Assembly (NCBI RefSeq): GCF_000006765.1
Contig: NC_002516.2
Direction: 5' to 3' (one strand)
Origin: Pseudomonas aeruginosa PAO1
Lineage (GTDB): Bacteria > Pseudomonadota > Gammaproteobacteria > Pseudomonadales > Pseudomonadaceae
Length of the DNA stretch: 64,000 nucleotides
In this document: positions 1 to 64,000 of the stretch, in pieces
How positions within the stretch are numbered: the stretch's first letter is position 1
Layout: every line of letters begins with the position of its first letter
Made by a program: the position numbers and the translations under genes
Notes under the pieces: model-generated
What the model saw: the letters and a program-made list of their open reading frames with translations, nothing else
Database searches by the model: none
What the model was told of the DNA's origin: nothing

Positions 1-2
1 CG

Positions 3-1439
3 CTGGCGATCCTCTCGATCGCCCTGCTCTATCTCGGCTTGCGCGGCCTTCCCGGCAAGTCCGCCCTGTGGCGCGGCTGGTGGTACGGTTTCGGCGCGTT
101 CGGCGCCGGCACCAGCTGGATCTACGTCAGTATCCATGACTACGGCGCCGCCTCGGTGCCGCTGGCAAGCCTCCTCATGCTCGGCTTCACCGCCGGCGTC
201 GCCTTCTTCTTCGCCCTGCCGGCCTGGCTGTGGGCGCGCTGCCTGCGCCGCGACAACGCGCCGCTGGGCGACGCCCTGGCGTTCGCCGCCCTGTGGCTGG
301 CACTGGAGCTGTTCCGCAGTTGGTTCCTTACCGGTTTCCCCTGGCTCTACGCCGGCTATAGCCAGTTGCAGGGACCGCTGGCCGGGCTGGTACCGGTGGG
401 CGGCGTATGGCTGTCCTCCTTCGTCATCGCCCTCAGCGCGGCCCTGCTGGTGAACCTGCCGCGCCTCTTCCCGCACGGTGCCAGCCTGCTTCTGGGGCTG
501 GTCCTGCTGCTCGGCCCGTGGGCGGCCGGCCTCTATCTCAAGGGCCACGCCTGGACCCATTCGGCCGGCGAACCGCTGAGGGTAGTGGCGATCCAGGGCA
601 ACATCGCCCAGGAGCTGAAATGGGACCCGAATCAGGTCCGCGCGCAACTCGACCTCTACCGCGACCTGAGCCTGCCGCAGCAGGACGTCGACCTGATCGT
701 CTGGCCGGAAACCGCGGTGCCGATTCTCCAGGACATGGCCAGCGGCTACCTCGGCGCCATGGGCCAGGTCGCCGACGAGAAGAACGCCGCGCTGATCACC
801 GGGGTCCCGGTGCGTGAACGTCTCGCCGACGGCAAGAGTCGCTACTTCAACGGCATCACCGTGGTCGGCGAAGGCGCGGGCACCTACCTCAAGCAGAAGC
901 TGGTGCCGTTCGGCGAGTACGTGCCGCTGCAGGACCTGCTGCGCGGCCTGATCGCCTTCTTCGACCTGCCGATGTCCGACTTCGCTCGCGGTCCGGCCGA
1001 CCAGCCGCTGCTCAAGGCCAAGGGCTACCAGATCGCCCCGTACATCTGCTACGAAGTGGTCTACCCGGAGTTCGCCGCCGCGCTCGCGGCGCAGAGCCAG
1101 GTGTTGCTGACAGTGAGCAACGACACCTGGTTCGGCACTTCCATAGGCCCTTTGCAGCACCTGCAGATGGCACAGATGCGCGCCCTGGAAAGCGGTCGCT
1201 GGATGATCCGCGCGACCAACAACGGCGTCACCGGCCTGATCGATCCCTATGGCCGGATCGTCCGGCAGATCCCGCAGTTCCAGCAGGGCATCCTGCGCGG
1301 CGAGGTGATTCCCATGCAGGGCCTGACGCCCTATCTGCAATACCGCGTCTGGCCGCTGGCCGGGTTGGCCGGCGTGCTGCTGCTATGGGCTCTGCTCGGC
1401 CGCCAGTTGCGTCCGCAGGAGCGACGCCTGTTCGGCTGA
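3..1439 (+). CDS. lnt: Apolipoprotein N-acyltransferase (5' end outside window)
   Basis: Multi-TM N-terminus plus nitrilase-fold motifs WPETA, KQKLVPFGEY, ICYE and SNDTWFG; the frame is open from the window start. Confidence 0.95.
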   Translation: MAILSIALLYLGLRGLPGKSALWRGWWYGFGAFGAGTSWIYVSIHDYGAASVPLASLLMLGFTAGVAFFFALPAWLWARCLRRDNAPLGDALAFAALWLALELFRSWFLTGFPWLYAGYSQLQGPLAGLVPVGGVWLSSFVIALSAALLVNLPRLFPHGASLLLGLVLLLGPWAAGLYLKGHAWTHSAGEPLRVVAIQGNIAQELKWDPNQVRAQLDLYRDLSLPQQDVDLIVWPETAVPILQDMASGYLGAMGQVADEKNAALITGVPVRERLADGKSRYFNGITVVGEGAGTYLKQKLVPFGEYVPLQDLLRGLIAFFDLPMSDFARGPADQPLLKAKGYQIAPYICYEVVYPEFAAALAAQSQVLLTVSNDTWFGTSIGPLQHLQMAQMRALESGRWMIRATNNGVTGLIDPYGRIVRQIPQFQQGILRGEVIPMQGLTPYLQYRVWPLAGLAGVLLLWALLGRQLRPQERRLFG

Positions 1440-1459
1440 AACCAGCCCCTCCTGGAAAG

Positions 1460-1482
1460 ACCGGCGCCCCTGCGGCGCCGGT
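1460..1482. terminator. GC-rich hairpin between convergent lnt and YdcF-like gene
   Basis: ACCGGCGCC-cctgc-GGCGCCGGT perfect 9-bp stem between the two stop codons; no strong U-tract. Confidence 0.5.
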
Positions 1483-1488
1483 TGCGTC

Positions 1489-2250
1489 TCAGCGGTAGAA
1501 CAGGCGATAGCCGACCAGGCCGATCGCCTCGTTCAGCAGCATGCCGCTCTGCCAGAAGGCCTGCGCTTCCGGCAGCCAGCCGCCGAAGGGCCGCAGGTTG
1601 GCCCCGCCGAGGAAGCCGACCGGCGCCGGGATCACCTCGAACCCCTGGCGCTCGAAGCTCCAGCGTGCCCGCTGCATGTGCCAGGCCTGGGTCACCAGCA
1701 CCACCCGGCGCACGCCGGCCTCGCGCAACTGCGGGGCGCTCAGGGTGGCGTTTTCCCAGGTGGTACGGCTGAGACCTTCCTGCCAGCGCGTCGGCACGCC
1801 GAAGTCCTGCAACAGGGCATTGGCCATCAGCGCCGCCTCGCTGGGCGGGCGTCCGTAATGCAACCCGCCGCTGATCAGTACCGGCAGCGCCGAGGTCTTG
1901 GCCAGCCGCGCGGCATAGCGCAGCCGCTCGGCCGCCAGCAGGCTCGGCGCATCGTCGCCCCAGGCCGGGTCGTTGGTCTGCCGGCCGGCACCGAGGATGA
2001 CGATGGCGTCGGCGCGCTGCGCCAGGCCCGGCAGATCCTCCGCCAGCAGGGCCGGTTCGCTTTCGAGCCAGCGCGCCATCCACTCCACGCTGAGCGGCAT
2101 GCTCATCAGCCACAGACCGAAGAACCCGCAGACACCGCACAGCCGCGCCAGCCTCGGTCGGCTGGTGCGCCACCAGAAAGCGAAAAACAGCAGCAGCAAC
2201 AGGCCGCCCGGCGGCAGCAGAAGTTGCTTGAAGAAATAACGGATCGGCAT
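1489..2250 (-). CDS. YdcF/ElyC-like (DUF218) membrane protein
   Basis: N-terminal TM helices; motifs AIVILGAG, VLISGG, EA..M, S.TT.ENA and LVTQAWHM.RA. Confidence 0.85.
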   Translation of the reverse strand: MPIRYFFKQLLLPPGGLLLLLFFAFWWRTSRPRLARLCGVCGFFGLWLMSMPLSVEWMARWLESEPALLAEDLPGLAQRADAIVILGAGRQTNDPAWGDDAPSLLAAERLRYAARLAKTSALPVLISGGLHYGRPPSEAALMANALLQDFGVPTRWQEGLSRTTWENATLSAPQLREAGVRRVVLVTQAWHMQRARWSFERQGFEVIPAPVGFLGGANLRPFGGWLPEAQAFWQSGMLLNEAIGLVGYRLFYR

Positions 2251-2322
2251 CGCCCCCTCCCTGTCGGAAGAGGCAATCTAAAGGATTGCGCGACGCCTGG
2301 CGAAACTTCCCGGAAAGAGACC

Positions 2323-2754
2323 CTAGCGGCCGTTGCCCGAACGGAACAGTTGCGAGCCGCAATGGCCGCACGGCAACACGCCATGCCCCTTGCTCCACTG
2401 CACCGGCGCACCGCAGAGCGCACAGAGCAGTTGCCGCTGTTTCAACGAGACGTGGCGACGGGGCGCCGGCGGTTGCGGCCGGGGCGGCCGGGGTGTCCTG
2501 CCGGGCTGGCGCTCGAGCAGCGCCAGCTCCTCGGCGGCCGCATGCCAGCCGCGCAACCAGTGCAGGTCCTGGTCGAGATAGGCGCGTATCAGCCCCATCT
2601 CCGCTTCGCTCAAACCACGCAACTCAAGCTCCGTGGGATGCTCGTCACGCAGGCGCTCGGCCGTATCCGCTTCATCCAGAGCCAGGGCGAGACGCTGCAG
2701 CAGCCTCTCGTACAGCCCACCTCCCGTCACACTCGCGCGTTGCAGCTCAGCCAT
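2323..2754 (-). CDS. Zinc-ribbon-containing hypothetical protein
   Basis: Start MAELQ chosen within ORF 2323..2802; C-terminal CALC...CGHCGSQLF zinc ribbon. Confidence 0.7.
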   Translation of the reverse strand: MAELQRASVTGGGLYERLLQRLALALDEADTAERLRDEHPTELELRGLSEAEMGLIRAYLDQDLHWLRGWHAAAEELALLERQPGRTPRPPRPQPPAPRRHVSLKQRQLLCALCGAPVQWSKGHGVLPCGHCGSQLFRSGNGR

Positions 2755-2804
2755 CGAACACCTCTGAAGGTACCACTGGGCAGCCAGCCATCGACGGCCC
2801 ATAG

Positions 2805-5546
<2,742 letters not shown>

Positions 5547-5612
5547 TACGCGATTCCATTGGACGCCCCCGGCCATCCGGGGGCGCTGATCAACAGGAGT
5601 GAGGGAAGCTTG

Positions 5613-6236
5613 ATGAAACGTATCCTGACCAGCGCCGCGCTGATCGGTATGACCACCCTGCTGGCCGCCTGCGGCTTCCAACTGCGCGGCCTGGGCGATG
5701 CGCAATTCGCGCTCAAGGAAATCGACGTGTCCGCGCGCAACGCCTACGGCCCGACCGTGCGCGAACTGAAGGAAACCCTGGAAAACAGCGGCGTGAAGGT
5801 CACCAGCAACGCGCCCTACCACCTGGTGCTGGTCCGCGAGGACAACCAGCAGCGCACCGTCAGCTACACCGGTTCCGCGCGCGGCGCGGAGTTCGAGCTG
5901 ACCAACACGATCAACTACGAGATCGTCGGCGCCAACGACCTGGTCCTGATGAGCAACCAGGTACAGGTGCAGAAGGTCTACGTGCACGACGAAAACAACC
6001 TGATCGGTTCCGACCAGGAAGCCGCGCAGCTGCGCAGCGAGATGCGGCGCGACCTGATCCAGCAGTTGTCCATGCGCCTCCAGGCGCTGACCCCGGCGCA
6101 ACTCGACGAAGCCCAGCGCCAGGCAGAAGCCAAGGCCAAGGCGGAAGCCGAAGCCCTGCGCGCCGCCGACGAGGCGGAGCGCCAGCGCCGCGCCGCCGAG
6201 CCGCAGCAGTCGCCGATCGAGTTCCCCACCCCGTGA
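5613..6236 (+). CDS. lptE: LPS-assembly lipoprotein LptE
   Basis: Lipobox LLAAC followed by GFQLRG; position between leuS and holA; ATG at 5613 after GAGGGA. Confidence 0.95.
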
Positions 6237-6273
6237 TGCCCCGGGGCCGGTTTCGCCGGCCCCGTCTTCTCCT

Positions 6274-7311
6274 ATGAAGCTGACTCCCGCGCAACTCGCC
6301 AAGCACCTCCAGGGCCCCCTGGCGCCCGTCTATGTCGTCAGCGGCGATGAACCGCTGCTCTGCCAGGAAGCCTGCGATGCCATTCGCCAGGCCTGCCGCG
6401 AGCGCGACTTCGGCGAGCGCCAGGTATTCAATGCCGAAGCCAACTTCGATTGGGGCTTGCTGCTGGAGGCCGGCGCCAGCCTGTCGCTGTTCGCCGAGAA
6501 GCGCCTGATCGAACTGCGCCTGCCCTCCGGCAAGCCCGGCGACAAAGGCGCGGCGATTCTCCAGGAATACCTGCAACGGCCGCCGGAAGACACCGTGCTC
6601 CTGCTCGGTCTGCCCAAGCTCGATGGCAGCACGCAGAAGACCAAGTGGGCCAAGGCCCTGATCGATGGCAACGCCGCGCAGTTCATCCAGGTCTGGCCGG
6701 TCGACGTCCACCAGTTGCCGCAGTGGATTCGCCAGCGCCTGTCCCAGGCTGGCCTGTCCGCCAGCCCCGAAGCCCTGGAGCTGATCGCCGCGCGCGTGGA
6801 AGGCAACCTGCTCGCCGCCGCCCAGGAAATCGAAAAGCTCAAGCTGCTCGCCGAGGGCAACCAGATCGACGCCGCCACCGTACAGGCCGCGGTCGCCGAC
6901 AGCGCACGCTTCGATGTCTTCGGCCTGATCGACGCTGCCCTTGGCGGTGAAGCGGCCCACGCCCTGCGCATCCTGGAAGGACTGCGCGGCGAAGGCATCG
7001 AGCCGCCGGTGATCCTCTGGGGCCTGGCCCGCGAGATCCGCCTGCTGGCTGGCCTGTCCCAGCAATACGGCCAGGGCATCCCGCTGGAGAAAGCCTTCGC
7101 CCAGGCGCGTCCGCCGGTCTGGGACAAGCGCCGTCCGCTGCTGACCCGTGCCCTGCAACGCCACTCCAGCAGCCGCTGGAACCAGATGCTGAGGGATGCC
7201 CAGTTGATCGACGCGCAGATCAAGGGACAGGCACCCGGCAGCCCCTGGAGCGGTCTCTCGCTTCTCGCCCTGAGCCTCGCCGGCCAGCGCCTCGGCCTGC
7301 CGGCAGCCTGA
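6274..7311 (+). CDS. holA: DNA polymerase III delta subunit
   Basis: YVVSGDEPLL, SLFAEKRLIELR and EGNLLAAAQEIEKL motifs; synteny. Confidence 0.96.
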   Translation: MKLTPAQLAKHLQGPLAPVYVVSGDEPLLCQEACDAIRQACRERDFGERQVFNAEANFDWGLLLEAGASLSLFAEKRLIELRLPSGKPGDKGAAILQEYLQRPPEDTVLLLGLPKLDGSTQKTKWAKALIDGNAAQFIQVWPVDVHQLPQWIRQRLSQAGLSASPEALELIAARVEGNLLAAAQEIEKLKLLAEGNQIDAATVQAAVADSARFDVFGLIDAALGGEAAHALRILEGLRGEGIEPPVILWGLAREIRLLAGLSQQYGQGIPLEKAFAQARPPVWDKRRPLLTRALQRHSSSRWNQMLRDAQLIDAQIKGQAPGSPWSGLSLLALSLAGQRLGLPAA

Positions 7312-7402
7312 AGGCGCAACCGGCACTGGACAATCCGCGGCGACAGGCAGATGATGCGCGCGCTGGCGAGCGCCAGCCCGATCACCTTCGAGGACCTATG
7401 CC

Positions 7403-7555
7403 ATGGCAAAGAAAAGCAAGCGGCCGAACAAGGCCAAATCCCTGGTCGCCCAGCCACTGTTCCGCAGCCGCCAGGAACAGGCGAAGAAAGGCAAAGGCAG
7501 CTACCGCCGCGAAGCCTCCCGTAACTGGGAGGCTTCTTTCGTTATGGCGGCCTGA
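7403..7555 (+). CDS. arfA: Alternative ribosome-rescue factor A (50 aa; not in the ORF track)
   Basis: Hand translation MAKKSKRPNKAKSLVAQPLFRSRQEQAKKGKGSYRREASRNWEASFVMAA contains the ArfA signature LF..R.E..KKGKGSY.R; RBS GAGGA upstream. Confidence 0.9.
   Translation: MAKKSKRPNKAKSLVAQPLFRSRQEQAKKGKGSYRREASRNWEASFVMAA
7511..7543 (+). terminator. Intrinsic terminator-like hairpin inside the arfA CDS
   Basis: GAAGCCTCCC-gtaact-GGGAGGCTTC 10-bp perfect stem followed by TTTCGTT, upstream of the arfA stop codon. Confidence 0.75.
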
Positions 7556-7670
7556 AACAGCCGCTGGTCCATCCTCCCGCAACGCCCTCCTCACCCACGC
7601 GCCCCGCCTACCCCGCCCGAAGCCCGTCGACAAGACCAACCCCACCGCCAGCCTGCCGCCCATGGGCACA

Positions 7671-7889
7671 CTATCGTCGGCGCGCAAGCCCTGGCCCCAT
7701 CGGGTTGGGCGAAAAGCCAATGGTTCCTCCATCATGATCCGCGGCCTCGACATCCCGCGCGGCCGACTGGCAACCCTCTGGCCATTGCAGCGCACGAACC
7801 AGGCTCGGGCGTTCGATGCCGACGCCGAAGCGGGTAGCCATGTCGCGCAGAACGAAGGCCAGGAAGAAGAAGTCGAAGGCCTCGAGCAT
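7671..7889 (-). pseudogene. Probable degraded MFS transporter N-terminal fragment
   Basis: MLEAFDFFFLAFVLRDMATRFGVGIE resembles TM1 of SHS/NanT-like MFS permeases; the similarity collapses after about 30 aa. Confidence 0.4.
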
Positions 7890-8130
7890 GCCGCGCGACC
7901 CGTCGCCGATCCCGACTCGGGTGCGCCGCGAGGCTTCGACAGGCGGCGGAGCGGTACGGACGAAACCATTGGCCGCCCGACAGTGACCGAACATATGGCG
8001 AACGATATCCACCGCGCCGATGGAACCACATTGGCGAACCCGGGGCCCCGCCGGCGCGTCCAACGACGGCAGACGCGTCCTGGCCGGCGTGCTAAGGTGG
8101 CCCGTCCCGAGGACCCTGCTGAGGAGAGCA

Positions 8131-9477
8131 ATGCGTAACCCCGAACGATCCGCCCTGCTGAAGGTGAGCGGGCTGCTGGGCAGCACCGTCGTCGCCATGG
8201 GGCTTGGCCTCTCCAGCGCCTGCGCGCAGAAGAATCCGACAGTCGAATACAACCAGCCTGCCGCTCCCCTGCAGACCAAGGCGCCCTTCTCCGGCGCCGG
8301 CCCGGCCGCCTCGGTGCCCGCTGGCGCGCCGAACGAGGCCCAGCCTGGGCAAAGCTTCGAACAGTGGCGCGACGCCTTCCGTCAACAGGCGCTGGCCGGT
8401 GGAATCGATGCGCAGACCTTCGATCGCGCCTTCGCCGGCGTCCAGCCCGATCCCGCCGTGGTCGAAGCAGACCGCAGCCAGCCGGAATTCACCCGACCGG
8501 TATGGAAGTACCTGGAAGGCGCCCTCGATCCGCTGCGCGTTCGCCAGGGCCAGGCGCGCCTGGCGCAGCATGCGCGCATCCTCGGCGAAGTCGACGCGCG
8601 CTATGCGGTGGATGCGGATGCGGTGGTGGCGATCTGGGGCATGGAGAGCAACTACGGTTCGCACATGGGCAACAAGAACGTGATCCGCTCCCTGGCGACC
8701 CTCGCCTATGAAGGACGCCGCCCGGAATTCGCCCACGCCCAGTTGCTCGCCGCCCTGAAGATTCTCCAGCACGGCGACGTTCCGGCCTCCTTCATGATCG
8801 GCTCCTGGGCCGGCGCCATGGGCCAGACCCAGTTCATCCCGACCACCCACAACCAGTATGCCGTGGACTTCGACGGCGACGGCAAGCGTGACATCTGGGG
8901 CTCGCCCGGCGACGCCCTGGCCTCCACCGCCAACTACCTGAAAGCCTCCGGCTGGATCGCCGGACAACCCTGGGGTTTCGAAGTCCGCCTGCCGGCAGGC
9001 TTCGACTATTCCCTGGCGGAACTCACCATCCGCAAGCCCCTGGGCGAATGGCAAGGGATGGGCGTACAAGGCGTCAACGGCGGCCCCCTGCCCTCCGGAC
9101 TCTCCGGCGAACAGGCCTCGCTGCTGCTGCCGGCCGGGCACCGCGGCCCGGCCTTCCTGGTGCTGCACAACTTCCGCGCCATCCTCAAGTACAACAACTC
9201 CAGCGCCTACGCCCTGGCCGTCGGCCTGCTCGCCGACAGCTTCAAGGGCGGCGGCCGGATAGTCGGCGCCTGGCCGCTGGAGGATGTTCCGCTGAGCCGC
9301 TCGCAGCGCATCGAGCTGCAACGGCAACTGGCCGCCCGCGGACACGATCCGGGCGCGGTGGATGGCATCATCGGCGCCAATACGCGCAAGGCGATCCGCG
9401 CCTGCCAGCAGGAGTTCGGCTGGCCGGCGGACGGCTATCCGACCCCGGCGCTGCTCGACCGCCTGCGGACGCCATAG
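8131..9477 (+). CDS. sltB3: Lytic murein transglycosylase, MltB/SltB family, with C-terminal PG-binding domain (SltB3)
   Basis: AIWGMESNYG catalytic Glu, GSWAGAMGQTQF, EF-hand DFDGDGKRD and C-terminal DGIIGANT. Confidence 0.88.
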   Translation: MRNPERSALLKVSGLLGSTVVAMGLGLSSACAQKNPTVEYNQPAAPLQTKAPFSGAGPAASVPAGAPNEAQPGQSFEQWRDAFRQQALAGGIDAQTFDRAFAGVQPDPAVVEADRSQPEFTRPVWKYLEGALDPLRVRQGQARLAQHARILGEVDARYAVDADAVVAIWGMESNYGSHMGNKNVIRSLATLAYEGRRPEFAHAQLLAALKILQHGDVPASFMIGSWAGAMGQTQFIPTTHNQYAVDFDGDGKRDIWGSPGDALASTANYLKASGWIAGQPWGFEVRLPAGFDYSLAELTIRKPLGEWQGMGVQGVNGGPLPSGLSGEQASLLLPAGHRGPAFLVLHNFRAILKYNNSSAYALAVGLLADSFKGGGRIVGAWPLEDVPLSRSQRIELQRQLAARGHDPGAVDGIIGANTRKAIRACQQEFGWPADGYPTPALLDRLRTP

Positions 9478-9536
9478 GGCCGCCGGCGGAGCTTACGACC
9501 CCACGTCCGCCGCGACCGCTCGCGGCACACCGGTTC

Positions 9537-9543
9537 GTAGGGC
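9537..9543 (+). repeat. Left part (GTAGGGC) of the REP interrupted by the IS
   Basis: Joins to 10916-10941 to give GTAGGGCGGATAACGCCATGGGCGTTATCCGCC. Confidence 0.8.
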
Positions 9544-9549
9544 AATGAA

Positions 9550-9562
9550 ATGGACTCCTCCC
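9550..9562 (+). repeat. Left sub-terminal inverted repeat of the IS
   Basis: ATGGACTCCTCCC is the exact reverse complement of 10899-10911. Confidence 0.95.
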
Positions 9563-9622
9563 TCCTACGGCGTCAAGCGCCAGACTAATGGTGCAGCCAC
9601 AAGTCCCGGAGGGGGAGTCAGC

Positions 9623-10639
9623 ATGAACCTTAGTCGCATTGGTCTGGATCTGGCAAAACAAGTATTCCAGGTGCACGGCGTTGATCGTCACGAGCATGTG
9701 GTATGTCGTCGCCAACTCAAGCGGGCACAGGTGCGGGATTTCTTTCGCCAACTGCCGCCGTGCCTGGTGGCGATGGAGGCCTGCGGCAGTGCGCACTACT
9801 GGGCGCGCGAGTTGCGGGAGCTGGGCCACACGGTACGCCTGATCGCACCGCAGTTCGTAAAACCCTACGTCAAGGGTGACAAGCACGATGCACACGACGC
9901 CGAGGCGATCTGCGAAGCCGCCAGTCGTCCGAGCATGCGCTATGTCCCGGTGAAGAGCGCAGAGCAGCAGGCCGTGCAGTCGATGCATCGGGTGCGCAGT
10001 CGTCTAGTGCGGGCCCGCACGGCGTTGTGCAATGAGGTGCGTGGCTTGCTGGGTGAGTTCGGGCTGATCGCGACTCGACGTGGGCGAGCGGCGACGATGG
10101 CCTTGCTCGAAACGGTCATGGCTACCGAGCCGGCGCCCTTGCCGGCCCCGATGGGCGAGCTGTTGCGTGAATTGAAAGATGAATTGCAGACGCTGGAGGC
10201 GCGCATCGCTCGACTGGAGCGACAGATTCAGGCTCACGTACGTGGCGATGCCCGCATCCAGCGCCTGCTGGCGGTGGAAGGCATCGGCCCGATCAGCGCC
10301 AGCGCGGTGGCGGCATCCGCCGGTGATGCACGGCAATTCCGCACGGGCCGCCAGTTTGCGGCCTGGCTGGGCCTGGTGCCACGGCAGCACTCCACGGGCG
10401 GGCAGCAGCGCTTGGGCAACATCAGCAAGCGCGGCGATACCTACTTGCGGACCTTGCTCATCCATGGCGCCCGTGCAGTCGTGCGCTGTTGCGCCAACAA
10501 GACCGATGCCCGCAGCCGCTGGCTGCAAGGTCTGCTGCAACGGCGTCCTGCCAATGTCGTCGCCGTTGCCCTGGCCAACAAGAATGCCCGGATCCTTTGG
10601 GCTTTACTCAGCCGGGAGACATGCTACCGGCCCGGTTGA
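9623..10639 (+). CDS. IS110-family DEDD transposase/recombinase (338 aa)
   Basis: RuvC-like IGLDLAK (D), AMEACG (E), KHDAHDA (DD), plus C-terminal GLVPRQHSTGG carrying the conserved Ser; RBS GGAGGGGGAG upstream. Confidence 0.96.
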   Translation: MNLSRIGLDLAKQVFQVHGVDRHEHVVCRRQLKRAQVRDFFRQLPPCLVAMEACGSAHYWARELRELGHTVRLIAPQFVKPYVKGDKHDAHDAEAICEAASRPSMRYVPVKSAEQQAVQSMHRVRSRLVRARTALCNEVRGLLGEFGLIATRRGRAATMALLETVMATEPAPLPAPMGELLRELKDELQTLEARIARLERQIQAHVRGDARIQRLLAVEGIGPISASAVAASAGDARQFRTGRQFAAWLGLVPRQHSTGGQQRLGNISKRGDTYLRTLLIHGARAVVRCCANKTDARSRWLQGLLQRRPANVVAVALANKNARILWALLSRETCYRPG

Positions 10640-10717
10640 GCGTTCCTGCCACACCGTAGTTGAAACATCCACCACGATTGCTCAGTGAATGACAATGATG
10701 ACGAACCGGTCGAACCG

Positions 10718-10856
10718 GCCTGCATGAAACCTGGTTTATACGTGGGCTCCCTGCTGCAGTGAAGCAAAGCCGTTAGGGCGATCAGGTATGCAGGCGCGCA
10801 TTTCATCAGGGCTCGGGAGTTGCAACACCACTCCATGAAGCCGGATATACGGATGC
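10718..10856 (+). ncRNA. Predicted bridge/seek guide RNA core of the IS (target-binding and donor-binding hairpins); true ends unknown
   Basis: Two tandem stem / internal-loop / GGCT:AGCC-stem structures whose loops match the target REP and the IS circle junction. Confidence 0.75.
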
Positions 10857-10898
10857 AGTCGTACACAGGTTTGAAATCAAGACAAACACTGGCAAACC

Positions 10899-10911
10899 GG
10901 GAGGAGTCCAT
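10899..10911 (-). repeat. Right sub-terminal inverted repeat of the IS
   Basis: GGGAGGAGTCCAT is the exact reverse complement of 9550-9562. Confidence 0.95.
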
Positions 10912-10915
10912 ATAC

Positions 10916-10941
10916 GGATAACGCCATGGGCGTTATCCGCC
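10916..10941 (+). repeat. Right part of the interrupted REP palindrome
   Basis: GGATAACGCC-ATG-GGCGTTATCC palindrome typical of Pseudomonas GTAG-family REPs. Confidence 0.85.
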
Positions 10942-10958
10942 GCTGCGGCGTCCAGGAC

Positions 10959-11849
10959 CTAGTCATCCGCGCAGAACCGCAGGATAGCGTCCGCCACCTG
11001 GGTGGCCGCCTCGCGCTGCGGAAAATGGCCGACGCCCTCCAGCACCAGCCGCTGGTAACGCCCGCTGAAGTAGTGCTCGCGTCCGCGGGAGCCGTCGGGG
11101 TGGGTGCAGGCATCCGCGCCGCCGTGCAGCACCAGGGTCGGCAGCGCCAGGCGCGGTGCCGGGAGCAAGCGCTGTTCCGCCGCCCCGTAGCGCGGCTTCC
11201 CCGCGACGAAGCCCCAGCGATGCCGGTAATAGTGCAGCACCACGGCCACCCAGTCCGGCCCGGAGAAGGCCTGGGCGGCCTCCTGGAAATCGCGCTCGGC
11301 ATACCATCCCGGCGGCGACCAGGTGTCCCACATCTGCCGGGCGAACGCCTCGCCCTCCTCGCGCAGCGCGCGCTCTCCGCGTGGCGTAGCCATGAACCAC
11401 TGGTACCAGAAGCTACGGGCCTGCGGCAGGGAAAGAACTTGCTGCGGATCGTTGCTGGCGTACCCCACCGAGAGCATCACCAGGTGCGAGGCTACGCCCT
11501 CGCGCAGTCCGCAGGCACTAGCCACCGCGCGAGCCCCCCAGTCATGGCCGACCAGCAGGGGACGTTGCAATGCCAGGCTGTCGACGAATGCCAGCAGATC
11601 GCAAGCCAGAGCCGCCAGTTGCCCGCTGCGCGGAGTAGACGCATCGCGGAAGCGGGTCGGGGCGAATCCCCGGAGGGCTGGTGCCAGCACCCGATAGCCG
11701 GCGTCCGCCAGGGACTCCGCCAGGTCTTTCCAGGTATGCGGGCTGTCCGGCCAACCGTGCAACAAGACGGCGCTGCGCGCCCCCTGCGGATTCCACTCCA
11801 GGTAGGCGATATCCAGGACATCGGTGGAAACGAAGGCATAGCGGCTCAT
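10959..11849 (-). CDS. Alpha/beta hydrolase, epoxide hydrolase-like
   Basis: HGWPD, GHDWGA (Asp nucleophile) and GHFPQRE motifs. Confidence 0.88.
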   Translation of the reverse strand: MSRYAFVSTDVLDIAYLEWNPQGARSAVLLHGWPDSPHTWKDLAESLADAGYRVLAPALRGFAPTRFRDASTPRSGQLAALACDLLAFVDSLALQRPLLVGHDWGARAVASACGLREGVASHLVMLSVGYASNDPQQVLSLPQARSFWYQWFMATPRGERALREEGEAFARQMWDTWSPPGWYAERDFQEAAQAFSGPDWVAVVLHYYRHRWGFVAGKPRYGAAEQRLLPAPRLALPTLVLHGGADACTHPDGSRGREHYFSGRYQRLVLEGVGHFPQREAATQVADAILRFCADD

Positions 11850-11901
11850 CGGACCTCTCCAAGAGAAAGAAGGGACATCCTAGGACGCTTGCCAAGCGTG
11901 A

Positions 11902-11933
11902 TTCATGAATAGTTAGCGTCTACTATTCATGAA
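11902..11933. promoter_or_regulatory. Inverted repeat operator between divergent hydrolase and LysR genes
   Basis: TTCATGAATAG-N10-CTATTCATGAA in an AT-rich intergenic stretch. Confidence 0.6.
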
Positions 11934-11942
11934 ACGAGATGA

Positions 11943-12848
11943 ATGGAAGACCTCATGGAGCTTGCCGTCCCCACCTCCCAATCCCTGGATATCGTGTTGT
12001 TGCGTACCTTTCTCGAAGTGGTCGACAGCGGCGGTTTCGCCCTCGCCGCGGACAATCTCGCGCTCACCCCCTCCGCAGTCAGCGGGCATATCAAGCGCCT
12101 GGAACAGACAGCCGGCGTCAGCCTGCTCAGCCGCACCACTCGCCGCCTGGAGCTGACCCAGGCGGGCGAGACGCTCTACGCCTATGCCCGCAACATCGTC
12201 GAGCTGGAGCGCGAGGCCCGCGCCAGGCTGCACGGCACGCCGATCCGCGACCGCCTGCGCATCGGCGCTTCGGAGGACTTCGCCAGCGCCTGGCTGCCAC
12301 GCGTCCTGCAACGCTTTCGCCGCTGGCACCCCGAAGCATCCATCGAACTCAAGGTCGGTATCACCACCGACCTGCTCCGCCAGCAGGCCCAGGGGCGCAC
12401 CGACGTGGTGTTCGGCAAGCAGTGCCGGCGGGTAGGAGACGACGGCGAACTGCTCTGGGAGGAACCGCTGGTCTGGGCCGCGGCGACCGCGATCGAGCTG
12501 CCCGCGGGCGAACCGCTGCCGCTGGCGCTGTTCCCCGAACCCTGCGTCTACCGCGAAGCGGCGATTACAGCCCTCGGCGCCGCTGCGCGTCCCTGGCGCC
12601 TGGTGTTCGAGAGCGCCAGCATGGCCGGCTGCCTGTCCGCCGCGCTGGCCGGTTTCGCCGTGACGGTGGTGGCGCGCAGCCAGATGCGCGAGGGGCTACG
12701 CGAACTGGGCCCGGAACAGGGTTTTCCGACGCTGCCGGAGGCGCGTTTCTACGCCTTCTCGCGCCAACCCAGCCTGGCGGCCGATGCACTGATCGAGGCG
12801 GTGCGGCAGCTCGGCCAGCGCAGTCGCTTCGTTACCGCACAGGGATGA
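11943..12848 (+). CDS. LysR-family transcriptional regulator
   Basis: N-terminal HTH (LRTFLEVVDSGGFALAADNLALTPSAVSGHIKRLE) and LysR substrate-binding domain. Confidence 0.95.
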   Translation: MEDLMELAVPTSQSLDIVLLRTFLEVVDSGGFALAADNLALTPSAVSGHIKRLEQTAGVSLLSRTTRRLELTQAGETLYAYARNIVELEREARARLHGTPIRDRLRIGASEDFASAWLPRVLQRFRRWHPEASIELKVGITTDLLRQQAQGRTDVVFGKQCRRVGDDGELLWEEPLVWAAATAIELPAGEPLPLALFPEPCVYREAAITALGAAARPWRLVFESASMAGCLSAALAGFAVTVVARSQMREGLRELGPEQGFPTLPEARFYAFSRQPSLAADALIEAVRQLGQRSRFVTAQG

Positions 12849-12874
12849 GAGCAAACGGTACTCACCTACGCGCC

Positions 12875-12906
12875 GGCGGATGACCGCAAGCGGTTGTTCG
12901 TCCTAC
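12875..12906 (-). repeat. Degenerate, unoccupied GTAG-type REP
   Basis: Minus strand reads GTAGGACGAACAACCGCTTGCGGTCATCCGCC. Confidence 0.7.
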
Positions 12907-12935
12907 GTCCGAAGAGGCTTCGTGGCTGCCCAATG

Positions 12936-12969
12936 AAAAACGCCGCGTCCCTGTGCAGGGACGCGGCGT
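12936..12969 (-). terminator. Intrinsic terminator of the lipB-lipA operon
   Basis: ACGCCGCGTCCCTG-tg-CAGGGACGCGGCGT stem with TTTTT following on the minus strand. Confidence 0.85.
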
Positions 12970-12993
12970 CGGAAGGCATTGGCGCGGCGTAGA

Positions 12994-13977
12994 TCAGCCG
13001 ATCTTGTTGCCGTGCGCCTGCTGGTCGGCATGGTAGGACGAACGCACCAGCGGGCCGGACGCGACGTTCTTGAAGCCCATCTTCTCGCCTTCCTCGGCGA
13101 ACCAGGCGAAGGTGTCCGGATGCACGAAGCGCTGCACCGGCAGGTGGTTGCGCGACGGCTGCAGGTACTGGCCGAGGGTCAGCATGTCGATGTCGTGCTC
13201 GCGCATCCGCTGCATGACCTCGATGACCTCGTCGTCGGTCTCGCCCAGGCCGAGCATCAGCCCGGACTTGGTCGGTACGTGCGGAACCATCTGCTTGAAC
13301 TTCTGCAGCAGGTCCAGCGACCACTCGAAGTCCGAGCCCGGCCGCGAGGAGCGGTACAGGCGCGGTACCGTCTCCAGGTTATGGTTGAACACGTCCGGCG
13401 GCTCGTTGGCGGTGATCTCCAGGGCGATGTCCATGCGACCGCGATAGTCGGGCACCAGGGTTTCCAGCTGGATCCCCGGCGACAGCTTGCGGATCTCGCG
13501 CAGGCAGTCGGCGAAGTGCTGGGCGCCGCCGTCGCGCAGGTCGTCGCGGTCCACCGAGGTGATCACCACGTACTTCAGCCGCAGGTCGGCGATGGCGATG
13601 GCCAGGTTGGTCGGCTCGTCGACGTCCAGCGGCTTCGGCCGGCCATGACCGACGTCGCAGAACGGGCAGCGTCGGGTGCAGATATCGCCCATGATCATGA
13701 AGGTCGCGGTGCCGCCGGAGAAGCACTCGCCCAGGTTCGGGCAGGACGCCTCTTCGCAGACGCTGTGCAGCTTGTGCTTGCGCAGCAGTTGCTTGATGCG
13801 GTCGACCTCGGGGGAAACCGGGATGCGCACGCGGATCCAGTCGGGTTTCTTCGGCAGTTCCTCGGTGGGAATGATCTTCACCGGAATCCGCGCGACCTTT
13901 TCCGCGCCGCGCAGCTTCACGCCGACTTCCACCTTGCCCGGCTTGGCTTCTCCGGACTTCTCCACAACAGTGCTCAT
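12994..13977 (-). CDS. lipA: Lipoyl synthase
   Basis: [12 protein letters not shown] and radical-SAM CTRRCPFC motifs. Confidence 0.98.
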
Positions 13978-14627
13978 GTCAGTTCGATCCCGCCCGTAAG
14001 GGTCTTCTGTTCAGCGTAGCCAAGGCGTGAGACGAGCTCAGCGCGCAATCGGGTACACACCTCGGCAAAATCCACCGGCCCAACCAGGTCGCGCAGTTGG
14101 GTCATGGGCATCCCGGCGTAGCCGCAGGGATTGATTCGTTGGAACGGTCGCAGGTCCATGTCCAGGTTCAGCGCCAGGCCATGGAAGGAACAGCCGTTGC
14201 GGATGCGCAGGCCGAGGGAGGCGATCTTCGCCCCGTCGACGTAGACACCCGGCGCGTCCGGCTTGGCCACGGCCTGCACGTCATAGGACGCCAGCAGGCC
14301 GATCAGGCTCTGCTCGATCCGGCTGACCAGCTCGCGCACGCCCAGTCCCAGGCGGCGGACATCGAGCAGCAGGTAGGTGACCAACTGGCCGGGGCCGTGG
14401 TAGGTCACCTGGCCGCCGCGATCTACCTGGATCACCGGGATGTCGCCGGGGAACAGCACATGCTCCGCCTTGCCGGCCTGCCCCTGGGTGAAGACCGCAG
14501 GGTGCTGCAACAGCCAGGCTTCGTCCATTACCGATTTGTCGCGCTCGGCAACGAAGCGCTGCATGGCATGCCAGGTCGGTTCGTAGGGAACCTCGCCGAG
14601 CTCACGGAAGCCCAGCTCGAGTCCCAT
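13974..14627 (-). CDS. lipB: Octanoyltransferase
   Basis: [28 protein letters not shown] and PCG motifs. Confidence 0.97.
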
Positions 14628-14908
14628 CAGAGCACCATGTGCACGCGTCCGGTCGCGCGCAGGTCGTTATGGATGGCTTGCAGTTGGTCGACATCGGTGG
14701 CAGTGATCAGCACCTGCACCGAGAGGAATCGCCCCTTGCTGCTGTCACGGACCACCAGGGTCTCGACGTCGAGATCCGGCGCGTGGCGCTGGATGATTTC
14801 CACGACCAGGTCGGAGAAACCTTCGCCGGCGTCGCCGATCACCTTGATCGGATAACGCTCGCAGGGGAATTCGATTTTCGGGGGTTGAACGTCAGGGGTA
14901 TCGGTCAT
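14627..14908 (-). CDS. ybeD: YbeD/DUF493 family protein
   Basis: [14 protein letters not shown] and SSKGRFLSV; position upstream of lipB. Confidence 0.85.
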
Positions 14909-14978
14909 GGCGGCGGCGGACCCGTGGTCCGCGGGGACGGGCGCCCGCTGGCCTCGTGAGCGGGCGGGCGCCGGTCGG

Positions 14979-16139
14979 TCAGTTGAACAAACCGTAGAAG
15001 AACAGGCGGATGCTATCCCACAGGCGGCGGAAGAAACCACCCTCCTCGACGGCGTTGAGGGCGACCAGGTCGGCGCTGCGGATGACCTTGTCGTCCAGCT
15101 TCACTTCCACCTTGCCGATCACCTGGCCCTGCTGGATCGGCGCCATCAGTTGCGGCTCCAGGACCATGCTGGCCTGCAGCTTCTGCATCTGGCCGCGCGG
15201 CAGGGTCATGGTCAGATCTTCGGCGAGGCCGGCTTTCACTTCATGCTCGGAACCCTTCCAGACCAGGCCCTTGGTCAGCTCGGTGCCCTTCTTGTAGAAG
15301 TTGCGGCTTTCGAAGAAGCGGAAGCCATAGGTCAGCAGCTTCTGGGTCTCGGCGGCGCGGGCCTGCTCGCTGTTGGTGCCGAACACCACGGCGATCATGC
15401 GCTGGCCGTCGCGTACCGCGGAAGCCACCAGGCAGTAGCCGGCTTCGTCGGTGTGGCCGGTCTTCAGGCCGTCGACGGTCTTGTCGCGCCACAGCAGCAG
15501 GTTGCGGTTCGGCTGCTTGATGTTGTTCCAGAGGAATTCCTTCTGCGCGTAGATCGCGTAGTGGCTCGGCTCACCGTAGATGATCGCGCGGGCCAGCACC
15601 GCCATGTCGCGGGCGGAGGAATAGTGGTCCGGGTTGGGCAGGCCGGTGGCGTCCATGAAGTGAGAGTTGGTCAGGCCCAGCTTCTGCGCGGTGGTGTTCA
15701 TCATGTCGGCGAAGGCGTCTTCGCTGCCGGCGATATGCTCGGCCAGGGCGACGCTGGCGTCGTTGCCGGACTGGATGATGATGCCATGCAGCAGGTCGCT
15801 CACCGATACCTGGCTGCCGACCTTGATGAACATCCGCGAACCGCCGGTGCGCCAGGCATGTTCGCTGACGGTGACCAGGTCGTTCTCGCCGATGCGGCCG
15901 GCCTCGATCTCCTTGGTGGCGATGTAGGCGGTCATCAGTTTGGTCAGGCTGGCCGGCGGCAGGCGCTGGTCGCCGTTGTTCTCGACCAGAACCTGGCCGC
16001 TCTCGCCGTCCATCAGGACGTACGACTTGGCGGCCAGTTGCGGCGGCGCCGGAACCATGGATTCAGCAGCCCAGCCAGCCGTAGGGGCGATGAACAGGAC
16101 AAGCAGTGACAAGCGTTTCGCGATAGTGGTGATGTTCAT
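14979..16139 (-). CDS. dacC: D-alanyl-D-alanine carboxypeptidase (PBP5)
   Basis: SxxK (PASLTK), SGN and KTG motifs. Confidence 0.95.
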
Positions 16140-16204
16140 CCGTCTCTCTGGTTCTACCAATGGTCAAACAATCCCTTGCGGGAATTCCCTGCGTGAGTAG
16201 GCGC

Positions 16205-17233
16205 TCAGTCGGGGCGTACCAGCGTCGGCTGGCCAAGGTTGGCCACGCGGATGCTGTCCTGGGTGCGGCTAACCTCGTCCGCCGAACCGATCGGTCCCAG
16301 CCGCACCCGGTGCAGAATCTGCTGGTTGCGCACGACCGAACTGATAAACACCGGCGCAGCCGTCACGCCGCTCAGCTTGGCCTTCAGCAGCTCCGCCGCA
16401 TCCGGGTTGGCGAAGGCGCCCACCTGGAGATACAGGCCATCGGCTGGTAATGAAGCGTTTTTTTTTGAGTCGATCTGCACCGGCAGCACGGCGGCCGCGT
16501 GCTGCGCCGGCGGCGGAGTGTAGGTCTCGATCGGCTGGGCCATCGCCACCGCCTGCGTCTGCGCCGCGGCGGGAGCGGCCTGGGCCACCGCCTGCTTGGG
16601 CTGCGCCAGGACCATCGGTGCCGGCCGGCCGCGCTGGGCCCACCACTGCACCGGGTCGATGCCTTCGACCTTGACCCGCGCGGTGCCGGTCTCGGCATAG
16701 CCGAGCTTCTTCGCCGCGGCGAAGGACAGGTCGATGACCCGGTCGGAATAGAACGGGCCGCGGTCGTTGACGCGGACGATCACGCTCTTGCCGTTGTCCA
16801 GGTTGGTCACCCGCACATAGCTCGGCAACGGCAGGGTCTTGTGCGCGGCGGTCATGCCGTAGAGGTCGTAGGTCTCGCCGTTGGCGGTGGCCTGGCCGTG
16901 GAACTTGGTGCCGTACCAGGACGCGGTGCCGACCATCCGGTAGGCCCGCGCATCGTTCATCGGGTAGTAGGTCTTGCCCAGCACGGTGTAGGGGTTGGCC
17001 TTCACCGAACCGTTGTGCGGCATCGGCACCGCATCGGGGATCCGCGACACGTCGACGTCCCACCAGGGGGCGCCGTCGCGATGCGGACGGGAATAGTCGC
17101 CCGGCCCGGAAATGCCCGCCTGCCTGGCCGGCTGCTGGGGCGCCTTGCTGGAGCAACTGCTCAACAGCACGGCCGCCAGCCCGAGGCCGCAGACGGCGGG
17201 CAGGATCAGGGAGGAGCGGACACGCTTGCTCAA
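16205..17233 (-). CDS. rlpA: Septal lytic transglycosylase lipoprotein RlpA
   Basis: Lipobox LSSC, DPBB domain (GTASWYG, TAAHKTLP, NDRGPF) and C-terminal SPOR domain (LQVGAF). Confidence 0.95.
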   Translation of the reverse strand: MSKRVRSSLILPAVCGLGLAAVLLSSCSSKAPQQPARQAGISGPGDYSRPHRDGAPWWDVDVSRIPDAVPMPHNGSVKANPYTVLGKTYYPMNDARAYRMVGTASWYGTKFHGQATANGETYDLYGMTAAHKTLPLPSYVRVTNLDNGKSVIVRVNDRGPFYSDRVIDLSFAAAKKLGYAETGTARVKVEGIDPVQWWAQRGRPAPMVLAQPKQAVAQAAPAAAQTQAVAMAQPIETYTPPPAQHAAAVLPVQIDSKKNASLPADGLYLQVGAFANPDAAELLKAKLSGVTAAPVFISSVVRNQQILHRVRLGPIGSADEVSRTQDSIRVANLGQPTLVRPD

Positions 17234-18252
17234 TGGGCACCTCGCGCGCGGGCAATCTCGCCCGCCAGCTGATAAACCGCCATGGCATACATGGCGCTGC
17301 GATTATAGCGGGTGATCACGTAGAAGTTCGGCAAACCGACCCAATACTCGATGCCCTTGTCGCCGACGAAACGCATCGCCGTGACCTTCTGGTCGTCGCG
17401 CAGCGCATCGTGGGTGCGCCAGCCGCGGGCACGCAGCTCGCCCAGGCTCATGGTCGGGTCGACGCCCCTGGTCACCGCGCTCTCGGCGCTCTCGTCGTTG
17501 ATCTCGGCCACCGAGACCACCGGCTCGCCGGTGACCCAGCCGTGCTGCTTGAAGTAGCTGGCGACGCTACCGATGGCATCGGTCGGGTCGCTCCAGATAT
17601 TGATGTGGCCATCGCCGTCGAAGTCCACCGCGTAGGCGCGGAAGCTGCTCGGCATGAATTGTGGCAGGCCCATGGCGCCGGCGTAGGAGCCGGTCAGGCT
17701 GAGCGGGTCGACCTGCTGTTCGCGGGCGAGCAGGAGGAACTCGCGCAACTCCTTGCGGAAGAAGTCGGCCCGCGGCGGGTAGTCGAAGCCGAGGGTGGAC
17801 AGCGCGTCCATCACCCGGTAACTGCCGGTGTTGCGGCCGAAGAAGGTTTCCACGCCGATGATCGAGACGATGATCTCGGCCGGCACGCCGTATTCCTTCT
17901 CCGCCCGCGCCAGGTCTTCGGCATGCTTGTTCCAGAAGTCGACGCCACGACTGATGCGCGCGTCGCTGATGAAGATCGGCCGGTATTCCTTCCACTGCTT
18001 GACCCGCTCGGCCGGGCGCGAGATCGCATCGAGGATCGACTGCTTGCGGTTCACGTCGCGGAACAGCCCCATCAGCTGCTCTCCGGCGAAGCCGTAGTCG
18101 CGGGTCATTTCGCTGACGAACTCGGCCACTTGCGGCGAGCCGTCGTAGTCCCCCGCCTGGGCCGCCCCGGACAGGCCAATGACGCCGGCTACGCCGACCC
18201 ATTGGACGCCCCTGGCCGCCCATGTACGCAGTACTTGCATTGCGTTCTTCAC
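17230..18252 (-). CDS. sltB1: Soluble lytic transglycosylase B1
   Basis: IIGVETFFG, GSYAGAMGLPQFMPSS and DFDGDGH motifs; GTG start inferred. Confidence 0.92.
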   Translation of the reverse strand: MKNAMQVLRTWAARGVQWVGVAGVIGLSGAAQAGDYDGSPQVAEFVSEMTRDYGFAGEQLMGLFRDVNRKQSILDAISRPAERVKQWKEYRPIFISDARISRGVDFWNKHAEDLARAEKEYGVPAEIIVSIIGVETFFGRNTGSYRVMDALSTLGFDYPPRADFFRKELREFLLLAREQQVDPLSLTGSYAGAMGLPQFMPSSFRAYAVDFDGDGHINIWSDPTDAIGSVASYFKQHGWVTGEPVVSVAEINDESAESAVTRGVDPTMSLGELRARGWRTHDALRDDQKVTAMRFVGDKGIEYWVGLPNFYVITRYNRSAMYAMAVYQLAGEIARARGAH

Positions 18253-18260
18253 TCTTGGTC

Positions 18261-19406
18261 TCAAACCTGGGCGATCCACTTCCGATGGGTATGGATCGAC
18301 ATCAGAACCCCGAACCCTGACAACAGGGTAACCAGCGAAGTTCCGCCATAACTAATGAAAGGCAGCGGTACCCCCACCACCGGCAACAACCCGCTCACCA
18401 TACCGATATTCACGAAGACATAAACGAAAAACGTCATGGTGATGCCACCGGCCAGCAGTTTGCCGTAGAGCGTCTGCGCCTGGGCGGTGATCACCAGGCC
18501 ACGACTGATCAGCAGCAGGTAGAGCACCAGCAGCAGGCAGACGCCGACCAGGCCGAACTCCTCGCCGAGGACCGCAATGATAAAGTCGGTGTGGCTTTCC
18601 GGCAAAAAATCCAGGTGCGACTGGGTGCCTAGCAGCCAGCCCTTGCCGAATACCCCGCCGGAACCGATGGCCGCCTTAGACTGGATGATGTTCCAGCCGG
18701 TGCCCAGCGGGTCGCTTTCCGGGTCGAGGAAGGTCAGCACCCGCTGTTTCTGGTAGTCGTGCATGATGAAGAACCACATCGCCACGGCGATCGGCACCGC
18801 CGCCGACACCGCGCCGACGATCCAGCGCCAGCGCAGGCCGCCGACGAACAGCACGAAGCCGCCGGAAGCGAGGATCAGCATGGCGGTGCCGAGGTCGGGT
18901 TGTTTCAGGATCAGCACGAACGGGGTGATGATGATCGCCAGGCTGATCACCATGTGCTTGAGCCCCGGCGGCAGGTTGCGCTTGGACAGGTACCAGGCCA
19001 CCGTCATCGGCATCAGCAGCTTCATGAACTCCGAGGGCTGGAAGCGGATCACCCCGGGGATGTTGATCCAGCGCGTCGCCCCCTTGGCGTCGTGGCCGAT
19101 CACGTCGACCACCACCAGCAGCGCGACCCCCACCAGGTAGCCCAGCGGCACCCAGCGGGCCATGAAGCGCGGCTCGATCTGGGCGATGACCACCATCATG
19201 CCCAGTCCCAGGCCGAACGAGGTGGCCTGCTTCATCAGCATGTCCCAGCTCTTGCCGCTCGCCGAATAGAGGACGAACAGGCCGGTGGCGCCGAGGATCA
19301 GCAACAGCAGCAGGAGAATCCCGTCGATGTGCAGGCGCTGCAACAGGCTGGCGCGCCGGCGCATCACGTCTTCGTTGGACAGGGTGCGGTCGAAGTTACT
19401 GTTCAA
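18261..19406 (-). CDS. rodA: Rod shape-determining SEDS glycosyltransferase RodA
   Basis: GATRWI, QPSEFMK, QPDLGT, LPESHTDF and PFISYGG motifs; an alternative start at 19364 is possible. Confidence 0.96.
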   Translation of the reverse strand: MNSNFDRTLSNEDVMRRRASLLQRLHIDGILLLLLLILGATGLFVLYSASGKSWDMLMKQATSFGLGLGMMVVIAQIEPRFMARWVPLGYLVGVALLVVVDVIGHDAKGATRWINIPGVIRFQPSEFMKLLMPMTVAWYLSKRNLPPGLKHMVISLAIIITPFVLILKQPDLGTAMLILASGGFVLFVGGLRWRWIVGAVSAAVPIAVAMWFFIMHDYQKQRVLTFLDPESDPLGTGWNIIQSKAAIGSGGVFGKGWLLGTQSHLDFLPESHTDFIIAVLGEEFGLVGVCLLLVLYLLLISRGLVITAQAQTLYGKLLAGGITMTFFVYVFVNIGMVSGLLPVVGVPLPFISYGGTSLVTLLSGFGVLMSIHTHRKWIAQV

Positions 19407-21336
19407 GGGCGGGCGCCTCCGGCTCGGCTGCCGTGGGTTCGGGCTTGGCCACCGCCGCCGCGAGCGGCGCGACGGGTTCCGCGTATTCGGCCTTGAGCTT
19501 GCCGTGCTCGTCGAGCAGCCAGGCGTCCATCACCTGCTTGACCACCGGGGCGGCGACGCCGGAGCCGGACTCGCCGTTCTCCACCATCACCGCCACCGCG
19601 ATCTGCGGGTTGTTGGCCGGCGCGAAGCCGACGAACAGGGCGTGGTCGCGGTGCCGCTCGAGCAGCTTGGAGCGGTCGTAGCGCTCGTTCTGCTTGATCG
19701 CCACCACCTGGGCGGTACCGCTCTTGCCGGCGATCAGGTAGGCCGAGGTGGCGCCGACCTTGCGCGCCGTGCCGCGGGCGCCATGCACCACCTGCTGCAT
19801 GCCGTAGTCGACGCGGTCCCAGTTGGCCGGGTCGCGCAGCACGATGTCGGGCATCGGGTCGGGGTCGACCGGCGGCTGGCCGTCGATGGTCTTGGCCAGG
19901 TGCGGGCGGATCCAGTGGCCCTTGTTGGCCAGCAGCGCGGTCATCTGCGCCAGTTGGATCGGCGTCGCCTGCATGTAGCCCTGGCCGATGCCGAGGATCA
20001 GGGTCTCGCCCGGGTACCAGACCTGGCGGCGGGTCTTGCGCTTCCATTCGCGCGAGGGCATCAGCCCGTCGGCTTCGCCGAACATGTCCAGGGCGACTTT
20101 CTGGCCGAAGCCGAAGCGGCTCATGAAGGCGTGCAGGCGGTCGATCCCCAGCTTGTGCGCGAGGTCGTAGAAATAGGTGTCGTTGGACCGGTAGATCGCC
20201 GACTCCAGGCTCACCCAGCCATCGCCGTAGCGGTTCCAGTTACGGTACTTGTGGTCGTAGTTGGGCAACTGGTAGTAGCCGGGGTCGAAGACCCGCGAGG
20301 TCGGCGTGACCACCCCGGCGTCGAGGCCGGCCAGCGCCACCGCCGGCTTCACCGTCGAGCCCGGCGGATAGAGCCCGCGCAGGACGCGGTTGTACAGCGG
20401 CCGGTCGATGGAGTCACGCAGCTCGGCATAGGCCTTGAAGCTGATGCCGGTGACGAACAGGTTGGGGTCGTAGCTCGGCTGGCTGACCATCGCCAGCACG
20501 TCGCCGGTGGACGGCTGGATCGCCACGATGGCGCCCCGCCGCCCGGCCAGGGCGTTCTCGGCGGCCTCCTGCAGGCGGCTGTCGATGCTCAGGACGATGT
20601 CCTTGCCGGGAATCGGGTCGGTGCGCTTGAGCACCCGCAGCACCCGCCCGCGGGCGTTGGTCTCGACTTCCTCGTAGCCAACCGTGCCGTGCAACTCGCT
20701 CTCGTAGAAGCGCTCGATGCCGGTCTTGCCGATATGGTGGGTGCCGCTGTAGTTAATCGGGTCGAGGTTCTTCAGTTCCTGCTCGTTGATCCGCCCGACG
20801 TACCCGACCGAATGGGCGAAGTGCTCCTTCAGCGGGTAGTGGCGGACGAACTGGGTCGCCACGTCGACGCCCGGCAGGCGGAACTGGTTCACCGCGATGC
20901 GGGCGATCTGTTCCTCGTTGAGTTCGAACATGATGGGAACCGGCTCGAACGGACGCCGCCCCTGCTTCATGCGCTTCTCGAAGATGGCCCGGTCGTCCTC
21001 GGTCAGGCCGAGGATCTCCACCAGCGTGTCGAGGGTCTTCTGCAGGTCCTCGGTGCGTTCGCGGGTGATGGTCAGGCTGAAGCTCGGCCGGTTGTCGGCG
21101 ATGATCACGCCGTTGCGGTCGAAGATGATCCCGCGGGTCGGCGGGATCGGCTGCACATGGACCCGGTTGTTCTCCGACAGCGTCGAATGGTACTCGTACT
21201 GGGTCACCTGCAGGTGGTACATGCGCGCCACCAGCACCAGGGTCAGCAAGACCACCGCCACCGCCCCGACGATGACGCGCCGACGCACCAGGCGGGCGTC
21301 TTTCTCGTGGTCTTTCAGGTGGATCGGCTGCGGCAT
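19396..21336 (-). CDS. pbpA: Penicillin-binding protein 2
   Basis: PPGSTVKP (SxxK), SNDTYFY and KSGTAQ motifs. Confidence 0.97.
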   Translation of the reverse strand: MPQPIHLKDHEKDARLVRRRVIVGAVAVVLLTLVLVARMYHLQVTQYEYHSTLSENNRVHVQPIPPTRGIIFDRNGVIIADNRPSFSLTITRERTEDLQKTLDTLVEILGLTEDDRAIFEKRMKQGRRPFEPVPIMFELNEEQIARIAVNQFRLPGVDVATQFVRHYPLKEHFAHSVGYVGRINEQELKNLDPINYSGTHHIGKTGIERFYESELHGTVGYEEVETNARGRVLRVLKRTDPIPGKDIVLSIDSRLQEAAENALAGRRGAIVAIQPSTGDVLAMVSQPSYDPNLFVTGISFKAYAELRDSIDRPLYNRVLRGLYPPGSTVKPAVALAGLDAGVVTPTSRVFDPGYYQLPNYDHKYRNWNRYGDGWVSLESAIYRSNDTYFYDLAHKLGIDRLHAFMSRFGFGQKVALDMFGEADGLMPSREWKRKTRRQVWYPGETLILGIGQGYMQATPIQLAQMTALLANKGHWIRPHLAKTIDGQPPVDPDPMPDIVLRDPANWDRVDYGMQQVVHGARGTARKVGATSAYLIAGKSGTAQVVAIKQNERYDRSKLLERHRDHALFVGFAPANNPQIAVAVMVENGESGSGVAAPVVKQVMDAWLLDEHGKLKAEYAEPVAPLAAAVAKPEPTAAEPEAPALEQ

Positions 21337-21348
21337 CGGGACTGGGGA

Positions 21349-21816
21349 CTATTTGTGGTAGGGGTGCCCGGACAATACGGTCCAGGCCCGGTAGATCTGC
21401 TCGCCGACCAGGATCCGCACCAACGGGTGCGGCAGCGTCAACGGCGACAGCGACCAGCGCTGCTCGCTGCGCGCGCAGACCTCCGGCGCCAGCCCTTCCG
21501 GGCCGCCGACCATGAGATTCACGGTGCGTGCGTCGAGACGCCAGCGATCCAGTTCGCGAGCCAGTTGCTCGGTGCTCCAGGGCCGACCTTCGACCTCCAG
21601 GGTCACCACCCGTTCCCCCGGCTGCACGCGCGCCAGCATGGCCTCGCCTTCCTGACGGATCAGGCGCGCCACGTCGGCGTTCTTGCCGCGGGTGTTGAGC
21701 GGGATCTCCACCAGTTCGAGGGACAGCTCGGCCGGCAGGCGCTTGACGTATTCCTGCCAGCCTTCCTCGACCCAGCGAGGCATGCGCGAGCCAACCGCGA
21801 TCAGGCGCAACCGCAT
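21349..21816 (-). CDS. rlmH: 23S rRNA (pseudouridine1915-N3)-methyltransferase
   Basis: SPOUT motifs [16 protein letters not shown] and EQIYRAW..L.GHPYHK. Confidence 0.96.
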
Positions 21817-21823
21817 GCCGGCG

Positions 21824-22180
21824 TCACTCTTCCGGCTGGTGCTGGGCGCGGCTCTGCTCGGCGCCCTGCCACAGGCGCTCCAGGTCGTAGAACTGGCGGG
21901 TCGCCGGGAGCATCACGTGGACCACCACGTCGCCCAGGTCGAGCAGCGCCCATTCGCCGGACTCCAGGCCTTCGCTGCCCAGGGGCTTGACGCCGTTTTC
22001 CTTGGCCTTGGTCAGGACGTTGTCGGCCAGCGACTTGACCTGGCGGCTGGAACTGCCGCAGGCGATCACCATGTAGTCGGTGACGCTGGTCTTGTCCCGC
22101 ACATCGAGGGTCACGATGTCCTGGGCCTTGAGGTCTTCCAGGGCATCGATGGCCACTTGGACGAGTTGTTCGGTTTGCAT
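21824..22180 (-). CDS. rsfS: Ribosome silencing factor
   Basis: [20 protein letters not shown] and FYDLERLW motifs. Confidence 0.95.
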
Positions 22181-22202
22181 TGAGTCGGTCTCTGTTTCTT
22201 TA

Positions 22203-22846
22203 TCAGTGTGGCGCACGATACAGGTGGTGCGCCTCGATGTAGTTCAATACCGCGTCCGGCACCAGGAAACGCACGGAGCGCCCGGCACCCAGCAGCGCGC
22301 GGATCTGGGTGGCGGACACCGCCAGCGGCGTCTGCCAGACGAAGGTGATCTGTCCGCCCGGCCCTTTCAGGGCCTGCGGGTCGGCCACGCTCCGCGCCGC
22401 CAGCAGGTCGCGCAGCGACTCCGGCGGCTCGCTGTCGGCATCCGGACGCTGCAACACGACGATGTGGCAGTGATCCAGCAACGCCTCCCAGCGGTGCCAC
22501 GTCGGCAAGCCGCAGAAGGCATCCCAGCCGATCAGCATGAACAACTGGTCGTCGGCCGCCAGTTCCGCCCGCACCGACTCCAGGGTGTCGATGGTGTAGG
22601 ACGGCTTGTCGCGCTGCAGTTCGCGGGGATCGACCGTCAATCGCTCGACTCCCGCCACCGCCCGCTCGACCATCGCCAACCGCTGCGCGGCCGACACCTG
22701 CGGGGTTTCCCGGTGCGGCGGCCGCGCATTGGGCAGCAGGCGCAGTTCGTCGAGGGCGAACTGCTCGGCCATTTCCACGGCGCTGCGCATATGTCCGATA
22801 TGCACGGGGTCGAAAGTGCCGCCGAACAGGCCGATACGTTTGCCCA

Positions 22847-22847
<1 letters not shown>
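22203..22847 (-). CDS. nadD: Nicotinate-nucleotide adenylyltransferase
   Basis: [22 protein letters not shown] and VSATQIR motifs. Confidence 0.96.
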
Positions 22848-24112
<1,265 letters not shown>

Positions 24113-24409
24113 GGTCTCGGCATCTGGCGTCAGGGAAATGCGCGATTATAGCGAGCCAGCCCCGGCGCGCCCAGCCGCAACAGCCGGTCGGTAGACAGTG
24201 CGTTCCATCGCCCCCGGCGGTAACGCGGCAGCCCCGCTGCGCCTGGGACTGTGCGCGAGACGGTGACACCCGGGCGCAGGCGCCGGCCGAAGGATAGGTA
24301 AACAAAATTGCTACCTCTGTTTACCTTCGAGGCGAGCCTGGCCACTGCCACCCACCGGCACCCGCTCGGCAGAACAACAATAACGACGCACACACCGCGG
24401 GGCCTCGCC

Positions 24410-25633
24410 ATGCGCTACCGTACCGACTACAGCGCGCAGTCGCTGAGCAGCGAACCGGATATCCTCTTCCTAGACGGCTGGCAACTGCGCTACCAGGCCT
24501 TCGCCGCCCGCGCCGACGACCCGCGCCCGCCGGTGCTCCTGCTGGGCGGCGCCTTCCAGAGCTTCCGCTCGTTCACCGGCGAGGTCAGCGAACTGCTCGC
24601 CGAGCACCCGGTGATCCTGCTCGACCTGCCGAGCCAGGGCGGCAACCTGCAACTGGCGGCGGAACTGAGCCTGGAAGACCTCGCCGACCTGATCGCGGCC
24701 TTCGCCGAACAGCTCGGCCTGCCGCCGTTGATGCCCATCGGCCTGTCCTACGGCTCGGCCCTGGCCGCGCTGTTCGCCGCCCGCCATCCGCGCCGCTGCG
24801 CGCGCCTGCTACTGGCCGGCATCACCGCATTCGGCCGCCCCGGTGCGCGGCTGCTGCTGGAAGAAGCCCTGGCCCGGCTCGACGAGGGCGACCAGAGCGC
24901 CTTCGCCCACGGCGTACTGACCGGCCTGATCAACCCGCTACAGCTGGAACGTACCGGCGTCTCCCCGGTATTTCGCAAGGCCATGCTGCGCCAGTTGCAA
25001 CGCCTGACCGCGGCGGAGATCGAACGCTACCGGCAGAATAGCCGGCGCCTGCTGGCCTTCGGCGGCTTCGAGCGGCACCCGACCTGCCCGACCCTGGTGC
25101 TCGCCGGCGAGTACGACCATTTCACCCAGCCCTGGGAACATGCGGTGTTCGCCCATGCCTGCGGGAACGCCGAGTTCGCCCTGATCCACGACGCCGACCA
25201 TCTTGCCCAGTTCGAACGACGCGAGGCCTGCGCCCGGCTCTACGGCCCGTTCCTGCGCGGCGAGGCACTGCCGGAGCGCGCCGAGGGCAGCACGCGGATC
25301 CCGCGCACGCGCCTGCTCGGCCTGGAGCGACGCTTCGAGGTCCGCCATCGGCCAGCCCAAGGGCACGCTCGGCTGGAACATCCGCAGTTCGGCGTCTATG
25401 CGGCGGAACTGATGGAACTCGGCTATTTCGGCGGGCGGCTGCACGCCGAGCTGCCCGAATCCCGCCCGCAACGCGGCTGGCGGTTGTGCTGCGACGGCCT
25501 GGCGGACTTGGACATCCTGCCCCTGCGCTCGACCGCCGACGGCTTCGCCTTCATCTTCCCGCACTCCGATCCGGCGGCCAGCGCCGGACTGGCCGACCTC
25601 CTCGCCGCCTGGGAGCGAGCGGAGGTCGCCTGA
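24410..25633 (+). CDS. Alpha/beta hydrolase (RhlA/PhaG-like) with C-terminal extension
   Basis: LLDLPSQG, GLSYG nucleophile elbow, GEYD and DADH; about 100-aa extra C-terminal domain. Confidence 0.8.
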   Translation: MRYRTDYSAQSLSSEPDILFLDGWQLRYQAFAARADDPRPPVLLLGGAFQSFRSFTGEVSELLAEHPVILLDLPSQGGNLQLAAELSLEDLADLIAAFAEQLGLPPLMPIGLSYGSALAALFAARHPRRCARLLLAGITAFGRPGARLLLEEALARLDEGDQSAFAHGVLTGLINPLQLERTGVSPVFRKAMLRQLQRLTAAEIERYRQNSRRLLAFGGFERHPTCPTLVLAGEYDHFTQPWEHAVFAHACGNAEFALIHDADHLAQFERREACARLYGPFLRGEALPERAEGSTRIPRTRLLGLERRFEVRHRPAQGHARLEHPQFGVYAAELMELGYFGGRLHAELPESRPQRGWRLCCDGLADLDILPLRSTADGFAFIFPHSDPAASAGLADLLAAWERAEVA

Positions 25634-25640
25634 GAGGCGG

Positions 25641-26498
25641 CTATGCCGTGCGGCTTTCGATTACCCGCACCAGGCTCGGCAGGCGTCCCTGCGGCAAGCC
25701 CAGGGCGGCGCCTTCGCGCTGCGGGTCGAGCACCAGGGTGGAGGCGAAGCCGCAGCGGGCGAAGGCCGCCTCGATTTCCGCGGCATTGCGGTAATGCAAC
25801 GGATAGCTTCCCCGCGTCAGCCGCCCGATGATCCCCACTCCCCAGCGGATCTGCCGGTAGCGCGGGTGCTCGCGGAGATCGGGATAGAGGTCGGTCAGGT
25901 AGGTGCCCTGGGGGAAGCGTTTAAGTTCGGTCGCCAGGCGACTCCAGAAGGCCTCGATCACCGGGCGCTGGAAATAGTTCACCAACCCCTCGGTGATCAC
26001 CACCAGCGGGCGCTCGCGATCGAGCCCGGCGAACAGCGCGGCAAGGCTGCGCTCGCCGTCCTCGGCGAGGATATCCACAGCCGCCACCGCGTGCTCCGGG
26101 CCCAGCCACCCCTGCTCGCGGAGCAACGCCGCCTTGCGCGCGGCCATCGGCGGCAGGTCGGCCTCCAGGTAGCGCAACTGTGGATAGCGTTGCCGGAAGC
26201 GTCGCCCACGCGGCGAGAGCCCGCAGGCCATTTCCACCACCTGGACCACTCCCTCGCGTTCGACGGCCTGGGTCAGGCGCGCGTCGATCATGAGGTGTCT
26301 TTGTAACAGGAAATCCTCGATGTTCAGTCCGAAACCGAGCTGCGCGCCCCAGTTGATCGGCGCGACGAAGCCGTGTACCCAGCGGCCGAAGACGGTGGCG
26401 AAGGCCGGTTCGGCGAGTCGATGGCGGAACCAGACGTACCCGGTGTAATGGGCGCTGGGCGTGATGTGGGCACTGTCGACACGCTCTCGTTCAACCAT
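25641..26498 (-). CDS. Class I SAM-dependent methyltransferase (LCM/TcmP-like)
   Basis: RHLMID, VVEMACGLSPRG, YLEADLP and VITEGLVNY motifs. Confidence 0.8.
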   Translation of the reverse strand: MVERERVDSAHITPSAHYTGYVWFRHRLAEPAFATVFGRWVHGFVAPINWGAQLGFGLNIEDFLLQRHLMIDARLTQAVEREGVVQVVEMACGLSPRGRRFRQRYPQLRYLEADLPPMAARKAALLREQGWLGPEHAVAAVDILAEDGERSLAALFAGLDRERPLVVITEGLVNYFQRPVIEAFWSRLATELKRFPQGTYLTDLYPDLREHPRYRQIRWGVGIIGRLTRGSYPLHYRNAAEIEAAFARCGFASTLVLDPQREGAALGLPQGRLPSLVRVIESRTA

Positions 26499-26561
26499 GA
26501 TTCAGGCTCTTGTTGTTATCATTCGCCAGCCTATGACTGCCATGGTCCCAGCGACAATCCC

Positions 26562-27281
26562 ATGTCCCGCGATCCCATCCTTAGTTTGCCCTGGCCCGAC
26601 GCCCGGCCGCTCCCCGACACCTTCTTCGACCGCGATGCGTTGCTGGTCGCCCGCGAGTTGCTGGGCAAGGTGATCCGCCATCGCCAGGGCAATCTCTGGC
26701 TGGCGGCGCGAATCATCGAGACCGAGGCCTACTACCTGGAGGAGAAAGGCAGCCATGCCTCGCTCGGCTACACCGAGAAGCGCAAGGCACTGTTCCTCGA
26801 CGGCGGGCACATCTATATGTATTACGCGCGCGGCGGCGACTCGCTGAACTTCAGCGCCGGCGGGCCGGGCAATGCGGTGCTGATCAAGTCCGGCCATCCC
26901 TGGCTGGATCGCATCAGCGACCACACGGCGCTGGAGCGGATGCAGAGCCTGAACCCGGACAGCCAGGGCCGGCCCCGCGAGATCGGCCGCCTGTGCGCCG
27001 GCCAGACCCTGCTGTGCAAGGCCATGGGGCTGAAGGTGCCGGAGTGGGACGCGCAGCGCTTCGACCCGCAGCGACTGTTCGTCGACGATGTCGGCGAGCG
27101 CCCCAGCCAGGTGATCCAGGCCGCTCGGCTGGGCATTCCGAAGGGGCGCGACGAACACCTGCCGTACCGTTTCGTCGATGCCGCCTTCGCCGCCTTCTGC
27201 ACCCGCAACCCACTGCGCCGCGGCCAGGTCGCCGGGCGCGACTATCATCTACTCGGACATCAGGACCCGCACCTGCAATGA
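26562..27281 (+). CDS. DNA-3-methyladenine glycosylase (MPG/AAG family)
   Basis: FFDRD...VARELLGK, RIIETEAY and GHIYMY motifs. Confidence 0.9.
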   Translation: MSRDPILSLPWPDARPLPDTFFDRDALLVARELLGKVIRHRQGNLWLAARIIETEAYYLEEKGSHASLGYTEKRKALFLDGGHIYMYYARGGDSLNFSAGGPGNAVLIKSGHPWLDRISDHTALERMQSLNPDSQGRPREIGRLCAGQTLLCKAMGLKVPEWDAQRFDPQRLFVDDVGERPSQVIQAARLGIPKGRDEHLPYRFVDAAFAAFCTRNPLRRGQVAGRDYHLLGHQDPHLQ

Positions 27282-28591
27282 GTCTCGACAGCTTCAACGC
27301 CTGGATGGCCGCTAACCCCGAGTGGCTGGGGCTGGCCATCTTCCTCATCGCCTTCCTCGAATGTGCGGCCATCGTCGGTATCGTCCTCCCCGGCGTGGTG
27401 CTGCTGTTCGGCGTCGCGGTGATCGCCGGCAGCGGCGCCCTCGGCCTCGGCGAAACCCTGCTGCTGGCCTACGCCGGCGGGGTGCTGGGCGACCTCAGCT
27501 CGTACTGGATCGGCCGCCGCTTCCACCAGAACATCCGCCGCCTGCCCGGCCTGCGCAGCCATCCGCAGTGGATCACCGCCGCCGAGGTGTACTTCGAACG
27601 CTACGGTATCGCCAGCCTGCTGGTCGGCCGCTTCATCGGCGCCCTGCGACCGATGCTGCCGATGGTCGCCGGCATGCTCGACATGCCGTTCGGCCGTTTT
27701 CTCGGCGTTTCGCTGATCGCCGCCGCCGGCTGGGCGGTCGCCTACCTGTTGCCCGGCTGGGCCACCGGCGCAGCCCTGCGCCTGCCGTTGCCGGAAGGCT
27801 TCTGGAGCGAAGCCGGGATCGTCGCGGCCTGCCTGGCGGTGCTGGTCGGCGTGGTAGTCCAGGCCAGCCTGCGGCGCAAACGCTGGGCAACCGCTGTGGC
27901 GGCCGCGCTGAGCCTGGTCCTGCTGCTGGCGATGACCGTCGCCTGGCCGTACCTCCAGGACCTCGACCAGGGCCTGATGACGCTGGTCCAGGAGCATCGC
28001 AACGCCGACCTGAACCCGGTGATGGTGGTGGTCACCCGGCTCGGCGATTTCCGCACCCAGTTCATCGCCGGCGCGCTGCTCGGCGGTATCCTCCTGCTGA
28101 CCCGGCAATGGCGTCCGGCCATCTTCGCCATCGGCACCCTGGTGGGTACCGCGCTGGCCAACCAGACCCTGAAGACCCTGTTCGCCCGCGCCCGCCCGGA
28201 AGTGCTGGCCGAACCGCTGAGCAGCTTCAGCTTCCCCAGCGGACACAGCTCGGCGTCCTTCGCCTTCTTCCTCACCCTGGGCGTCCTCGCCAGCCGCCAG
28301 CAACCGCCGCGCTGGCGCCTGACCTGGGTACTGCTGGCGGTGATCCCGTCGCTGAGCATCGCCCTGTCGCGGGTCTACCTTGGCGTGCACTGGCCGTCGG
28401 ACATCGTCGCCGGCGCCCTGCTCGCCACTACGGTCTGCGCCGCCAGCCTGTGGCTGAGCCAGCGCCGCGAGTCGCTGCCGGCGCTGCCGCAACGGGTCTG
28501 GTGGCTGCTGTTGCCGGTCTGCGTGGCGACCCTGGCGATCGCCGCCGGCTGGGCCCTGCCGGAAGCCATTGCGCGCTACCGGCCGCTGTGA
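27278..28591 (+). CDS. DedA/PAP2 bifunctional membrane protein
   Basis: DedA motifs (FLE...G..LPG, GRF...LR) plus PAP2 motifs K..F.R.RP, PSGHS and SRVYLGVHW.SD. Confidence 0.9.
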   Translation: MSLDSFNAWMAANPEWLGLAIFLIAFLECAAIVGIVLPGVVLLFGVAVIAGSGALGLGETLLLAYAGGVLGDLSSYWIGRRFHQNIRRLPGLRSHPQWITAAEVYFERYGIASLLVGRFIGALRPMLPMVAGMLDMPFGRFLGVSLIAAAGWAVAYLLPGWATGAALRLPLPEGFWSEAGIVAACLAVLVGVVVQASLRRKRWATAVAAALSLVLLLAMTVAWPYLQDLDQGLMTLVQEHRNADLNPVMVVVTRLGDFRTQFIAGALLGGILLLTRQWRPAIFAIGTLVGTALANQTLKTLFARARPEVLAEPLSSFSFPSGHSSASFAFFLTLGVLASRQQPPRWRLTWVLLAVIPSLSIALSRVYLGVHWPSDIVAGALLATTVCAASLWLSQRRESLPALPQRVWWLLLPVCVATLAIAAGWALPEAIARYRPL

Positions 28592-28601
28592 GGGTTGGCG
28601 C

Positions 28602-29195
28602 TCAGTCGATACCCAACTCGCCCTGCAGGTGCTCCAGCAGCACCTGGATCCGCGCCAGTTGCATCTGCGCGTCGGGCAGGGCGAGCAGTTCGAGCTTGCG
28701 TTCGGTATCGAACGGCAGCAGGTAGGCCAACTGGTTGGCCAGGTCCTGCTGGCCGCCGGGCTCGCCGCCCATCTCCAGCGCGGCCACCATCGGATGCTCG
28801 GCCAGCACGCTGAGCAACGCGGCGAGATCGTTGTGTTCGTAGGTCAGGGGTTGCTCCGGCAGGTCTTCGAACCACTCGATCTCGCCGACGCTGAGCTGGT
28901 CGGCCTGGACCTCCACCGACAGCACCTGGAAACGCCGACCGCCCTCCACGCGGATGCCCAGCAGGCCGTTCGGGCGCTGCTGCCAGTCGCGGACCGAGGC
29001 CTCGCAGCCGACCATCGCCAGGCGGCTCGGCGCTTCGCCGACCTCCCGCCCTTCGCCGATGGTCACCACGCCGAAACCGGTGCCCTGCTTCATGCAGCGG
29101 CTGATCATGTCCAGGTAGCGCGCCTCGAAGATCTGCAGGTCCAGGCGGCAACCGGGGAACAGCACGGCGTTGAGGGGAAACAACGGCAACTTCAT
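28602..29195 (-). CDS. LON peptidase substrate-binding-domain protein
   Basis: LPLFPL..VLFPG...L.IFEARY..M motif; no protease domain. Confidence 0.85.
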   Translation of the reverse strand: MKLPLFPLNAVLFPGCRLDLQIFEARYLDMISRCMKQGTGFGVVTIGEGREVGEAPSRLAMVGCEASVRDWQQRPNGLLGIRVEGGRRFQVLSVEVQADQLSVGEIEWFEDLPEQPLTYEHNDLAALLSVLAEHPMVAALEMGGEPGGQQDLANQLAYLLPFDTERKLELLALPDAQMQLARIQVLLEHLQGELGID

Positions 29196-29214
29196 CGCGA
29201 CTCCTCGGGCATCG

Positions 29215-29925
29215 TCAGGCAACCAGCGCTACCGCCAACGGTAGCAGCACTGCGGTGGCAACGCCCATCAGGCTCATCGCCAGGGCGGCGAAGGCGCCGC
29301 ACTCCTCGCCTTCCTGCAAGGCCCGCGAAGTGCCTACCGCGTGGGCCGTCATGCCCAGCGCCATGCCCTGCGCGGCGGGGTGCCGGACGCCGATGGCGCT
29401 CAGCAGCTCCGGCCCGAGGATCGCCCCGAGCACCCCGGTGATCAGTACGAACACGGCGGCCAGCGCCGCCACGCCGCCGATCTGGCTGGCCACCAGCATG
29501 GCGATCGGCGAGGTCACCGACTTCGGCGCCATGCTCATCAGCATCCGCGGCTCGGCACCGAACAACCAGCCGAATGCGATGCCCAGCACCGTCGCCAGCG
29601 TACCCGCGACCACCAGGGTCAGCAGGGTCGGCCAGAACAATTGGCGGATACGCCGCAGGTTGAGGAACAGCGGCACCGCCAGGGCCACCGTGGCGGGGCC
29701 GAGGAGAATGGTCAGGACCTTGGCGCTGGCACTGTATTCGTCGTAGTCGATGCCGCAAAGCAGCAGCACGCCGATCACCACCAGCATCGATACCAGCACC
29801 GGCTGCAGGAACACCCAGCGGGTCCGTTCATAGGCGGCCAGGGCCAACTGGTAGGCGCCCAGGGTCACGCCGACGCCGAACAGCGGATGGTGGATCACCG
29901 CCTCGAGGGCGGCGTGCCAGGCCAT
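29215..29925 (-). CDS. lrgB: LrgB family protein
   Basis: LLGPATVALAVPL, APKSVTSPIA and G.TAHAVGT motifs. Confidence 0.9.
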   Translation of the reverse strand: MAWHAALEAVIHHPLFGVGVTLGAYQLALAAYERTRWVFLQPVLVSMLVVIGVLLLCGIDYDEYSASAKVLTILLGPATVALAVPLFLNLRRIRQLFWPTLLTLVVAGTLATVLGIAFGWLFGAEPRMLMSMAPKSVTSPIAMLVASQIGGVAALAAVFVLITGVLGAILGPELLSAIGVRHPAAQGMALGMTAHAVGTSRALQEGEECGAFAALAMSLMGVATAVLLPLAVALVA

Positions 29926-30287
29926 CAGGACTCCTCCCGGCGACGTTGCTGGCGATCAATGAGCTTCTGCATCATCCAGCCGGCGAACAGGAACGACAGC
30001 AGCAGCGACAGTACCAGCGCGCCGACGATGGCCCAGAAATCGGCGGCGATCTCCCGCGCATAGGCCATCACCCCGACCGCCGCCGGCACCAGCAGCAGCG
30101 GCAGGTAGCGCAGCAACGAGCCGGCCGCCTCGTTGACCGGCTTGCCGACCTCGCCACGCGCCAGGAAATAACCGAACAGCAGCACCAGGCCGATGATCGG
30201 ACCGGGCAGCATGGGCAACAACAGAACGTTCAGACCTGTGCCGAGCAACTGGAACAGCACCAGCCAGGTCAGACCACGAAGCAACAT
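29925..30287 (-). CDS. CidA/LrgA family holin-like protein
   Basis: PGPIIGLVLLF and LLLVPAAVGV motifs; adjacent to lrgB. Confidence 0.88.
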   Translation of the reverse strand: MLLRGLTWLVLFQLLGTGLNVLLLPMLPGPIIGLVLLFGYFLARGEVGKPVNEAAGSLLRYLPLLLVPAAVGVMAYAREIAADFWAIVGALVLSLLLSFLFAGWMMQKLIDRQQRRREES

Positions 30288-30480
30288 GGGCACCTCCAGC
30301 AAGGGCCGACCATTATGCCCAGCCCGCCGGGACATTGGCACGCTCCTCGCCTATCCATCAGTCGCAGTCGCGGCACCGCATGACGCGATATTCGCCAGGC
30401 CGATGGTTTCTTGACCCGGTCGCCAACGCGTGCTGATCTTCCTGCACCATGAGAACAACAGCCATCCTCCCGGAGGACTT

Positions 30481-30936
30481 ATGCCATTCGTACCCGTAGC
30501 AGCGCTCAAGGACTATGTCGGCAAGGATCTCGGCCATTCCGAATGGCTCACCATCGACCAGGAGCGGGTCGACCAGTTCGCCGAATGCACCGGCGACCAC
30601 CAGTTCATCCACGTCGATCCGGAGAAGGCGGCGAAGACGCCCTTCGGCGGCACCATCGCCCACGGTTTCCTGTCCCTGTCGCTGATCCCGAAGCTGATGG
30701 AAGGCCTGCTGGTGCTTCCCGAAGGACTGAAGATGGCGGTCAACTACGGCCTCGATACGGTGCGCTTCATCCAGCCGGTGCGGGTCGGCTCGCGGGTCCG
30801 CCTGGGCCTGACCCTGCTCGACGTCAACGAGAAGAATCCCGGCCAGTGGCTGATCAAGGCGCGCGCCACCCTGGAGATCGAAGGCCAGGAGAAACCCGCC
30901 TACATCGCCGAGACCCTCAGCCTCTGCTTCGTCTGA
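30481..30936 (+). CDS. MaoC-family dehydratase
   Basis: FAECTGDHQFIHVD, GTIAHG and NYG.D..RF..PV motifs. Confidence 0.9.
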   Translation: MPFVPVAALKDYVGKDLGHSEWLTIDQERVDQFAECTGDHQFIHVDPEKAAKTPFGGTIAHGFLSLSLIPKLMEGLLVLPEGLKMAVNYGLDTVRFIQPVRVGSRVRLGLTLLDVNEKNPGQWLIKARATLEIEGQEKPAYIAETLSLCFV

Positions 30937-31125
30937 GCCCGCCCCAGCGAGCGCTGCCGTTCGCTTGACGGCCAGGCGCCTTCGCGCCCCTCTCCCCCTT
31001 CCAAAAGCCCCCGCTCGCGGGGGCGCTCTGGGCCGGCAGGGAAATACCCTACTGCCAGGCAACGATTTTTCCGCCACACTGTCTCCCCTCCACCCTCGGA
31101 CCGAACCACTCATCGGGAACGCCGC

Positions 31126-33553
<2,428 letters not shown>

Positions 33554-33572
33554 GCCTGGGGCGGGTCTCGCC

Positions 33573-33866
33573 CTACATGCCGCCGCTGACGCCGAGGTTG
33601 AGGCCGATGGCGGTGGCCAGCGAGAACGGCAGCAACAGGGTGTCCAGCAGCGCGCTGCCCGGCAGGTCGAGCCCCGGATGGGCCGGCGCCTCCGCGCCGA
33701 AGCGTTCCATCGGGCAGCAGCCGCCGTGCAGGCTGTACCAGTCCAGCCGGGTGCCGGCGTAGACCACCGGCGCCCCTGGCTTGGCCGCATCCAGGGTGCG
33801 CACGGTGGCGCAACCGCTCATCTGCACCGCCAGGACCAGCAGCAGCACCCTACTCGTCGCTGACAA
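33573..33866 (-). CDS. YceK/YidQ-like small lipoprotein
   Basis: Lipobox MSGC, YAGTRLD and LDTLLLPF motifs; start codon uncertain. Confidence 0.75.
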   Translation of the reverse strand: MSATSRVLLLVLAVQMSGCATVRTLDAAKPGAPVVYAGTRLDWYSLHGGCCPMERFGAEAPAHPGLDLPGSALLDTLLLPFSLATAIGLNLGVSGGM

Positions 33867-34479
33867 GGTGCTGTTCCCCCCAGCGCGGCAGCATATCCTG
33901 GGGAATCCCCAGGGTGTTGAGGATTCGCGCGACGACGAAGTCCACCAGGTCCTCCACCGATTGCGGCTGGTGGTAGAAGCCCGGCGCCGCCGGCAGGATC
34001 ACCGCGCCGAGGTTGGACAGCTTGAGCATGTTTTCCAGGTGGATACTGGAGAACGGCGCCTCGCGCGGCACCAGCACCAGCGGCCGGCGCTCCTTCAGGG
34101 CGACATCGGCGGCGCGCTCGATGAGGTTGTTGCAGGCCCCCGTGGCGACCGCCGACAGGGTGCCGGTGGAACACGGGCAGATCACCATGGCATTGGGCGC
34201 GCTGGAGCCGGAGGCCGGCGGCGCCATCCAGTCGTTCTGGCCGAACACGCGGATCTGTCCGGCGGCGGCACCGCAATATTCGGTGAGGAAGGCCTGCATC
34301 GCCTGCGGCTTGGCCGGCAAGGCCACGTCGGTCTCGGTGGCCATCACCAGTTGCGCGGCCTTGGAGATCAGGAAGTGCACCTCGCGCTCTTCCTGCACCA
34401 GGCAATCGAGCAAGCGCAGGCCGTACTGGGCGCCGGAGGCGCCGGTCATCGCCAGGGTAATGCGTTCCGGACCGCTCAT
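33850..34479 (-). CDS. ubiX: Flavin prenyltransferase
   Basis: LAMTGASGA, ASGS, PCSTGTL, RAADV.LKERR and PREAP motifs. Confidence 0.95.
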   Translation of the reverse strand: MSGPERITLAMTGASGAQYGLRLLDCLVQEEREVHFLISKAAQLVMATETDVALPAKPQAMQAFLTEYCGAAAGQIRVFGQNDWMAPPASGSSAPNAMVICPCSTGTLSAVATGACNNLIERAADVALKERRPLVLVPREAPFSSIHLENMLKLSNLGAVILPAAPGFYHQPQSVEDLVDFVVARILNTLGIPQDMLPRWGEQHLVSDE

Positions 34480-34487
34480 CGCGCCCC

Positions 34488-35843
34488 TCACTCGGCCAGC
34501 GCCGCGGCCAGCTTGCCGTGCAAGCCGCCGAAGCCGCCGTTGCTCATGATCACCACTTGCGCGCCGGGCCTGGCCTGCTGGCGCACCTGCTCGATGATCG
34601 CCTCCAGGGTATCGCAGACCTGCGACGGTATCGCGCATTGTGCGGCGGTGGCGGCCAGGTCCCAGCCCAGGTTCGGCGGCGCGTACCAGAGCACCTGGTC
34701 GGCCTGGCGCACGCTGTCCGGCAGGCCGTCGCGATGAGCGCCGAGCTTCATCGAGTTGGAACGCGGCTCGACGATGGCGATCACCTGGGTATCGGCGCCA
34801 ACCTGCTTGCGCAGGCCGTCGAGGGTGGTGGCGATGGCGGTCGGATGGTGGGCGAAGTCGTCGTAGAGGGTCACGCCCCGGACCTCCGCGACCTTCTCCA
34901 TGCGCCGCTTGACGTTGCGGAACTCGCTGAGCGCCGCCGCGCCCTGGCTGGGCATCACGCCGACATGGCGCGCCGCCGCCAGGCTGGCGAGGGCGTTGGC
35001 GACGTTGTGCAGGCCGGTCAGCGGCCAGTCCACCTCGCCCTGGACGATGCCGTCGAACAGCACCTCGAAGCGCGAGCCGTCCTCGGCGAGCAGGCGCGCC
35101 TGCCACTGGCCGCCTTCGCCGGTGGTCTGCACCGGGGTCCAGCAGCCCATCCCGAGTACGCGCTCCAGGGCTTTCTCGGCGCTCGGGCGAATGATCAGGC
35201 CCTCGCCCGGCACGGTGCGCACCAGATGGTGGAACTGCCGCTCGATGGCCGCGAGGTCGGGGAAGATATCCGCGTGGTCGAATTCCAGGTTGTTCAGGAT
35301 CGCCGTGCGCGGGCGGTAATGGACGAACTTCGAGCGCTTGTCGAAGAAGGCGCTGTCGTACTCGTCGGCCTCGACCACGAAGAACGGCGTACCGCCCAGG
35401 CGCGCCGAAACCCCGAAGTTCTGCGGCACCCCGCCGATCAGGAAGCCCGGGCTCATGCCGGCGTGCTCCAGGACCCAGGCGAGCATGCTGGTGGTGGTGG
35501 TCTTGCCGTGGGTACCGGCCACCGCCAGCACCCAGCGTCCTTGCAGCACGTGGTCGGCCAGCCACTGCGGGCCGGAAACGTAGGGCAGGCCCTTGTTCAG
35601 GACATGCTCCACCGCCGGATTGCCGCGCGACAGGGCGTTGCCGATCACTACCAGGTCCGGCGCCGGCTCCAGGTGGGCCGGATCGTAGCCCTGCATCAAC
35701 TCGATGCCCTGGGCTTGCAGCTGGGTGCTCATGGGGGGGTAGACGTTGGCGTCGGAACCGGTCACCCGGTGGCCCAGTTCCTTGGCCAGCACGGCCAGCG
35801 AGCCCATGAAGGTCCCGCAGATGCCGAGTACGTGGATGTGCAT
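34488..35843 (-). CDS. mpl: Murein peptide ligase
   Basis: HIHVLGICGTFMG, GTHGKTTT, EADEYD and DDFAHHP motifs. Confidence 0.96.
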   Translation of the reverse strand: MHIHVLGICGTFMGSLAVLAKELGHRVTGSDANVYPPMSTQLQAQGIELMQGYDPAHLEPAPDLVVIGNALSRGNPAVEHVLNKGLPYVSGPQWLADHVLQGRWVLAVAGTHGKTTTTSMLAWVLEHAGMSPGFLIGGVPQNFGVSARLGGTPFFVVEADEYDSAFFDKRSKFVHYRPRTAILNNLEFDHADIFPDLAAIERQFHHLVRTVPGEGLIIRPSAEKALERVLGMGCWTPVQTTGEGGQWQARLLAEDGSRFEVLFDGIVQGEVDWPLTGLHNVANALASLAAARHVGVMPSQGAAALSEFRNVKRRMEKVAEVRGVTLYDDFAHHPTAIATTLDGLRKQVGADTQVIAIVEPRSNSMKLGAHRDGLPDSVRQADQVLWYAPPNLGWDLAATAAQCAIPSQVCDTLEAIIEQVRQQARPGAQVVIMSNGGFGGLHGKLAAALAE

Positions 35844-36000
35844 GCAGACTCCTGCAGATCAAGCCGTCGAAGGCGCTGTGAATGGGCGGCAGATTAGCAC
35901 AGCGGAGGCGCCGGCCGCCCGGCGTCGCGGCATCAGACGACGCGGCGTCGGCGGGGTTCCCGCCGGCCTCGCGGCGGCCCGCCTGGAGCCGTCCCGCCCG

Positions 36001-37932
<1,932 letters not shown>

Positions 37933-38188
37933 TGTTATGGTTCTCCGCGAGGGACGGGCCGTCTCTTGCCTGGGCGCGGTGGATCGGTCCGCGACTCTCC
38001 GGACGGCTATCGGTGCAGCATCCAACAGGCCGGGGCGCAATGCAACGACGGACTGACCGATGAGTCATGCGCTGCGCCGAAAACGGTACAGAGTGTCACT
38101 CACGAGCGTCCCGCCCGCGTGACAGGGAGCGTTCGCAAGCTCCCCTGCGAAACCTCCAGGACGCTCTACTCCGGGCCTTTCGCCACTC

Positions 38189-38204
38189 TGGCCCGGCCCT
38201 TGCT
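38189..38204 (+). promoter_or_regulatory. Sigma54 -24/-12 promoter of the aldehyde dehydrogenase gene
   Basis: TGGCCCGGCCCTTGCT, GG-N10-GC. Confidence 0.7.
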
Positions 38205-38270
38205 CCAGGCTTACGACAAGCGCGACAGCGCGTCCTCCCCTAATAAGCACAAGAGCCAGGAGATACCATC

Positions 38271-39791
<1,521 letters not shown>

Positions 39792-39808
39792 TAGGACCCC
39801 GGACCGGC

Positions 39809-39837
39809 CGCGACCGCTCTTTCCCGGAGCGGTCGCG
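39809..39837. terminator. Stem-loop after the aldehyde dehydrogenase gene
   Basis: CGCGACCGCTC-N7-GAGCGGTCGCG 11-bp stem with no U-tract. Confidence 0.45.
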
Positions 39838-39913
39838 CCGGCTCGTGAAACACGCCGCCGAGGCTGACGGCGGCGCCCCTTCCACCTCCTCGCCAGGCCG
39901 ATTGCAGAGCGGC

Positions 39914-39929
39914 TGGCATAGCTATTGCC
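39914..39929 (+). promoter_or_regulatory. Sigma54 -24/-12 promoter of eat-eutBC
   Basis: TGGCATAGCTATTGCC, close to consensus TGGCAC-N5-TTGC. Confidence 0.8.
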
Positions 39930-40000
39930 TGCGTTCACCACGTACAGCACACCACCGGGAAAACCGGGGTCGATAACAACAAGATTGAGGTGAAAAACCC

Positions 40001-41449
40001 ATGTCCCTCGAACAAACCGGCCATGCGCCCGCAACTTCCGGGATCGACTTCGAAAGCGTCGACGCCGACTACTTCCAACACCGTCAACTGAAGAAAGGCG
40101 CCGCCGGCTGGGTCCTGCTGGTCGGGCTCGGCGTCGCCTACGTGATCTCCGGCGACTACGCCGGCTGGAACTTCGGCCTGGCCCAGGGCGGCTGGGGCGG
40201 GATGTTCCTCGCCACCCTGCTGATGGCCACCATGTACCTGTGCATGTGCTTCTCGCTCGCCGAGCTGTCTTCGATGATCCCTACCGCCGGCGGCGGCTAC
40301 GGCTTCGCCCGCAGCGCCTTCGGGCCCTGGGGCGGCTTCCTCACCGGCACCGCGATCCTCATCGAATACGCCATCGCCCCGGCGGCCATCGCCTGCTTCA
40401 TCGGCGCCTACTGCGAGTCGCTGTTCGGCGTCGGCGGCTGGCTGATCTACCTGGTGTTCTACATCGTATTCATCGGCATCCACATCCTCGGCGCCGGCGA
40501 GGCGCTGAAGCTGATGTTCGTCATCACCGCGGTGGCGGCCATCGCCCTCGGCGTGTTCATTGTCGCGATGGTTCCGCACTTCGACTCGGCCAACCTGTTC
40601 AACATCCCGCAGACCGCGGCGACCGGCGCCAGCAGCTTCCTGCCGTTCGGCTATGTCGGGGTCTGGGCGGCGATCCCCTACGCGATCTGGTTCTTCCTCG
40701 CCGTCGAAGGCGTGCCGCTGGCCGCCGAGGAAACCAAGAACCCCAAGCGCGACCTGCCGCGCGGACTGATCGGCGCCATGTTGGTGCTTCTCGCCTTCGC
40801 CGCACTGATTCTGGTCGTCGGTCCCGGGGCCGCCGGAGCCAAGGAGCTGATGGGCTCGGGCAATCCCCTGGTGGAAGCGCTGGAGTCGGCCTACAAGGGT
40901 TCGACCTGGATGAGCCAGTTCGTCAACCTGGTCGGCCTGGCCGGGCTGATCGCCAGCTTCTTCTCGATCATCTATGCCTACTCGCGGCAGATCTTCGCCC
41001 TCTCCCGCGCCGGCTACCTGCCGCGCAGCCTCTCGCTGACCAACCGCAAGAAGGCGCCGGTACTGGCCCTGGTGGTGCCGGGGGTGATCGGCTTCGGCCT
41101 GTCGCTGACCGGCCAGGGCGACCTGCTGATCCTGGTCGCGGTGTTCGGCGCGACCATCTCCTACGTGCTGATGATGGCCGCGCACATCACCCTGCGCATC
41201 CGCCGCCCGGACATGCAGCGCCCCTACCGCACCCCTGGCGGCATCCTCACCTCCGGCGTAGCCCTGGCGCTGGCCTGCGTCGCGGTGGTCGCCGGCTTCC
41301 TGGTCGACCCGCGGGTCGTGGTCGGCGCGGTGGCGATCTACGCTGTACTGATCGGCTACTTCGCCCTGTACAGTCGGCATCACCTGGTGTCCGGCACCCC
41401 GGAAGAAGAGTTCGCCGCGATCCAGGCGGCGGAACAGGACCTGCGCTGA
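40001..41449 (+). CDS. eat: Ethanolamine permease (APC family)
   Basis: GVAYVISGDYAGWNFG and WFFLAVEGVPLAAEE motifs; upstream of eutBC. Confidence 0.92.
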   Translation: MSLEQTGHAPATSGIDFESVDADYFQHRQLKKGAAGWVLLVGLGVAYVISGDYAGWNFGLAQGGWGGMFLATLLMATMYLCMCFSLAELSSMIPTAGGGYGFARSAFGPWGGFLTGTAILIEYAIAPAAIACFIGAYCESLFGVGGWLIYLVFYIVFIGIHILGAGEALKLMFVITAVAAIALGVFIVAMVPHFDSANLFNIPQTAATGASSFLPFGYVGVWAAIPYAIWFFLAVEGVPLAAEETKNPKRDLPRGLIGAMLVLLAFAALILVVGPGAAGAKELMGSGNPLVEALESAYKGSTWMSQFVNLVGLAGLIASFFSIIYAYSRQIFALSRAGYLPRSLSLTNRKKAPVLALVVPGVIGFGLSLTGQGDLLILVAVFGATISYVLMMAAHITLRIRRPDMQRPYRTPGGILTSGVALALACVAVVAGFLVDPRVVVGAVAIYAVLIGYFALYSRHHLVSGTPEEEFAAIQAAEQDLR

Positions 41450-41507
41450 GAGCGACAACGACAAAGCCCGGCCCGCCGCATGGCGAGGCCGGGCACTGGA
41501 GACACAC

Positions 41508-42902
41508 ATGGCACGTTTCACCCATAGCGTCGGCGGCGAAACCTACCGCTTCGACAGCCTCAAGGACGTGATGGCCAAGGCCAGCCCCGCGCGCTCCGGC
41601 GATTTCCTCGCCGGCGTCGCGGCGAGCAACGACGGCGAGCGGGTCGCCGCGCAGATGGCCCTGGCCGACATCCCGCTCAAACACTTCCTCGACGAGGCGC
41701 TGATTCCCTACGAGGACGACGAGGTCACCCGCCTGATCATCGACACCCACCAGCGCGACGCCTTCGCCCCGGTGTCCCATCTCACCGTCGGCGGCTTCCG
41801 CGACTGGCTGCTCGGCGACGCCGCCGACGAGGCCAGCCTGCGCGCCCTGGCTCCGGGCCTGACGCCGGAAATGGCAGCGGCGGTATCGAAGATCATGCGT
41901 GTCCAGGATCTGGTCCTGGTGGCGCAGAAGATCCGCGTGGTCACCCGCTTCCGCAACACCCTCGGCCTTCGCGGCCGGCTCTCCACCCGCCTGCAACCGA
42001 ACCACCCGACCGACGACCCGGCCGGAATCGCCGCGAGCATCCTCGACGGCCTGCTGTTCGGCAATGGCGACGCGATGCTCGGGATCAATCCTGCCACCGA
42101 CAGCATGGCCTCGATCTGCGCCCTGCTGGAGATGCTCGACGCGATCATCCAGCGCTACGAGATTCCTACCCAGGCCTGCGTGCTGACCCACGTCACCAGC
42201 TCCATCGAGGCGATCAACCGCGGCGTGCCGCTGGACCTGGTGTTCCAGTCGATCGCCGGCACCGAGGCGGCCAATGCCAGCTTCGGCATCAGCCTGAAGA
42301 TCCTCCAGGAAGGCTACGAGGCCGGGCTCAGCCAGAAGCGCGGCACCCTAGGCAACAACCTGATGTACTTCGAGACCGGCCAGGGCAGCGCGCTCTCGGC
42401 CAACGCCCACCACGGCGTCGACCAGCAGACCTGCGAGACCCGCGCCTATGCGGTGGCTCGTCACTTCAAGCCGTTCCTGGTGAACACCGTGGTCGGCTTC
42501 ATCGGTCCCGAGTACCTGTACAACGGCAAGCAGATCATCCGCGCCGGCCTGGAAGACCACTTCTGCGGCAAGCTGCTCGGCGTGCCGATGGGTTGCGACA
42601 TCTGCTACACCAACCATGCCGAGGCCGACCAGGACGACATGGACATGCTCCTGACCCTGCTGGGCGTCGCCGGGATCAACTTCATCATGGGCATTCCCGG
42701 CTCCGACGACGTGATGCTCAACTACCAGACCACCTCCTTCCACGACGCCCTCTATGCGCGCCAGACGCTGGGCCTGAAGCCGGCGCCGGAATTCGAGGAC
42801 TGGTTGCAGCGGATGGGAATCTTCACCCAGGCCGACGGGCGCATCCGCTTCGGTGACGAGTTACCGCCGGCGTTCCGCCAGGCCCTGGCGCAACTGGCCT
42901 GA
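41508..42902 (+). CDS. eutB: Ethanolamine ammonia-lyase large subunit
   Basis: [32 protein letters not shown] and GCDICYTNH motifs. Confidence 0.97.
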
Positions 42903-42912
42903 GGAGATGCCG

Positions 42913-43734
42913 ATGAACGACAAGCACCTGCCCGACGCCAGCGCCGAGAACCCCTGGCTGCCGCTGCGCCAGCTGACCCCCGCGCGGATCGCCCTGGGCC
43001 GCACCGGCACCAGCCTGCCGACCCGCCCGCAACTGGACTTCCAGTACGCCCACGCCCAGGCGCGCGACGCCGTGCACCTGCCCTTCGACCATGCGGCCAT
43101 CAGCGACGGCCTGCGCCAGCGCGGCCGCGACAGCCTGCTGCTGCACAGCGCCGCCGCCGACCGCCACGTCTACCTGCAACGCCCGGACCTCGGCCGGCGC
43201 CTCGACGAGGCCTCGGTGCAACGCCTGCGCGAACACGCCGCCGGCTACGACGGGCAGATCGACCTGGCCATCGTGGTCGCCGACGGCCTCTCCGCGCTGG
43301 CCGTGCAGCGTCACACCCTGCCCTTCCTCGAACGCCTGGAGGAACAGGCGCTGGCCGAAGGCTGGTCGCTGTCGCCGGTGGTCCTGGTGGAACAGGGACG
43401 GGTGGCGGTGGCCGACGAGATCGGTGAATTGCTGCGGGCGAAGATGAGCGTGATCCTGATCGGCGAGCGTCCCGGCCTCAGCTCTCCGGACAGCCTCGGC
43501 CTGTACTTCACCTGGGCCCCGCGGGTCGGCCTCACCGACGCCTATCGCAACTGCATCTCCAACGTCCGCCTGGAAGGCCTCAGCTACGGCATGGCCGCGC
43601 ACCGCCTGCTCTACCTGATGCGCGAGGCCTGCCGGCGGCAGCTTTCCGGGGTCAACCTGAAGGACGAGGCGGAGGTCCAGGCGCTGGACGGCGAGGCTCC
43701 GCGCACCGGCAACTTCCTCCTGGCGAGGGACTGA
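42913..43734 (+). CDS. eutC: Ethanolamine ammonia-lyase small subunit
   Basis: [33 protein letters not shown] and RNCISN motifs. Confidence 0.96.
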
Positions 43735-43842
43735 GCCTCCCGGCCGAAGGATGGGCCGGCGCGCGACGCCCCTCCTTCGACCGATTCAAACGTTCGCTTG
43801 GATTGCGCTTTCCAGGGAGATTGGGCAGCATCGAAGCGTTGC

Positions 43843-43858
43843 TGGCATGCAGCCTGCA
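43843..43858 (+). promoter_or_regulatory. Sigma54-like -24/-12 element upstream of the GNAT gene
   Basis: TGGCATGCAGCCTGCA, GG-N10-GC, about 40 bp before the ATG. Confidence 0.55.
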
Positions 43859-43896
43859 TCGTCCCGGCAGCCCCTTCCCGCAATGCGAGGCCCGTC

Positions 43897-44358
43897 ATGC
43901 GAATCGTGCAAGCCACCCTCGAACACCTCGACCTGCTGGCGCCGCTGTTCGTCAAGTACCGCGAATTCTACGGCATGCTCTCCTACCCCGAGTCCTCGCG
44001 GAAATTCCTCGAGAAACGCCTGCGCCGCAAGGAGTCGGTGATCTACCTGGCGCTGGCCGACGAAGAAGACCGCCTGCTCGGTTTCTGCCAGCTCTATCCG
44101 AGCTTCTCCTCGCTGTCGCTCAAGCGCGTCTGGATCCTCAACGACATCTACGTCGCCGAGGAGGCGCGCCGGCAACTGGTCGCCGACCACCTGCTGCAAC
44201 ACGCCAAGCAGATGGCCCGGGAAACCCATGCGGTGCGCATGCGTGTCTCCACCAGCGTCGACAACGAGGTAGCGCAGAAAGTCTACGAGTCGATCGGCTT
44301 CCGCGAAGACCAGGAGTTCAAGAACTACACCCTGCCGATCAGCGACGAACTAAGCTGA
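43897..44358 (+). CDS. GNAT-family N-acetyltransferase
   Basis: GFCQLYPSFSS, WILNDIYV...RR and N..AQKVYES.GF motifs. Confidence 0.9.
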   Translation: MRIVQATLEHLDLLAPLFVKYREFYGMLSYPESSRKFLEKRLRRKESVIYLALADEEDRLLGFCQLYPSFSSLSLKRVWILNDIYVAEEARRQLVADHLLQHAKQMARETHAVRMRVSTSVDNEVAQKVYESIGFREDQEFKNYTLPISDELS

Positions 44359-44407
44359 AGACAAAGGCACGGCACTTCCCAACCGATCGCTCAGAGCAGA
44401 GGCATCC

Positions 44408-45301
44408 ATGGGTTCGCGCACCTGGCACTGGCCCGGCGTCCTGCTCGGCCTGCTCCTCGCCACGGCCGGCGCGCAGGCCGACACCCTGCGCGTGGCGACC
44501 CTCGACTGGGCGCCCTACGTCGGCCCCGACCTGCCGGGCAAGGGCCTCGCCAGCCGCATCCTCGACGAAGCCCTGGCCCTCGACGGGCACCGCGCCGAAC
44601 TGGTGTTCCTGCCCTGGCAACGTGCCCTGAAAGAAGCCGCCGAGGGGCGCTTCGACGCTCTCATGCCGGCCTACCTGTCGCCCGAGCGGCGCGAACTGTT
44701 CCACGCCACCATCCCCCTGCTCGACTCGCAACTGGGCTTCTTCCGCCAGCGCGAGCGCCTGCTGCCGGTCAATCCCGCGCATCTGGAAAGCCTGCGTCCG
44801 TACCGCATCGGCGTGGTCCGCGGCTACGTCAACCGGGAGGATTTCGACGCCGACCGCAGCCTGACCAAGGACGCGGTGACCAACGACTGGCAGAACCTCG
44901 AGAAGCTCCTGCGCGGGCGTATCGACCTGGCCGTGGTCGATCGCTACACCGGCTACCACCTGCTGGCGCGCAACGTGCCGGCGCTGAAGGATCGCCTGGT
45001 GTTCATCGAACCGCCGCTGGAGGTCAAGCCGCTCTATGTACTGGTGCCGAAAAGACACGCCCGCGGCGCCGCCCTTGCCGCCAGCCTCGACCGCAACCTG
45101 CGCCTGATGCGTCGCAGCGGCCGGCTGGAACAACTGATCGCCGAAGCACACCTCGAACGCAGCGGGCAGACCCGCACGCTGGCCGTCGATCCGTTAACCG
45201 GCCAGGCCGACCAGCAGCGCAGCCCCGGCCAGGAGCAGGACCAGGGCCAGCACGCCCCGTTGCAACCGGCGTGGCGCGAAGACCCGCTGGGGATGCGCTA
45301 G
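44408..45301 (+). CDS. Periplasmic solute-binding protein (family 3-like)
   Basis: Signal peptide; WAPY, PWQRAL, GVVRGYVN and KLLRGRID motifs; its 3' end overlaps the convergent gene. Confidence 0.8.
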   Translation: MGSRTWHWPGVLLGLLLATAGAQADTLRVATLDWAPYVGPDLPGKGLASRILDEALALDGHRAELVFLPWQRALKEAAEGRFDALMPAYLSPERRELFHATIPLLDSQLGFFRQRERLLPVNPAHLESLRPYRIGVVRGYVNREDFDADRSLTKDAVTNDWQNLEKLLRGRIDLAVVDRYTGYHLLARNVPALKDRLVFIEPPLEVKPLYVLVPKRHARGAALAASLDRNLRLMRRSGRLEQLIAEAHLERSGQTRTLAVDPLTGQADQQRSPGQEQDQGQHAPLQPAWREDPLGMR

Positions 45302-46777
45302 CGGCTTCTGCAAGGCCAGCCAGAATTCCGACAACGCTTCGAAGCGCCCCTCCGGACGCGGCGCCAGGGCCCGCGCCAATACCCCATCCCAGCCGACCGG
45401 CAGGTCCGCCTGACGCTCGCCCAGGGGCTCGTAGCGGCATCCGCCGTCGCTCTCCGGGCAGGCGATCGACGGCCAGCGACCACAGAGCAGCCAATAGAAC
45501 AGCGCCGCCAGGGCGAACTGGTCGGCCCGGCCATCGAGCGCCTCGCCGCGACGCAACTCCGGCGCCAGCGGCACGCTGTCCGCAGGCAGCGCCTGGCGCG
45601 CCACCCCCGGCAGGATCGCCGCCGCCTCGGGGAGGAACAGCAGGCGCCCGCCCTCGTCCAGCAGGATCTGCCGCGGCGCCAGCCACAAGCCCTGTACGCC
45701 GCGCCGCTGCAAGGCGCGAACCGCATCGATAAGTTGCTCCAGGAGGACCAGCGCGCATTGCGGTTCCAGCGGCAGGTGCGCTGGCGCCCAATCCAGCAGG
45801 CTGCGCATCGGCCAGCGCGGCGGAGCGAACAACTGGAAGGCATGACGACGCAACCGGGGCGACGACAATACTCGCGGCAGGCTCTCCGCACGGCAGCGCC
45901 GCAATGCCCATTCGCGCTGCCAGAACGCTTCGTCGGCATCGACCGCCGCGAGCAGCAGCAACGCCTCGCGTCCTTGCTCGTCGCAGGCGCGGAATAGCCG
46001 CCCGGGCGGGCCGAACGCGCAAGCTGCCTGCAAGGTCCAGCCATCCACGCAGTCGCCGGGGCACGCCGCGCCCAGCGCTGGCCAGCCGGTATGCCGTGGC
46101 GCCGCCGGGGCGCGCTCGAGCGCCCCCGGCAAGACCAGCGCCACCGCCCCCGGCGCATGCAGCAACGGCTGCAGCACGCCCTCCAGGCGCCCCGTGGCCA
46201 GCCCCGCACAACGCTCTCCGAGGGCGCGCAGGTCGGCCACTTCGAGCAGCGGCTGGGGCGCCAGCAACAAGGGCTCGCCGGCCACCTGGGTCAGGTTGTG
46301 CTGGACCAGCGCCAGCTCCGCGCTGCTACCCAGCGGCTGGCCGCTCCCTCCCAGGCGCTGCAGGCTGCCCTGGCGATAACGCAGCAGGCCGACGGCGCCG
46401 CACTGGAGAAAGTGCACGCCTCCGGCATGGACCAGCAGCAACCCCGCCGCCAGCTCGAGCACGCCCGGCTCGCCTTCGCGGCGCCGGCGATAGAGCTGCA
46501 TGTTCAGCGAAGCCAGGACCTGCCGCGCCGCCTGCGCTTCCGGCCAACCCTCGGGGGTACAGGCGTAGTCGGCGAACAGGGCGTCGAGATGGCCTTCGAT
46601 GGCCTGCACCACGTTGGCGCAACCGCGTCCCCAGAGCAGCGCCAGGAGAAACGCCGGAGCCCGTCCGGGGCGAGGCGCGAGCCATTCGGCGCGAACCCGC
46701 GCGGCCTGCCCCGGGAGGTCGCGCCCGGCGCCCAGGGCGAGACTGAGCGGTGGCTGGGCAAAAGGCTGGAGTGTCAT
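45194..46777 (-). CDS. Degenerate PP2C-like / Ser-Thr kinase-like membrane protein
   Basis: Kinase C-lobe remnants LAPEL, RADQFALAAL and LARALAPRPEGRF; C-terminal TM helix; start at MTLQ inferred. Confidence 0.7.
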   Translation of the reverse strand: MTLQPFAQPPLSLALGAGRDLPGQAARVRAEWLAPRPGRAPAFLLALLWGRGCANVVQAIEGHLDALFADYACTPEGWPEAQAARQVLASLNMQLYRRRREGEPGVLELAAGLLLVHAGGVHFLQCGAVGLLRYRQGSLQRLGGSGQPLGSSAELALVQHNLTQVAGEPLLLAPQPLLEVADLRALGERCAGLATGRLEGVLQPLLHAPGAVALVLPGALERAPAAPRHTGWPALGAACPGDCVDGWTLQAACAFGPPGRLFRACDEQGREALLLLAAVDADEAFWQREWALRRCRAESLPRVLSSPRLRRHAFQLFAPPRWPMRSLLDWAPAHLPLEPQCALVLLEQLIDAVRALQRRGVQGLWLAPRQILLDEGGRLLFLPEAAAILPGVARQALPADSVPLAPELRRGEALDGRADQFALAALFYWLLCGRWPSIACPESDGGCRYEPLGERQADLPVGWDGVLARALAPRPEGRFEALSEFWLALQKPLAHPQRVFAPRRLQRGVLALVLLLAGAALLVGLAG

Positions 46778-46970
46778 CGCACGCCCTTCCCTGCTAGAAA
46801 TTTCTCCTGTTCTTGCAGACTTTATGCCGACCAATTTCGGAAAAATTACCGAAACATCCTGCAATCAGTGGTTTTGCCGGGATCGCGACAAACAGCCCCC
46901 CACCCATCCGGACGCCCCCCTATAATGGCGGCCCTCTGCCGCTCAACGCGTTGTCTCCGCAGGTTGCTCA

Positions 46971-47636
46971 ATGGACTTCAACCCAATCGATCTGATTCTC
47001 CACCTGGATACCTACCTGGCCATGCTGGTCAGCAACTATGGCGTCTGGATCTACGCCATCCTGTTCCTGGTGATCTTCTGTGAAACCGGCCTGGTGGTGA
47101 CTCCGTTCCTCCCCGGCGACTCGCTGCTGTTCATCGCCGGCGCCATCTGCGCCACCGGCGGCATGGACCCATGGCTGCTCGGCGGGCTGCTGATGGTCGC
47201 GGCGATCACCGGCGACAGCACCAACTACGTGATCGGCCGGACCCTCGGCAAGCGGCTGTTCAGCAACCCCGACTCGAAGGTATTCCGCCGCGACTACCTC
47301 GACCGCACCCATGAGTTCTACGAACGCCACGGCGGCAAGACCGTGACCCTGGCGCGCTTCCTGCCCATCGTGCGGACCTTCGCGCCCTTCGTCGCCGGCA
47401 TGGCGAAGATGCACTACCCGCGCTTCGTCATGTTCAGCGTGGTGGGCACCGTGGCCTGGGTCGGCGGCCTGGTGACCCTGGGCTACTTCTTCGGCAACGT
47501 GCCGTTCATCAAGAAGAACCTGTCGCTGCTGGTGATCGGCATCATCCTGCTGTCGCTGCTGCCGATGATCCTCGGCTTCATTCGCCATCGCCTGCAGGCG
47601 AGCGCCGCCAAACAGGCCAAGGCCCAGAGCGACTGA
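46971..47636 (+). CDS. dedA: DedA family protein
   Basis: [19 protein letters not shown] and [13 protein letters not shown] motifs. Confidence 0.93.
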
Positions 47637-47638
47637 GC

Positions 47639-48469
47639 ATGTGGTCGTTCCGCGCCTGGCGGCGCCGGCGCCTGCTGGCACGCCACCCGGTGGCCGAAGA
47701 GCTCTGGCAGCGGGTACGCCGGCACCTGCCGATCCTCGACGGCCTGGACGCCGACGAGGACCGCCGCCTGCGCGAGCGGGCCGTGCTGTTTCTCGCCGAC
47801 AAGCACCTGACCGCACTCGCCGGCGTCGATCTCGACGACTTCGGCCGCCTGCTGCTGGCGGCGCAGGCGCAACTGCCGCTGTTGCACCTGCCGGAGCTGA
47901 ACTGGTACCAGGGCTTCCACGAACTGGTGCTGTATCCCGACGATTTCGTCAGCCCCCAGAAACACCGCGACGCCAGCGGCGTAGTCCATGAATTCGACGA
48001 CGAACGCAGCGGCGAGACGTCCCTGCAAGGGCCGGTGGTCCTGGCCTGGCCCGGCGTCGTCGGCGGGGGTGGCTGGGATGCCTACAACCTGGTGATCCAC
48101 GAACTGGCGCACAAGCTGGACATGCTCAACGGCGACGCCAACGGCCTGCCGCCGCTGCACGCCGGCATGCGCATCGGCGACTGGGCGAGCGCCATGCAGG
48201 CCGCCTACGACGAGATGAACGCCCTGCTCGACCGCGACCCCGACGCGCAGACCGCCATCGACCCCTATGCGGCGGAAGATCCGGCGGAGTTCTTCGCCGT
48301 TACCAGCGAGTATTTCTTCACCGCCCCGGATCTCCTCCACGAGGCCTATCCGGCGGTATACCGGCAGCTCCAGTTGTTCTACCGCCAGGACCCGCTGCAA
48401 CGCCTGCGCCGCCTGCAGGCCGAGCATCCGGACTACCGCGAGGCGGCGGGCGACACGACTAACGGCTGA
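47639..48469 (+). CDS. MtfA-like zinc peptidase (M90)
   Basis: IHELAHKLD (HEXXH) and [18 protein letters not shown] motifs. Confidence 0.88.
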
Positions 48470-48548
48470 ATGCCGGTACATGGCATCGACAACCGAATAT
48501 GCCTATAATCGCGGCCTCTTTTTTGGCCAGAAACCTCTGGAGTCACCC

Positions 48549-49076
48549 ATGAGCTACAGCAAGATCCCGGCCGGCAAGGACCTGCCGAACGACATCTACG
48601 TCGCTATCGAGATTCCGGCCAACCATGCGCCGATCAAGTACGAGATCGACAAGGACACCGACTGCCTGTTCGTCGACCGTTTCATGGCCACCCCGATGTT
48701 CTACCCGGCCAACTACGGCTTCATCCCGAACACTCTGGCCGACGACGGCGACCCGCTGGACGTGCTGGTGGTGACCCCCTATCCGGTCGCTCCCGGTTCG
48801 GTGATCCGCGCGCGCCCGGTTGGCGTCCTGCACATGACCGACGAGGCAGGCGGCGACGCCAAGCTGATCGCCGTGCCGCACGACAAGCTGAGCGTCCTGT
48901 ACAAGGACGTGAAGGAATACACCGACCTGCCGGCCCTGCTGCTGGAACAGATCAAGCACTTCTTCGAGAACTACAAGGATCTCGAGAAAGGCAAGTGGGT
49001 CAAGGTCGAAGGCTGGGGCAACGCCGACGCCGCCCGCGCCGAGATCACCAAGGCCGTGGCCGCGTTCCAGAAGTAA
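48549..49076 (+). CDS. ppa: Inorganic pyrophosphatase
   Basis: KYEIDK, YP.NYGF, DDGDPLD and DEAGGDAK motifs. Confidence 0.98.
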
Positions 49077-49094
49077 GCGCGCCTCGCCGAAAAG

Positions 49095-49119
49095 AAGCCC
49101 CGCAGCCGCGGGGCTTTTT
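49095..49119 (+). terminator. Intrinsic (probably bidirectional) terminator after ppa
   Basis: AAGCCCCGC-agcc-GCGGGGCTT followed by TTT. Confidence 0.85.
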
Positions 49120-49167
49120 CATTCTCCCTCGCCGACCGCCAAGGTCGGTCTCGCCACCCCGCTCCGC

Positions 49168-49884
49168 TCAGTCGACCGTCGCCACGCTCTCCAACCGATA
49201 TCCGTAGCCGTAGATGGTCAGCAACTGCCAACCGCGCTCGGCGGTCAGGCCAAGCTTGTTGCGCAGGCGATAGATGTGGGTATCCAGCGGCCGCGAGGAC
49301 AACACTTCCTCGTGGGGCCAGAAGCGCTCGTAGAGATATTCCCGCGACAACGGCCGTCCCAGGTTGGCGAACAGGCAGCGGGCCAGGCGGTATTCGCGTT
49401 CGGTCAGGCTGATCGGCGCGCCGGCCCGGGTCACGGTCAGCTCGGCATCGTCGAAGCTGAGGTCGTTGAAAGTCTGCACCTCATGCTGCGCGGGACGCGT
49501 TCCCCCGTGGCGACGCAGCACGGCGGCTACCCGCGCCTTCAGTTCGTTGGGCCGGAACGGCTTGCTGACATAGTCGTCGGCGCCGCTGTTCAACGCCTGC
49601 ACGATGTCCTGTTCGGCGTCACGGCTGGTCAGCATGATCGCCGGCGGCGGCGCATCCAGATGCTCGCGGCTCCAGCGCAGCAATTGCAGGCCGCTGAGGT
49701 CCGGCAACTGCCAGTCGAGGATCAGCAGGTCGAAGGTTTCCCGCTTGAGCTGCTTGAGCAGGTCCTCGCCACGGGCGAAACGGTGCACCGTCCAGGCCTG
49801 TTCGCCCTGCGCGGGTATCTGCTGCAAGGTCTGCTCGACCCGGTCCAGTTCGGCCGACTCGTCGTCCAGTATCGCGACACGCAT
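49168..49884 (-). CDS. OmpR-family response regulator
   Basis: Receiver motifs DD, LILDWQLPD, GADDY and KPF; winged-helix domain ending TIYGYGYRL. Confidence 0.95.
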   Translation of the reverse strand: MRVAILDDESAELDRVEQTLQQIPAQGEQAWTVHRFARGEDLLKQLKRETFDLLILDWQLPDLSGLQLLRWSREHLDAPPPAIMLTSRDAEQDIVQALNSGADDYVSKPFRPNELKARVAAVLRRHGGTRPAQHEVQTFNDLSFDDAELTVTRAGAPISLTEREYRLARCLFANLGRPLSREYLYERFWPHEEVLSSRPLDTHIYRLRNKLGLTAERGWQLLTIYGYGYRLESVATVD

Positions 49885-50078
49885 AAAAGCTGGTCCTGTT
49901 CAATCGGGCTAACGCCCCTTTTTCGCTCCAGGAACGGCGAATTACGTACAAATCTGAAGAATTGTGACGAATCTCTCTGGTCGCGACCAGCCCTTGATAG
50001 CCTGATTCCAAATAGCCATTAAGCGGGACGAAGAGCCCGTGAGCCAGCGCCAGCCTGACCTATCAAGGAGTCGTAGCC

Positions 50079-50348
50079 ATGGGTTTCCGGCCAGTTAGCC
50101 AACGTTTGCGTGACATCAACCTGCAGGCCCTCGGCAAGTTTTCCTGCCTTGCCCTGGTCCTCGGCCTGGAATCGGTAAGCCATCCGGCCGGCCCGGTCCA
50201 GGCCCCCTCGTTCAGCCAGGGCACCGCCAGCCCGTCCTTCGCTACTCCGCTCGGCCTCGACGGCCCGGCCCGCGCCAGGGCCGAGATGTGGAACGTCGGC
50301 CTGTCCGGCGCCGTCAGCGTGCGTGACGAGTTGCGCTGGGTGTTTTGA
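50079..50348 (+). CDS. mucE: MucE, small envelope protein that activates the AlgW protease
   Basis: 89 aa, signal-like N-terminus, C-terminal WVF tripeptide; locus matches recollection. Confidence 0.85.
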   Translation: MGFRPVSQRLRDINLQALGKFSCLALVLGLESVSHPAGPVQAPSFSQGTASPSFATPLGLDGPARARAEMWNVGLSGAVSVRDELRWVF

Positions 50349-50694
50349 ACGCGACGAATCTGAAATAGCGCGGAAGAATCTGAAGAAATATGGCAAATCT
50401 CACAGCAGACAAATCGCGCTTGGTAGATTTCCAACCGCTGAGTAGGCCAAGGAGCAAATGGATTGCTCCGACACAGGGATGTGTAAACCCGCTCCGGCGG
50501 GCCGTGGAACGAGACCACTCGAACCACAGTCAGGGGTCGGTAACGGACGATCGCCCCAGGCAACCGAGCCAATCCCCCCAGGGCTGGCTTCGACACACGG
50601 ATGTGTCATCTCCCCTTCCTTGTTCGAATCATCCCCTCCCGCTATCCGGACGCCTCGATCCGCGTCCCATCCTGGATCTGAAAAGGACCTCATC

Positions 50695-51384
50695 ATGAAG
50701 CAATACGGAGCAGAGTTCTTCGGCACCTTCTGGCTGGTATTGGGCGGCTGCGGCAGCGCAGTACTCGCTGCCGGCGTACCGGAACTGGGAATCGGCTACC
50801 TCGGCGTGGCCCTGGCGTTCGGCCTCAGCGTGCTGACCATGGCCTATGCCATCGGCCCGATCTCCGGCGCCCATCTGAACCCCGCGGTATCGGTAGGCCT
50901 GTGGGTCGGCGGGCGCTTCCCGGCCAGCCAACTGCTGCCCTATGTCGTCGCCCAGGTCCTCGGTGGCCTCGCCGCCGGCGGCGTGCTGTACCTGATCGCC
51001 AGCGGCAAGGCCGGCTTCGACCTGGCCGCCGGCTTCGCCTCCAATGGCTACGGCGAACACTCGCCGGGCGGCTACTCGTTGCAAGCCGCGCTGGTCAGCG
51101 AAGTGGTACTTACCGGCATGTTCCTGCTGATCATCCTCGGCGCCACCTCCAAGCGCGCGCCGCAGGGCTTCGCGCCGATCGCCATCGGCCTGACCCTGAC
51201 CCTGATCCACCTGATCAGCATCCCGGTCACCAACACCTCGGTGAACCCGGCGCGCAGCACCGCGGTCGCCCTGTACGTCGGCGACTGGGCGGTTTCCCAG
51301 CTGTGGCTGTTCTGGGTCGCGCCGATTCTCGGTGCGGTACTCGGCGCCCTGGCCTATCGCCTGATCGGCGACAAGAACGACTGA
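50695..51384 (+). CDS. aqpZ: Aquaporin Z
   Basis: Two NPA motifs ([12 protein letters not shown]) and [10 protein letters not shown]. Confidence 0.97.
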
Positions 51385-51540
51385 ACCGAAGCGCCTGGCC
51401 CAACCGCCAGGCGCTGCGGCCGAGGAAACGACAAGGGAGCCTGCGGGCTCCCGATGTCGTTGCAAGGATTGCGAAACCGGCGCCCGATCAGGCAGATTGC
51501 AGCCTGACCGGACCGCCAGCGATACCTGACCCGCCGCCCA

Positions 51541-52551
51541 GTGAAGCCTATGACAGCCCTCGCCCTTACTTCCCGATCCCTCTTTCCGGCTTGCGCCGCC
51601 CTGGCGCTGGGCGGACTGTTGACGCTGCTCGCCGGCTCCGTCGCGGCCGCGCCGGCCAAGACGAAACGGCCGCCGTTCATCGAGCAGGGCGAAACGTGCC
51701 TGCCCCAGCCGCTCCCCGCCAGCGTGCTCTATCTCGCCGGCGACGCCTGGAAGCTCGACGCCAAGGGCAACCAGACGCCCCTGGAAGAAGGCATGGACAT
51801 CGACGAACTGGAAGGCGTCAAGACCTCTCCGACCGCCTTCGTCAGCCTGCTGCTCGGCGACGGCAGCCGCATCGTCCTGCCCTCCAGTTCGGAAGTCACC
51901 CTGCACCTCGACGAGGACACCGGCATTCCGCAGATCGCCCTGCGCGCGGGGCAGGTCGAGTCCTATGTCCTGAAGAGAAAGAGCGATCACGACCGCTTCC
52001 AGGTGCTGACCCCGGTCGGCGTACTGGGCGTGCGCGGTACCCACTTCCGCGCCCGCACCGAAGACGGCCAGGCGCTGACCGAAGTGCTCGACGGGCGCGT
52101 CGCGGTGAACCGCGAGCTGACCAGCGACGACCTGCCGCTCAACGGCAGGCGCCCGGCCCGCAAGGCGGCGCAGGCCGAGCCGGACGAGGACGTGCTGGTC
52201 GACGCCCGCCGCGGCCTGAAGGTCAAGCCGCAGGGCAAGCTGACGCCGGTGGACCTGCTACCCGCCCCGCAATTGCGCGGCCAGGGCGGCGAGCACGGCG
52301 AGTCTCCGGTTTGGAAGCTCTATCTTGCCCCGCTGCACGGCGCCAAGCGCTACCGTGCCCAGGTAGCCAGCGATCCGGACTTCCTGCGCATCCAGCAGGA
52401 GCGTTTCTCGAGCACCCCGGAAGTCAGTTTCAGCGGACTCAAGGCGGCCTTCTACCACGTCCGCCTCTCGGCCTTCGACAACGACGGACTGGAGGGCGAG
52501 ACCAGCGTATACGACATTCTCTACTACCCGCGAGGCGGCAGTGCCCGATAG
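51541..52551 (+). CDS. Periplasmic FecR-domain protein
   Basis: Signal peptide, GDGSRIVL..SSEV and TPVGVLGVRGTHF motifs, C-terminal fibronectin-III-like region. Confidence 0.8.
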   Translation: MKPMTALALTSRSLFPACAALALGGLLTLLAGSVAAAPAKTKRPPFIEQGETCLPQPLPASVLYLAGDAWKLDAKGNQTPLEEGMDIDELEGVKTSPTAFVSLLLGDGSRIVLPSSSEVTLHLDEDTGIPQIALRAGQVESYVLKRKSDHDRFQVLTPVGVLGVRGTHFRARTEDGQALTEVLDGRVAVNRELTSDDLPLNGRRPARKAAQAEPDEDVLVDARRGLKVKPQGKLTPVDLLPAPQLRGQGGEHGESPVWKLYLAPLHGAKRYRAQVASDPDFLRIQQERFSSTPEVSFSGLKAAFYHVRLSAFDNDGLEGETSVYDILYYPRGGSAR

Positions 52552-52569
52552 GGCACCGGGGCCTCGCCG

Positions 52570-54870
52570 ATGAAGGCGCTCGACCGCCAGGACGAGCCCA
52601 GCCAGGCGCAGCGGCTGTTCCGCGGCCTGGTGCGCGAATGGCTGCTGGTCAGCCTGCTGCTCCTTCCGCTCACCGCCCTGCTTTCGCTGAGCAGCGGCCT
52701 GCCGCTGAACAACCTGCTCTACGACCGCCTGCGCAACCTCGCCCCGCTGGCCGTCGATCCGCGCATCCTCGTCGTCGCCATCGACGACCGTAGCCTGGAA
52801 AGCCTCGGTCGCTGGCCCTGGCCGCGCAGCGTCCACGCCGAGCTGCTGGATCGCCTGGCCGCCGCCGGCGCACGCAGCGTACTGCTCGACGTGATCTTCA
52901 GCGAACCCTCCTCCAATCCGGACAGCGACCGCCAGTTGGCAAGATCGCTGTGCCGGGCCGGCAACGTCCTCCTGCCACTGCTGCGCGAAAGCGTGCCGCG
53001 CTACGGCGAACCGCCACGGGAGATACCGCCGACCGCGCCGCTGGCCGGCTGCGCCGCCGGCATCGGGCATATCAACGTCGAAGCGGACAGCGACGGCACG
53101 GTGCGCAGCGTCTACCTGCGCGAAGGACCGCTCGGCCAGCCGCGCCCGCTGCTCGCCTGGCAAGCATTCGCCGATGCCGGCGCCATGCCCATGCCCGGCC
53201 TCGACGACATGCGCAACCTGCCCGGCTGGCAGCGTGACCACGCCATCCGCATTCCCTTCATCGGTGCCGACGCGGGCTTCCCCAGCGTGCCCTACGTCAG
53301 CGTGTTGCGCGGCGAGGTGCCAGACAGCCTGCTGCGCGACCGCCTGGTCCTGGTCGGCGCCACCGCGCCGGGCCTCGGCGACCGCTATGTCACCCCGCTG
53401 TCGGCCAGCCTCGGCACCACGCCGGGGGTGGAGATCCAGGCCAACATTCTCAACGGCCTGTTGCAGCAGCGCACCGCCGTCGACCTGCAACCCTGGCTCG
53501 CCGCCCTGCTCTCCGCCGCCAGCGTAGCGCTGCTGCTCGGCCTGATGCTGTTCCGCTCGCGCCACGCCTTGCTCCTCACCCTGGCCTGCGCGGCCCTGGC
53601 CCTGGGTCTTTCCTGGGCGCTGCTGCTCAACGGCTGGTGGTGGTCGCCGCTGGCCAGCCTGGTCGGCCTGCTGCTGGCCTACCTGATCTGGAGCTGGCGC
53701 CGGCTGAACGCGGTGCTCGCCTACTTCGGCTGGGAACTGGCGCGCCTCGACCGCGAGCCCAAGGTGCTGCCCGAGCGGGCCAGCCCCCCGCGCGCCGGCA
53801 ACGATCCATTGCAGAACCGCATCGCCGCCCTGGAGCAGGCGGTCAGCCGCACCCGCGACAGCCGGCGGTTCATGGCCGACGGCCTGGAAGGCCTGCCGGT
53901 GGCGACCCTGATCTGCGACCCGCAGGGGCAGATCCTGCTGGCCAACCGCAAGGCACGCGACCTGTTCGGCGGCGAGCTGCGCGGCGCCGAACTGCGCCAG
54001 CGCCTGGCCGAACTCGGCCATCCGAGCCTCGCCGGTGGCGCCCGCCCAACGCTGGAAACCCTGGAAGCCATCGAGTTCCGCGACCACCGGGAACGCGACC
54101 TGCGCCTCGACCTGGCGCGCCTGCTGCCGGTCGAAAGCGAAACCGCCATCGGCTGGCTGGTGAGCCTGATCGACCTGAGCGCCGAACGCGATGCCGAGCG
54201 CCAGCGCGCCACCCTCCTGCGCTTCCTCTCCCATGACCTGCGCGCGCCGCACTCGGCGATCCTCGCCCTGCTCGACGTCCGCCCCGCCGAGGACGAAGCC
54301 GGCCAGCAGGTCTACCGACAGATAGAGCAGCAGGTCCGTCGCGCCCTGGGCCTGACCGACGCCTTCGTGCAACTGGCCAAGGCCGAATCCGACGCCTACC
54401 GCTTCGAAGCGTGCATGTTCACCATGTTGGCGATGGACGCCGCCGACCAGCTCTGGCCCCTCGCGCAACAGAAAGACATCGACCTGCGGCGCGACTGGGA
54501 CGACGAGCAGGAACCGATGGTCTGGGCCGACCCCGGCCTGCTCACGCGCGCGCTGTTCAACCTGCTGGAGAATGCGGTCAAGTACAGCCCGGCGGGGACC
54601 GTCGTCAGCCTGAGCATCCGCCTCGAAGGCGACTGGCTGAGCTGCCGGATCGTCGACCAGGGCAAAGGTATCGCGGCCGCCGAACTACCGCGCCTGTTCA
54701 GCCAGTACCAGCGCTTCGCTTCCGCCGAGGGCAGCGCCGGCCTGGGCCTGGGGCTGGCCATGGTCAAGACGGTGATCGACCGGCACGGCGGCAGGATCGG
54801 TTGCCAGAGCCAGGTTGGCCAGGGCACCACTTTCGAGATTCGCCTTCCGCTGCTGAAAGGCGAGGAATAA
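52570..54870 (+). CDS. CHASE2-PAS sensor histidine kinase
   Basis: CHASE2 (AIDD.SL..LGRWPWPR), H-box SHDLRAP, N-box NLLENAVKYS and G-boxes DQGKGI / GLGLGL. Confidence 0.93.
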   Translation: MKALDRQDEPSQAQRLFRGLVREWLLVSLLLLPLTALLSLSSGLPLNNLLYDRLRNLAPLAVDPRILVVAIDDRSLESLGRWPWPRSVHAELLDRLAAAGARSVLLDVIFSEPSSNPDSDRQLARSLCRAGNVLLPLLRESVPRYGEPPREIPPTAPLAGCAAGIGHINVEADSDGTVRSVYLREGPLGQPRPLLAWQAFADAGAMPMPGLDDMRNLPGWQRDHAIRIPFIGADAGFPSVPYVSVLRGEVPDSLLRDRLVLVGATAPGLGDRYVTPLSASLGTTPGVEIQANILNGLLQQRTAVDLQPWLAALLSAASVALLLGLMLFRSRHALLLTLACAALALGLSWALLLNGWWWSPLASLVGLLLAYLIWSWRRLNAVLAYFGWELARLDREPKVLPERASPPRAGNDPLQNRIAALEQAVSRTRDSRRFMADGLEGLPVATLICDPQGQILLANRKARDLFGGELRGAELRQRLAELGHPSLAGGARPTLETLEAIEFRDHRERDLRLDLARLLPVESETAIGWLVSLIDLSAERDAERQRATLLRFLSHDLRAPHSAILALLDVRPAEDEAGQQVYRQIEQQVRRALGLTDAFVQLAKAESDAYRFEACMFTMLAMDAADQLWPLAQQKDIDLRRDWDDEQEPMVWADPGLLTRALFNLLENAVKYSPAGTVVSLSIRLEGDWLSCRIVDQGKGIAAAELPRLFSQYQRFASAEGSAGLGLGLAMVKTVIDRHGGRIGCQSQVGQGTTFEIRLPLLKGEE

Positions 54871-55274
54871 CCGCTACTGGCGGAAGTCGGGTCTTCCTCC
54901 AACTTGCATTGGTCTCGAAGTTCGGAAGATCCAGGCGGCCGGGCTATTCCGCTTCCCGTCTATCGAAACGGCAACTGCCTTCCCTCGTGAAACTCCGCAG
55001 GGGGAATCGACGCGTCCCCAACATAGGCACCAGCGAGCGCGACATGGCCGCGTTCCCACAGCGGAACCAAGGCGCTGCGCCAGCTACAGGGCTGCCCTGG
55101 AAGTCTCGATAACTTCCATCTTTTAACGAGAGTTCGTAGGAAGTTTCCCAACAATATAAGTAACTAATCTTAAAAAGAGCCCACTGGAAAAACCAGCCAA
55201 TAACTCCCGGTAATCTACCGCGCTCATGCGATCCCCTACGCATATCAGCAAACGGCTCAACTTCCAGTGAAACC

Positions 55275-56201
55275 ATGATCGACATAGACAGACTGAGCAA
55301 ACGCTTTTCCGGCCGGACGGTGGTAAACGACTTGAGCTTCCGCATCGACCGGGGAGAGATCGTCGGTCTCCTCGGCCCCAACGGAGCGGGCAAGTCGACC
55401 ACCCTGAAGATGCTTTCCGGCTTCCTCGCGCCGAGCGCCGGCAGCGTACGCATCTTCGGCTTCGACATGCAGGACAAGGCGCGCCAGGCACAGAAGCTGA
55501 TCGGCTACCTGCCGGAGAACGCTCCCAGCTACGGAGAAATGACGGTCGAGGGCTTTCTCGCCTTCGTCGCGTCCATCCGCGACTACAGCGGACGGGAAAA
55601 ACGTCGGCGCATCGACAGCGCCATGGACTGCATGGAGCTGCGGGATGAGCGCAGGAGCATCATCGAAACCCTGTCCAAGGGCTTCAAGCGCCGCGTCGCG
55701 CTGGCCCAGGCGATCCTCCACGATCCCGAGCTGCTCCTGCTCGACGAGCCCACCGACGGCCTCGACCCGAATCAGAAGCACCAGGTCCGGCAACTGGTGA
55801 AAAACCTCTCGGAAAGCAAGATCGTGGTGATTTCCACGCACATCCTCGAGGAAGTCTCGTTCATGTGCAGCCGCGCCCTGGTGATCAACGGCGGCCGCCT
55901 GCTGGCCGACAACACCCCAGGCGAACTCAGGACCCGCAGCCGCTACCACCATGCCGTCAGCCTCAGCATCGAAGCACCGGTAGACCCGCTGGCCATCGCC
56001 ATGCTCCCCGGCGTCGCCGGTATCGAAGGACGCCCCGACCGGGCCGGCACCCTGACCATTCTGGCCCGCCCCGGCGCGCAGATCCTTCCCGCGCTCAACC
56101 GCCTGATCCACGGCAGCGGCTGGCGGGTATCCGGGGTGCGTACCGAACACGGCCAACTGGAAGAAGTGTTCCGCCAACTGACCCGAGAACCCCCCGCATG
56201 A
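55275..56201 (+). CDS. ABC-2 transporter ATPase (GldA-like)
   Basis: GPNGAGKST, LSKGFKRR and LLLDEPTDGLD motifs. Confidence 0.92.
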   Translation: MIDIDRLSKRFSGRTVVNDLSFRIDRGEIVGLLGPNGAGKSTTLKMLSGFLAPSAGSVRIFGFDMQDKARQAQKLIGYLPENAPSYGEMTVEGFLAFVASIRDYSGREKRRRIDSAMDCMELRDERRSIIETLSKGFKRRVALAQAILHDPELLLLDEPTDGLDPNQKHQVRQLVKNLSESKIVVISTHILEEVSFMCSRALVINGGRLLADNTPGELRTRSRYHHAVSLSIEAPVDPLAIAMLPGVAGIEGRPDRAGTLTILARPGAQILPALNRLIHGSGWRVSGVRTEHGQLEEVFRQLTREPPA

Positions 56202-56932
56202 CCGCCATCGGCACCATTTTCAGACGCGAGCTGGGCAGCTACTTCGCCACGCCGCTCGCCTATGTGTTCACCCTGGTATTCCTCGTCCTCTCCGGCGTGG
56301 CCACCTTCTACCTGGGCGATTTCTTCGAGCGCGGCCAGGCCGACCTGGCGCCGTTCTTTTCCAGCCTGCCCTGGCTCTACCTCCTGCTGATCCCCGCGCT
56401 GGCCATGCGCCTGTGGGCCGAGGAGCGCAAGTCCGGCTCCATCGAGATGCTGATGACCCTGCCCGTCTCCCGCGCCACCCTGGTCACCGGCAAGTTCCTC
56501 GCGGCCTGGTTCTGCGCCGGGCTGGCGTTGCTGCTGACCTTCCCGATGCCGCTGACGGTGAACTACCTCGGCTCGCCCGACAACGGCGCGATCATCGCCG
56601 GCTACCTGGCCGGCTGGCTGCTGTCCGGCGGCTACCTGGCCATCGGATCCTGCATGTCGGCGCTGGCGAAGAACCAGATCATCGCCTTTGCCCTGACCGT
56701 TCTCGTCTGCCTGCTATTCGTCGGCGCCGGCACTCCCCACGTACAACAGGCGCTCTCCGGCTGGCTTCCGCAATGGTTGCTGGACGGCATTGCCTCGCTG
56801 AGCGTGCTGGTCCGTTTCGAGGCGCTCGGCCGGGGCGTGCTCGACGTCCGCGACCTGGCCTACTTCTGCAGCCTGATCGTCGCCTGGCTGGTCGCCACCA
56901 CCATCGTCATCGACCTGAAAAAGGCAGCGTAG
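56198..56932 (+). CDS. ABC-2 permease (GldF-like)
   Basis: RELGSYFATPLAYVF and MRLWAEERKSGSIEML motifs. Confidence 0.9.
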   Translation: MTAIGTIFRRELGSYFATPLAYVFTLVFLVLSGVATFYLGDFFERGQADLAPFFSSLPWLYLLLIPALAMRLWAEERKSGSIEMLMTLPVSRATLVTGKFLAAWFCAGLALLLTFPMPLTVNYLGSPDNGAIIAGYLAGWLLSGGYLAIGSCMSALAKNQIIAFALTVLVCLLFVGAGTPHVQQALSGWLPQWLLDGIASLSVLVRFEALGRGVLDVRDLAYFCSLIVAWLVATTIVIDLKKAA

Positions 56933-56941
56933 GAAACATCC

Positions 56942-58744
56942 ATGAAACGAACCCTGTACTCGGGCGTCGGCCTGCTGCTGGTCGGCCTGCTGTTCCTCGC
57001 TTTCAACCTGCTGTCCAGCCTGCTGCTGCGCGACCAGCAGTTCGACCTCACCCAGCAGAAGCTCTACACCTTCAGCGCCGGCACCCAGGAAGTCCTCGAC
57101 AGTCTCGACGAACCGCTCAACCTCTACCTGTTCTTTTCGAAAAGCCGCGCCAGTGACCTGCCCGCCCTGCGCAACTACGCCCGCCGCGTCGAGGAAGTGC
57201 TGGACCTCTATGCACGGCGGAGCCATGGCAATGTCCGATTGTTCGTGATCGATCCCCTGCCATTCTCCGACGACGAGGACCGTGCCGCGCGCTTCGGCCT
57301 GCAGGCGCCGCCCATCGGCCCGAATGGCGAAGCCATCTACTTTGGCCTGGCGGCCACCAACCCGACCGACGGCCTCCAGGTGATCCCGTTCTTCTCGCCG
57401 GAAGAAGAGCCGCTTCTGGAATACGATCTCAGCCGCCTGGTCCAGGCACTCGCACAGCGGGAACGCACGGTAGTCGGCCTGATGAGCTCGCTGCCGATGA
57501 CCGGGCAGGCGCCCACCGACGGGCAGCCGGGCAGCAGGCCCTGGGCGATGATGGACAAGCTCTACCAACAGTTCGACATCCGCACCCTGGGGCTCGCTTC
57601 GACGGAAATCCCCGCCGAAGTCTCGGTGTTGATGCTGGTGCACCCCAGGCAATTGTCCGAACAGACCCAATACGCCATCGACCAGTTCGTCCTGCGCGGC
57701 GGCAAGCTGCTGGCCTTCGTCGACCCTCTGAGTCTCGCCGATGCAGACGGCGGGAAAAGCTCCGACCTGGCCCCGTTGCTGCGCTCCTGGGGCGTCCAGT
57801 TGCGGCCGGATACCCTGCTGGCGGATGCCTCGTTCGCCATGATCAAGCCCAACGCCGAACGTCGCCCGGAGCGCAATCCGACCTGGCTACACCTCCCCGG
57901 CGACACGTTCCCCCACGACAACGTGCTGACCACCGGCCTGGAAAGCCTCAACCTCGCCAGCGTCGGCCTGCTCGAACCTCTCGGCGGAGCCTCGACGCGC
58001 TTCATTCCGTTGCTGCACAGCTCGGCGCACAGCATGCCGCTGTCGCTGGAACGCTTCCGCCAATCCTCGACGGAGCAGCTCAACGCCACCCTGGTCCCGA
58101 CCGGGGAACGCTACGTGCTGGCCGCCAAGGTCGAGGGGCCGGCGACGAGTGCCTTCCCTGCGGACCGCGGGAAGCAAGGCGAAGGCCTGAGCGACAGCGC
58201 GAACATCCATGTGCTGTTGGTCGCCGATACGGACCTGCTGAGCAATCCGCTCTGGCTCCAGGAACAGCCCGGCCACAACGAGCCGCAGGTATGGGCGGAC
58301 AACGACCTGTTCGTCGGCAATGCCCTCGACTACCTCTCCGGTTCGGACGCGCTGATCGACCTACGCTCGCGAGGCCATACGAAGCGCCCGTTCACCCGCG
58401 TGGAAGCGCTCCGCCGCGAGGCCGGGCTGCGCGCCCAGGAACAGCTCAACGCGCTGCAGCAAAGCCTCAACGACACCGACAGGAACCTGCGCACCTTGCA
58501 GCAATCGATGGACGCCGGCGACCAGGAGGTGACTCCGGAAATGGAAGCGACGCTGCGCCGCTTCATCGATGACAAATTGCGCATCCGCCAGCAACTGCGT
58601 CAATTGCAGTTCCAGCTGAATGCCGATGTCGAGCGCCTGGGGGAACAGGTGAAACTGGCCAATACGGTCCTGCTGCCGGCACTGCTCACCCTGTTCCTCC
58701 TGCTACATTGGAGCTGGCGCAGCATGCGCCGGAGGAGGGGCTGA
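56942..58744 (+). CDS. GldG-like ABC auxiliary periplasmic component
   Basis: DLTQQKLYTFS, EYDLSR, AIDQFVLRGG and LI.LRSRG motifs; C-terminal coiled coil and TM helix. Confidence 0.88.
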   Translation: MKRTLYSGVGLLLVGLLFLAFNLLSSLLLRDQQFDLTQQKLYTFSAGTQEVLDSLDEPLNLYLFFSKSRASDLPALRNYARRVEEVLDLYARRSHGNVRLFVIDPLPFSDDEDRAARFGLQAPPIGPNGEAIYFGLAATNPTDGLQVIPFFSPEEEPLLEYDLSRLVQALAQRERTVVGLMSSLPMTGQAPTDGQPGSRPWAMMDKLYQQFDIRTLGLASTEIPAEVSVLMLVHPRQLSEQTQYAIDQFVLRGGKLLAFVDPLSLADADGGKSSDLAPLLRSWGVQLRPDTLLADASFAMIKPNAERRPERNPTWLHLPGDTFPHDNVLTTGLESLNLASVGLLEPLGGASTRFIPLLHSSAHSMPLSLERFRQSSTEQLNATLVPTGERYVLAAKVEGPATSAFPADRGKQGEGLSDSANIHVLLVADTDLLSNPLWLQEQPGHNEPQVWADNDLFVGNALDYLSGSDALIDLRSRGHTKRPFTRVEALRREAGLRAQEQLNALQQSLNDTDRNLRTLQQSMDAGDQEVTPEMEATLRRFIDDKLRIRQQLRQLQFQLNADVERLGEQVKLANTVLLPALLTLFLLLHWSWRSMRRRRG

Positions 58745-58745
58745 C

Positions 58746-59753
58746 ATGCGCCTGCGTAACGTAGCGGGACTCGCTCTCGCCCTGGCGCTGTTCGCCGGAA
58801 TCTTGGGCTGGCTCCACGAACGGCAGCAACCGCCCGCGCAACCGCCTGCGAGCCGCGCCTGGCTGCCAGGGCTGAAACCGCACCAGGTGACCGCGCTGTG
58901 CATCGCCACCCCCGGCCAACCGACGATCCGCGCCAGGCGCGATGGCAAGGACTGGATGCTCGCCAGCAAGGACGGCTATCCCGCCTCGGGGGAAACCATC
59001 CGGCAGCTGTTGCGCAGCCTGGCCGACGCGCGCCTGCTGGAGGAAAAGAGCGCCTCGCCGGAAAACCGCGAACGCATGGGACTCTCCGACCAGGGCAAGG
59101 GCCAGGCCAGCCGGATCACCCTGGAGCGCGGCGACGCGCCGCCGCTGGTCCTGTTGCTGGGCAAGCGCACCTCGCAGGGCGGGCAGTTGGTCAGGCAGGC
59201 CGACGATGAGGGGGCCTGGCTGATCGACCGAACGGTCGGCCTGCCGGTCAACGACCTGGCCCTGCTCGACCCTCGGTTGACCGACCTGCCATTCGAACAG
59301 TTGCGCGAACTGACCCTGTCCTATGGCAACGGCGTACGGCTGAACATTTCCCGAGCCAGTGAAAAGGACGATGGCATCCGCCTGCGACAGTTCCCATCCA
59401 GGCCACAGTTGATGGGCGAGGCGGAAGCCGAGCAGGCCGCACGCCTGTTCGCTGCGCTCAGGCTGCTGGAGGTCGCGCCGGCCAAGGCCTCGCGGCAAAA
59501 ACCGCTGCTGACCTTCACGCTCAAGAGTTTCGCCGGCGGCACGCTGCAGGGCCAGCTTCTGGAACTGGAGCGCCAGTACTGGTTGCAACTGACCGACAGC
59601 AAGGGCTTCGCCGACGGGCAGGTCTCAGCCGTCAAGGGTTGGCGCTACCGCGTGGAGGGTCTGAGTCCGGATACCGCTCCCGCGCCCCAGCCACCCAAGG
59701 CATCGCCGGTGAAGCAAAGCAAGCCGGCCAAGCCCTCGTCGCCCAAGTGCTGA
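58746..59753 (+). CDS. DUF4340-like membrane-anchored periplasmic protein
   Basis: N-terminal TM helix, GYPA and MGL motifs; typical fourth gene of Gld-like ABC modules. Confidence 0.75.
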   Translation: MRLRNVAGLALALALFAGILGWLHERQQPPAQPPASRAWLPGLKPHQVTALCIATPGQPTIRARRDGKDWMLASKDGYPASGETIRQLLRSLADARLLEEKSASPENRERMGLSDQGKGQASRITLERGDAPPLVLLLGKRTSQGGQLVRQADDEGAWLIDRTVGLPVNDLALLDPRLTDLPFEQLRELTLSYGNGVRLNISRASEKDDGIRLRQFPSRPQLMGEAEAEQAARLFAALRLLEVAPAKASRQKPLLTFTLKSFAGGTLQGQLLELERQYWLQLTDSKGFADGQVSAVKGWRYRVEGLSPDTAPAPQPPKASPVKQSKPAKPSSPKC

Positions 59754-59841
59754 GCGCTCTCGTCAGGCGCCGCTCGCAGCCGGCGAAATAGAGCCCCGCG
59801 GGATGCTGGGCAGGACTGGCCGAGTTTGCTAGAGTAGCGCT

Positions 59842-59949
59842 TCCTTCACGAGCCCTCGGCTCGTCGATGCAGAATTCCTAAGGCAGGCGCGGCTTATCAG
59901 AAGTAAGCCAACCCCACCCCAGAAAAGCCGGCCACAAGCCGGCTTTTTT
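59842..59949 (+). ncRNA. Candidate small RNA
   Basis: Extended -10 TGcTAGAGT (59827-59835), hairpins at 59848-59864 and 59891-59909, terminator at 59923-59949; no ORF. Confidence 0.4.
59923..59949. terminator. Bidirectional intrinsic terminator
   Basis: AAAAGCCGGC-cacaa-GCCGGCTTTTTT. Confidence 0.9.
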
Positions 59950-59984
59950 AATGCCTCCGCACAACCCCAGCCAATCACCGTTCT

Positions 59985-61154
59985 CTAGGCCTCCAGAAGC
60001 TTGCGGAACAGCCCGGCAAGTGTCGCCTGGCGCTCGAAGCCGATACCAGGCGATTGTGGCAATCCCGCCAATCCCGAGGAAAACGGCAGGGCACCGGCGA
60101 AATCGTCGAATGGCCGGAAAGCCGACGGCGTAGCCTCGGCCCAACCCAGGCGCAGGGCCGCCACCAAGTGCAGGCTGAACAGGTAGCCGGCGTGCGGGCG
60201 GAAGGCCGCGCGCGGCCAACCCCGGGCGCACAGGTGGTCGAGTATCGCCAGGTAGCCCGGCAGGCCATAGCAATGCACGGGGTCGAACACCAGCACGTCG
60301 CGCTCCCGCCGCACGCCGCCATAGAGATCCAGCAAGCGAGCCTCGGCCAGGGAGAACAAGGCCTCGCCGGCACCGATGGGCCCCGGATAGATATCCGCCA
60401 CTTCGGCCTGGGTAGGGAAATCGTGGGGGTCGCAGATGTCCTCGAACCACCACAACCCCAGCGGCGCCAGGGCTTTCGCTGCGTCGACCGCGCCCTCCGC
60501 GTCGTAGCGGTTCATCGCGTCGACCGCCAGCCGCGAAGCGTCGCCGAGAACCCGCAGCGCCCTGTCGATACGGCGCCGGTCCTGGTCCAGCCCGGCCGCG
60601 CCGATCTTGATCTTGGCGTGGGTGTAGCCGAGATCGACGAAGCGCCGCAGTTCCTCTTCCAGGCGTCCCAGGTCGTCGTGCGGATAGGGGTAGCCGCCGC
60701 CGGCGTAGACCGGTACGCGCTGCGGATAGTCTTCCGCCAGCCCCAGGCGTCGCGCCAGGAAGCGATGCAGCGGCAGGCCGGCGGCCTTGGCCGCGGCATC
60801 CCACAGCGCCATGTCCAGGGCGCCCACCGCGACGCAGCGTTCGCCGTGGCCGCCGGGCTTCTCGTCGCGCATCATCAGGTCCCAGGCTCGCAACGGATCG
60901 ATGCCACTGCCGTCGTCGCTCGCCAGGCTGTCCGCCGGAGCCCCCAGCAGGCGCGGGGCGAAACGCTCGCGGATCAGCCCGCCCTGGGCGTAGCGCCCTA
61001 CCGAGGCGTGGCCGTAGCCGACCACACGCCGACCGTCGCGCACGATATCGGTGAGCACCGCCACCAGGCTGGTGCTCAAACCACCGGTGGCAGCCGCCAC
61101 GCCGGCGTAACGGGAAAGGGGAATACTGCGTTCCCGGACCTCCTGGATGCGCAT
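59985..61154 (-). CDS. Mandelate racemase/enolase-superfamily enzyme (D-tartrate dehydratase-like)
   Basis: True start MRIQEV lies inside the 1289-aa track ORF; [24 protein letters not shown] and GEAL motifs. Confidence 0.85.
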
Positions 61155-61311
61155 CGCCTGTCGGCTCCTCCTCGCTGGACCTCTCTCCACCTTAGCCAAG
61201 GCCGCCGCCATGGTCGTCCCGATCGGTCGTAGCGACCTTCCGCCGATTTGCCCGGCCCCCGCCCCTCTGCTAGTGTCGCGGGGTTTTGTACACCTCGCCG
61301 AGACTCCCCCG

Positions 61312-61554
61312 ATGGCCCGCAAGAAAACCCTCGATTTCGAACAGTCCCTCACCGAGCTGCAAACCCTGGTGGAACGCCTGGAAAGCGGCGAGCTGTCGCT
61401 GGAAGAGTCGCTGGGCGCCTTCGAGCAGGGCATCCGCCTGACCCGCGAATGCCAGACGTCGCTGAGCCAGGCCGAACAGAAGGTACAGATCCTCCTCGAA
61501 CGCGACGGCGAGCTCAGCGAAGCGCCGTTCGATGCGGAAGGCGACGAGGCATGA
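61312..61554 (+). CDS. xseB: Exodeoxyribonuclease VII small subunit
   Basis: [25 protein letters not shown] motif. Confidence 0.97.
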
Positions 61555-62438
61555 TCGCGGCCTACCAGGCGCGCTGCCAGGCGCGCGTCGATGCCGCCCT
61601 GGACGCCCTGTTCGTCGCTCCCCGCGAAGAACTGCAACGCCTCTACGAGGCCATGCGCTACAGCGTGATGAACGGTGGCAAGCGGGTTCGCCCGCTGCTC
61701 GCCTACGCCGCCTGCGAGGCCCTCGGCGGAGCGCCGCAGCGCGCCGACGCCGCGGCCTGCGCGGTGGAGCTGATCCATGCCTACTCGCTGGTCCACGACG
61801 ACCTGCCGGCGATGGACGACGACGACCTGCGCCGTGGCCAGCCGACCACCCACCGGGCCTTCGACGAAGCCACCGCGATCCTCGCCGCCGACGGCTTGCA
61901 GGCGCTGGCCTTCGAAGTGCTCGCCGACACCCGGCGCAATCCGCAGGAACATGCCGTCTGTCTGGAAATGCTCACCCGCCTGGCGCGCGCCGCAGGCTCC
62001 GCCGGCATGGTCGGCGGCCAGGCGATCGACCTCGGCTCGGTCGGCGTGGCCCTCGACCAGGCGGCCCTGGAAGTCATGCACCGGCACAAGACCGGCGCGC
62101 TGATCGAAGCCAGCGTGCGCCTCGGCGCCCTCGCCAGCGGTCGCGCCGAGCCCGCCTCGCTGGCCGCCCTGGAGCGCTACGCCGAAGCGATCGGCCTGGC
62201 CTTCCAGGTGCAGGACGACATCCTCGACGTGGAAAGCGACACCGCCACCCTCGGCAAGACCCAGGGCAAGGACCAGGCGCACAACAAGCCGACCTATCCC
62301 GCCCTGCTCGGCCTGGAGGCCGCCAAAGGCTATGCCCTGGAGCTGCGCGACCTGGCCCTGGCCGCCCTCGACGGTTTTCCGCCGAGCGCCGACCCGCTGC
62401 GCCAACTGGCCCGCTACATCGTCGAGCGACGCAACTGA
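61551..62438 (+). CDS. ispA: Farnesyl diphosphate synthase
   Basis: [29 protein letters not shown] and FQVQDDILD motifs. Confidence 0.97.
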
Positions 62439-62546
62439 CCGACGGGTCGTCGGAAGTCCCCGGCAAAGGTAGGGGCTCCCTTGCTTGGGCGCGGCCGGTG
62501 CATCAGGTAAACTGCTGGCCTCTCCGGATTGCATAACGACAGCCTG

Positions 62547-64000
62547 ATGCCCAAGACGCTCCATGAGATTCCCCGCGAGCGCCCCGCCACGCCCCTGCTC
62601 GACCGCGCCTCTTCGCCGGCCGAACTGCGCCGGCTGGGCGAGGCGGACCTGGAAACCCTGGCCGACGAGCTGCGCCAGTACCTGCTGTATACCGTCGGCC
62701 AGACCGGCGGTCATTTCGGCGCCGGCCTCGGCGTGGTCGAGCTGACCATTGCCCTGCACTACGTCTTCGACACTCCGGACGACCGCCTGGTCTGGGACGT
62801 CGGCCACCAGGCCTATCCGCACAAGATCCTCACCGAGCGCCGCGAGCTGATGGGCACCCTGCGCCAGAAGAACGGCCTGGCGGCCTTCCCGCGCCGCGCA
62901 GAGAGCGAGTACGACACCTTCGGCGTCGGCCACTCCAGCACCTCCATCAGCGCCGCCCTGGGCATGGCCATCGCCGCCCGCCTGCAAGGCAAGGAGCGTA
63001 AGTCGGTGGCCGTGATCGGCGACGGTGCGCTGACCGCCGGCATGGCCTTCGAGGCACTCAACCACGCCTCGGAAGTCGACGCCGACATGCTGGTGATCCT
63101 CAACGACAACGACATGTCGATCTCGCACAACGTCGGCGGGCTCTCCAACTACCTGGCGAAGATCCTCTCCAGCCGCACCTATAGCAGCATGCGCGAGGGC
63201 AGCAAGAAGGTGCTCTCGCGCCTGCCCGGGGCCTGGGAGATCGCCCGGCGCACCGAGGAATACGCCAAGGGCATGCTGGTCCCCGGCACCCTGTTCGAGG
63301 AGCTCGGCTGGAATTACATCGGCCCGATCGACGGCCACGACCTGCCGACCCTGGTGGCTACCCTGCGCAACATGCGCGACATGAAGGGCCCGCAGTTCCT
63401 CCATGTGGTGACCAAGAAAGGCAAGGGCTTCGCCCCGGCCGAACTGGATCCGATCGGCTACCACGCGATCACCAAGCTGGAAGCTCCCGGCAGTGCGCCG
63501 AAGAAGACCGGCGGACCCAAGTATTCCAGCGTCTTCGGCCAGTGGCTGTGCGACATGGCCGCCCAGGACGCGCGCCTGCTCGGCATCACCCCGGCGATGA
63601 AGGAAGGTTCCGACCTGGTGGCCTTCAGCGAACGTTATCCGGAACGCTACTTCGACGTCGCCATCGCCGAACAGCATGCCGTGACCCTGGCCGCCGGCAT
63701 GGCCTGCGAGGGCATGAAGCCGGTGGTAGCGATCTACTCGACCTTCCTCCAGCGCGCCTACGACCAGTTGATCCATGACGTCGCCGTGCAGCACCTCGAC
63801 GTGCTGTTCGCCATCGACCGCGCCGGCCTGGTCGGCGAGGACGGCCCGACCCACGCCGGTAGCTTCGACATCTCCTACCTGCGCTGCATCCCCGGCATGC
63901 TGGTGATGACCCCCAGCGACGAGGACGAGCTGCGCAAGCTGCTCACCACCGGCTACCTGTTCGATGGCCCGGCCGCGGTGCGCTATCCGCGCGGCAGCGG
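62547..64000 (+). CDS. dxs: 1-deoxy-D-xylulose-5-phosphate synthase (3' end outside window)
   Basis: [36 protein letters not shown] and IAEQHA motifs. Confidence 0.98.

Follow-up and report, generated by a model that had tools for sequence, protein, structure and literature searches.

Within a 64,000-nt stretch of the Pseudomonas aeruginosa PAO1 chromosome (GCF_000006765.1, NC_002516.2; hereafter "the window", with positions counted from its first nucleotide and features on the + strand unless marked otherwise), a 1372-bp insertion sequence, ISPa11, lies at 9543–10914 (+), with limits set by empty sites in three genomes, an occupied site in a fourth, and the published flank of the PAO1 copy ISPa11-2. 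The element carries the transposase gene tnp (9623–10639), preceded by 80 bp and followed by 275 bp of non-coding DNA, the long region downstream of tnp being typical of the IS1111 group. ISPa11 occupies the 109-bp spacer between genes for a lytic transglycosylase with a peptidoglycan-binding domain (SLT_2, PG_binding_1; 8020–9477, +) and an alpha/beta hydrolase (about 10959–11849, −), so that no gene is interrupted; a LysR-type regulator follows at 11943–12848 (+). Elsewhere in the window, the small RNA RsmV (RF04320) was found at 50437–50626 (+; 121.5 bits vs. a gathering score of 100, E = 1.8e-33) as the sole Rfam match of the 64 kb at gathering thresholds, and no tRNA genes were found.

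The ends were delimited from empty and occupied sites, found by looking up the neighboring hydrolase protein (10962–11849, −) in public assemblies. Three P. aeruginosa genomes (L082–L084) carry the empty site as ...GGTTCGTAGGG-C-GGATAACGCC... (in another extract, ...CACACCGGTTCGTAGGG-C-GGATAACGCCATGGGCGTTATCCGCC...), which corresponds exactly to the window flanks meeting at one C and gives an insert of 1372 bp and no target duplication, as the preliminary description of this locus had read from the sequence. A further P. aeruginosa genome (L081) has an identical element at this position (1972 nt compared, 0 mismatches). Positions 9543 and 10915 thus hold one and the same C, the shared core base, and the element can be written as 9543–10914 or equally as 9544–10915; the latter, proposed initially, differs from the published convention only in the junction to which the shared C is assigned. 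The interrupted target is a REP sequence, with a left half, GTAGGG, at 9537–9542 (+; from the published ISPa11-2 alignment and the empty sites) and a right half, CGGATAACGCC ATG GGCGTTATCCG, at 10915–10939 (+; from a repeat search and the empty sites), the latter an 11-bp palindrome with arms at 10915–10925 and 10929–10939. Site-specific insertion without target duplication, another hallmark of the IS1111 group, is therefore found here, into a REP as published (ISPa11 target GTAGGG*CGaATAACCGC).

Just inside the ends lie the sub-terminal inverted repeats ATGGACTCCTCCC (9550–9562, +) and GGGAGGAGTCCAT (10899–10911, +), recovered by repeat search and matching the geometry of 63 relatives. They form a perfect 13-bp pair, within the 7–17 bp expected of IS1111 elements at a position slightly inside the ends, and no further exact copy of the repeat was found within the 64-kb window. 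Measured from ends at 9543/9544 and 10914/10915, the distance to the repeats is 6–7 nt and 3–4 nt, exactly as first described, while the earlier figure of about 260 bp of non-coding DNA after the stop codon agrees with 275 bp to the element end and 259 bp to the right repeat.

The tnp gene (coding part 9623–10636, stop codon 10637–10639), defined from the open reading frame (ORF), Pfam and alignments, encodes a 338-aa recombinase with a DEDD RuvC-like domain (PF01548, DEDD_Tnp_IS110, 2e-16) and a Transposase_20 domain (PF02371, 9e-25) containing GLVPRQHSTGG. Across an alignment with 24 relatives, D9, E52, D89, and D92 are invariant, as are G250, P253, G259, and G260, and S257 is nearly so. When the profile of this alignment was compared to IS621 and ISCro4, D11/E60/D102/D105 of IS621 fell on D9/E52/D89/D92, and the RuvC-like D-E-DD residues ascribed at the outset to a 338-aa protein are hence confirmed. 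The GL-P----(S/T)G motif of the IS1111 group reads G250-L251-V-P253-RQHS-T258-G259. The HSTGG serine listed in the preliminary description stands only in part: the motif is present at residues 256–260, but it is T258, not S257, that aligns with the nucleophile of IS621, Ser241. Position 258 is Thr in ISPa11 and Ser in most relatives, and the TG variant of the motif has already been described for IS1111 transposases. The T258 codon corresponds to 10394–10396, and ≥90% of relatives keep the adjoining S257.

The region is almost certainly an intact copy of ISPa11 (IS110 family, IS1111 group) inserted in a chromosomal REP palindrome of P. aeruginosa. Its protein is identical at 338 of 338 residues to the ISPa11 transposase given by Siddiquee et al. 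2024 in their source data (PMC11187229), and its non-coding region agrees with the text of their Supplementary Table 1 except at ~4–5 positions, a count that excludes three stop-codon bases included in the aligned stretch. These differences are probably reading errors: the table text was machine-read from a PDF, and the inverted repeat would be broken by one of them. Tobes & Pareja 2006 (Additional file 2, PMC1525189) aligned all six PAO1 copies of ISPa11 together with their flanks; the window sequence upstream of 9543 is the flank of copy "ISPa11-2", and the right-end text matches as well, so that this copy had previously been catalogued and the element already named. Set against the ISPa11 reference, the window copy has the same 338-aa transposase, non-coding region, ends, sub-terminal repeats, REP target (GTAGGG*CG.ATAAC), and ISPa11-2 site, and no difference was found in protein, non-coding region, ends, or flanks beyond the published-text discrepancies. 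The initial suggestion that ISPa11 is an element of this kind was accordingly well placed, as the copy is ISPa11 itself. A megablast search of a plasmid collection yielded one weak 111-bp match only and no annotated ISPa11 copy, and a scan of genome contigs with one genome per species returned no identical copy, the best being 80% identical.

Both ISPa11 and its guide RNA are already known. REP targeting was published in 2006 (PMC1525189), and PAO1 is reported to hold six identical copies at different REPs, with >1000 distinct insertions overall (PMC11187229). RNA from the downstream non-coding region co-purifies with the transposase, TnpPa11 (Siddiquee et al. 2024, PMC11187229), and the ISPa11 seekRNA, in 96-nt and 172-nt forms, was co-purified, sequenced, and mapped to the target (PMC11187229; preprint 10.1101/2024.04.26.591405). 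In the same year, Durrant et al. (PMC11208160) predicted a bridge RNA for ISPa11, and the legend of their Extended Data Fig. 10c includes it among six elements for which left and right target guides (LTG, RTG) and left and right donor guides (LDG, RDG) are drawn. The earlier suggestion that the guide layout might be undescribed thus does not hold, to judge from that legend and the seekRNA reports. Transposition and reprogramming have been demonstrated for ISEc11 and ISEc21, and the published evidence for ISPa11 consists of RNA co-purification and target matches.

To compare the element with its relatives, we scanned one genome per species and obtained 80 loci encoding proteins with 48–80% identity; the RNA alignment was built from 52 distinct non-coding regions (relatives with 51–71% protein identity). 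A common layout, [x]AATGrr-ATGGAC ... GTCCAT-ATA[y], was recognized in 63 of the 80 loci. The junction bases x (left) and y (right) are the same in nearly all 63 (C/C, T/T, or A/A), which supports a single shared core base. Left and right junction bases differ in four loci (L012, L017, L025, and L047, with C/T, C/T, C/T, and T/G, respectively), which might be explained by insertion at a target whose core was mismatched. Two relatives depart from the common organization. In a Thiobacillus MAG (L026), the 3′ non-coding region is 467 nt, i.e., ~190 nt longer, with a REP-like palindrome, GCGTTATCCACC...GGTGGATAACGC, near its end at the expected position of the donor loop, and the guide region may have received an insertion here. 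In a Pseudomonas MAG (L008, 67% identity), a 136-nt non-coding region stops just past the first stem, without any of the four guides and without a proper right repeat, and looks like a decayed copy.

The consensus fold obtained with RNAalifold from the 52 non-coding regions comprises 26 pairs, 16 of which show compensatory changes. These pairs are formed in 95.2% of cases vs. 77.6% in column shuffles, with 0 of 500 shuffles reaching 95.2%, although such shuffle statistics overstate independence because the relatives are phylogenetically related, and the figures are not probabilities. Controls in which the 3′ partners were slid by 1–3 columns retain this relatedness yet collapse to 31–48% formed, which supports a conserved fold as judged from the alignment. 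Folded on its own, the ISPa11 sequence gave the target loop again, but at an unremarkable energy (z = −0.94), and the evidence for the structure is therefore the covariation. Following a conserved small hairpin, CCGGUCGAACCGG (10706–10718, +; consensus helix 2), the target-binding loop module spans 10719–10794 (+) and is defined by RNAalifold and pair counts (helices 3–6, with many compensatory changes) as well as by the single-sequence minimum free energy (MFE) fold. It consists of a closing stem, CCUGCAU/AUGCAGG (10719–10725/10788–10794), a second closing stem, CCU/AGG (10730–10732/10784–10786), and an inner hairpin, GGCU/AGCC (10745–10748/10768–10771), all on the + strand. In the donor loop, an inner stem, GGCU/AGCC (10810–10813/10839–10842, +; helix 7), shows 100% pairing and compensatory changes and appears in the MFE fold; this stem encloses a hairpin, GGAGU/ACUCC (10816–10820/10830–10834, +). 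No Rfam family was detected over the non-coding region, either in a permissive search of 9300–11200 or at gathering thresholds across the whole window; this reflects a missing entry in Rfam rather than novelty.

The same covariation bears on whether the 3′ region encodes an RNA at all. A 95-aa ORF on the opposite strand (10624–10911) appears in a mechanical ORF list, and the region could in principle specify a small protein instead. The equivalent frame, however, stops after a median of 25 codons in 56 relatives, and conservation tracks base-pairing rather than codons. The ORF was rejected on this ground, and we give a protein-coding role a negligible chance.

A further pairing in the consensus fold involves a 5′ segment, GAUGA (10697–10701), and UCAUC (10803–10807), which are paired in 97% of the 52 relatives and whose variable pair is GC in 34, AU in 8, and GU in 7. 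The donor guide pairs with ATGA of the left end through UCAU, its core, so the GAUGA segment mimics the left end, and all three covary. Both strands of this pairing lie outside the 96-nt seekRNA. In the free RNA, as modeled here, the GAUGA segment could mask the donor guide.

Four segments of the RNA, named here as in IS621, follow the element's own target or ends. When ≥6-mers common to each non-coding region and its own flanks were sought without an alignment, two recurring positions emerged, and a column-by-position scan without prior assumptions gave a clean diagonal. In ISPa11, the LTG is UAGGGCG (10774–10780, +), a perfect 7-nt match to TAGGG-C-G that would pair with the bottom strand; across the alignment, columns 139–144 (10774–10779) equal target positions −5 to 0 in 41–46 of 46 elements, vs. 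14–22 expected. The RTG was missed by the column scan because MAFFT columns are out of register in this variable region, and it was retested within alignment columns 89–108 (20 columns from the conserved CCUG stem). The ISPa11 RTG, GUUUAUACG (10734–10742, +), is assigned from the same scaffold position in relatives, where perfect matches of 7–11 nt occur. On average, RTGs match their own core and right target at 7.09 of 9 positions and foreign targets at 5.16 of 9, and for 15 of the 46 elements, the element's own target outscores every foreign one. The RTG of the window copy pairs with 6 of the 9 positions of CGGATAACG and 7 of 9 in the published consensus CGaATAACC, and its score against its own site is equaled by 14 of 45 foreign targets, which weighs against the guide reading.

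The RDG, AUUUCAU (10800–10806, +), is complementary to 9545–9551 in the left end, where repeat search and covariation identify ATGAAAT (+), the right donor in the circle, as the top-strand segment it reads; columns 171–174 are complementary to left-end positions 3–6 in 51–52 of 52 elements, and column 170 forms 32 Watson-Crick and 14 wobble pairs (n = 52). The LDG, AUAUAC (10845–10850, +), reproduces the final 5 nt of the right end followed by the core and would pair with the bottom strand. Columns 218–223 are identical to the element's own right end and core at every position in 52 of 52 elements, and the match holds for the variant ends ATACT, ACACA, ATAGA, and ATCTA. In both loops, the top-strand guide lies 5′ of the bottom-strand guide. 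Taken together, the fold and the guide-DNA covariation independently support RNA guidance of ISPa11 at the level of sequence comparison. Along with the identity of the element, this upholds the original proposal of an intact IS1111-type element with a DEDD and Ser/Thr recombinase and a downstream guide RNA.

Two other matches were considered as guides and set aside. The segment 10701–10710 shows 10 nt of perfect complementarity to the left flank (9529–9538); it was rejected since this RNA segment is scaffold in all relatives, other PAO1 copies have different flanks there, and 34 of 2000 shuffled flanks (1.7%) reach the same length, so that the match is probably due to chance. In addition, a 10-nt direct repeat, ATATACGGAT, occurs at 10845–10854 and 10910–10919 and comprises the LDG, with its core base, and 4 nt, the latter being GGAU (10851–10854), which equals the first four bases of the right flank (10916–10919). 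GGAU was not called as a guide extension, as the match past the core is only 0–3 nt in relatives.

These assignments can be placed on the published RNA. According to the legend of Extended Data Fig. 6b in the preprint (10.1101/2024.04.26.591405), the TnpPa11-bound RNA begins 39 nt and ends 210 nt past the stop codon; in window coordinates, this "long seekRNA" of 172 nt corresponds to 10678–10849 (+) and includes both loops. The same legend gives the 96-nt seekRNA as 86–161, i.e., only 76 nt, and we took 66–161 (96 nt, with the 5′ end inferred) as the short form, which would probably correspond to 10705–10800 (+), the target-loop half. On these legend coordinates, all four guides fall within the 172-nt seekRNA, and the LTG and RTG within the 96-nt form. 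The order of guides in each loop is reversed compared to IS621, as Siddiquee et al. reported.

Before 2024, the transposase alone was thought to recognize the REP hairpin, with the 3′ region contributing only the right end and half of a promoter. That the target is a structured palindrome fits this view, as does an RTG that pairs at only 6 of 9 positions of the window site. Recognition by protein alone would nevertheless leave unaccounted for the four RNA segments, which track their own target or ends across relatives with quite different targets, the compensatory changes that preserve the RNA fold, and the co-purification of RNA from the 3′ region with TnpPa11 (PMC11187229). We therefore consider this explanation highly improbable and retain RNA guidance as the reading that these data favor.

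How the RNA and tnp might be expressed depends on the form of the element. A consensus scan of the integrated copy (9400–11000) returned no match to a sigma-70-like promoter and no intrinsic terminator. ISPa11 is stated to form a circle (PMC11187229), and a promoter assembled at the circle junction is known for the IS110/IS1111 family. In ISPa11, the junction would join a −35-like CTGGCA (10889–10894, +; a sequence match with a putative function) through an 18-nt spacer to a −10 hexamer, TACAAT, composed of TA (10913–10914) and CAAT (9543–9546). Together, the two hexamers give a 9 of 12 match, a score equaled by 53 of 5000 shuffles, and most relatives have TTGCAA, TTGGCA, or CTGGCA followed by TA|CAAT or TA|TAAT in the same place. 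From these matches, we infer that the junction promoter is used by the ISPa11 circle.

A copy intact in sequence could still be silent where it stands, i.e., lacking a promoter of its own, fixed in its lineage, and mainly a passenger. The missing sigma-70-like matches across 9400–11000, a junction promoter that exists only in the circle, and an identical copy at the same site in another genome (L081) are all in line with such a state. Conversely, other P. aeruginosa genomes carry this site unoccupied, which, together with the six identical PAO1 copies at different REPs and >1000 reported distinct insertions (PMC11187229), indicates that ISPa11 moves; the upstream gene also lies on the same strand, so that read-through is possible. 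On balance, we regard a silent copy as improbable.

The sequence of events that we propose for ISPa11 starts with its excision as a circle, known from the literature, in which the right end would be joined to the left via the shared C. The predicted junction reads ...GGAGTCCATATA-C-AATGAAATGGAC..., i.e., ...CCATATA-C-AATGAAATGG..., and would build the sigma-70-type promoter (CTGGCA, 18 nt, TA|CAAT) reading into tnp and the downstream non-coding region. The latter would then yield the RNA of ~172 nt with two internal-loop modules, alongside the 96-nt form, both as published, and this RNA would bind the 338-aa recombinase in the complex described in the literature. Strand exchange at the shared C would be carried out by the DEDD site (D9, E52, D89, D92) and the Ser/Thr of GLxPx4(S/T)G (T258, beside S257), leading to insertion without target duplication. 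By analogy, the chemistry of strand exchange is presumed to be as in IS621.

Close counterparts among described elements are ISEc11, ISKpn4, and ISPst6, three IS1111-group elements with experimental seekRNA (Siddiquee et al. 2024). Like ISPa11, they have a downstream non-coding region and sub-terminal repeats, right ends in ...CATATA or ...CATATG, the scaffold motif GCCGGAUAU(A/G), and a top-strand guide 5′ of the bottom-strand guide. Their targets and guides differ from those of ISPa11 (ISEc11 uses a linear site, ISKpn4 and ISPst6 use attC sites), and it is ISEc11, not ISPa11, that was used in transposition and reprogramming assays. The IS110-group elements IS621 and ISCro4 (structures 8WT6 and 9T56) show low sequence similarity (profile E ~1e-18); their DEDD residues and Ser/Thr-Gly motif align with those of ISPa11, and they likewise use a two-loop RNA in which each loop has one top-strand and one bottom-strand guide overlapping at the core. 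In IS621, this RNA is located upstream, in the left end, while that of ISPa11 is located downstream. ISPa11 is further distinguished from both by a single base demonstrably common to donor and target, by its 13-bp repeats, and by Thr at the nucleophile position.

What remains are small points, namely Thr at the nucleophile position, the tolerated RTG mismatches, and the possible masking of the donor guide by the 5′ segment. These could be combined into a picture of ISPa11 as a naturally relaxed member of the family, with Thr258, a perfect 7-nt LTG, an RTG that accepts two or three REP mismatches, and a GAUGA segment that masks the donor guide. We consider this picture rather unlikely as a whole. 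If it were true, target choice would come mainly from the left guide together with REP structure, and masking of the donor guide would add a layer of regulation that has not been described for bridge RNAs.

Overall, the RNA-guided recombinases of the IS110/IS1111 elements are of interest as programmable tools with which DNA can be inserted, excised, and inverted. ISPa11 is among the few elements for which a guide RNA was first demonstrated, so another chromosomal copy by itself brings the field nothing new. What the analysis usefully provides is an annotation that locates the ends, core base, four guides, and RNA stems exactly, and the published layout is independently confirmed by comparison across 52 relatives with different targets.

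Follow-up and report, generated by a model that had tools for sequence, protein, structure and literature searches.

The RNA that guides ISPa11 to its target is already known and was published in 2024 by Siddiquee et al. and Durrant et al. Siddiquee, Pong, Hall and Ataide (Nat Commun 2024; PMC11187229) purified a 96-nt ISPa11 seekRNA together with the transposase (their Fig. 3e,h and Supplementary Fig. 6b), and described co-purification and small RNA-seq of an RNase-sensitive RNA from the non-coding region (NCR) downstream of tnp of this same element, with the P. aeruginosa REP as the target. In seekRNAs of the IS1111 type, that of ISPa11 included, the complement of the target top strand lies 5′ of the complement of the bottom strand, which is also the order found in the hairpin considered below. 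The downstream part, present in the long seekRNA, is given no donor-binding role there. The published 96-nt RNA, whose limits are shown in figures, presumably covers positions 10718–10795 of our sequence. For the related ISEc11, the literature describes an essential seekRNA that works in trans and is open to reprogramming, and a donor that must be flanked by the target for excision. The second report (Durrant et al., Nature 2024; PMC11208160) proposes a two-loop model with the RNA located in the right end of IS1111 elements. ISPa11 is there among six worked examples, and its left and right target guides (LTG, RTG) and left and right donor guides (LDG, RDG) are drawn in Extended Data Fig. 10c. 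That ISPa11 bridge RNA is a covariance-model prediction, and its likeness to the RNA described here is seen at the level of the named guides.

IS621, a member of the IS110 group (Durrant et al., 2024; Hiraizumi et al., 2024, PMC11208158), shares with ISPa11 a single RNA with two internal loops, each holding two guides for opposite strands around a short core, as well as a DEDD/RuvC recombinase with a Tnp domain, a circular donor and REP targets. In its tetrameric synapse, target and donor are each held by one of the two loops, and a serine of the Tnp domain cuts the top strands beside the core. IS621 differs, however, in that its RNA lies upstream of the recombinase gene, the guide order within each loop is reversed and the subterminal inverted repeats (sTIRs) are only 2–3 bp long. 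Moreover, the CT core of IS621 is identical in donor and target, whereas the guides of ISPa11 read C-G and its left end reads C-A. ISPpu9 and ISPpu10 of Pseudomonas putida (PMC12288879) belong to the same superfamily, also target REPs and form circular intermediates, with a junction promoter in ISPpu10. By their description they are set apart as other elements with another REP, and in ISPpu9 the native Ptnp promoter gives rise to the bridge RNA before the tnp mRNA is made (PMC12288879).

The locus described here lies in the window, i.e., the whole 64-kb stretch of DNA that was analysed, and all its features are given on the + strand unless stated otherwise. Judged by its sequence, the element at 9543–10914 is ISPa11, an insertion sequence of the IS1111 group. 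It spans 1372 bp, including, in the published convention, a 7-bp left extension (CAATGAA) and a 3-bp right extension (ATA). The tnp gene (9623–10639) encodes a DEDD (RuvC-like) transposase/recombinase of 338 aa. Its sequence agrees letter for letter with the ISPa11 transposase listed in the supplement of PMC11187229, and Pfam domains PF01548 (DEDD_Tnp_IS110) and PF02371 are recorded for exactly this protein. Between the tnp stop codon (10639) and the right end (10914) there are 275 non-coding nucleotides, 270 of which match the published ISPa11 NCR, the hairpin being 100% identical. The left sTIR, ATGGACTCCTCCC (9550–9562), and its complement, the right sTIR GGGAGGAGTCCAT (10899–10911), form an exact 13-bp inverted repeat, and its ATGGAC core is kept in 55 homologous loci. 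The 13-bp sTIRs, the asymmetric extensions, the long non-coding region behind tnp and the lack of a target duplication, seen from empty sites with a single C, are features by which the IS1111 group is recognized; sTIRs in that group measure 11–13 bp. A 95-aa antisense ORF (10624–10911, − strand) spans the whole non-coding region and is probably spurious, as the region is constrained as a + strand RNA structure. The gene order at 8020–14627, with a lytic transglycosylase (SLT_2), the IS, a convergent alpha/beta hydrolase, a LysR regulator, lipA and lipB, matches the layout of P. aeruginosa PAO1.

ISPa11 is located in the left shoulder of a palindromic P. aeruginosa REP. The left junction reads GTAGGGC|AATGAA (9537–9549), where GTAGGG (9537–9542) is the left half of the interrupted target. 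The right junction reads CCATATA|CGGATAAC (10909–10922; in the extended reading CCATATA|CGGATAACGCCatgGGCGTTATCCGCC), followed by the right half of the REP with its palindrome, CGGATAACGCC-atg-GGCGTTATCCGCC (10915–10941). What remains of the REP palindrome (10916–10938) is found 21 nt past the end of the hydrolase gene. A 6.26-Mb PAO1-like genome holds six ISPa11 copies (L081–L086) with identical ends and an identical hairpin, one of which (L085) has the same neighbours as the window element, namely the SLT_2 protein upstream and the alpha/beta hydrolase downstream. All six have the left flank GTAGGGC and a right flank CG[A/C/G]ATAAC followed by the palindrome: CGAATAAC in four copies, CGCATAAC in one and the window's own CGGATAAC in one. 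The insertion is therefore site- and orientation-specific in P. aeruginosa REPs (6/6 copies). Empty sites were drawn from a metagenome scan, which gave 48 distinct uninterrupted REPs (range L091–L206). In these sites GTAGGG and CG[N]ATAAC are contiguous, with the reading GTAGGGCG[A/G/C]ATAAC, then the palindrome, and a single C. The polymorphic base is A in 38 of the empty sites, G in 8, C in 2 and T in none, and at the six insertions it is A four times, C once and G once. A search of the 64-kb window for other REPs of the same type (TAGGGCGGATAA, up to 2 mismatches) returned one chance-level match and no empty site. Because the C is shared by both sides, the insertion point is ambiguous, and the published convention puts it at TAGGG|CG.

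The hairpin is found 79 nt past the tnp stop codon, ahead of the right 13-bp inverted repeat. It was first noticed in a sequence-only reading of the window, which proposed a target-binding hairpin whose internal loop spells both sides of the REP insertion site. The letters and positions given there are correct. The stem strands are GCCTGCATGAAACCTG (10718–10733) and CAGGTATGCAGGC (10783–10795), the inner stem is GGCT (10745–10748) with AGCC (10768–10771), and the two loop strands contain TTATACG (10736–10742) and TAGGGCG (10774–10780). RNAfold of 10718–10795 returns the proposed arrangement: an 8-bp outer stem (10718–10725 with 10788–10795), an AAA bulge, a CCUG:CAGG stem, a large internal loop, the GGCU:AGCC inner stem and a small apical hairpin. 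Three weak pairs that the program adds (10734–10736 with 10780–10782) are not kept by homologues, hence the stem limits of the sequence-only reading are the better ones. The minimum free energy is −32.7 kcal/mol (z = −2.6; 2 of 200 shuffles fold equally well), which taken alone is modest. A scan of 9400–11100 with Rfam 15 (E ≤ 1) found no family, meaning that Rfam 15 holds no matching model for the hairpin RNA. A stable G+C-rich hairpin shortly after a stop codon could also be an intrinsic terminator or an mRNA-stabilising 3′ hairpin of tnp, with the REP matches incidental. The sequence that follows it (GCGCGCAUUUCAUC) contains no U-tract, however, and a terminator scan of 9400–11000 came back empty. 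An internal loop of 11+10 nt that tracks about 24 target classes, as described below, would moreover be needless for a terminator, and such a role is extremely improbable.

The two loop strands correspond to the two halves of the target. The 3′ strand, UAGGGCG (10774–10780), is identical to the top strand TAGGG-C-G and hence would pair with the bottom strand; as claimed, it matches the empty REP site at 7/7 positions and is taken as the LTG. The 5′ strand, UUAUACG (10736–10742), would pair with the top strand C-G-N-A-T-A-A as the RTG, and its reverse complement matches the empty REP at 6/7 positions, A10740 being opposite the polymorphic REP base. The sequence-only reading also stated, with CGAATAA as the example, that the mismatched position varies among REPs, and this is what the six copies display: the right flank is CGAATAA in four, CGCATAA in one and CGGATAA in one, the last being the window copy. 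One could argue that the 7-mers are a captured REP fragment or resemble the REP by chance, without any guiding role. Among 20,000 shuffled 78-mers, 1.7% reach a 7/7 sense and at least a 6/7 antisense match to the 14-nt target with positions unconstrained, a fraction that is not negligible genome-wide, so the evidence from the single sequence is moderate. The matches in the window are nevertheless one sense and one antisense, placed on opposite strands of a conserved loop and overlapping at the crossover. The comparative data described next place them far beyond chance.

A homologue scan with one genome per species gave 80 loci, with relatives at 48–80% transposase identity. The sTIRs (ATGGAC-type), and hence both junctions, could be placed in 55 of them, and the covariation test covered about 50 homologues with about 24 different insertion sites. 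The junctions follow one rule: LT-X-[A/G]ATGnnn-ATGGAC on the left and GTCCAT-ATA-X-RT on the right, where X is the same on both sides and usually C or T. In L017, L025 and L047 X differs between the junctions (C left and T right, or T left and G right), which would be the expected trace of a staggered exchange between unequal cores, or of later mutation. The 49 distinct NCRs align well and the hairpin is present in every one of them; likewise, 45 distinct hairpins folded singly adopt the same architecture. A covariance model (R1) built from 25 homologues, with the window left out, has its sole match in the 64-kb window at exactly 10718–10795 (32.2 bits, E = 8e-7), and it gives 69 matches in the 80 fetched loci plus the window. 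Extra matches of the hairpin model away from the main copy were seen in L055 (1470–1534, − strand) and L069 (1171–1233); they may represent a neighbouring second IS or a solo RNA module.

The check by folding and covariation that the sequence-only reading had proposed was carried out on these alignments. When all hairpins were aligned with plain MAFFT (A1), the 5′ loops of forms with a long apex were out of register with those of short-apex forms; a short-apex subset (A2) and then a model-based alignment (A3) took its place. RNAalifold on A2 recovered the outer stems only, and the inner stem was then supplied by hand and tested by counting. In the model-based alignment 88.4% of cells are paired, as compared with 62.8% in shuffled data, both stems covary with compensatory changes in 13 of 15 pairs, and the covariation score is 0.637 vs 0.165 for shuffled alignments and at most 0.142 with slid partners; the plain MAFFT subset agrees. 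U-G and G-U pairs are frequent on the + strand, with 10–11 U-G cells in pairs 8–80 and 30–62, which indicates an RNA read from that strand. The same covariation, considered alone, is compatible with a DNA hairpin, so that the sequence might act in transposition as DNA, i.e., as a cruciform, a single-stranded hairpin or a protein-binding site. In elements of the IS200/IS605 type, the target is indeed chosen by means of DNA hairpins and DNA-DNA pairing. Against a role as DNA, the other strand would have C-A mismatches where the + strand has G-U and U-G pairs, and such pairs are weaker in DNA. Moreover, the RNA that co-purifies with the transposase is RNase-sensitive and maps to the ISPa11 NCR, and for ISEc11 it was published that RNA supplied in trans from a plasmid rescues a mini-IS lacking the region. 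We therefore regard the DNA explanation as very unlikely.

The central claim, that the loop strands are the left and right target guides, was examined by comparing loops with flanks across the homologues. Only bases that necessarily come from the target were scored. Subfamilies differ by ±1 in loop register, so that fixed columns under-count the matches, and a register shift of ±1–2 was therefore allowed equally for the observed and the permuted sets. For 37 distinct guide pairs the match of the reverse complement of the 5′ strand to the right flank was 6.32/8 vs 3.56 in permutations (sd 0.19, z = 14.5), and that of the 3′ strand to the left flank was 4.70/5 vs 2.34 (sd 0.17, z = 14.3). Neither observed value was reached in any of 5000 permutations, and z remains at 11–12 when each of the 24 target classes is represented once. 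Across homologues the 3′ loop strands read TAGGGCG, TAGCCCG, TAATCCG, AAAGCA, AGACCTG, GGTACTG, GGTTCTG, GCGCGAG or TTTGTTG, in each case the left flank extended by the base that opens the right flank, and in L017, L035, L038 and L066 the 5′ strand agrees with the reverse complement of the right flank at 8/8 positions. Homologues that have different targets and keep the same loop were looked for, and the opposite was observed. Chance resemblance or a captured fragment would hardly make the same columns fit the unrelated targets of homologues (TAGCCCG, TAATCCG, AGACCTG, GGTACTG/GGTTCTG, GCGCGAG), and we give that explanation almost no weight. The loop strands thus bear out their designation as left and right target guides, with covariation at z of about 14 on both strands, and they explain the REP specificity, as the sequence-only reading had suggested: they match the two REP halves in the window and covary with the flanks across homologues.

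The clearest single cases come from close relatives. The Massilia elements L035 and L036, with 91% transposase identity, have the loops GGTACTG/AAGTTGACA and GGTTCTG/AATGCGATA, and their flanks, TTGGTACT|GTCAACTT vs CGGGTTCT|GTCGCATT, differ as the loop bases do. In this pair, as also in L060/L061, the transposases are 91–93% identical and the scaffolds nearly so, while guides and insertion sites differ; read from their sequences, both are natural retargeting pairs. In L011 and L037 (Sphingomonadales) the LTG matches the left flank at 7/7 positions and the RTG matches the right flank at only 3/8. The IS lies there on the far side of a REP-like palindrome, and these cases may be off-target or one-sided insertions.

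Directly downstream, at 10796–10860 (approximate limits), there is a second hairpin with a GGCU:AGCC inner stem (10810–10813 with 10839–10842) and an apical hairpin. Its fold and the covariation of its loop with the IS ends identify it as the donor-binding loop, so that 10718–10860 is a two-loop bridge RNA with a guide order reversed relative to IS621. The 5′ loop strand, the RDG CAUUUCAU (DNA CATTTCAT; 10799–10806), is the reverse complement of the left end ATGAAATG (9545–9552). The 3′ loop strand, the LDG AUAUACG (10845–10851), equals the right end ATATA plus C (10910–10915), followed by G. In homologues, values that are not independent of shared descent are 6.03/8 vs 5.08 for the variable triplet of the RDG against the left end (z about 7.7) and 5.91/6 vs 5.05 for the LDG against right ends (z about 8.7). 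The LDG copies unusual right ends such as ATACTA, ACACAT, ATAGAT, ATACAT and ATATAA, and the left-end triplets complemented in the RDG strand include GGG, GAC, GAA, GGT and others. A different explanation is that the seekRNA serves the target only, the IS ends being read by the protein via the sTIRs and the second hairpin being no donor guide. It draws on the sufficiency of the short seekRNA for ISEc11 movement, with end recognition left open (Siddiquee et al., PMC11187229), by which the second loop may not be strictly needed, and on the long 13-bp sTIRs that are specific to IS1111. It is at odds with the second hairpin itself, where the loop strands change along with rare variants of either IS end, and with the LDG and RDG assigned to ISPa11 by Durrant et al. 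(PMC11208160). We consider it unlikely, and it would leave the reading of 10718–10795 unchanged, as it concerns the neighbouring hairpin only.

Two further readings were considered and dropped. A 10-nt match of AUAUACGGAU (10845–10854) to the right junction was rejected as a real guide extension, being absent from the other five copies; beyond the core it is a coincidence, since it needs a G at +2 that occurs only in the window copy. Guides of the IS621 handshake type, in which the two bases 3′ of the core-pairing part of the RTG would pair with the final two bases of the right end, were also looked for: UG could pair with TA with one wobble, and no consistent pattern was found in homologues, for which reason this reading was abandoned. 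The RNA as a whole is flanked by near-invariant motifs, AAC[CA]GGTCGAACCGG 5′ of the first hairpin (10703–10718) and GCAGTCGTAC 3′ of the second (10855–10864). The former, GAACCGGTCGAACCGG in the window, stands directly 5′ of the hairpin and is near-invariant in the alignment of 49 NCRs. Both motifs are candidates for processing or protein-binding sites.

Taken together, we put at roughly 95% the probability that 10718–10795 encodes the target-binding loop of the ISPa11 bridge RNA (seekRNA), located in the 3′ NCR and bound by the DEDD recombinase. The fold, the conservation, the covariation of stems, the covariation of loops with flanks and ends and the identity of ISPa11 were computed here. 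In the mechanism that we propose, the conserved scaffold (outer stem, CCUG:CAGG and GGCU:AGCC) would present two single-stranded guides across the internal loop. The 3′ strand UAGGGCG would pair with the bottom strand of the left REP half (TAGGG-CG) and the 5′ strand UUAUACG with the top strand of the right half (CG-N-ATAA), so that the two target guides would overlap on CG at the crossover. The hairpin at 10796–10860 would in turn present CAUUUCAU for the left end and AUAUACG for the right end of the joined IS, and one RNA would thereby bring the circular IS and the REP together, with recombination at the shared C. By analogy with IS621, strand exchange in ISPa11 would follow the same chemistry, with its crossover at this C.

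As to the expression of the RNA, a scan of the integrated copy (9400–11000) for sigma-70 promoters and terminators detected none. When the ends are joined (10890–10914 with 9543–9546), TGGCAA is followed by a 17-nt spacer and TA|CAAT, the latter being TATAAT in relatives with T at the crossover. Inspected by eye, the joined ISPa11 ends likely form a junction promoter, in agreement with the published view that transcription starts from the circle junction.

In two places the guides depart from the DNA that they would pair with. The first is A10740. In all natural REP variants found, the base opposite it is A, G or C, with T absent, so that the guide never pairs there; the RTG thus has one mismatch with every natural REP variant, and the mismatch is not special to the window copy. 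The second is the base after the shared C, i.e., core position +1. It is G according to each of the four guides, the two donor guides included, and A in the left end of ISPa11 and of most family members. The homologues L038, L051, L055, L059, L064 and L069 have G at that left-end position, and their two-base cores are identical in donor and target. That the left end keeps A though all guides read G would be explained if this A is part of the −10 element of the putative junction promoter. It is possible, though less likely than not, that both departures (A10740 and the core C-G vs C-A) are built-in features of IS1111-type bridge recombination and not noise. If so, the unpaired A10740 may let one RNA accept all REP variants, and the left-end A, by completing the −10 hexamer TA[C/T]AAT 17 nt after TGGCAA, would fix the donor core base. 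A core base fixed by the promoter would then force a G-T wobble or a heteroduplex during strand exchange.

For the window itself, the result is an annotation, and beyond the 2024 papers on ISPa11 it adds only small details, i.e., those at core position +1 and target position +2. It also means that the guides of a bridge RNA can be recovered from raw sequence alone, and the public homologue set independently supports the model. With insertion sites chosen by an RNA guide, it becomes clear how a single recombinase family can have hundreds of distinct targets, each highly specific, and the same principle underlies the programmable bridge recombinases used in genome engineering.

What the first reader, a model, noticed from the sequence alone, without database searches (positions are those of the whole stretch)
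10798..10856. Second hairpin whose loop matches the IS circle junction (donor-binding loop)
Seen: GCAT:ATGC closing stem, the same inner GGCT:AGCC stem (10810-13 / 10839-42) and an apical GGAGT:ACTCC stem. The 5' side CATTTCAT (10799-10806) is the reverse complement of the left end ATGAAATG (9545-9552). The 3' side ATATAC (10845-10850) is identical to the right end (10910-10915). Guide order is the same as in the target hairpin: reverse complement of the right half first, copy of the left half second. Inference: a two-loop RNA bridges donor and target for a single recombinase family.
Basis: partly seen in the sequence, partly recalled or inferred. Interest (0 to 1): 0.82.

Follow-up and report, generated by a model that had tools for sequence, protein, structure and literature searches.

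The report
ISPa11 bridge RNA donor-binding loop

Summary
All coordinates and sequence matches in the finding are correct. The element at 9544-10915 is ISPa11, an IS1111-group member of the IS110 family. Its transposase is 100% identical to the published ISPa11 protein. An uninterrupted site and six identical copies fix its ends and its REP target, GTAGGGC|GNATAAC.

In this single sequence the loop/end matches are only moderately improbable (about 0.0007 jointly). The folding energy is no better than shuffled sequence.

The decisive evidence is comparative. In 37 distinct relatives (48-80% protein identity), the two bases 5' of an invariant CAT in the loop are the complement of left-end positions +5/+6. 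The 3' side copies the four bases after the right inverted repeat, including four rare variants in separate lineages. The neighbouring hairpin tracks the target flanks in the same way.

The two-loop bridging model is therefore supported. It is also already published: a 172-nt, two-hairpin RNA co-purifies with the ISPa11 transposase, and donor guides for ISPa11 were predicted in 2024.

Caveats:
- The GCAT:ATGC closing stem is not conserved.
- The top-strand guide does not pair with the crossover base.
- In the related ISEc11, the first hairpin alone supported transposition.

The parts
9544..10915 (+). ISPa11 (IS1111 group of the IS110 family), 1372 bp. The boundary is ambiguous by one base: the C at 9543 and the C at 10915 are the shared crossover base.
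   Evidence: Empty site in CP109682. Six identical copies at different REP sites.
9544..9549 (+). Left-end extension AATGAA, outside the inverted repeat. It is the right half of the donor (circle) junction. Positions +5/+6 (9548-9549) are the ones that vary among relatives.
9550..9562 (+). Left subterminal inverted repeat, ATGGACTCCTCCC.
9623..10639 (+). Transposase/recombinase gene, 338 aa, with DEDD_Tnp_IS110 and Transposase_20 domains. 100% identical to the published ISPa11 transposase.
10678..10849 (+). Span of the published 172-nt long seekRNA that co-purifies with the ISPa11 transposase (39-210 nt after the stop codon), converted to window coordinates.
   Evidence: Legend of Extended Data Fig. 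6b in bioRxiv 10.1101/2024.04.26.591405. The conversion to window coordinates is mine.
10720..10793 (+). Hairpin 1, the target-binding loop. Basal stem CTGCAT/ATGCAG plus ACCTG/CAGGT; inner stem GGCT 10745-48 / AGCC 10768-71.
   Evidence: It lies within the published short seekRNA.
10736..10742 (+). Top-strand target guide TTATACG. It pairs with target C|GNATAA, with its only mismatch at the target's variable +2 position.
   Evidence: Family test: 31 of 49 against 7.7 expected.
10774..10781 (+). Bottom-strand target guide TAGGGCGA, a copy of target positions -6 to +2.
   Evidence: Family test: 37 of 49 against 4.8 expected.
10798..10856 (+). Hairpin 2, the donor-binding loop (the finding). Inner stem 10810-13/10839-42; apical stem 10816-20/10830-34; closing stem 10798-801/10853-56, which is specific to ISPa11.
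10799..10806 (+). Top-strand donor guide CATTTCAT, which pairs with left-end ATGAAATG (9545-9552). The family-conserved part is 10800-10806. Bases 10802-10803 covary with LE +6/+5.
10845..10850 (+). Bottom-strand donor guide ATATAC, a copy of the last 6 nt of the right end (10910-10915). Bases 10847-10850 covary with the right-end extension.
10890..10895 (+). -35-like hexamer TGGCAA of the junction promoter. After a 17-nt spacer, the -10 hexamer TACAAT is created only when the right end (TAC, 10913-15) joins the left end (AAT, 9544-46).
   Evidence: TA(C/T)AAT in 42 of 47 distinct junctions of relatives. Junction promoters of IS1111 elements are reported in PMC11187229.
10899..10911 (+). Right subterminal inverted repeat, GGGAGGAGTCCAT.
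10912..10915 (+). Right-end extension ATAC, the left half of the donor junction. The last C is the crossover base.
10916..10938 (.). Right half of the REP target: palindrome GGATAACGCC-ATG-GGCGTTATCC.

Best explanation
Hairpin 2 (10798-10856) is the donor-binding loop of the ISPa11 bridge RNA, also called the long seekRNA. The RNA is made from the 3' non-coding region, probably as part of the transcript driven by the promoter formed at the circle junction, and is bound by the DEDD recombinase.

In the internal loop of hairpin 2, the 5' side (CAUUUCAU) base-pairs with the top strand of the left end, ATGAAATG. The 3' side (AUAUAC) base-pairs with the bottom strand of the right end, ATATAC. The joined ends of the excised circle are therefore read on both strands around the crossover C. 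The same two half-sites are present at the two junctions of the integrated copy.

Hairpin 1 reads the REP target GTAGGGC|GNATAAC in the same way, with the top-strand guide 5' and the bottom-strand guide 3'. One RNA thus brings donor and target into a recombinase tetramer for strand exchange.

Shown here: the sequence matches, their covariation with the ends and flanks in relatives, and the conserved hairpin shape. Taken from the literature: RNA binding to the ISPa11 transposase and the extent of that RNA. Inferred by analogy with IS621: actual RNA-DNA pairing in a synaptic complex and the strand-exchange chemistry.
For: - Identity of the element: transposase 100% identical to ISPa11; ends fixed by an empty site; six identical copies at REP sites.
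- 5' loop side: 37 distinct loop/end combinations from relatives. RNA -1 pairs with LE +5 in 37 of 37 while both vary (C/T against G/A). The dinucleotide is Watson-Crick in 25 and wobble in 7. Seven different complementary types occur: AA/TT, GA/TC, GG/CC, GT/AC, AC/GT, AT/AT, AG/CT. None of 100000 shuffles reached 25.
- 3' loop side: identical to the right-end extension in 32 of 37. The rare variants CTAT, ACTA, GTAC and AGAT are each matched, and ATAA is matched in L059.
- Phylogeny: co-changes occur in at least six clades of the transposase tree.
- Structure: inner stem 99.2% paired, with double-sided changes. All but two of 47 distinct relatives fold as a 4-bp inner stem (3 bp in L053) plus an apical stem of differing sequence (none in L055); L027 and L033 do not.
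- Hairpin 1: covaries with the target flanks.
- Published data: the 172-nt transposase-bound RNA spans 10678-10849 and has two hairpins with internal loops. Durrant et al. 2024 predicted LDG/RDG for ISPa11.
Against: - In the related IS1111 element ISEc11, the 82-nt short seekRNA (hairpin 1 only) supported transposition better than the long form, 42% against 15% (PMC11187229). A donor loop is therefore not essential in that assay.
- The mapped 3' end of the long ISPa11 RNA (10849) lies inside the ATATAC guide and upstream of the ATGC strand of the proposed closing stem.
- The closing stem is not conserved (40% paired).
- The top-strand guide does not pair with +1 or with the crossover C. An A faces the C in 16 of 19 C-type elements, unlike IS621, where all four guides cover the core.
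- Folding energy is not better than shuffles.
- No Rfam model exists to confirm membership.
Confidence: 0.85

Rival explanations
1. Hairpin 2 is only a precursor, scaffold or stability part of the long transcript. Donor ends are recognised by the protein through the subterminal inverted repeats, and by hairpin 1 through the flanking target halves. The loop/end matches are not used for pairing.
For: The ISEc11 short seekRNA alone suffices, and donor flanks matching the target are required for circle formation (PMC11187229). The short form is the more abundant one. The closing stem is not conserved.
Against: It cannot explain why both loop sides track the element's own variable end bases in at least six clades, while the stems covary independently.
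Confidence: 0.09
2. The complementarity serves RNA-RNA regulation, for example pairing of the loop with the left-end sequence in a transposase mRNA leader, rather than DNA recognition.
For: The 5' side is antisense to the left end. Antisense and sense small RNAs regulate the relative ISPpu9 (PMC12288879).
Against: The 3' side has the same sense as the right end, so it has no sense-transcript partner. The junction -10 hexamer overlaps 9544-46, so a junction transcript would start downstream of the paired left-end bases (inference). The layout mirrors the DNA-reading hairpin 1.
Confidence: 0.04
3. The matches are chance.
For: A 6-mer match alone has p about 0.28. A 10-nt match to this copy's left flank in the same region is demonstrably fortuitous.
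Against: The joint probability is about 0.0007 in the single sequence. No shuffle of relatives reaches the observed covariation.
Confidence: 0.01

Closest known systems
ISPa11 seekRNA / bridge RNA (Siddiquee et al. 2024, PMC11187229; Durrant et al. 2024, PMC11208160, Extended Data Fig. 10c)
   Same: It is the same element: identical transposase, the same REP target GTAGGG*CGaATAAC, and the same 3' non-coding region. The published long RNA (172 nt, two hairpins with internal loops) covers this hairpin, and donor guides were predicted for it.
   Different: Nothing differs in the sequence. I could not see which bases the published figure assigns as donor guides. The published experiments addressed the target matches in the short RNA, not the donor loop.
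IS621 bridge RNA (IS110 group; Durrant 2024; Hiraizumi 2024, PMC11208158)
   Same: One RNA with two internal loops. Each loop has one guide for the top strand and one for the bottom strand, on either side of the crossover. It is bound by a DEDD/Ser recombinase.
   Different: In IS621 the RNA is encoded 5' of the gene; here it is 3'. The guide order is reversed (top-strand guide 5'). The shared core here is one base (C or T), not CT. The ISPa11 top-strand donor guide skips the core. Part of each donor guide reads the first 2-3 nt of long subterminal inverted repeats, which IS621 lacks. Handshake guides could not be identified here.
ISEc11 seekRNA (IS1111 group)
   Same: A 3' non-coding RNA with a long two-hairpin form and a short one-hairpin form, the same guide order, and a junction promoter.
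   Different: It has a different target. Experimentally, the short form lacking the second hairpin sufficed for movement, which leaves the need for the donor loop open.

Membership tests
IS110 family, IS1111 group (ISPa11) | DEDD (RuvC-like) N-terminal domain plus the PF02371 C-terminal domain | tested here: met
   PF01548 E = 2e-16; PF02371 E = 9e-25; 338/338 identical to ISPa11 Tnp.
IS110 family, IS1111 group (ISPa11) | Subterminal inverted repeats with short extensions beyond them | tested here: met
   13-bp repeats at 9550-62 and 10899-911; extensions (C)AATGAA and ATA(C).
IS110 family, IS1111 group (ISPa11) | Long non-coding region downstream of the transposase gene | tested here: met
   276 nt from the stop codon (10639) to the right end (10915), against 79 nt upstream.
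IS110 family, IS1111 group (ISPa11) | Site-specific insertion in one orientation without target duplication | tested here: met
   Empty site against filled site. Six copies all in GTAGGGC|GNATAAC.
Bridge RNA / seekRNA | Target loop with guides for both strands of the target | tested here: met
Bridge RNA / seekRNA | Donor loop with guides for both strands of the joined ends | tested here: met
Bridge RNA / seekRNA | All four guides cover the shared core (the IS621 rule) | tested here: not met
   LTG, RTG and LDG cover the C. The top-strand donor guide has A opposite the C, and C opposite +1.
Bridge RNA / seekRNA | The RNA is transcribed and bound by the recombinase | not testable with these tools
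   Published for ISPa11: 96-nt and 172-nt RNAs co-purify with the transposase.
Bridge RNA / seekRNA | The donor loop is required for recombination | not testable with these tools
   Shown for IS621. In ISEc11 the short RNA sufficed.
Bridge RNA / seekRNA | Match to a curated RNA family model | tested here: inconclusive
   No Rfam 15 hit at E up to 1. I do not know whether Rfam holds such a family.

The most novel reading that the evidence does not exclude
In IS1111-group elements the donor loop may work differently from that of IS621. It reads only LE +2 to +8 and RE -6 to -1, including the outer 2-3 nt of each inverted repeat, and leaves the crossover base unread on the top strand. Its guide positions are squeezed by the junction promoter's -10 hexamer, TA(C/T)AAT. 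It may also be dispensable for movement from a flanked donor, as in ISEc11. It could then act at one particular step, such as capture of the circle junction or fidelity, with the 3' extension of the bottom-strand guides (ATATAC-GGAT here) possibly playing a handshake-like role.
Probability: 0.25. Interest if true: 0.45.

Novelty: already known. Interest (0 to 1): 0.22.

Why it matters
It shows that a careful reading of raw sequence can recover the two-loop logic of an RNA-guided recombinase. Nothing new is found about ISPa11 itself.

The family-wide covariation gives independent support for a functional donor loop in the IS1111 group. There, experiments so far have addressed only target recognition, and one experiment suggests the second hairpin is dispensable. 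The covarying positions (LE +5/+6 and the four bases after the right repeat) are the natural places to reprogram or test donor recognition.

Tried and rejected
- Rfam scan of 9400-11100: no hit.
- Thermodynamic support: z-scores of -0.6 to -0.9, uninformative.
- Plasmid search for further copies: found only the empty site, which was useful, and an unrelated IS110 gene.
- The 10-nt match ACGAACCGGT (10701-10) to the reverse complement of this copy's left flank: rejected as fortuitous, because the other five copies have unrelated sequence there.
- The MAFFT alignment and my anchored alignment could not align the apical stems, so I relied on per-sequence folds.
- Handshake guides: the bases after the donor bottom-strand guide mostly start with G, as do nearly all targets, so there is no usable variation. 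The bases after the top-strand guides do not complement the non-cognate left halves in ISPa11 (by eye).
- Searches for newer IS1111 donor-loop experiments found none in the library.

Full report
**1. What is there**

The region holds a 338-aa gene at 9623-10639 (+) with the two Pfam domains of IS110-family transposases. Its protein is identical at 338 of 338 residues to the ISPa11 transposase listed in the supplement of Siddiquee et al. 2024.

A P. aeruginosa record carries the uninterrupted site ...GTTCGTAGGGC|GGATAACGCC... between the same two neighbouring genes, a lytic murein transglycosylase and an alpha/beta hydrolase. The element is therefore 9544-10915, running from AATGAAATGG to CCATATAC, 1372 bp. 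One C could belong to either side.

The exact protein is encoded six times in one 6.26-Mb NCBI genome. All six copies are identical in DNA, and one of them is this locus. Their flanks give the target GTAGGGC|G(A/G/C)ATAAC within a REP palindrome. A 2026 review tabulates the same target for ISPa11 (GTAGGGCGaATAACCGC, insertion GG*CG).

The subterminal inverted repeats are ATGGACTCCTCCC (9550-62) and GGGAGGAGTCCAT (10899-911). They leave AATGAA and ATAC as the outer extensions.

**2. The observation**

Every base and coordinate in the finding is right.

- The 8-mer CATTTCAT is complementary to positions 2-9 of the element. That covers five bases of the extension and the first three of the repeat.
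- ATATAC is the last two bases of the right repeat plus the extension.
- In shuffles of the 259-nt non-coding region, an 8-mer match occurs in 2.5%, a 6-mer match in 28%, and both in the right order and spacing in about 0.07%.
- Caution is needed. The same region holds five matches of 6 nt or more to the junction. It also holds a 10-nt match to this copy's left flank that the other five copies show to be fortuitous.
- Folding energies are unremarkable.

**3. Comparative test**

A scan of one genome per species returned 80 loci encoding relatives at 48-80% identity. In 59 of them I located the inverted repeats. In 55 sequences (the window plus 54 of these loci) I located a hairpin at the same place. 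It has this fixed layout:

N N-CAT-YRN | GGCY - apical stem-loop - RGCC | GG-AT-(4 nt)-...

*5' side of the loop*
- CAT pairs with ATG at LE +2 to +4 and is invariant.
- The two bases before CAT face LE +5 and +6, which vary among relatives.
- Among 37 distinct combinations, RNA -1 pairs with LE +5 in all 37.
- The dinucleotide is fully Watson-Crick in 25, wobble-compatible in 7, and has one mismatch in 5.
- Seven different complementary pairs of dinucleotides occur.
- Shuffling ends among elements gives a mean of 6.3 and a maximum of 16.

*3' side of the loop*
- The four bases after AT equal the right-end extension in 32 of 37 (shuffled mean 14.2, maximum 26).
- The lineage-specific variants CTAT, ACTA, GTAC and AGAT are each matched, and ATAA is matched in L059.

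*Phylogeny and structure*
- On a transposase tree, the matched states fall in at least six separate clades, so shared ancestry does not explain the signal.
- The inner stem is paired in 99.2% of cells, with changes on both sides.
- The apical stem differs in sequence but forms in nearly every relative.

*Hairpin 1*
- The six bases two positions after its inner stem copy the left flank in 37 of 49 (shuffled mean 4.8).
- Its 5' side holds a stretch of at least 5 nt complementary to the right flank in 31 of 49 (shuffled mean 7.7).
- In ISPa11 these guides are TAGGGCGA (10774-81) and TTATACG (10736-42). The single mismatch of the latter falls on the target's variable +2 base.

**4. Mechanism**

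The best explanation is the published bridge-RNA model. One RNA from the 3' non-coding region carries a target loop (hairpin 1) and a donor loop (hairpin 2). Each loop pairs with the top strand on one side of the crossover and with the bottom strand on the other. The RNA is held by the recombinase.

What is shown here is the covariation and the conserved shape. RNA binding and RNA extent come from the literature. The ISPa11 transposase co-purifies with two RNAs:
- a 96-nt RNA, given as 86-161 nt after the stop codon, which contains hairpin 1 only;
- a 172-nt RNA, 39-210 nt after the stop codon (window 10678-10849), described as two hairpins with internal loops.

Pairing with DNA in a synaptic complex is inferred from IS621.

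Joining the ends also creates TGGCAA-17 nt-TACAAT, and the -10 hexamer TA(C/T)AAT is present in 42 of 47 distinct junctions of relatives. This fits the junction promoter known for this group. It also explains why most donor positions are frozen and variation is confined to LE +5/+6.

**5. Points against, or different from IS621**

- The closing stem GCAT:ATGC is not conserved (40% paired). Its 3' strand lies beyond the mapped 3' end of the long RNA.
- The top-strand donor guide does not pair with +1 or with the crossover base. An A faces the C in 16 of 19 C-type elements, and a G in three.
- The shared core is a single base.
- The guide order is the reverse of IS621, as Siddiquee et al. reported for IS1111 elements.
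- In ISEc11, the short RNA without the second hairpin moved a mini-element more efficiently than the long one. Whether the donor loop is needed in this group is therefore untested.
- I found no later paper in the library that addresses this.

**6. Comparison and novelty**

This is ISPa11 itself. Its RNA has been purified with the transposase, and Durrant et al. 2024 listed predicted LTG, RTG, LDG and RDG for ISPa11. I could not see which bases they assigned. The finding is a correct re-derivation of a known system. The family-wide covariation and the details in section 5 are modest additions.

**Verdict**

- Observation: confirmed.
- Interpretation: supported.
- Novelty: already known.
- Interest: low.

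Noticed in passing
window 10701-10710 (and 10711-10718) against 9529-9538: ACGAACCGGT in the non-coding region is the exact reverse complement of this copy's left flank, ACCGGTTCGT. The other five identical copies have unrelated sequence at that distance, so the match is fortuitous. The RNA segment is a family-conserved small hairpin (CCGG...CCGG) upstream of hairpin 1.
   Followed up: yes
window 10890-10915 joined to 9544-9549: Joining the ends creates a promoter-like site, TGGCAA-17 nt-TACAAT. The -10 hexamer TA(C/T)AAT spans the junction in 42 of 47 distinct junctions of relatives. The donor guide positions therefore overlap a -10 box.
   Followed up: partly
window 10845-10854 against 10910-10919: The 3' loop side matches the right end plus this copy's flank over 10 nt (ATATAC|GGAT). 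The other copies have GAAT or GCAT in the flank. Whether the bases after the guide act like handshake guides could not be decided, because the first base is G in nearly all elements and nearly all targets.
   Followed up: partly
L001, L012, L017, L025, L047 (junction bases): In these relatives the base before AATG at the left junction differs from the last base of the right end. The RNA guide agrees with the left-junction base. This would fit insertion into a target whose crossover base differs from the donor's, followed by segregation of a heteroduplex.
   Followed up: partly
window 10692-10698: ACAATGA, upstream of hairpin 1 but inside the published long RNA, is a 7-nt copy of the circle junction AC|AATGA. 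A TGATG-like motif is conserved there in relatives. Its significance is unknown.
   Followed up: no
L026: This relative has 1577 bp between its inverted repeats, against about 1360-1400 in the others. It has no recognisable hairpin 2 in the expected place, so its non-coding region is probably rearranged or interrupted.
   Followed up: no
window 10720-10725, 10788-10793, 10853-10858: ATGCAG occurs twice, once at the 3' base of each hairpin. CTGCAT (10720-25) could pair with either copy, so it could close hairpin 1 alone or both hairpins together. This was not examined in relatives.
   Followed up: no
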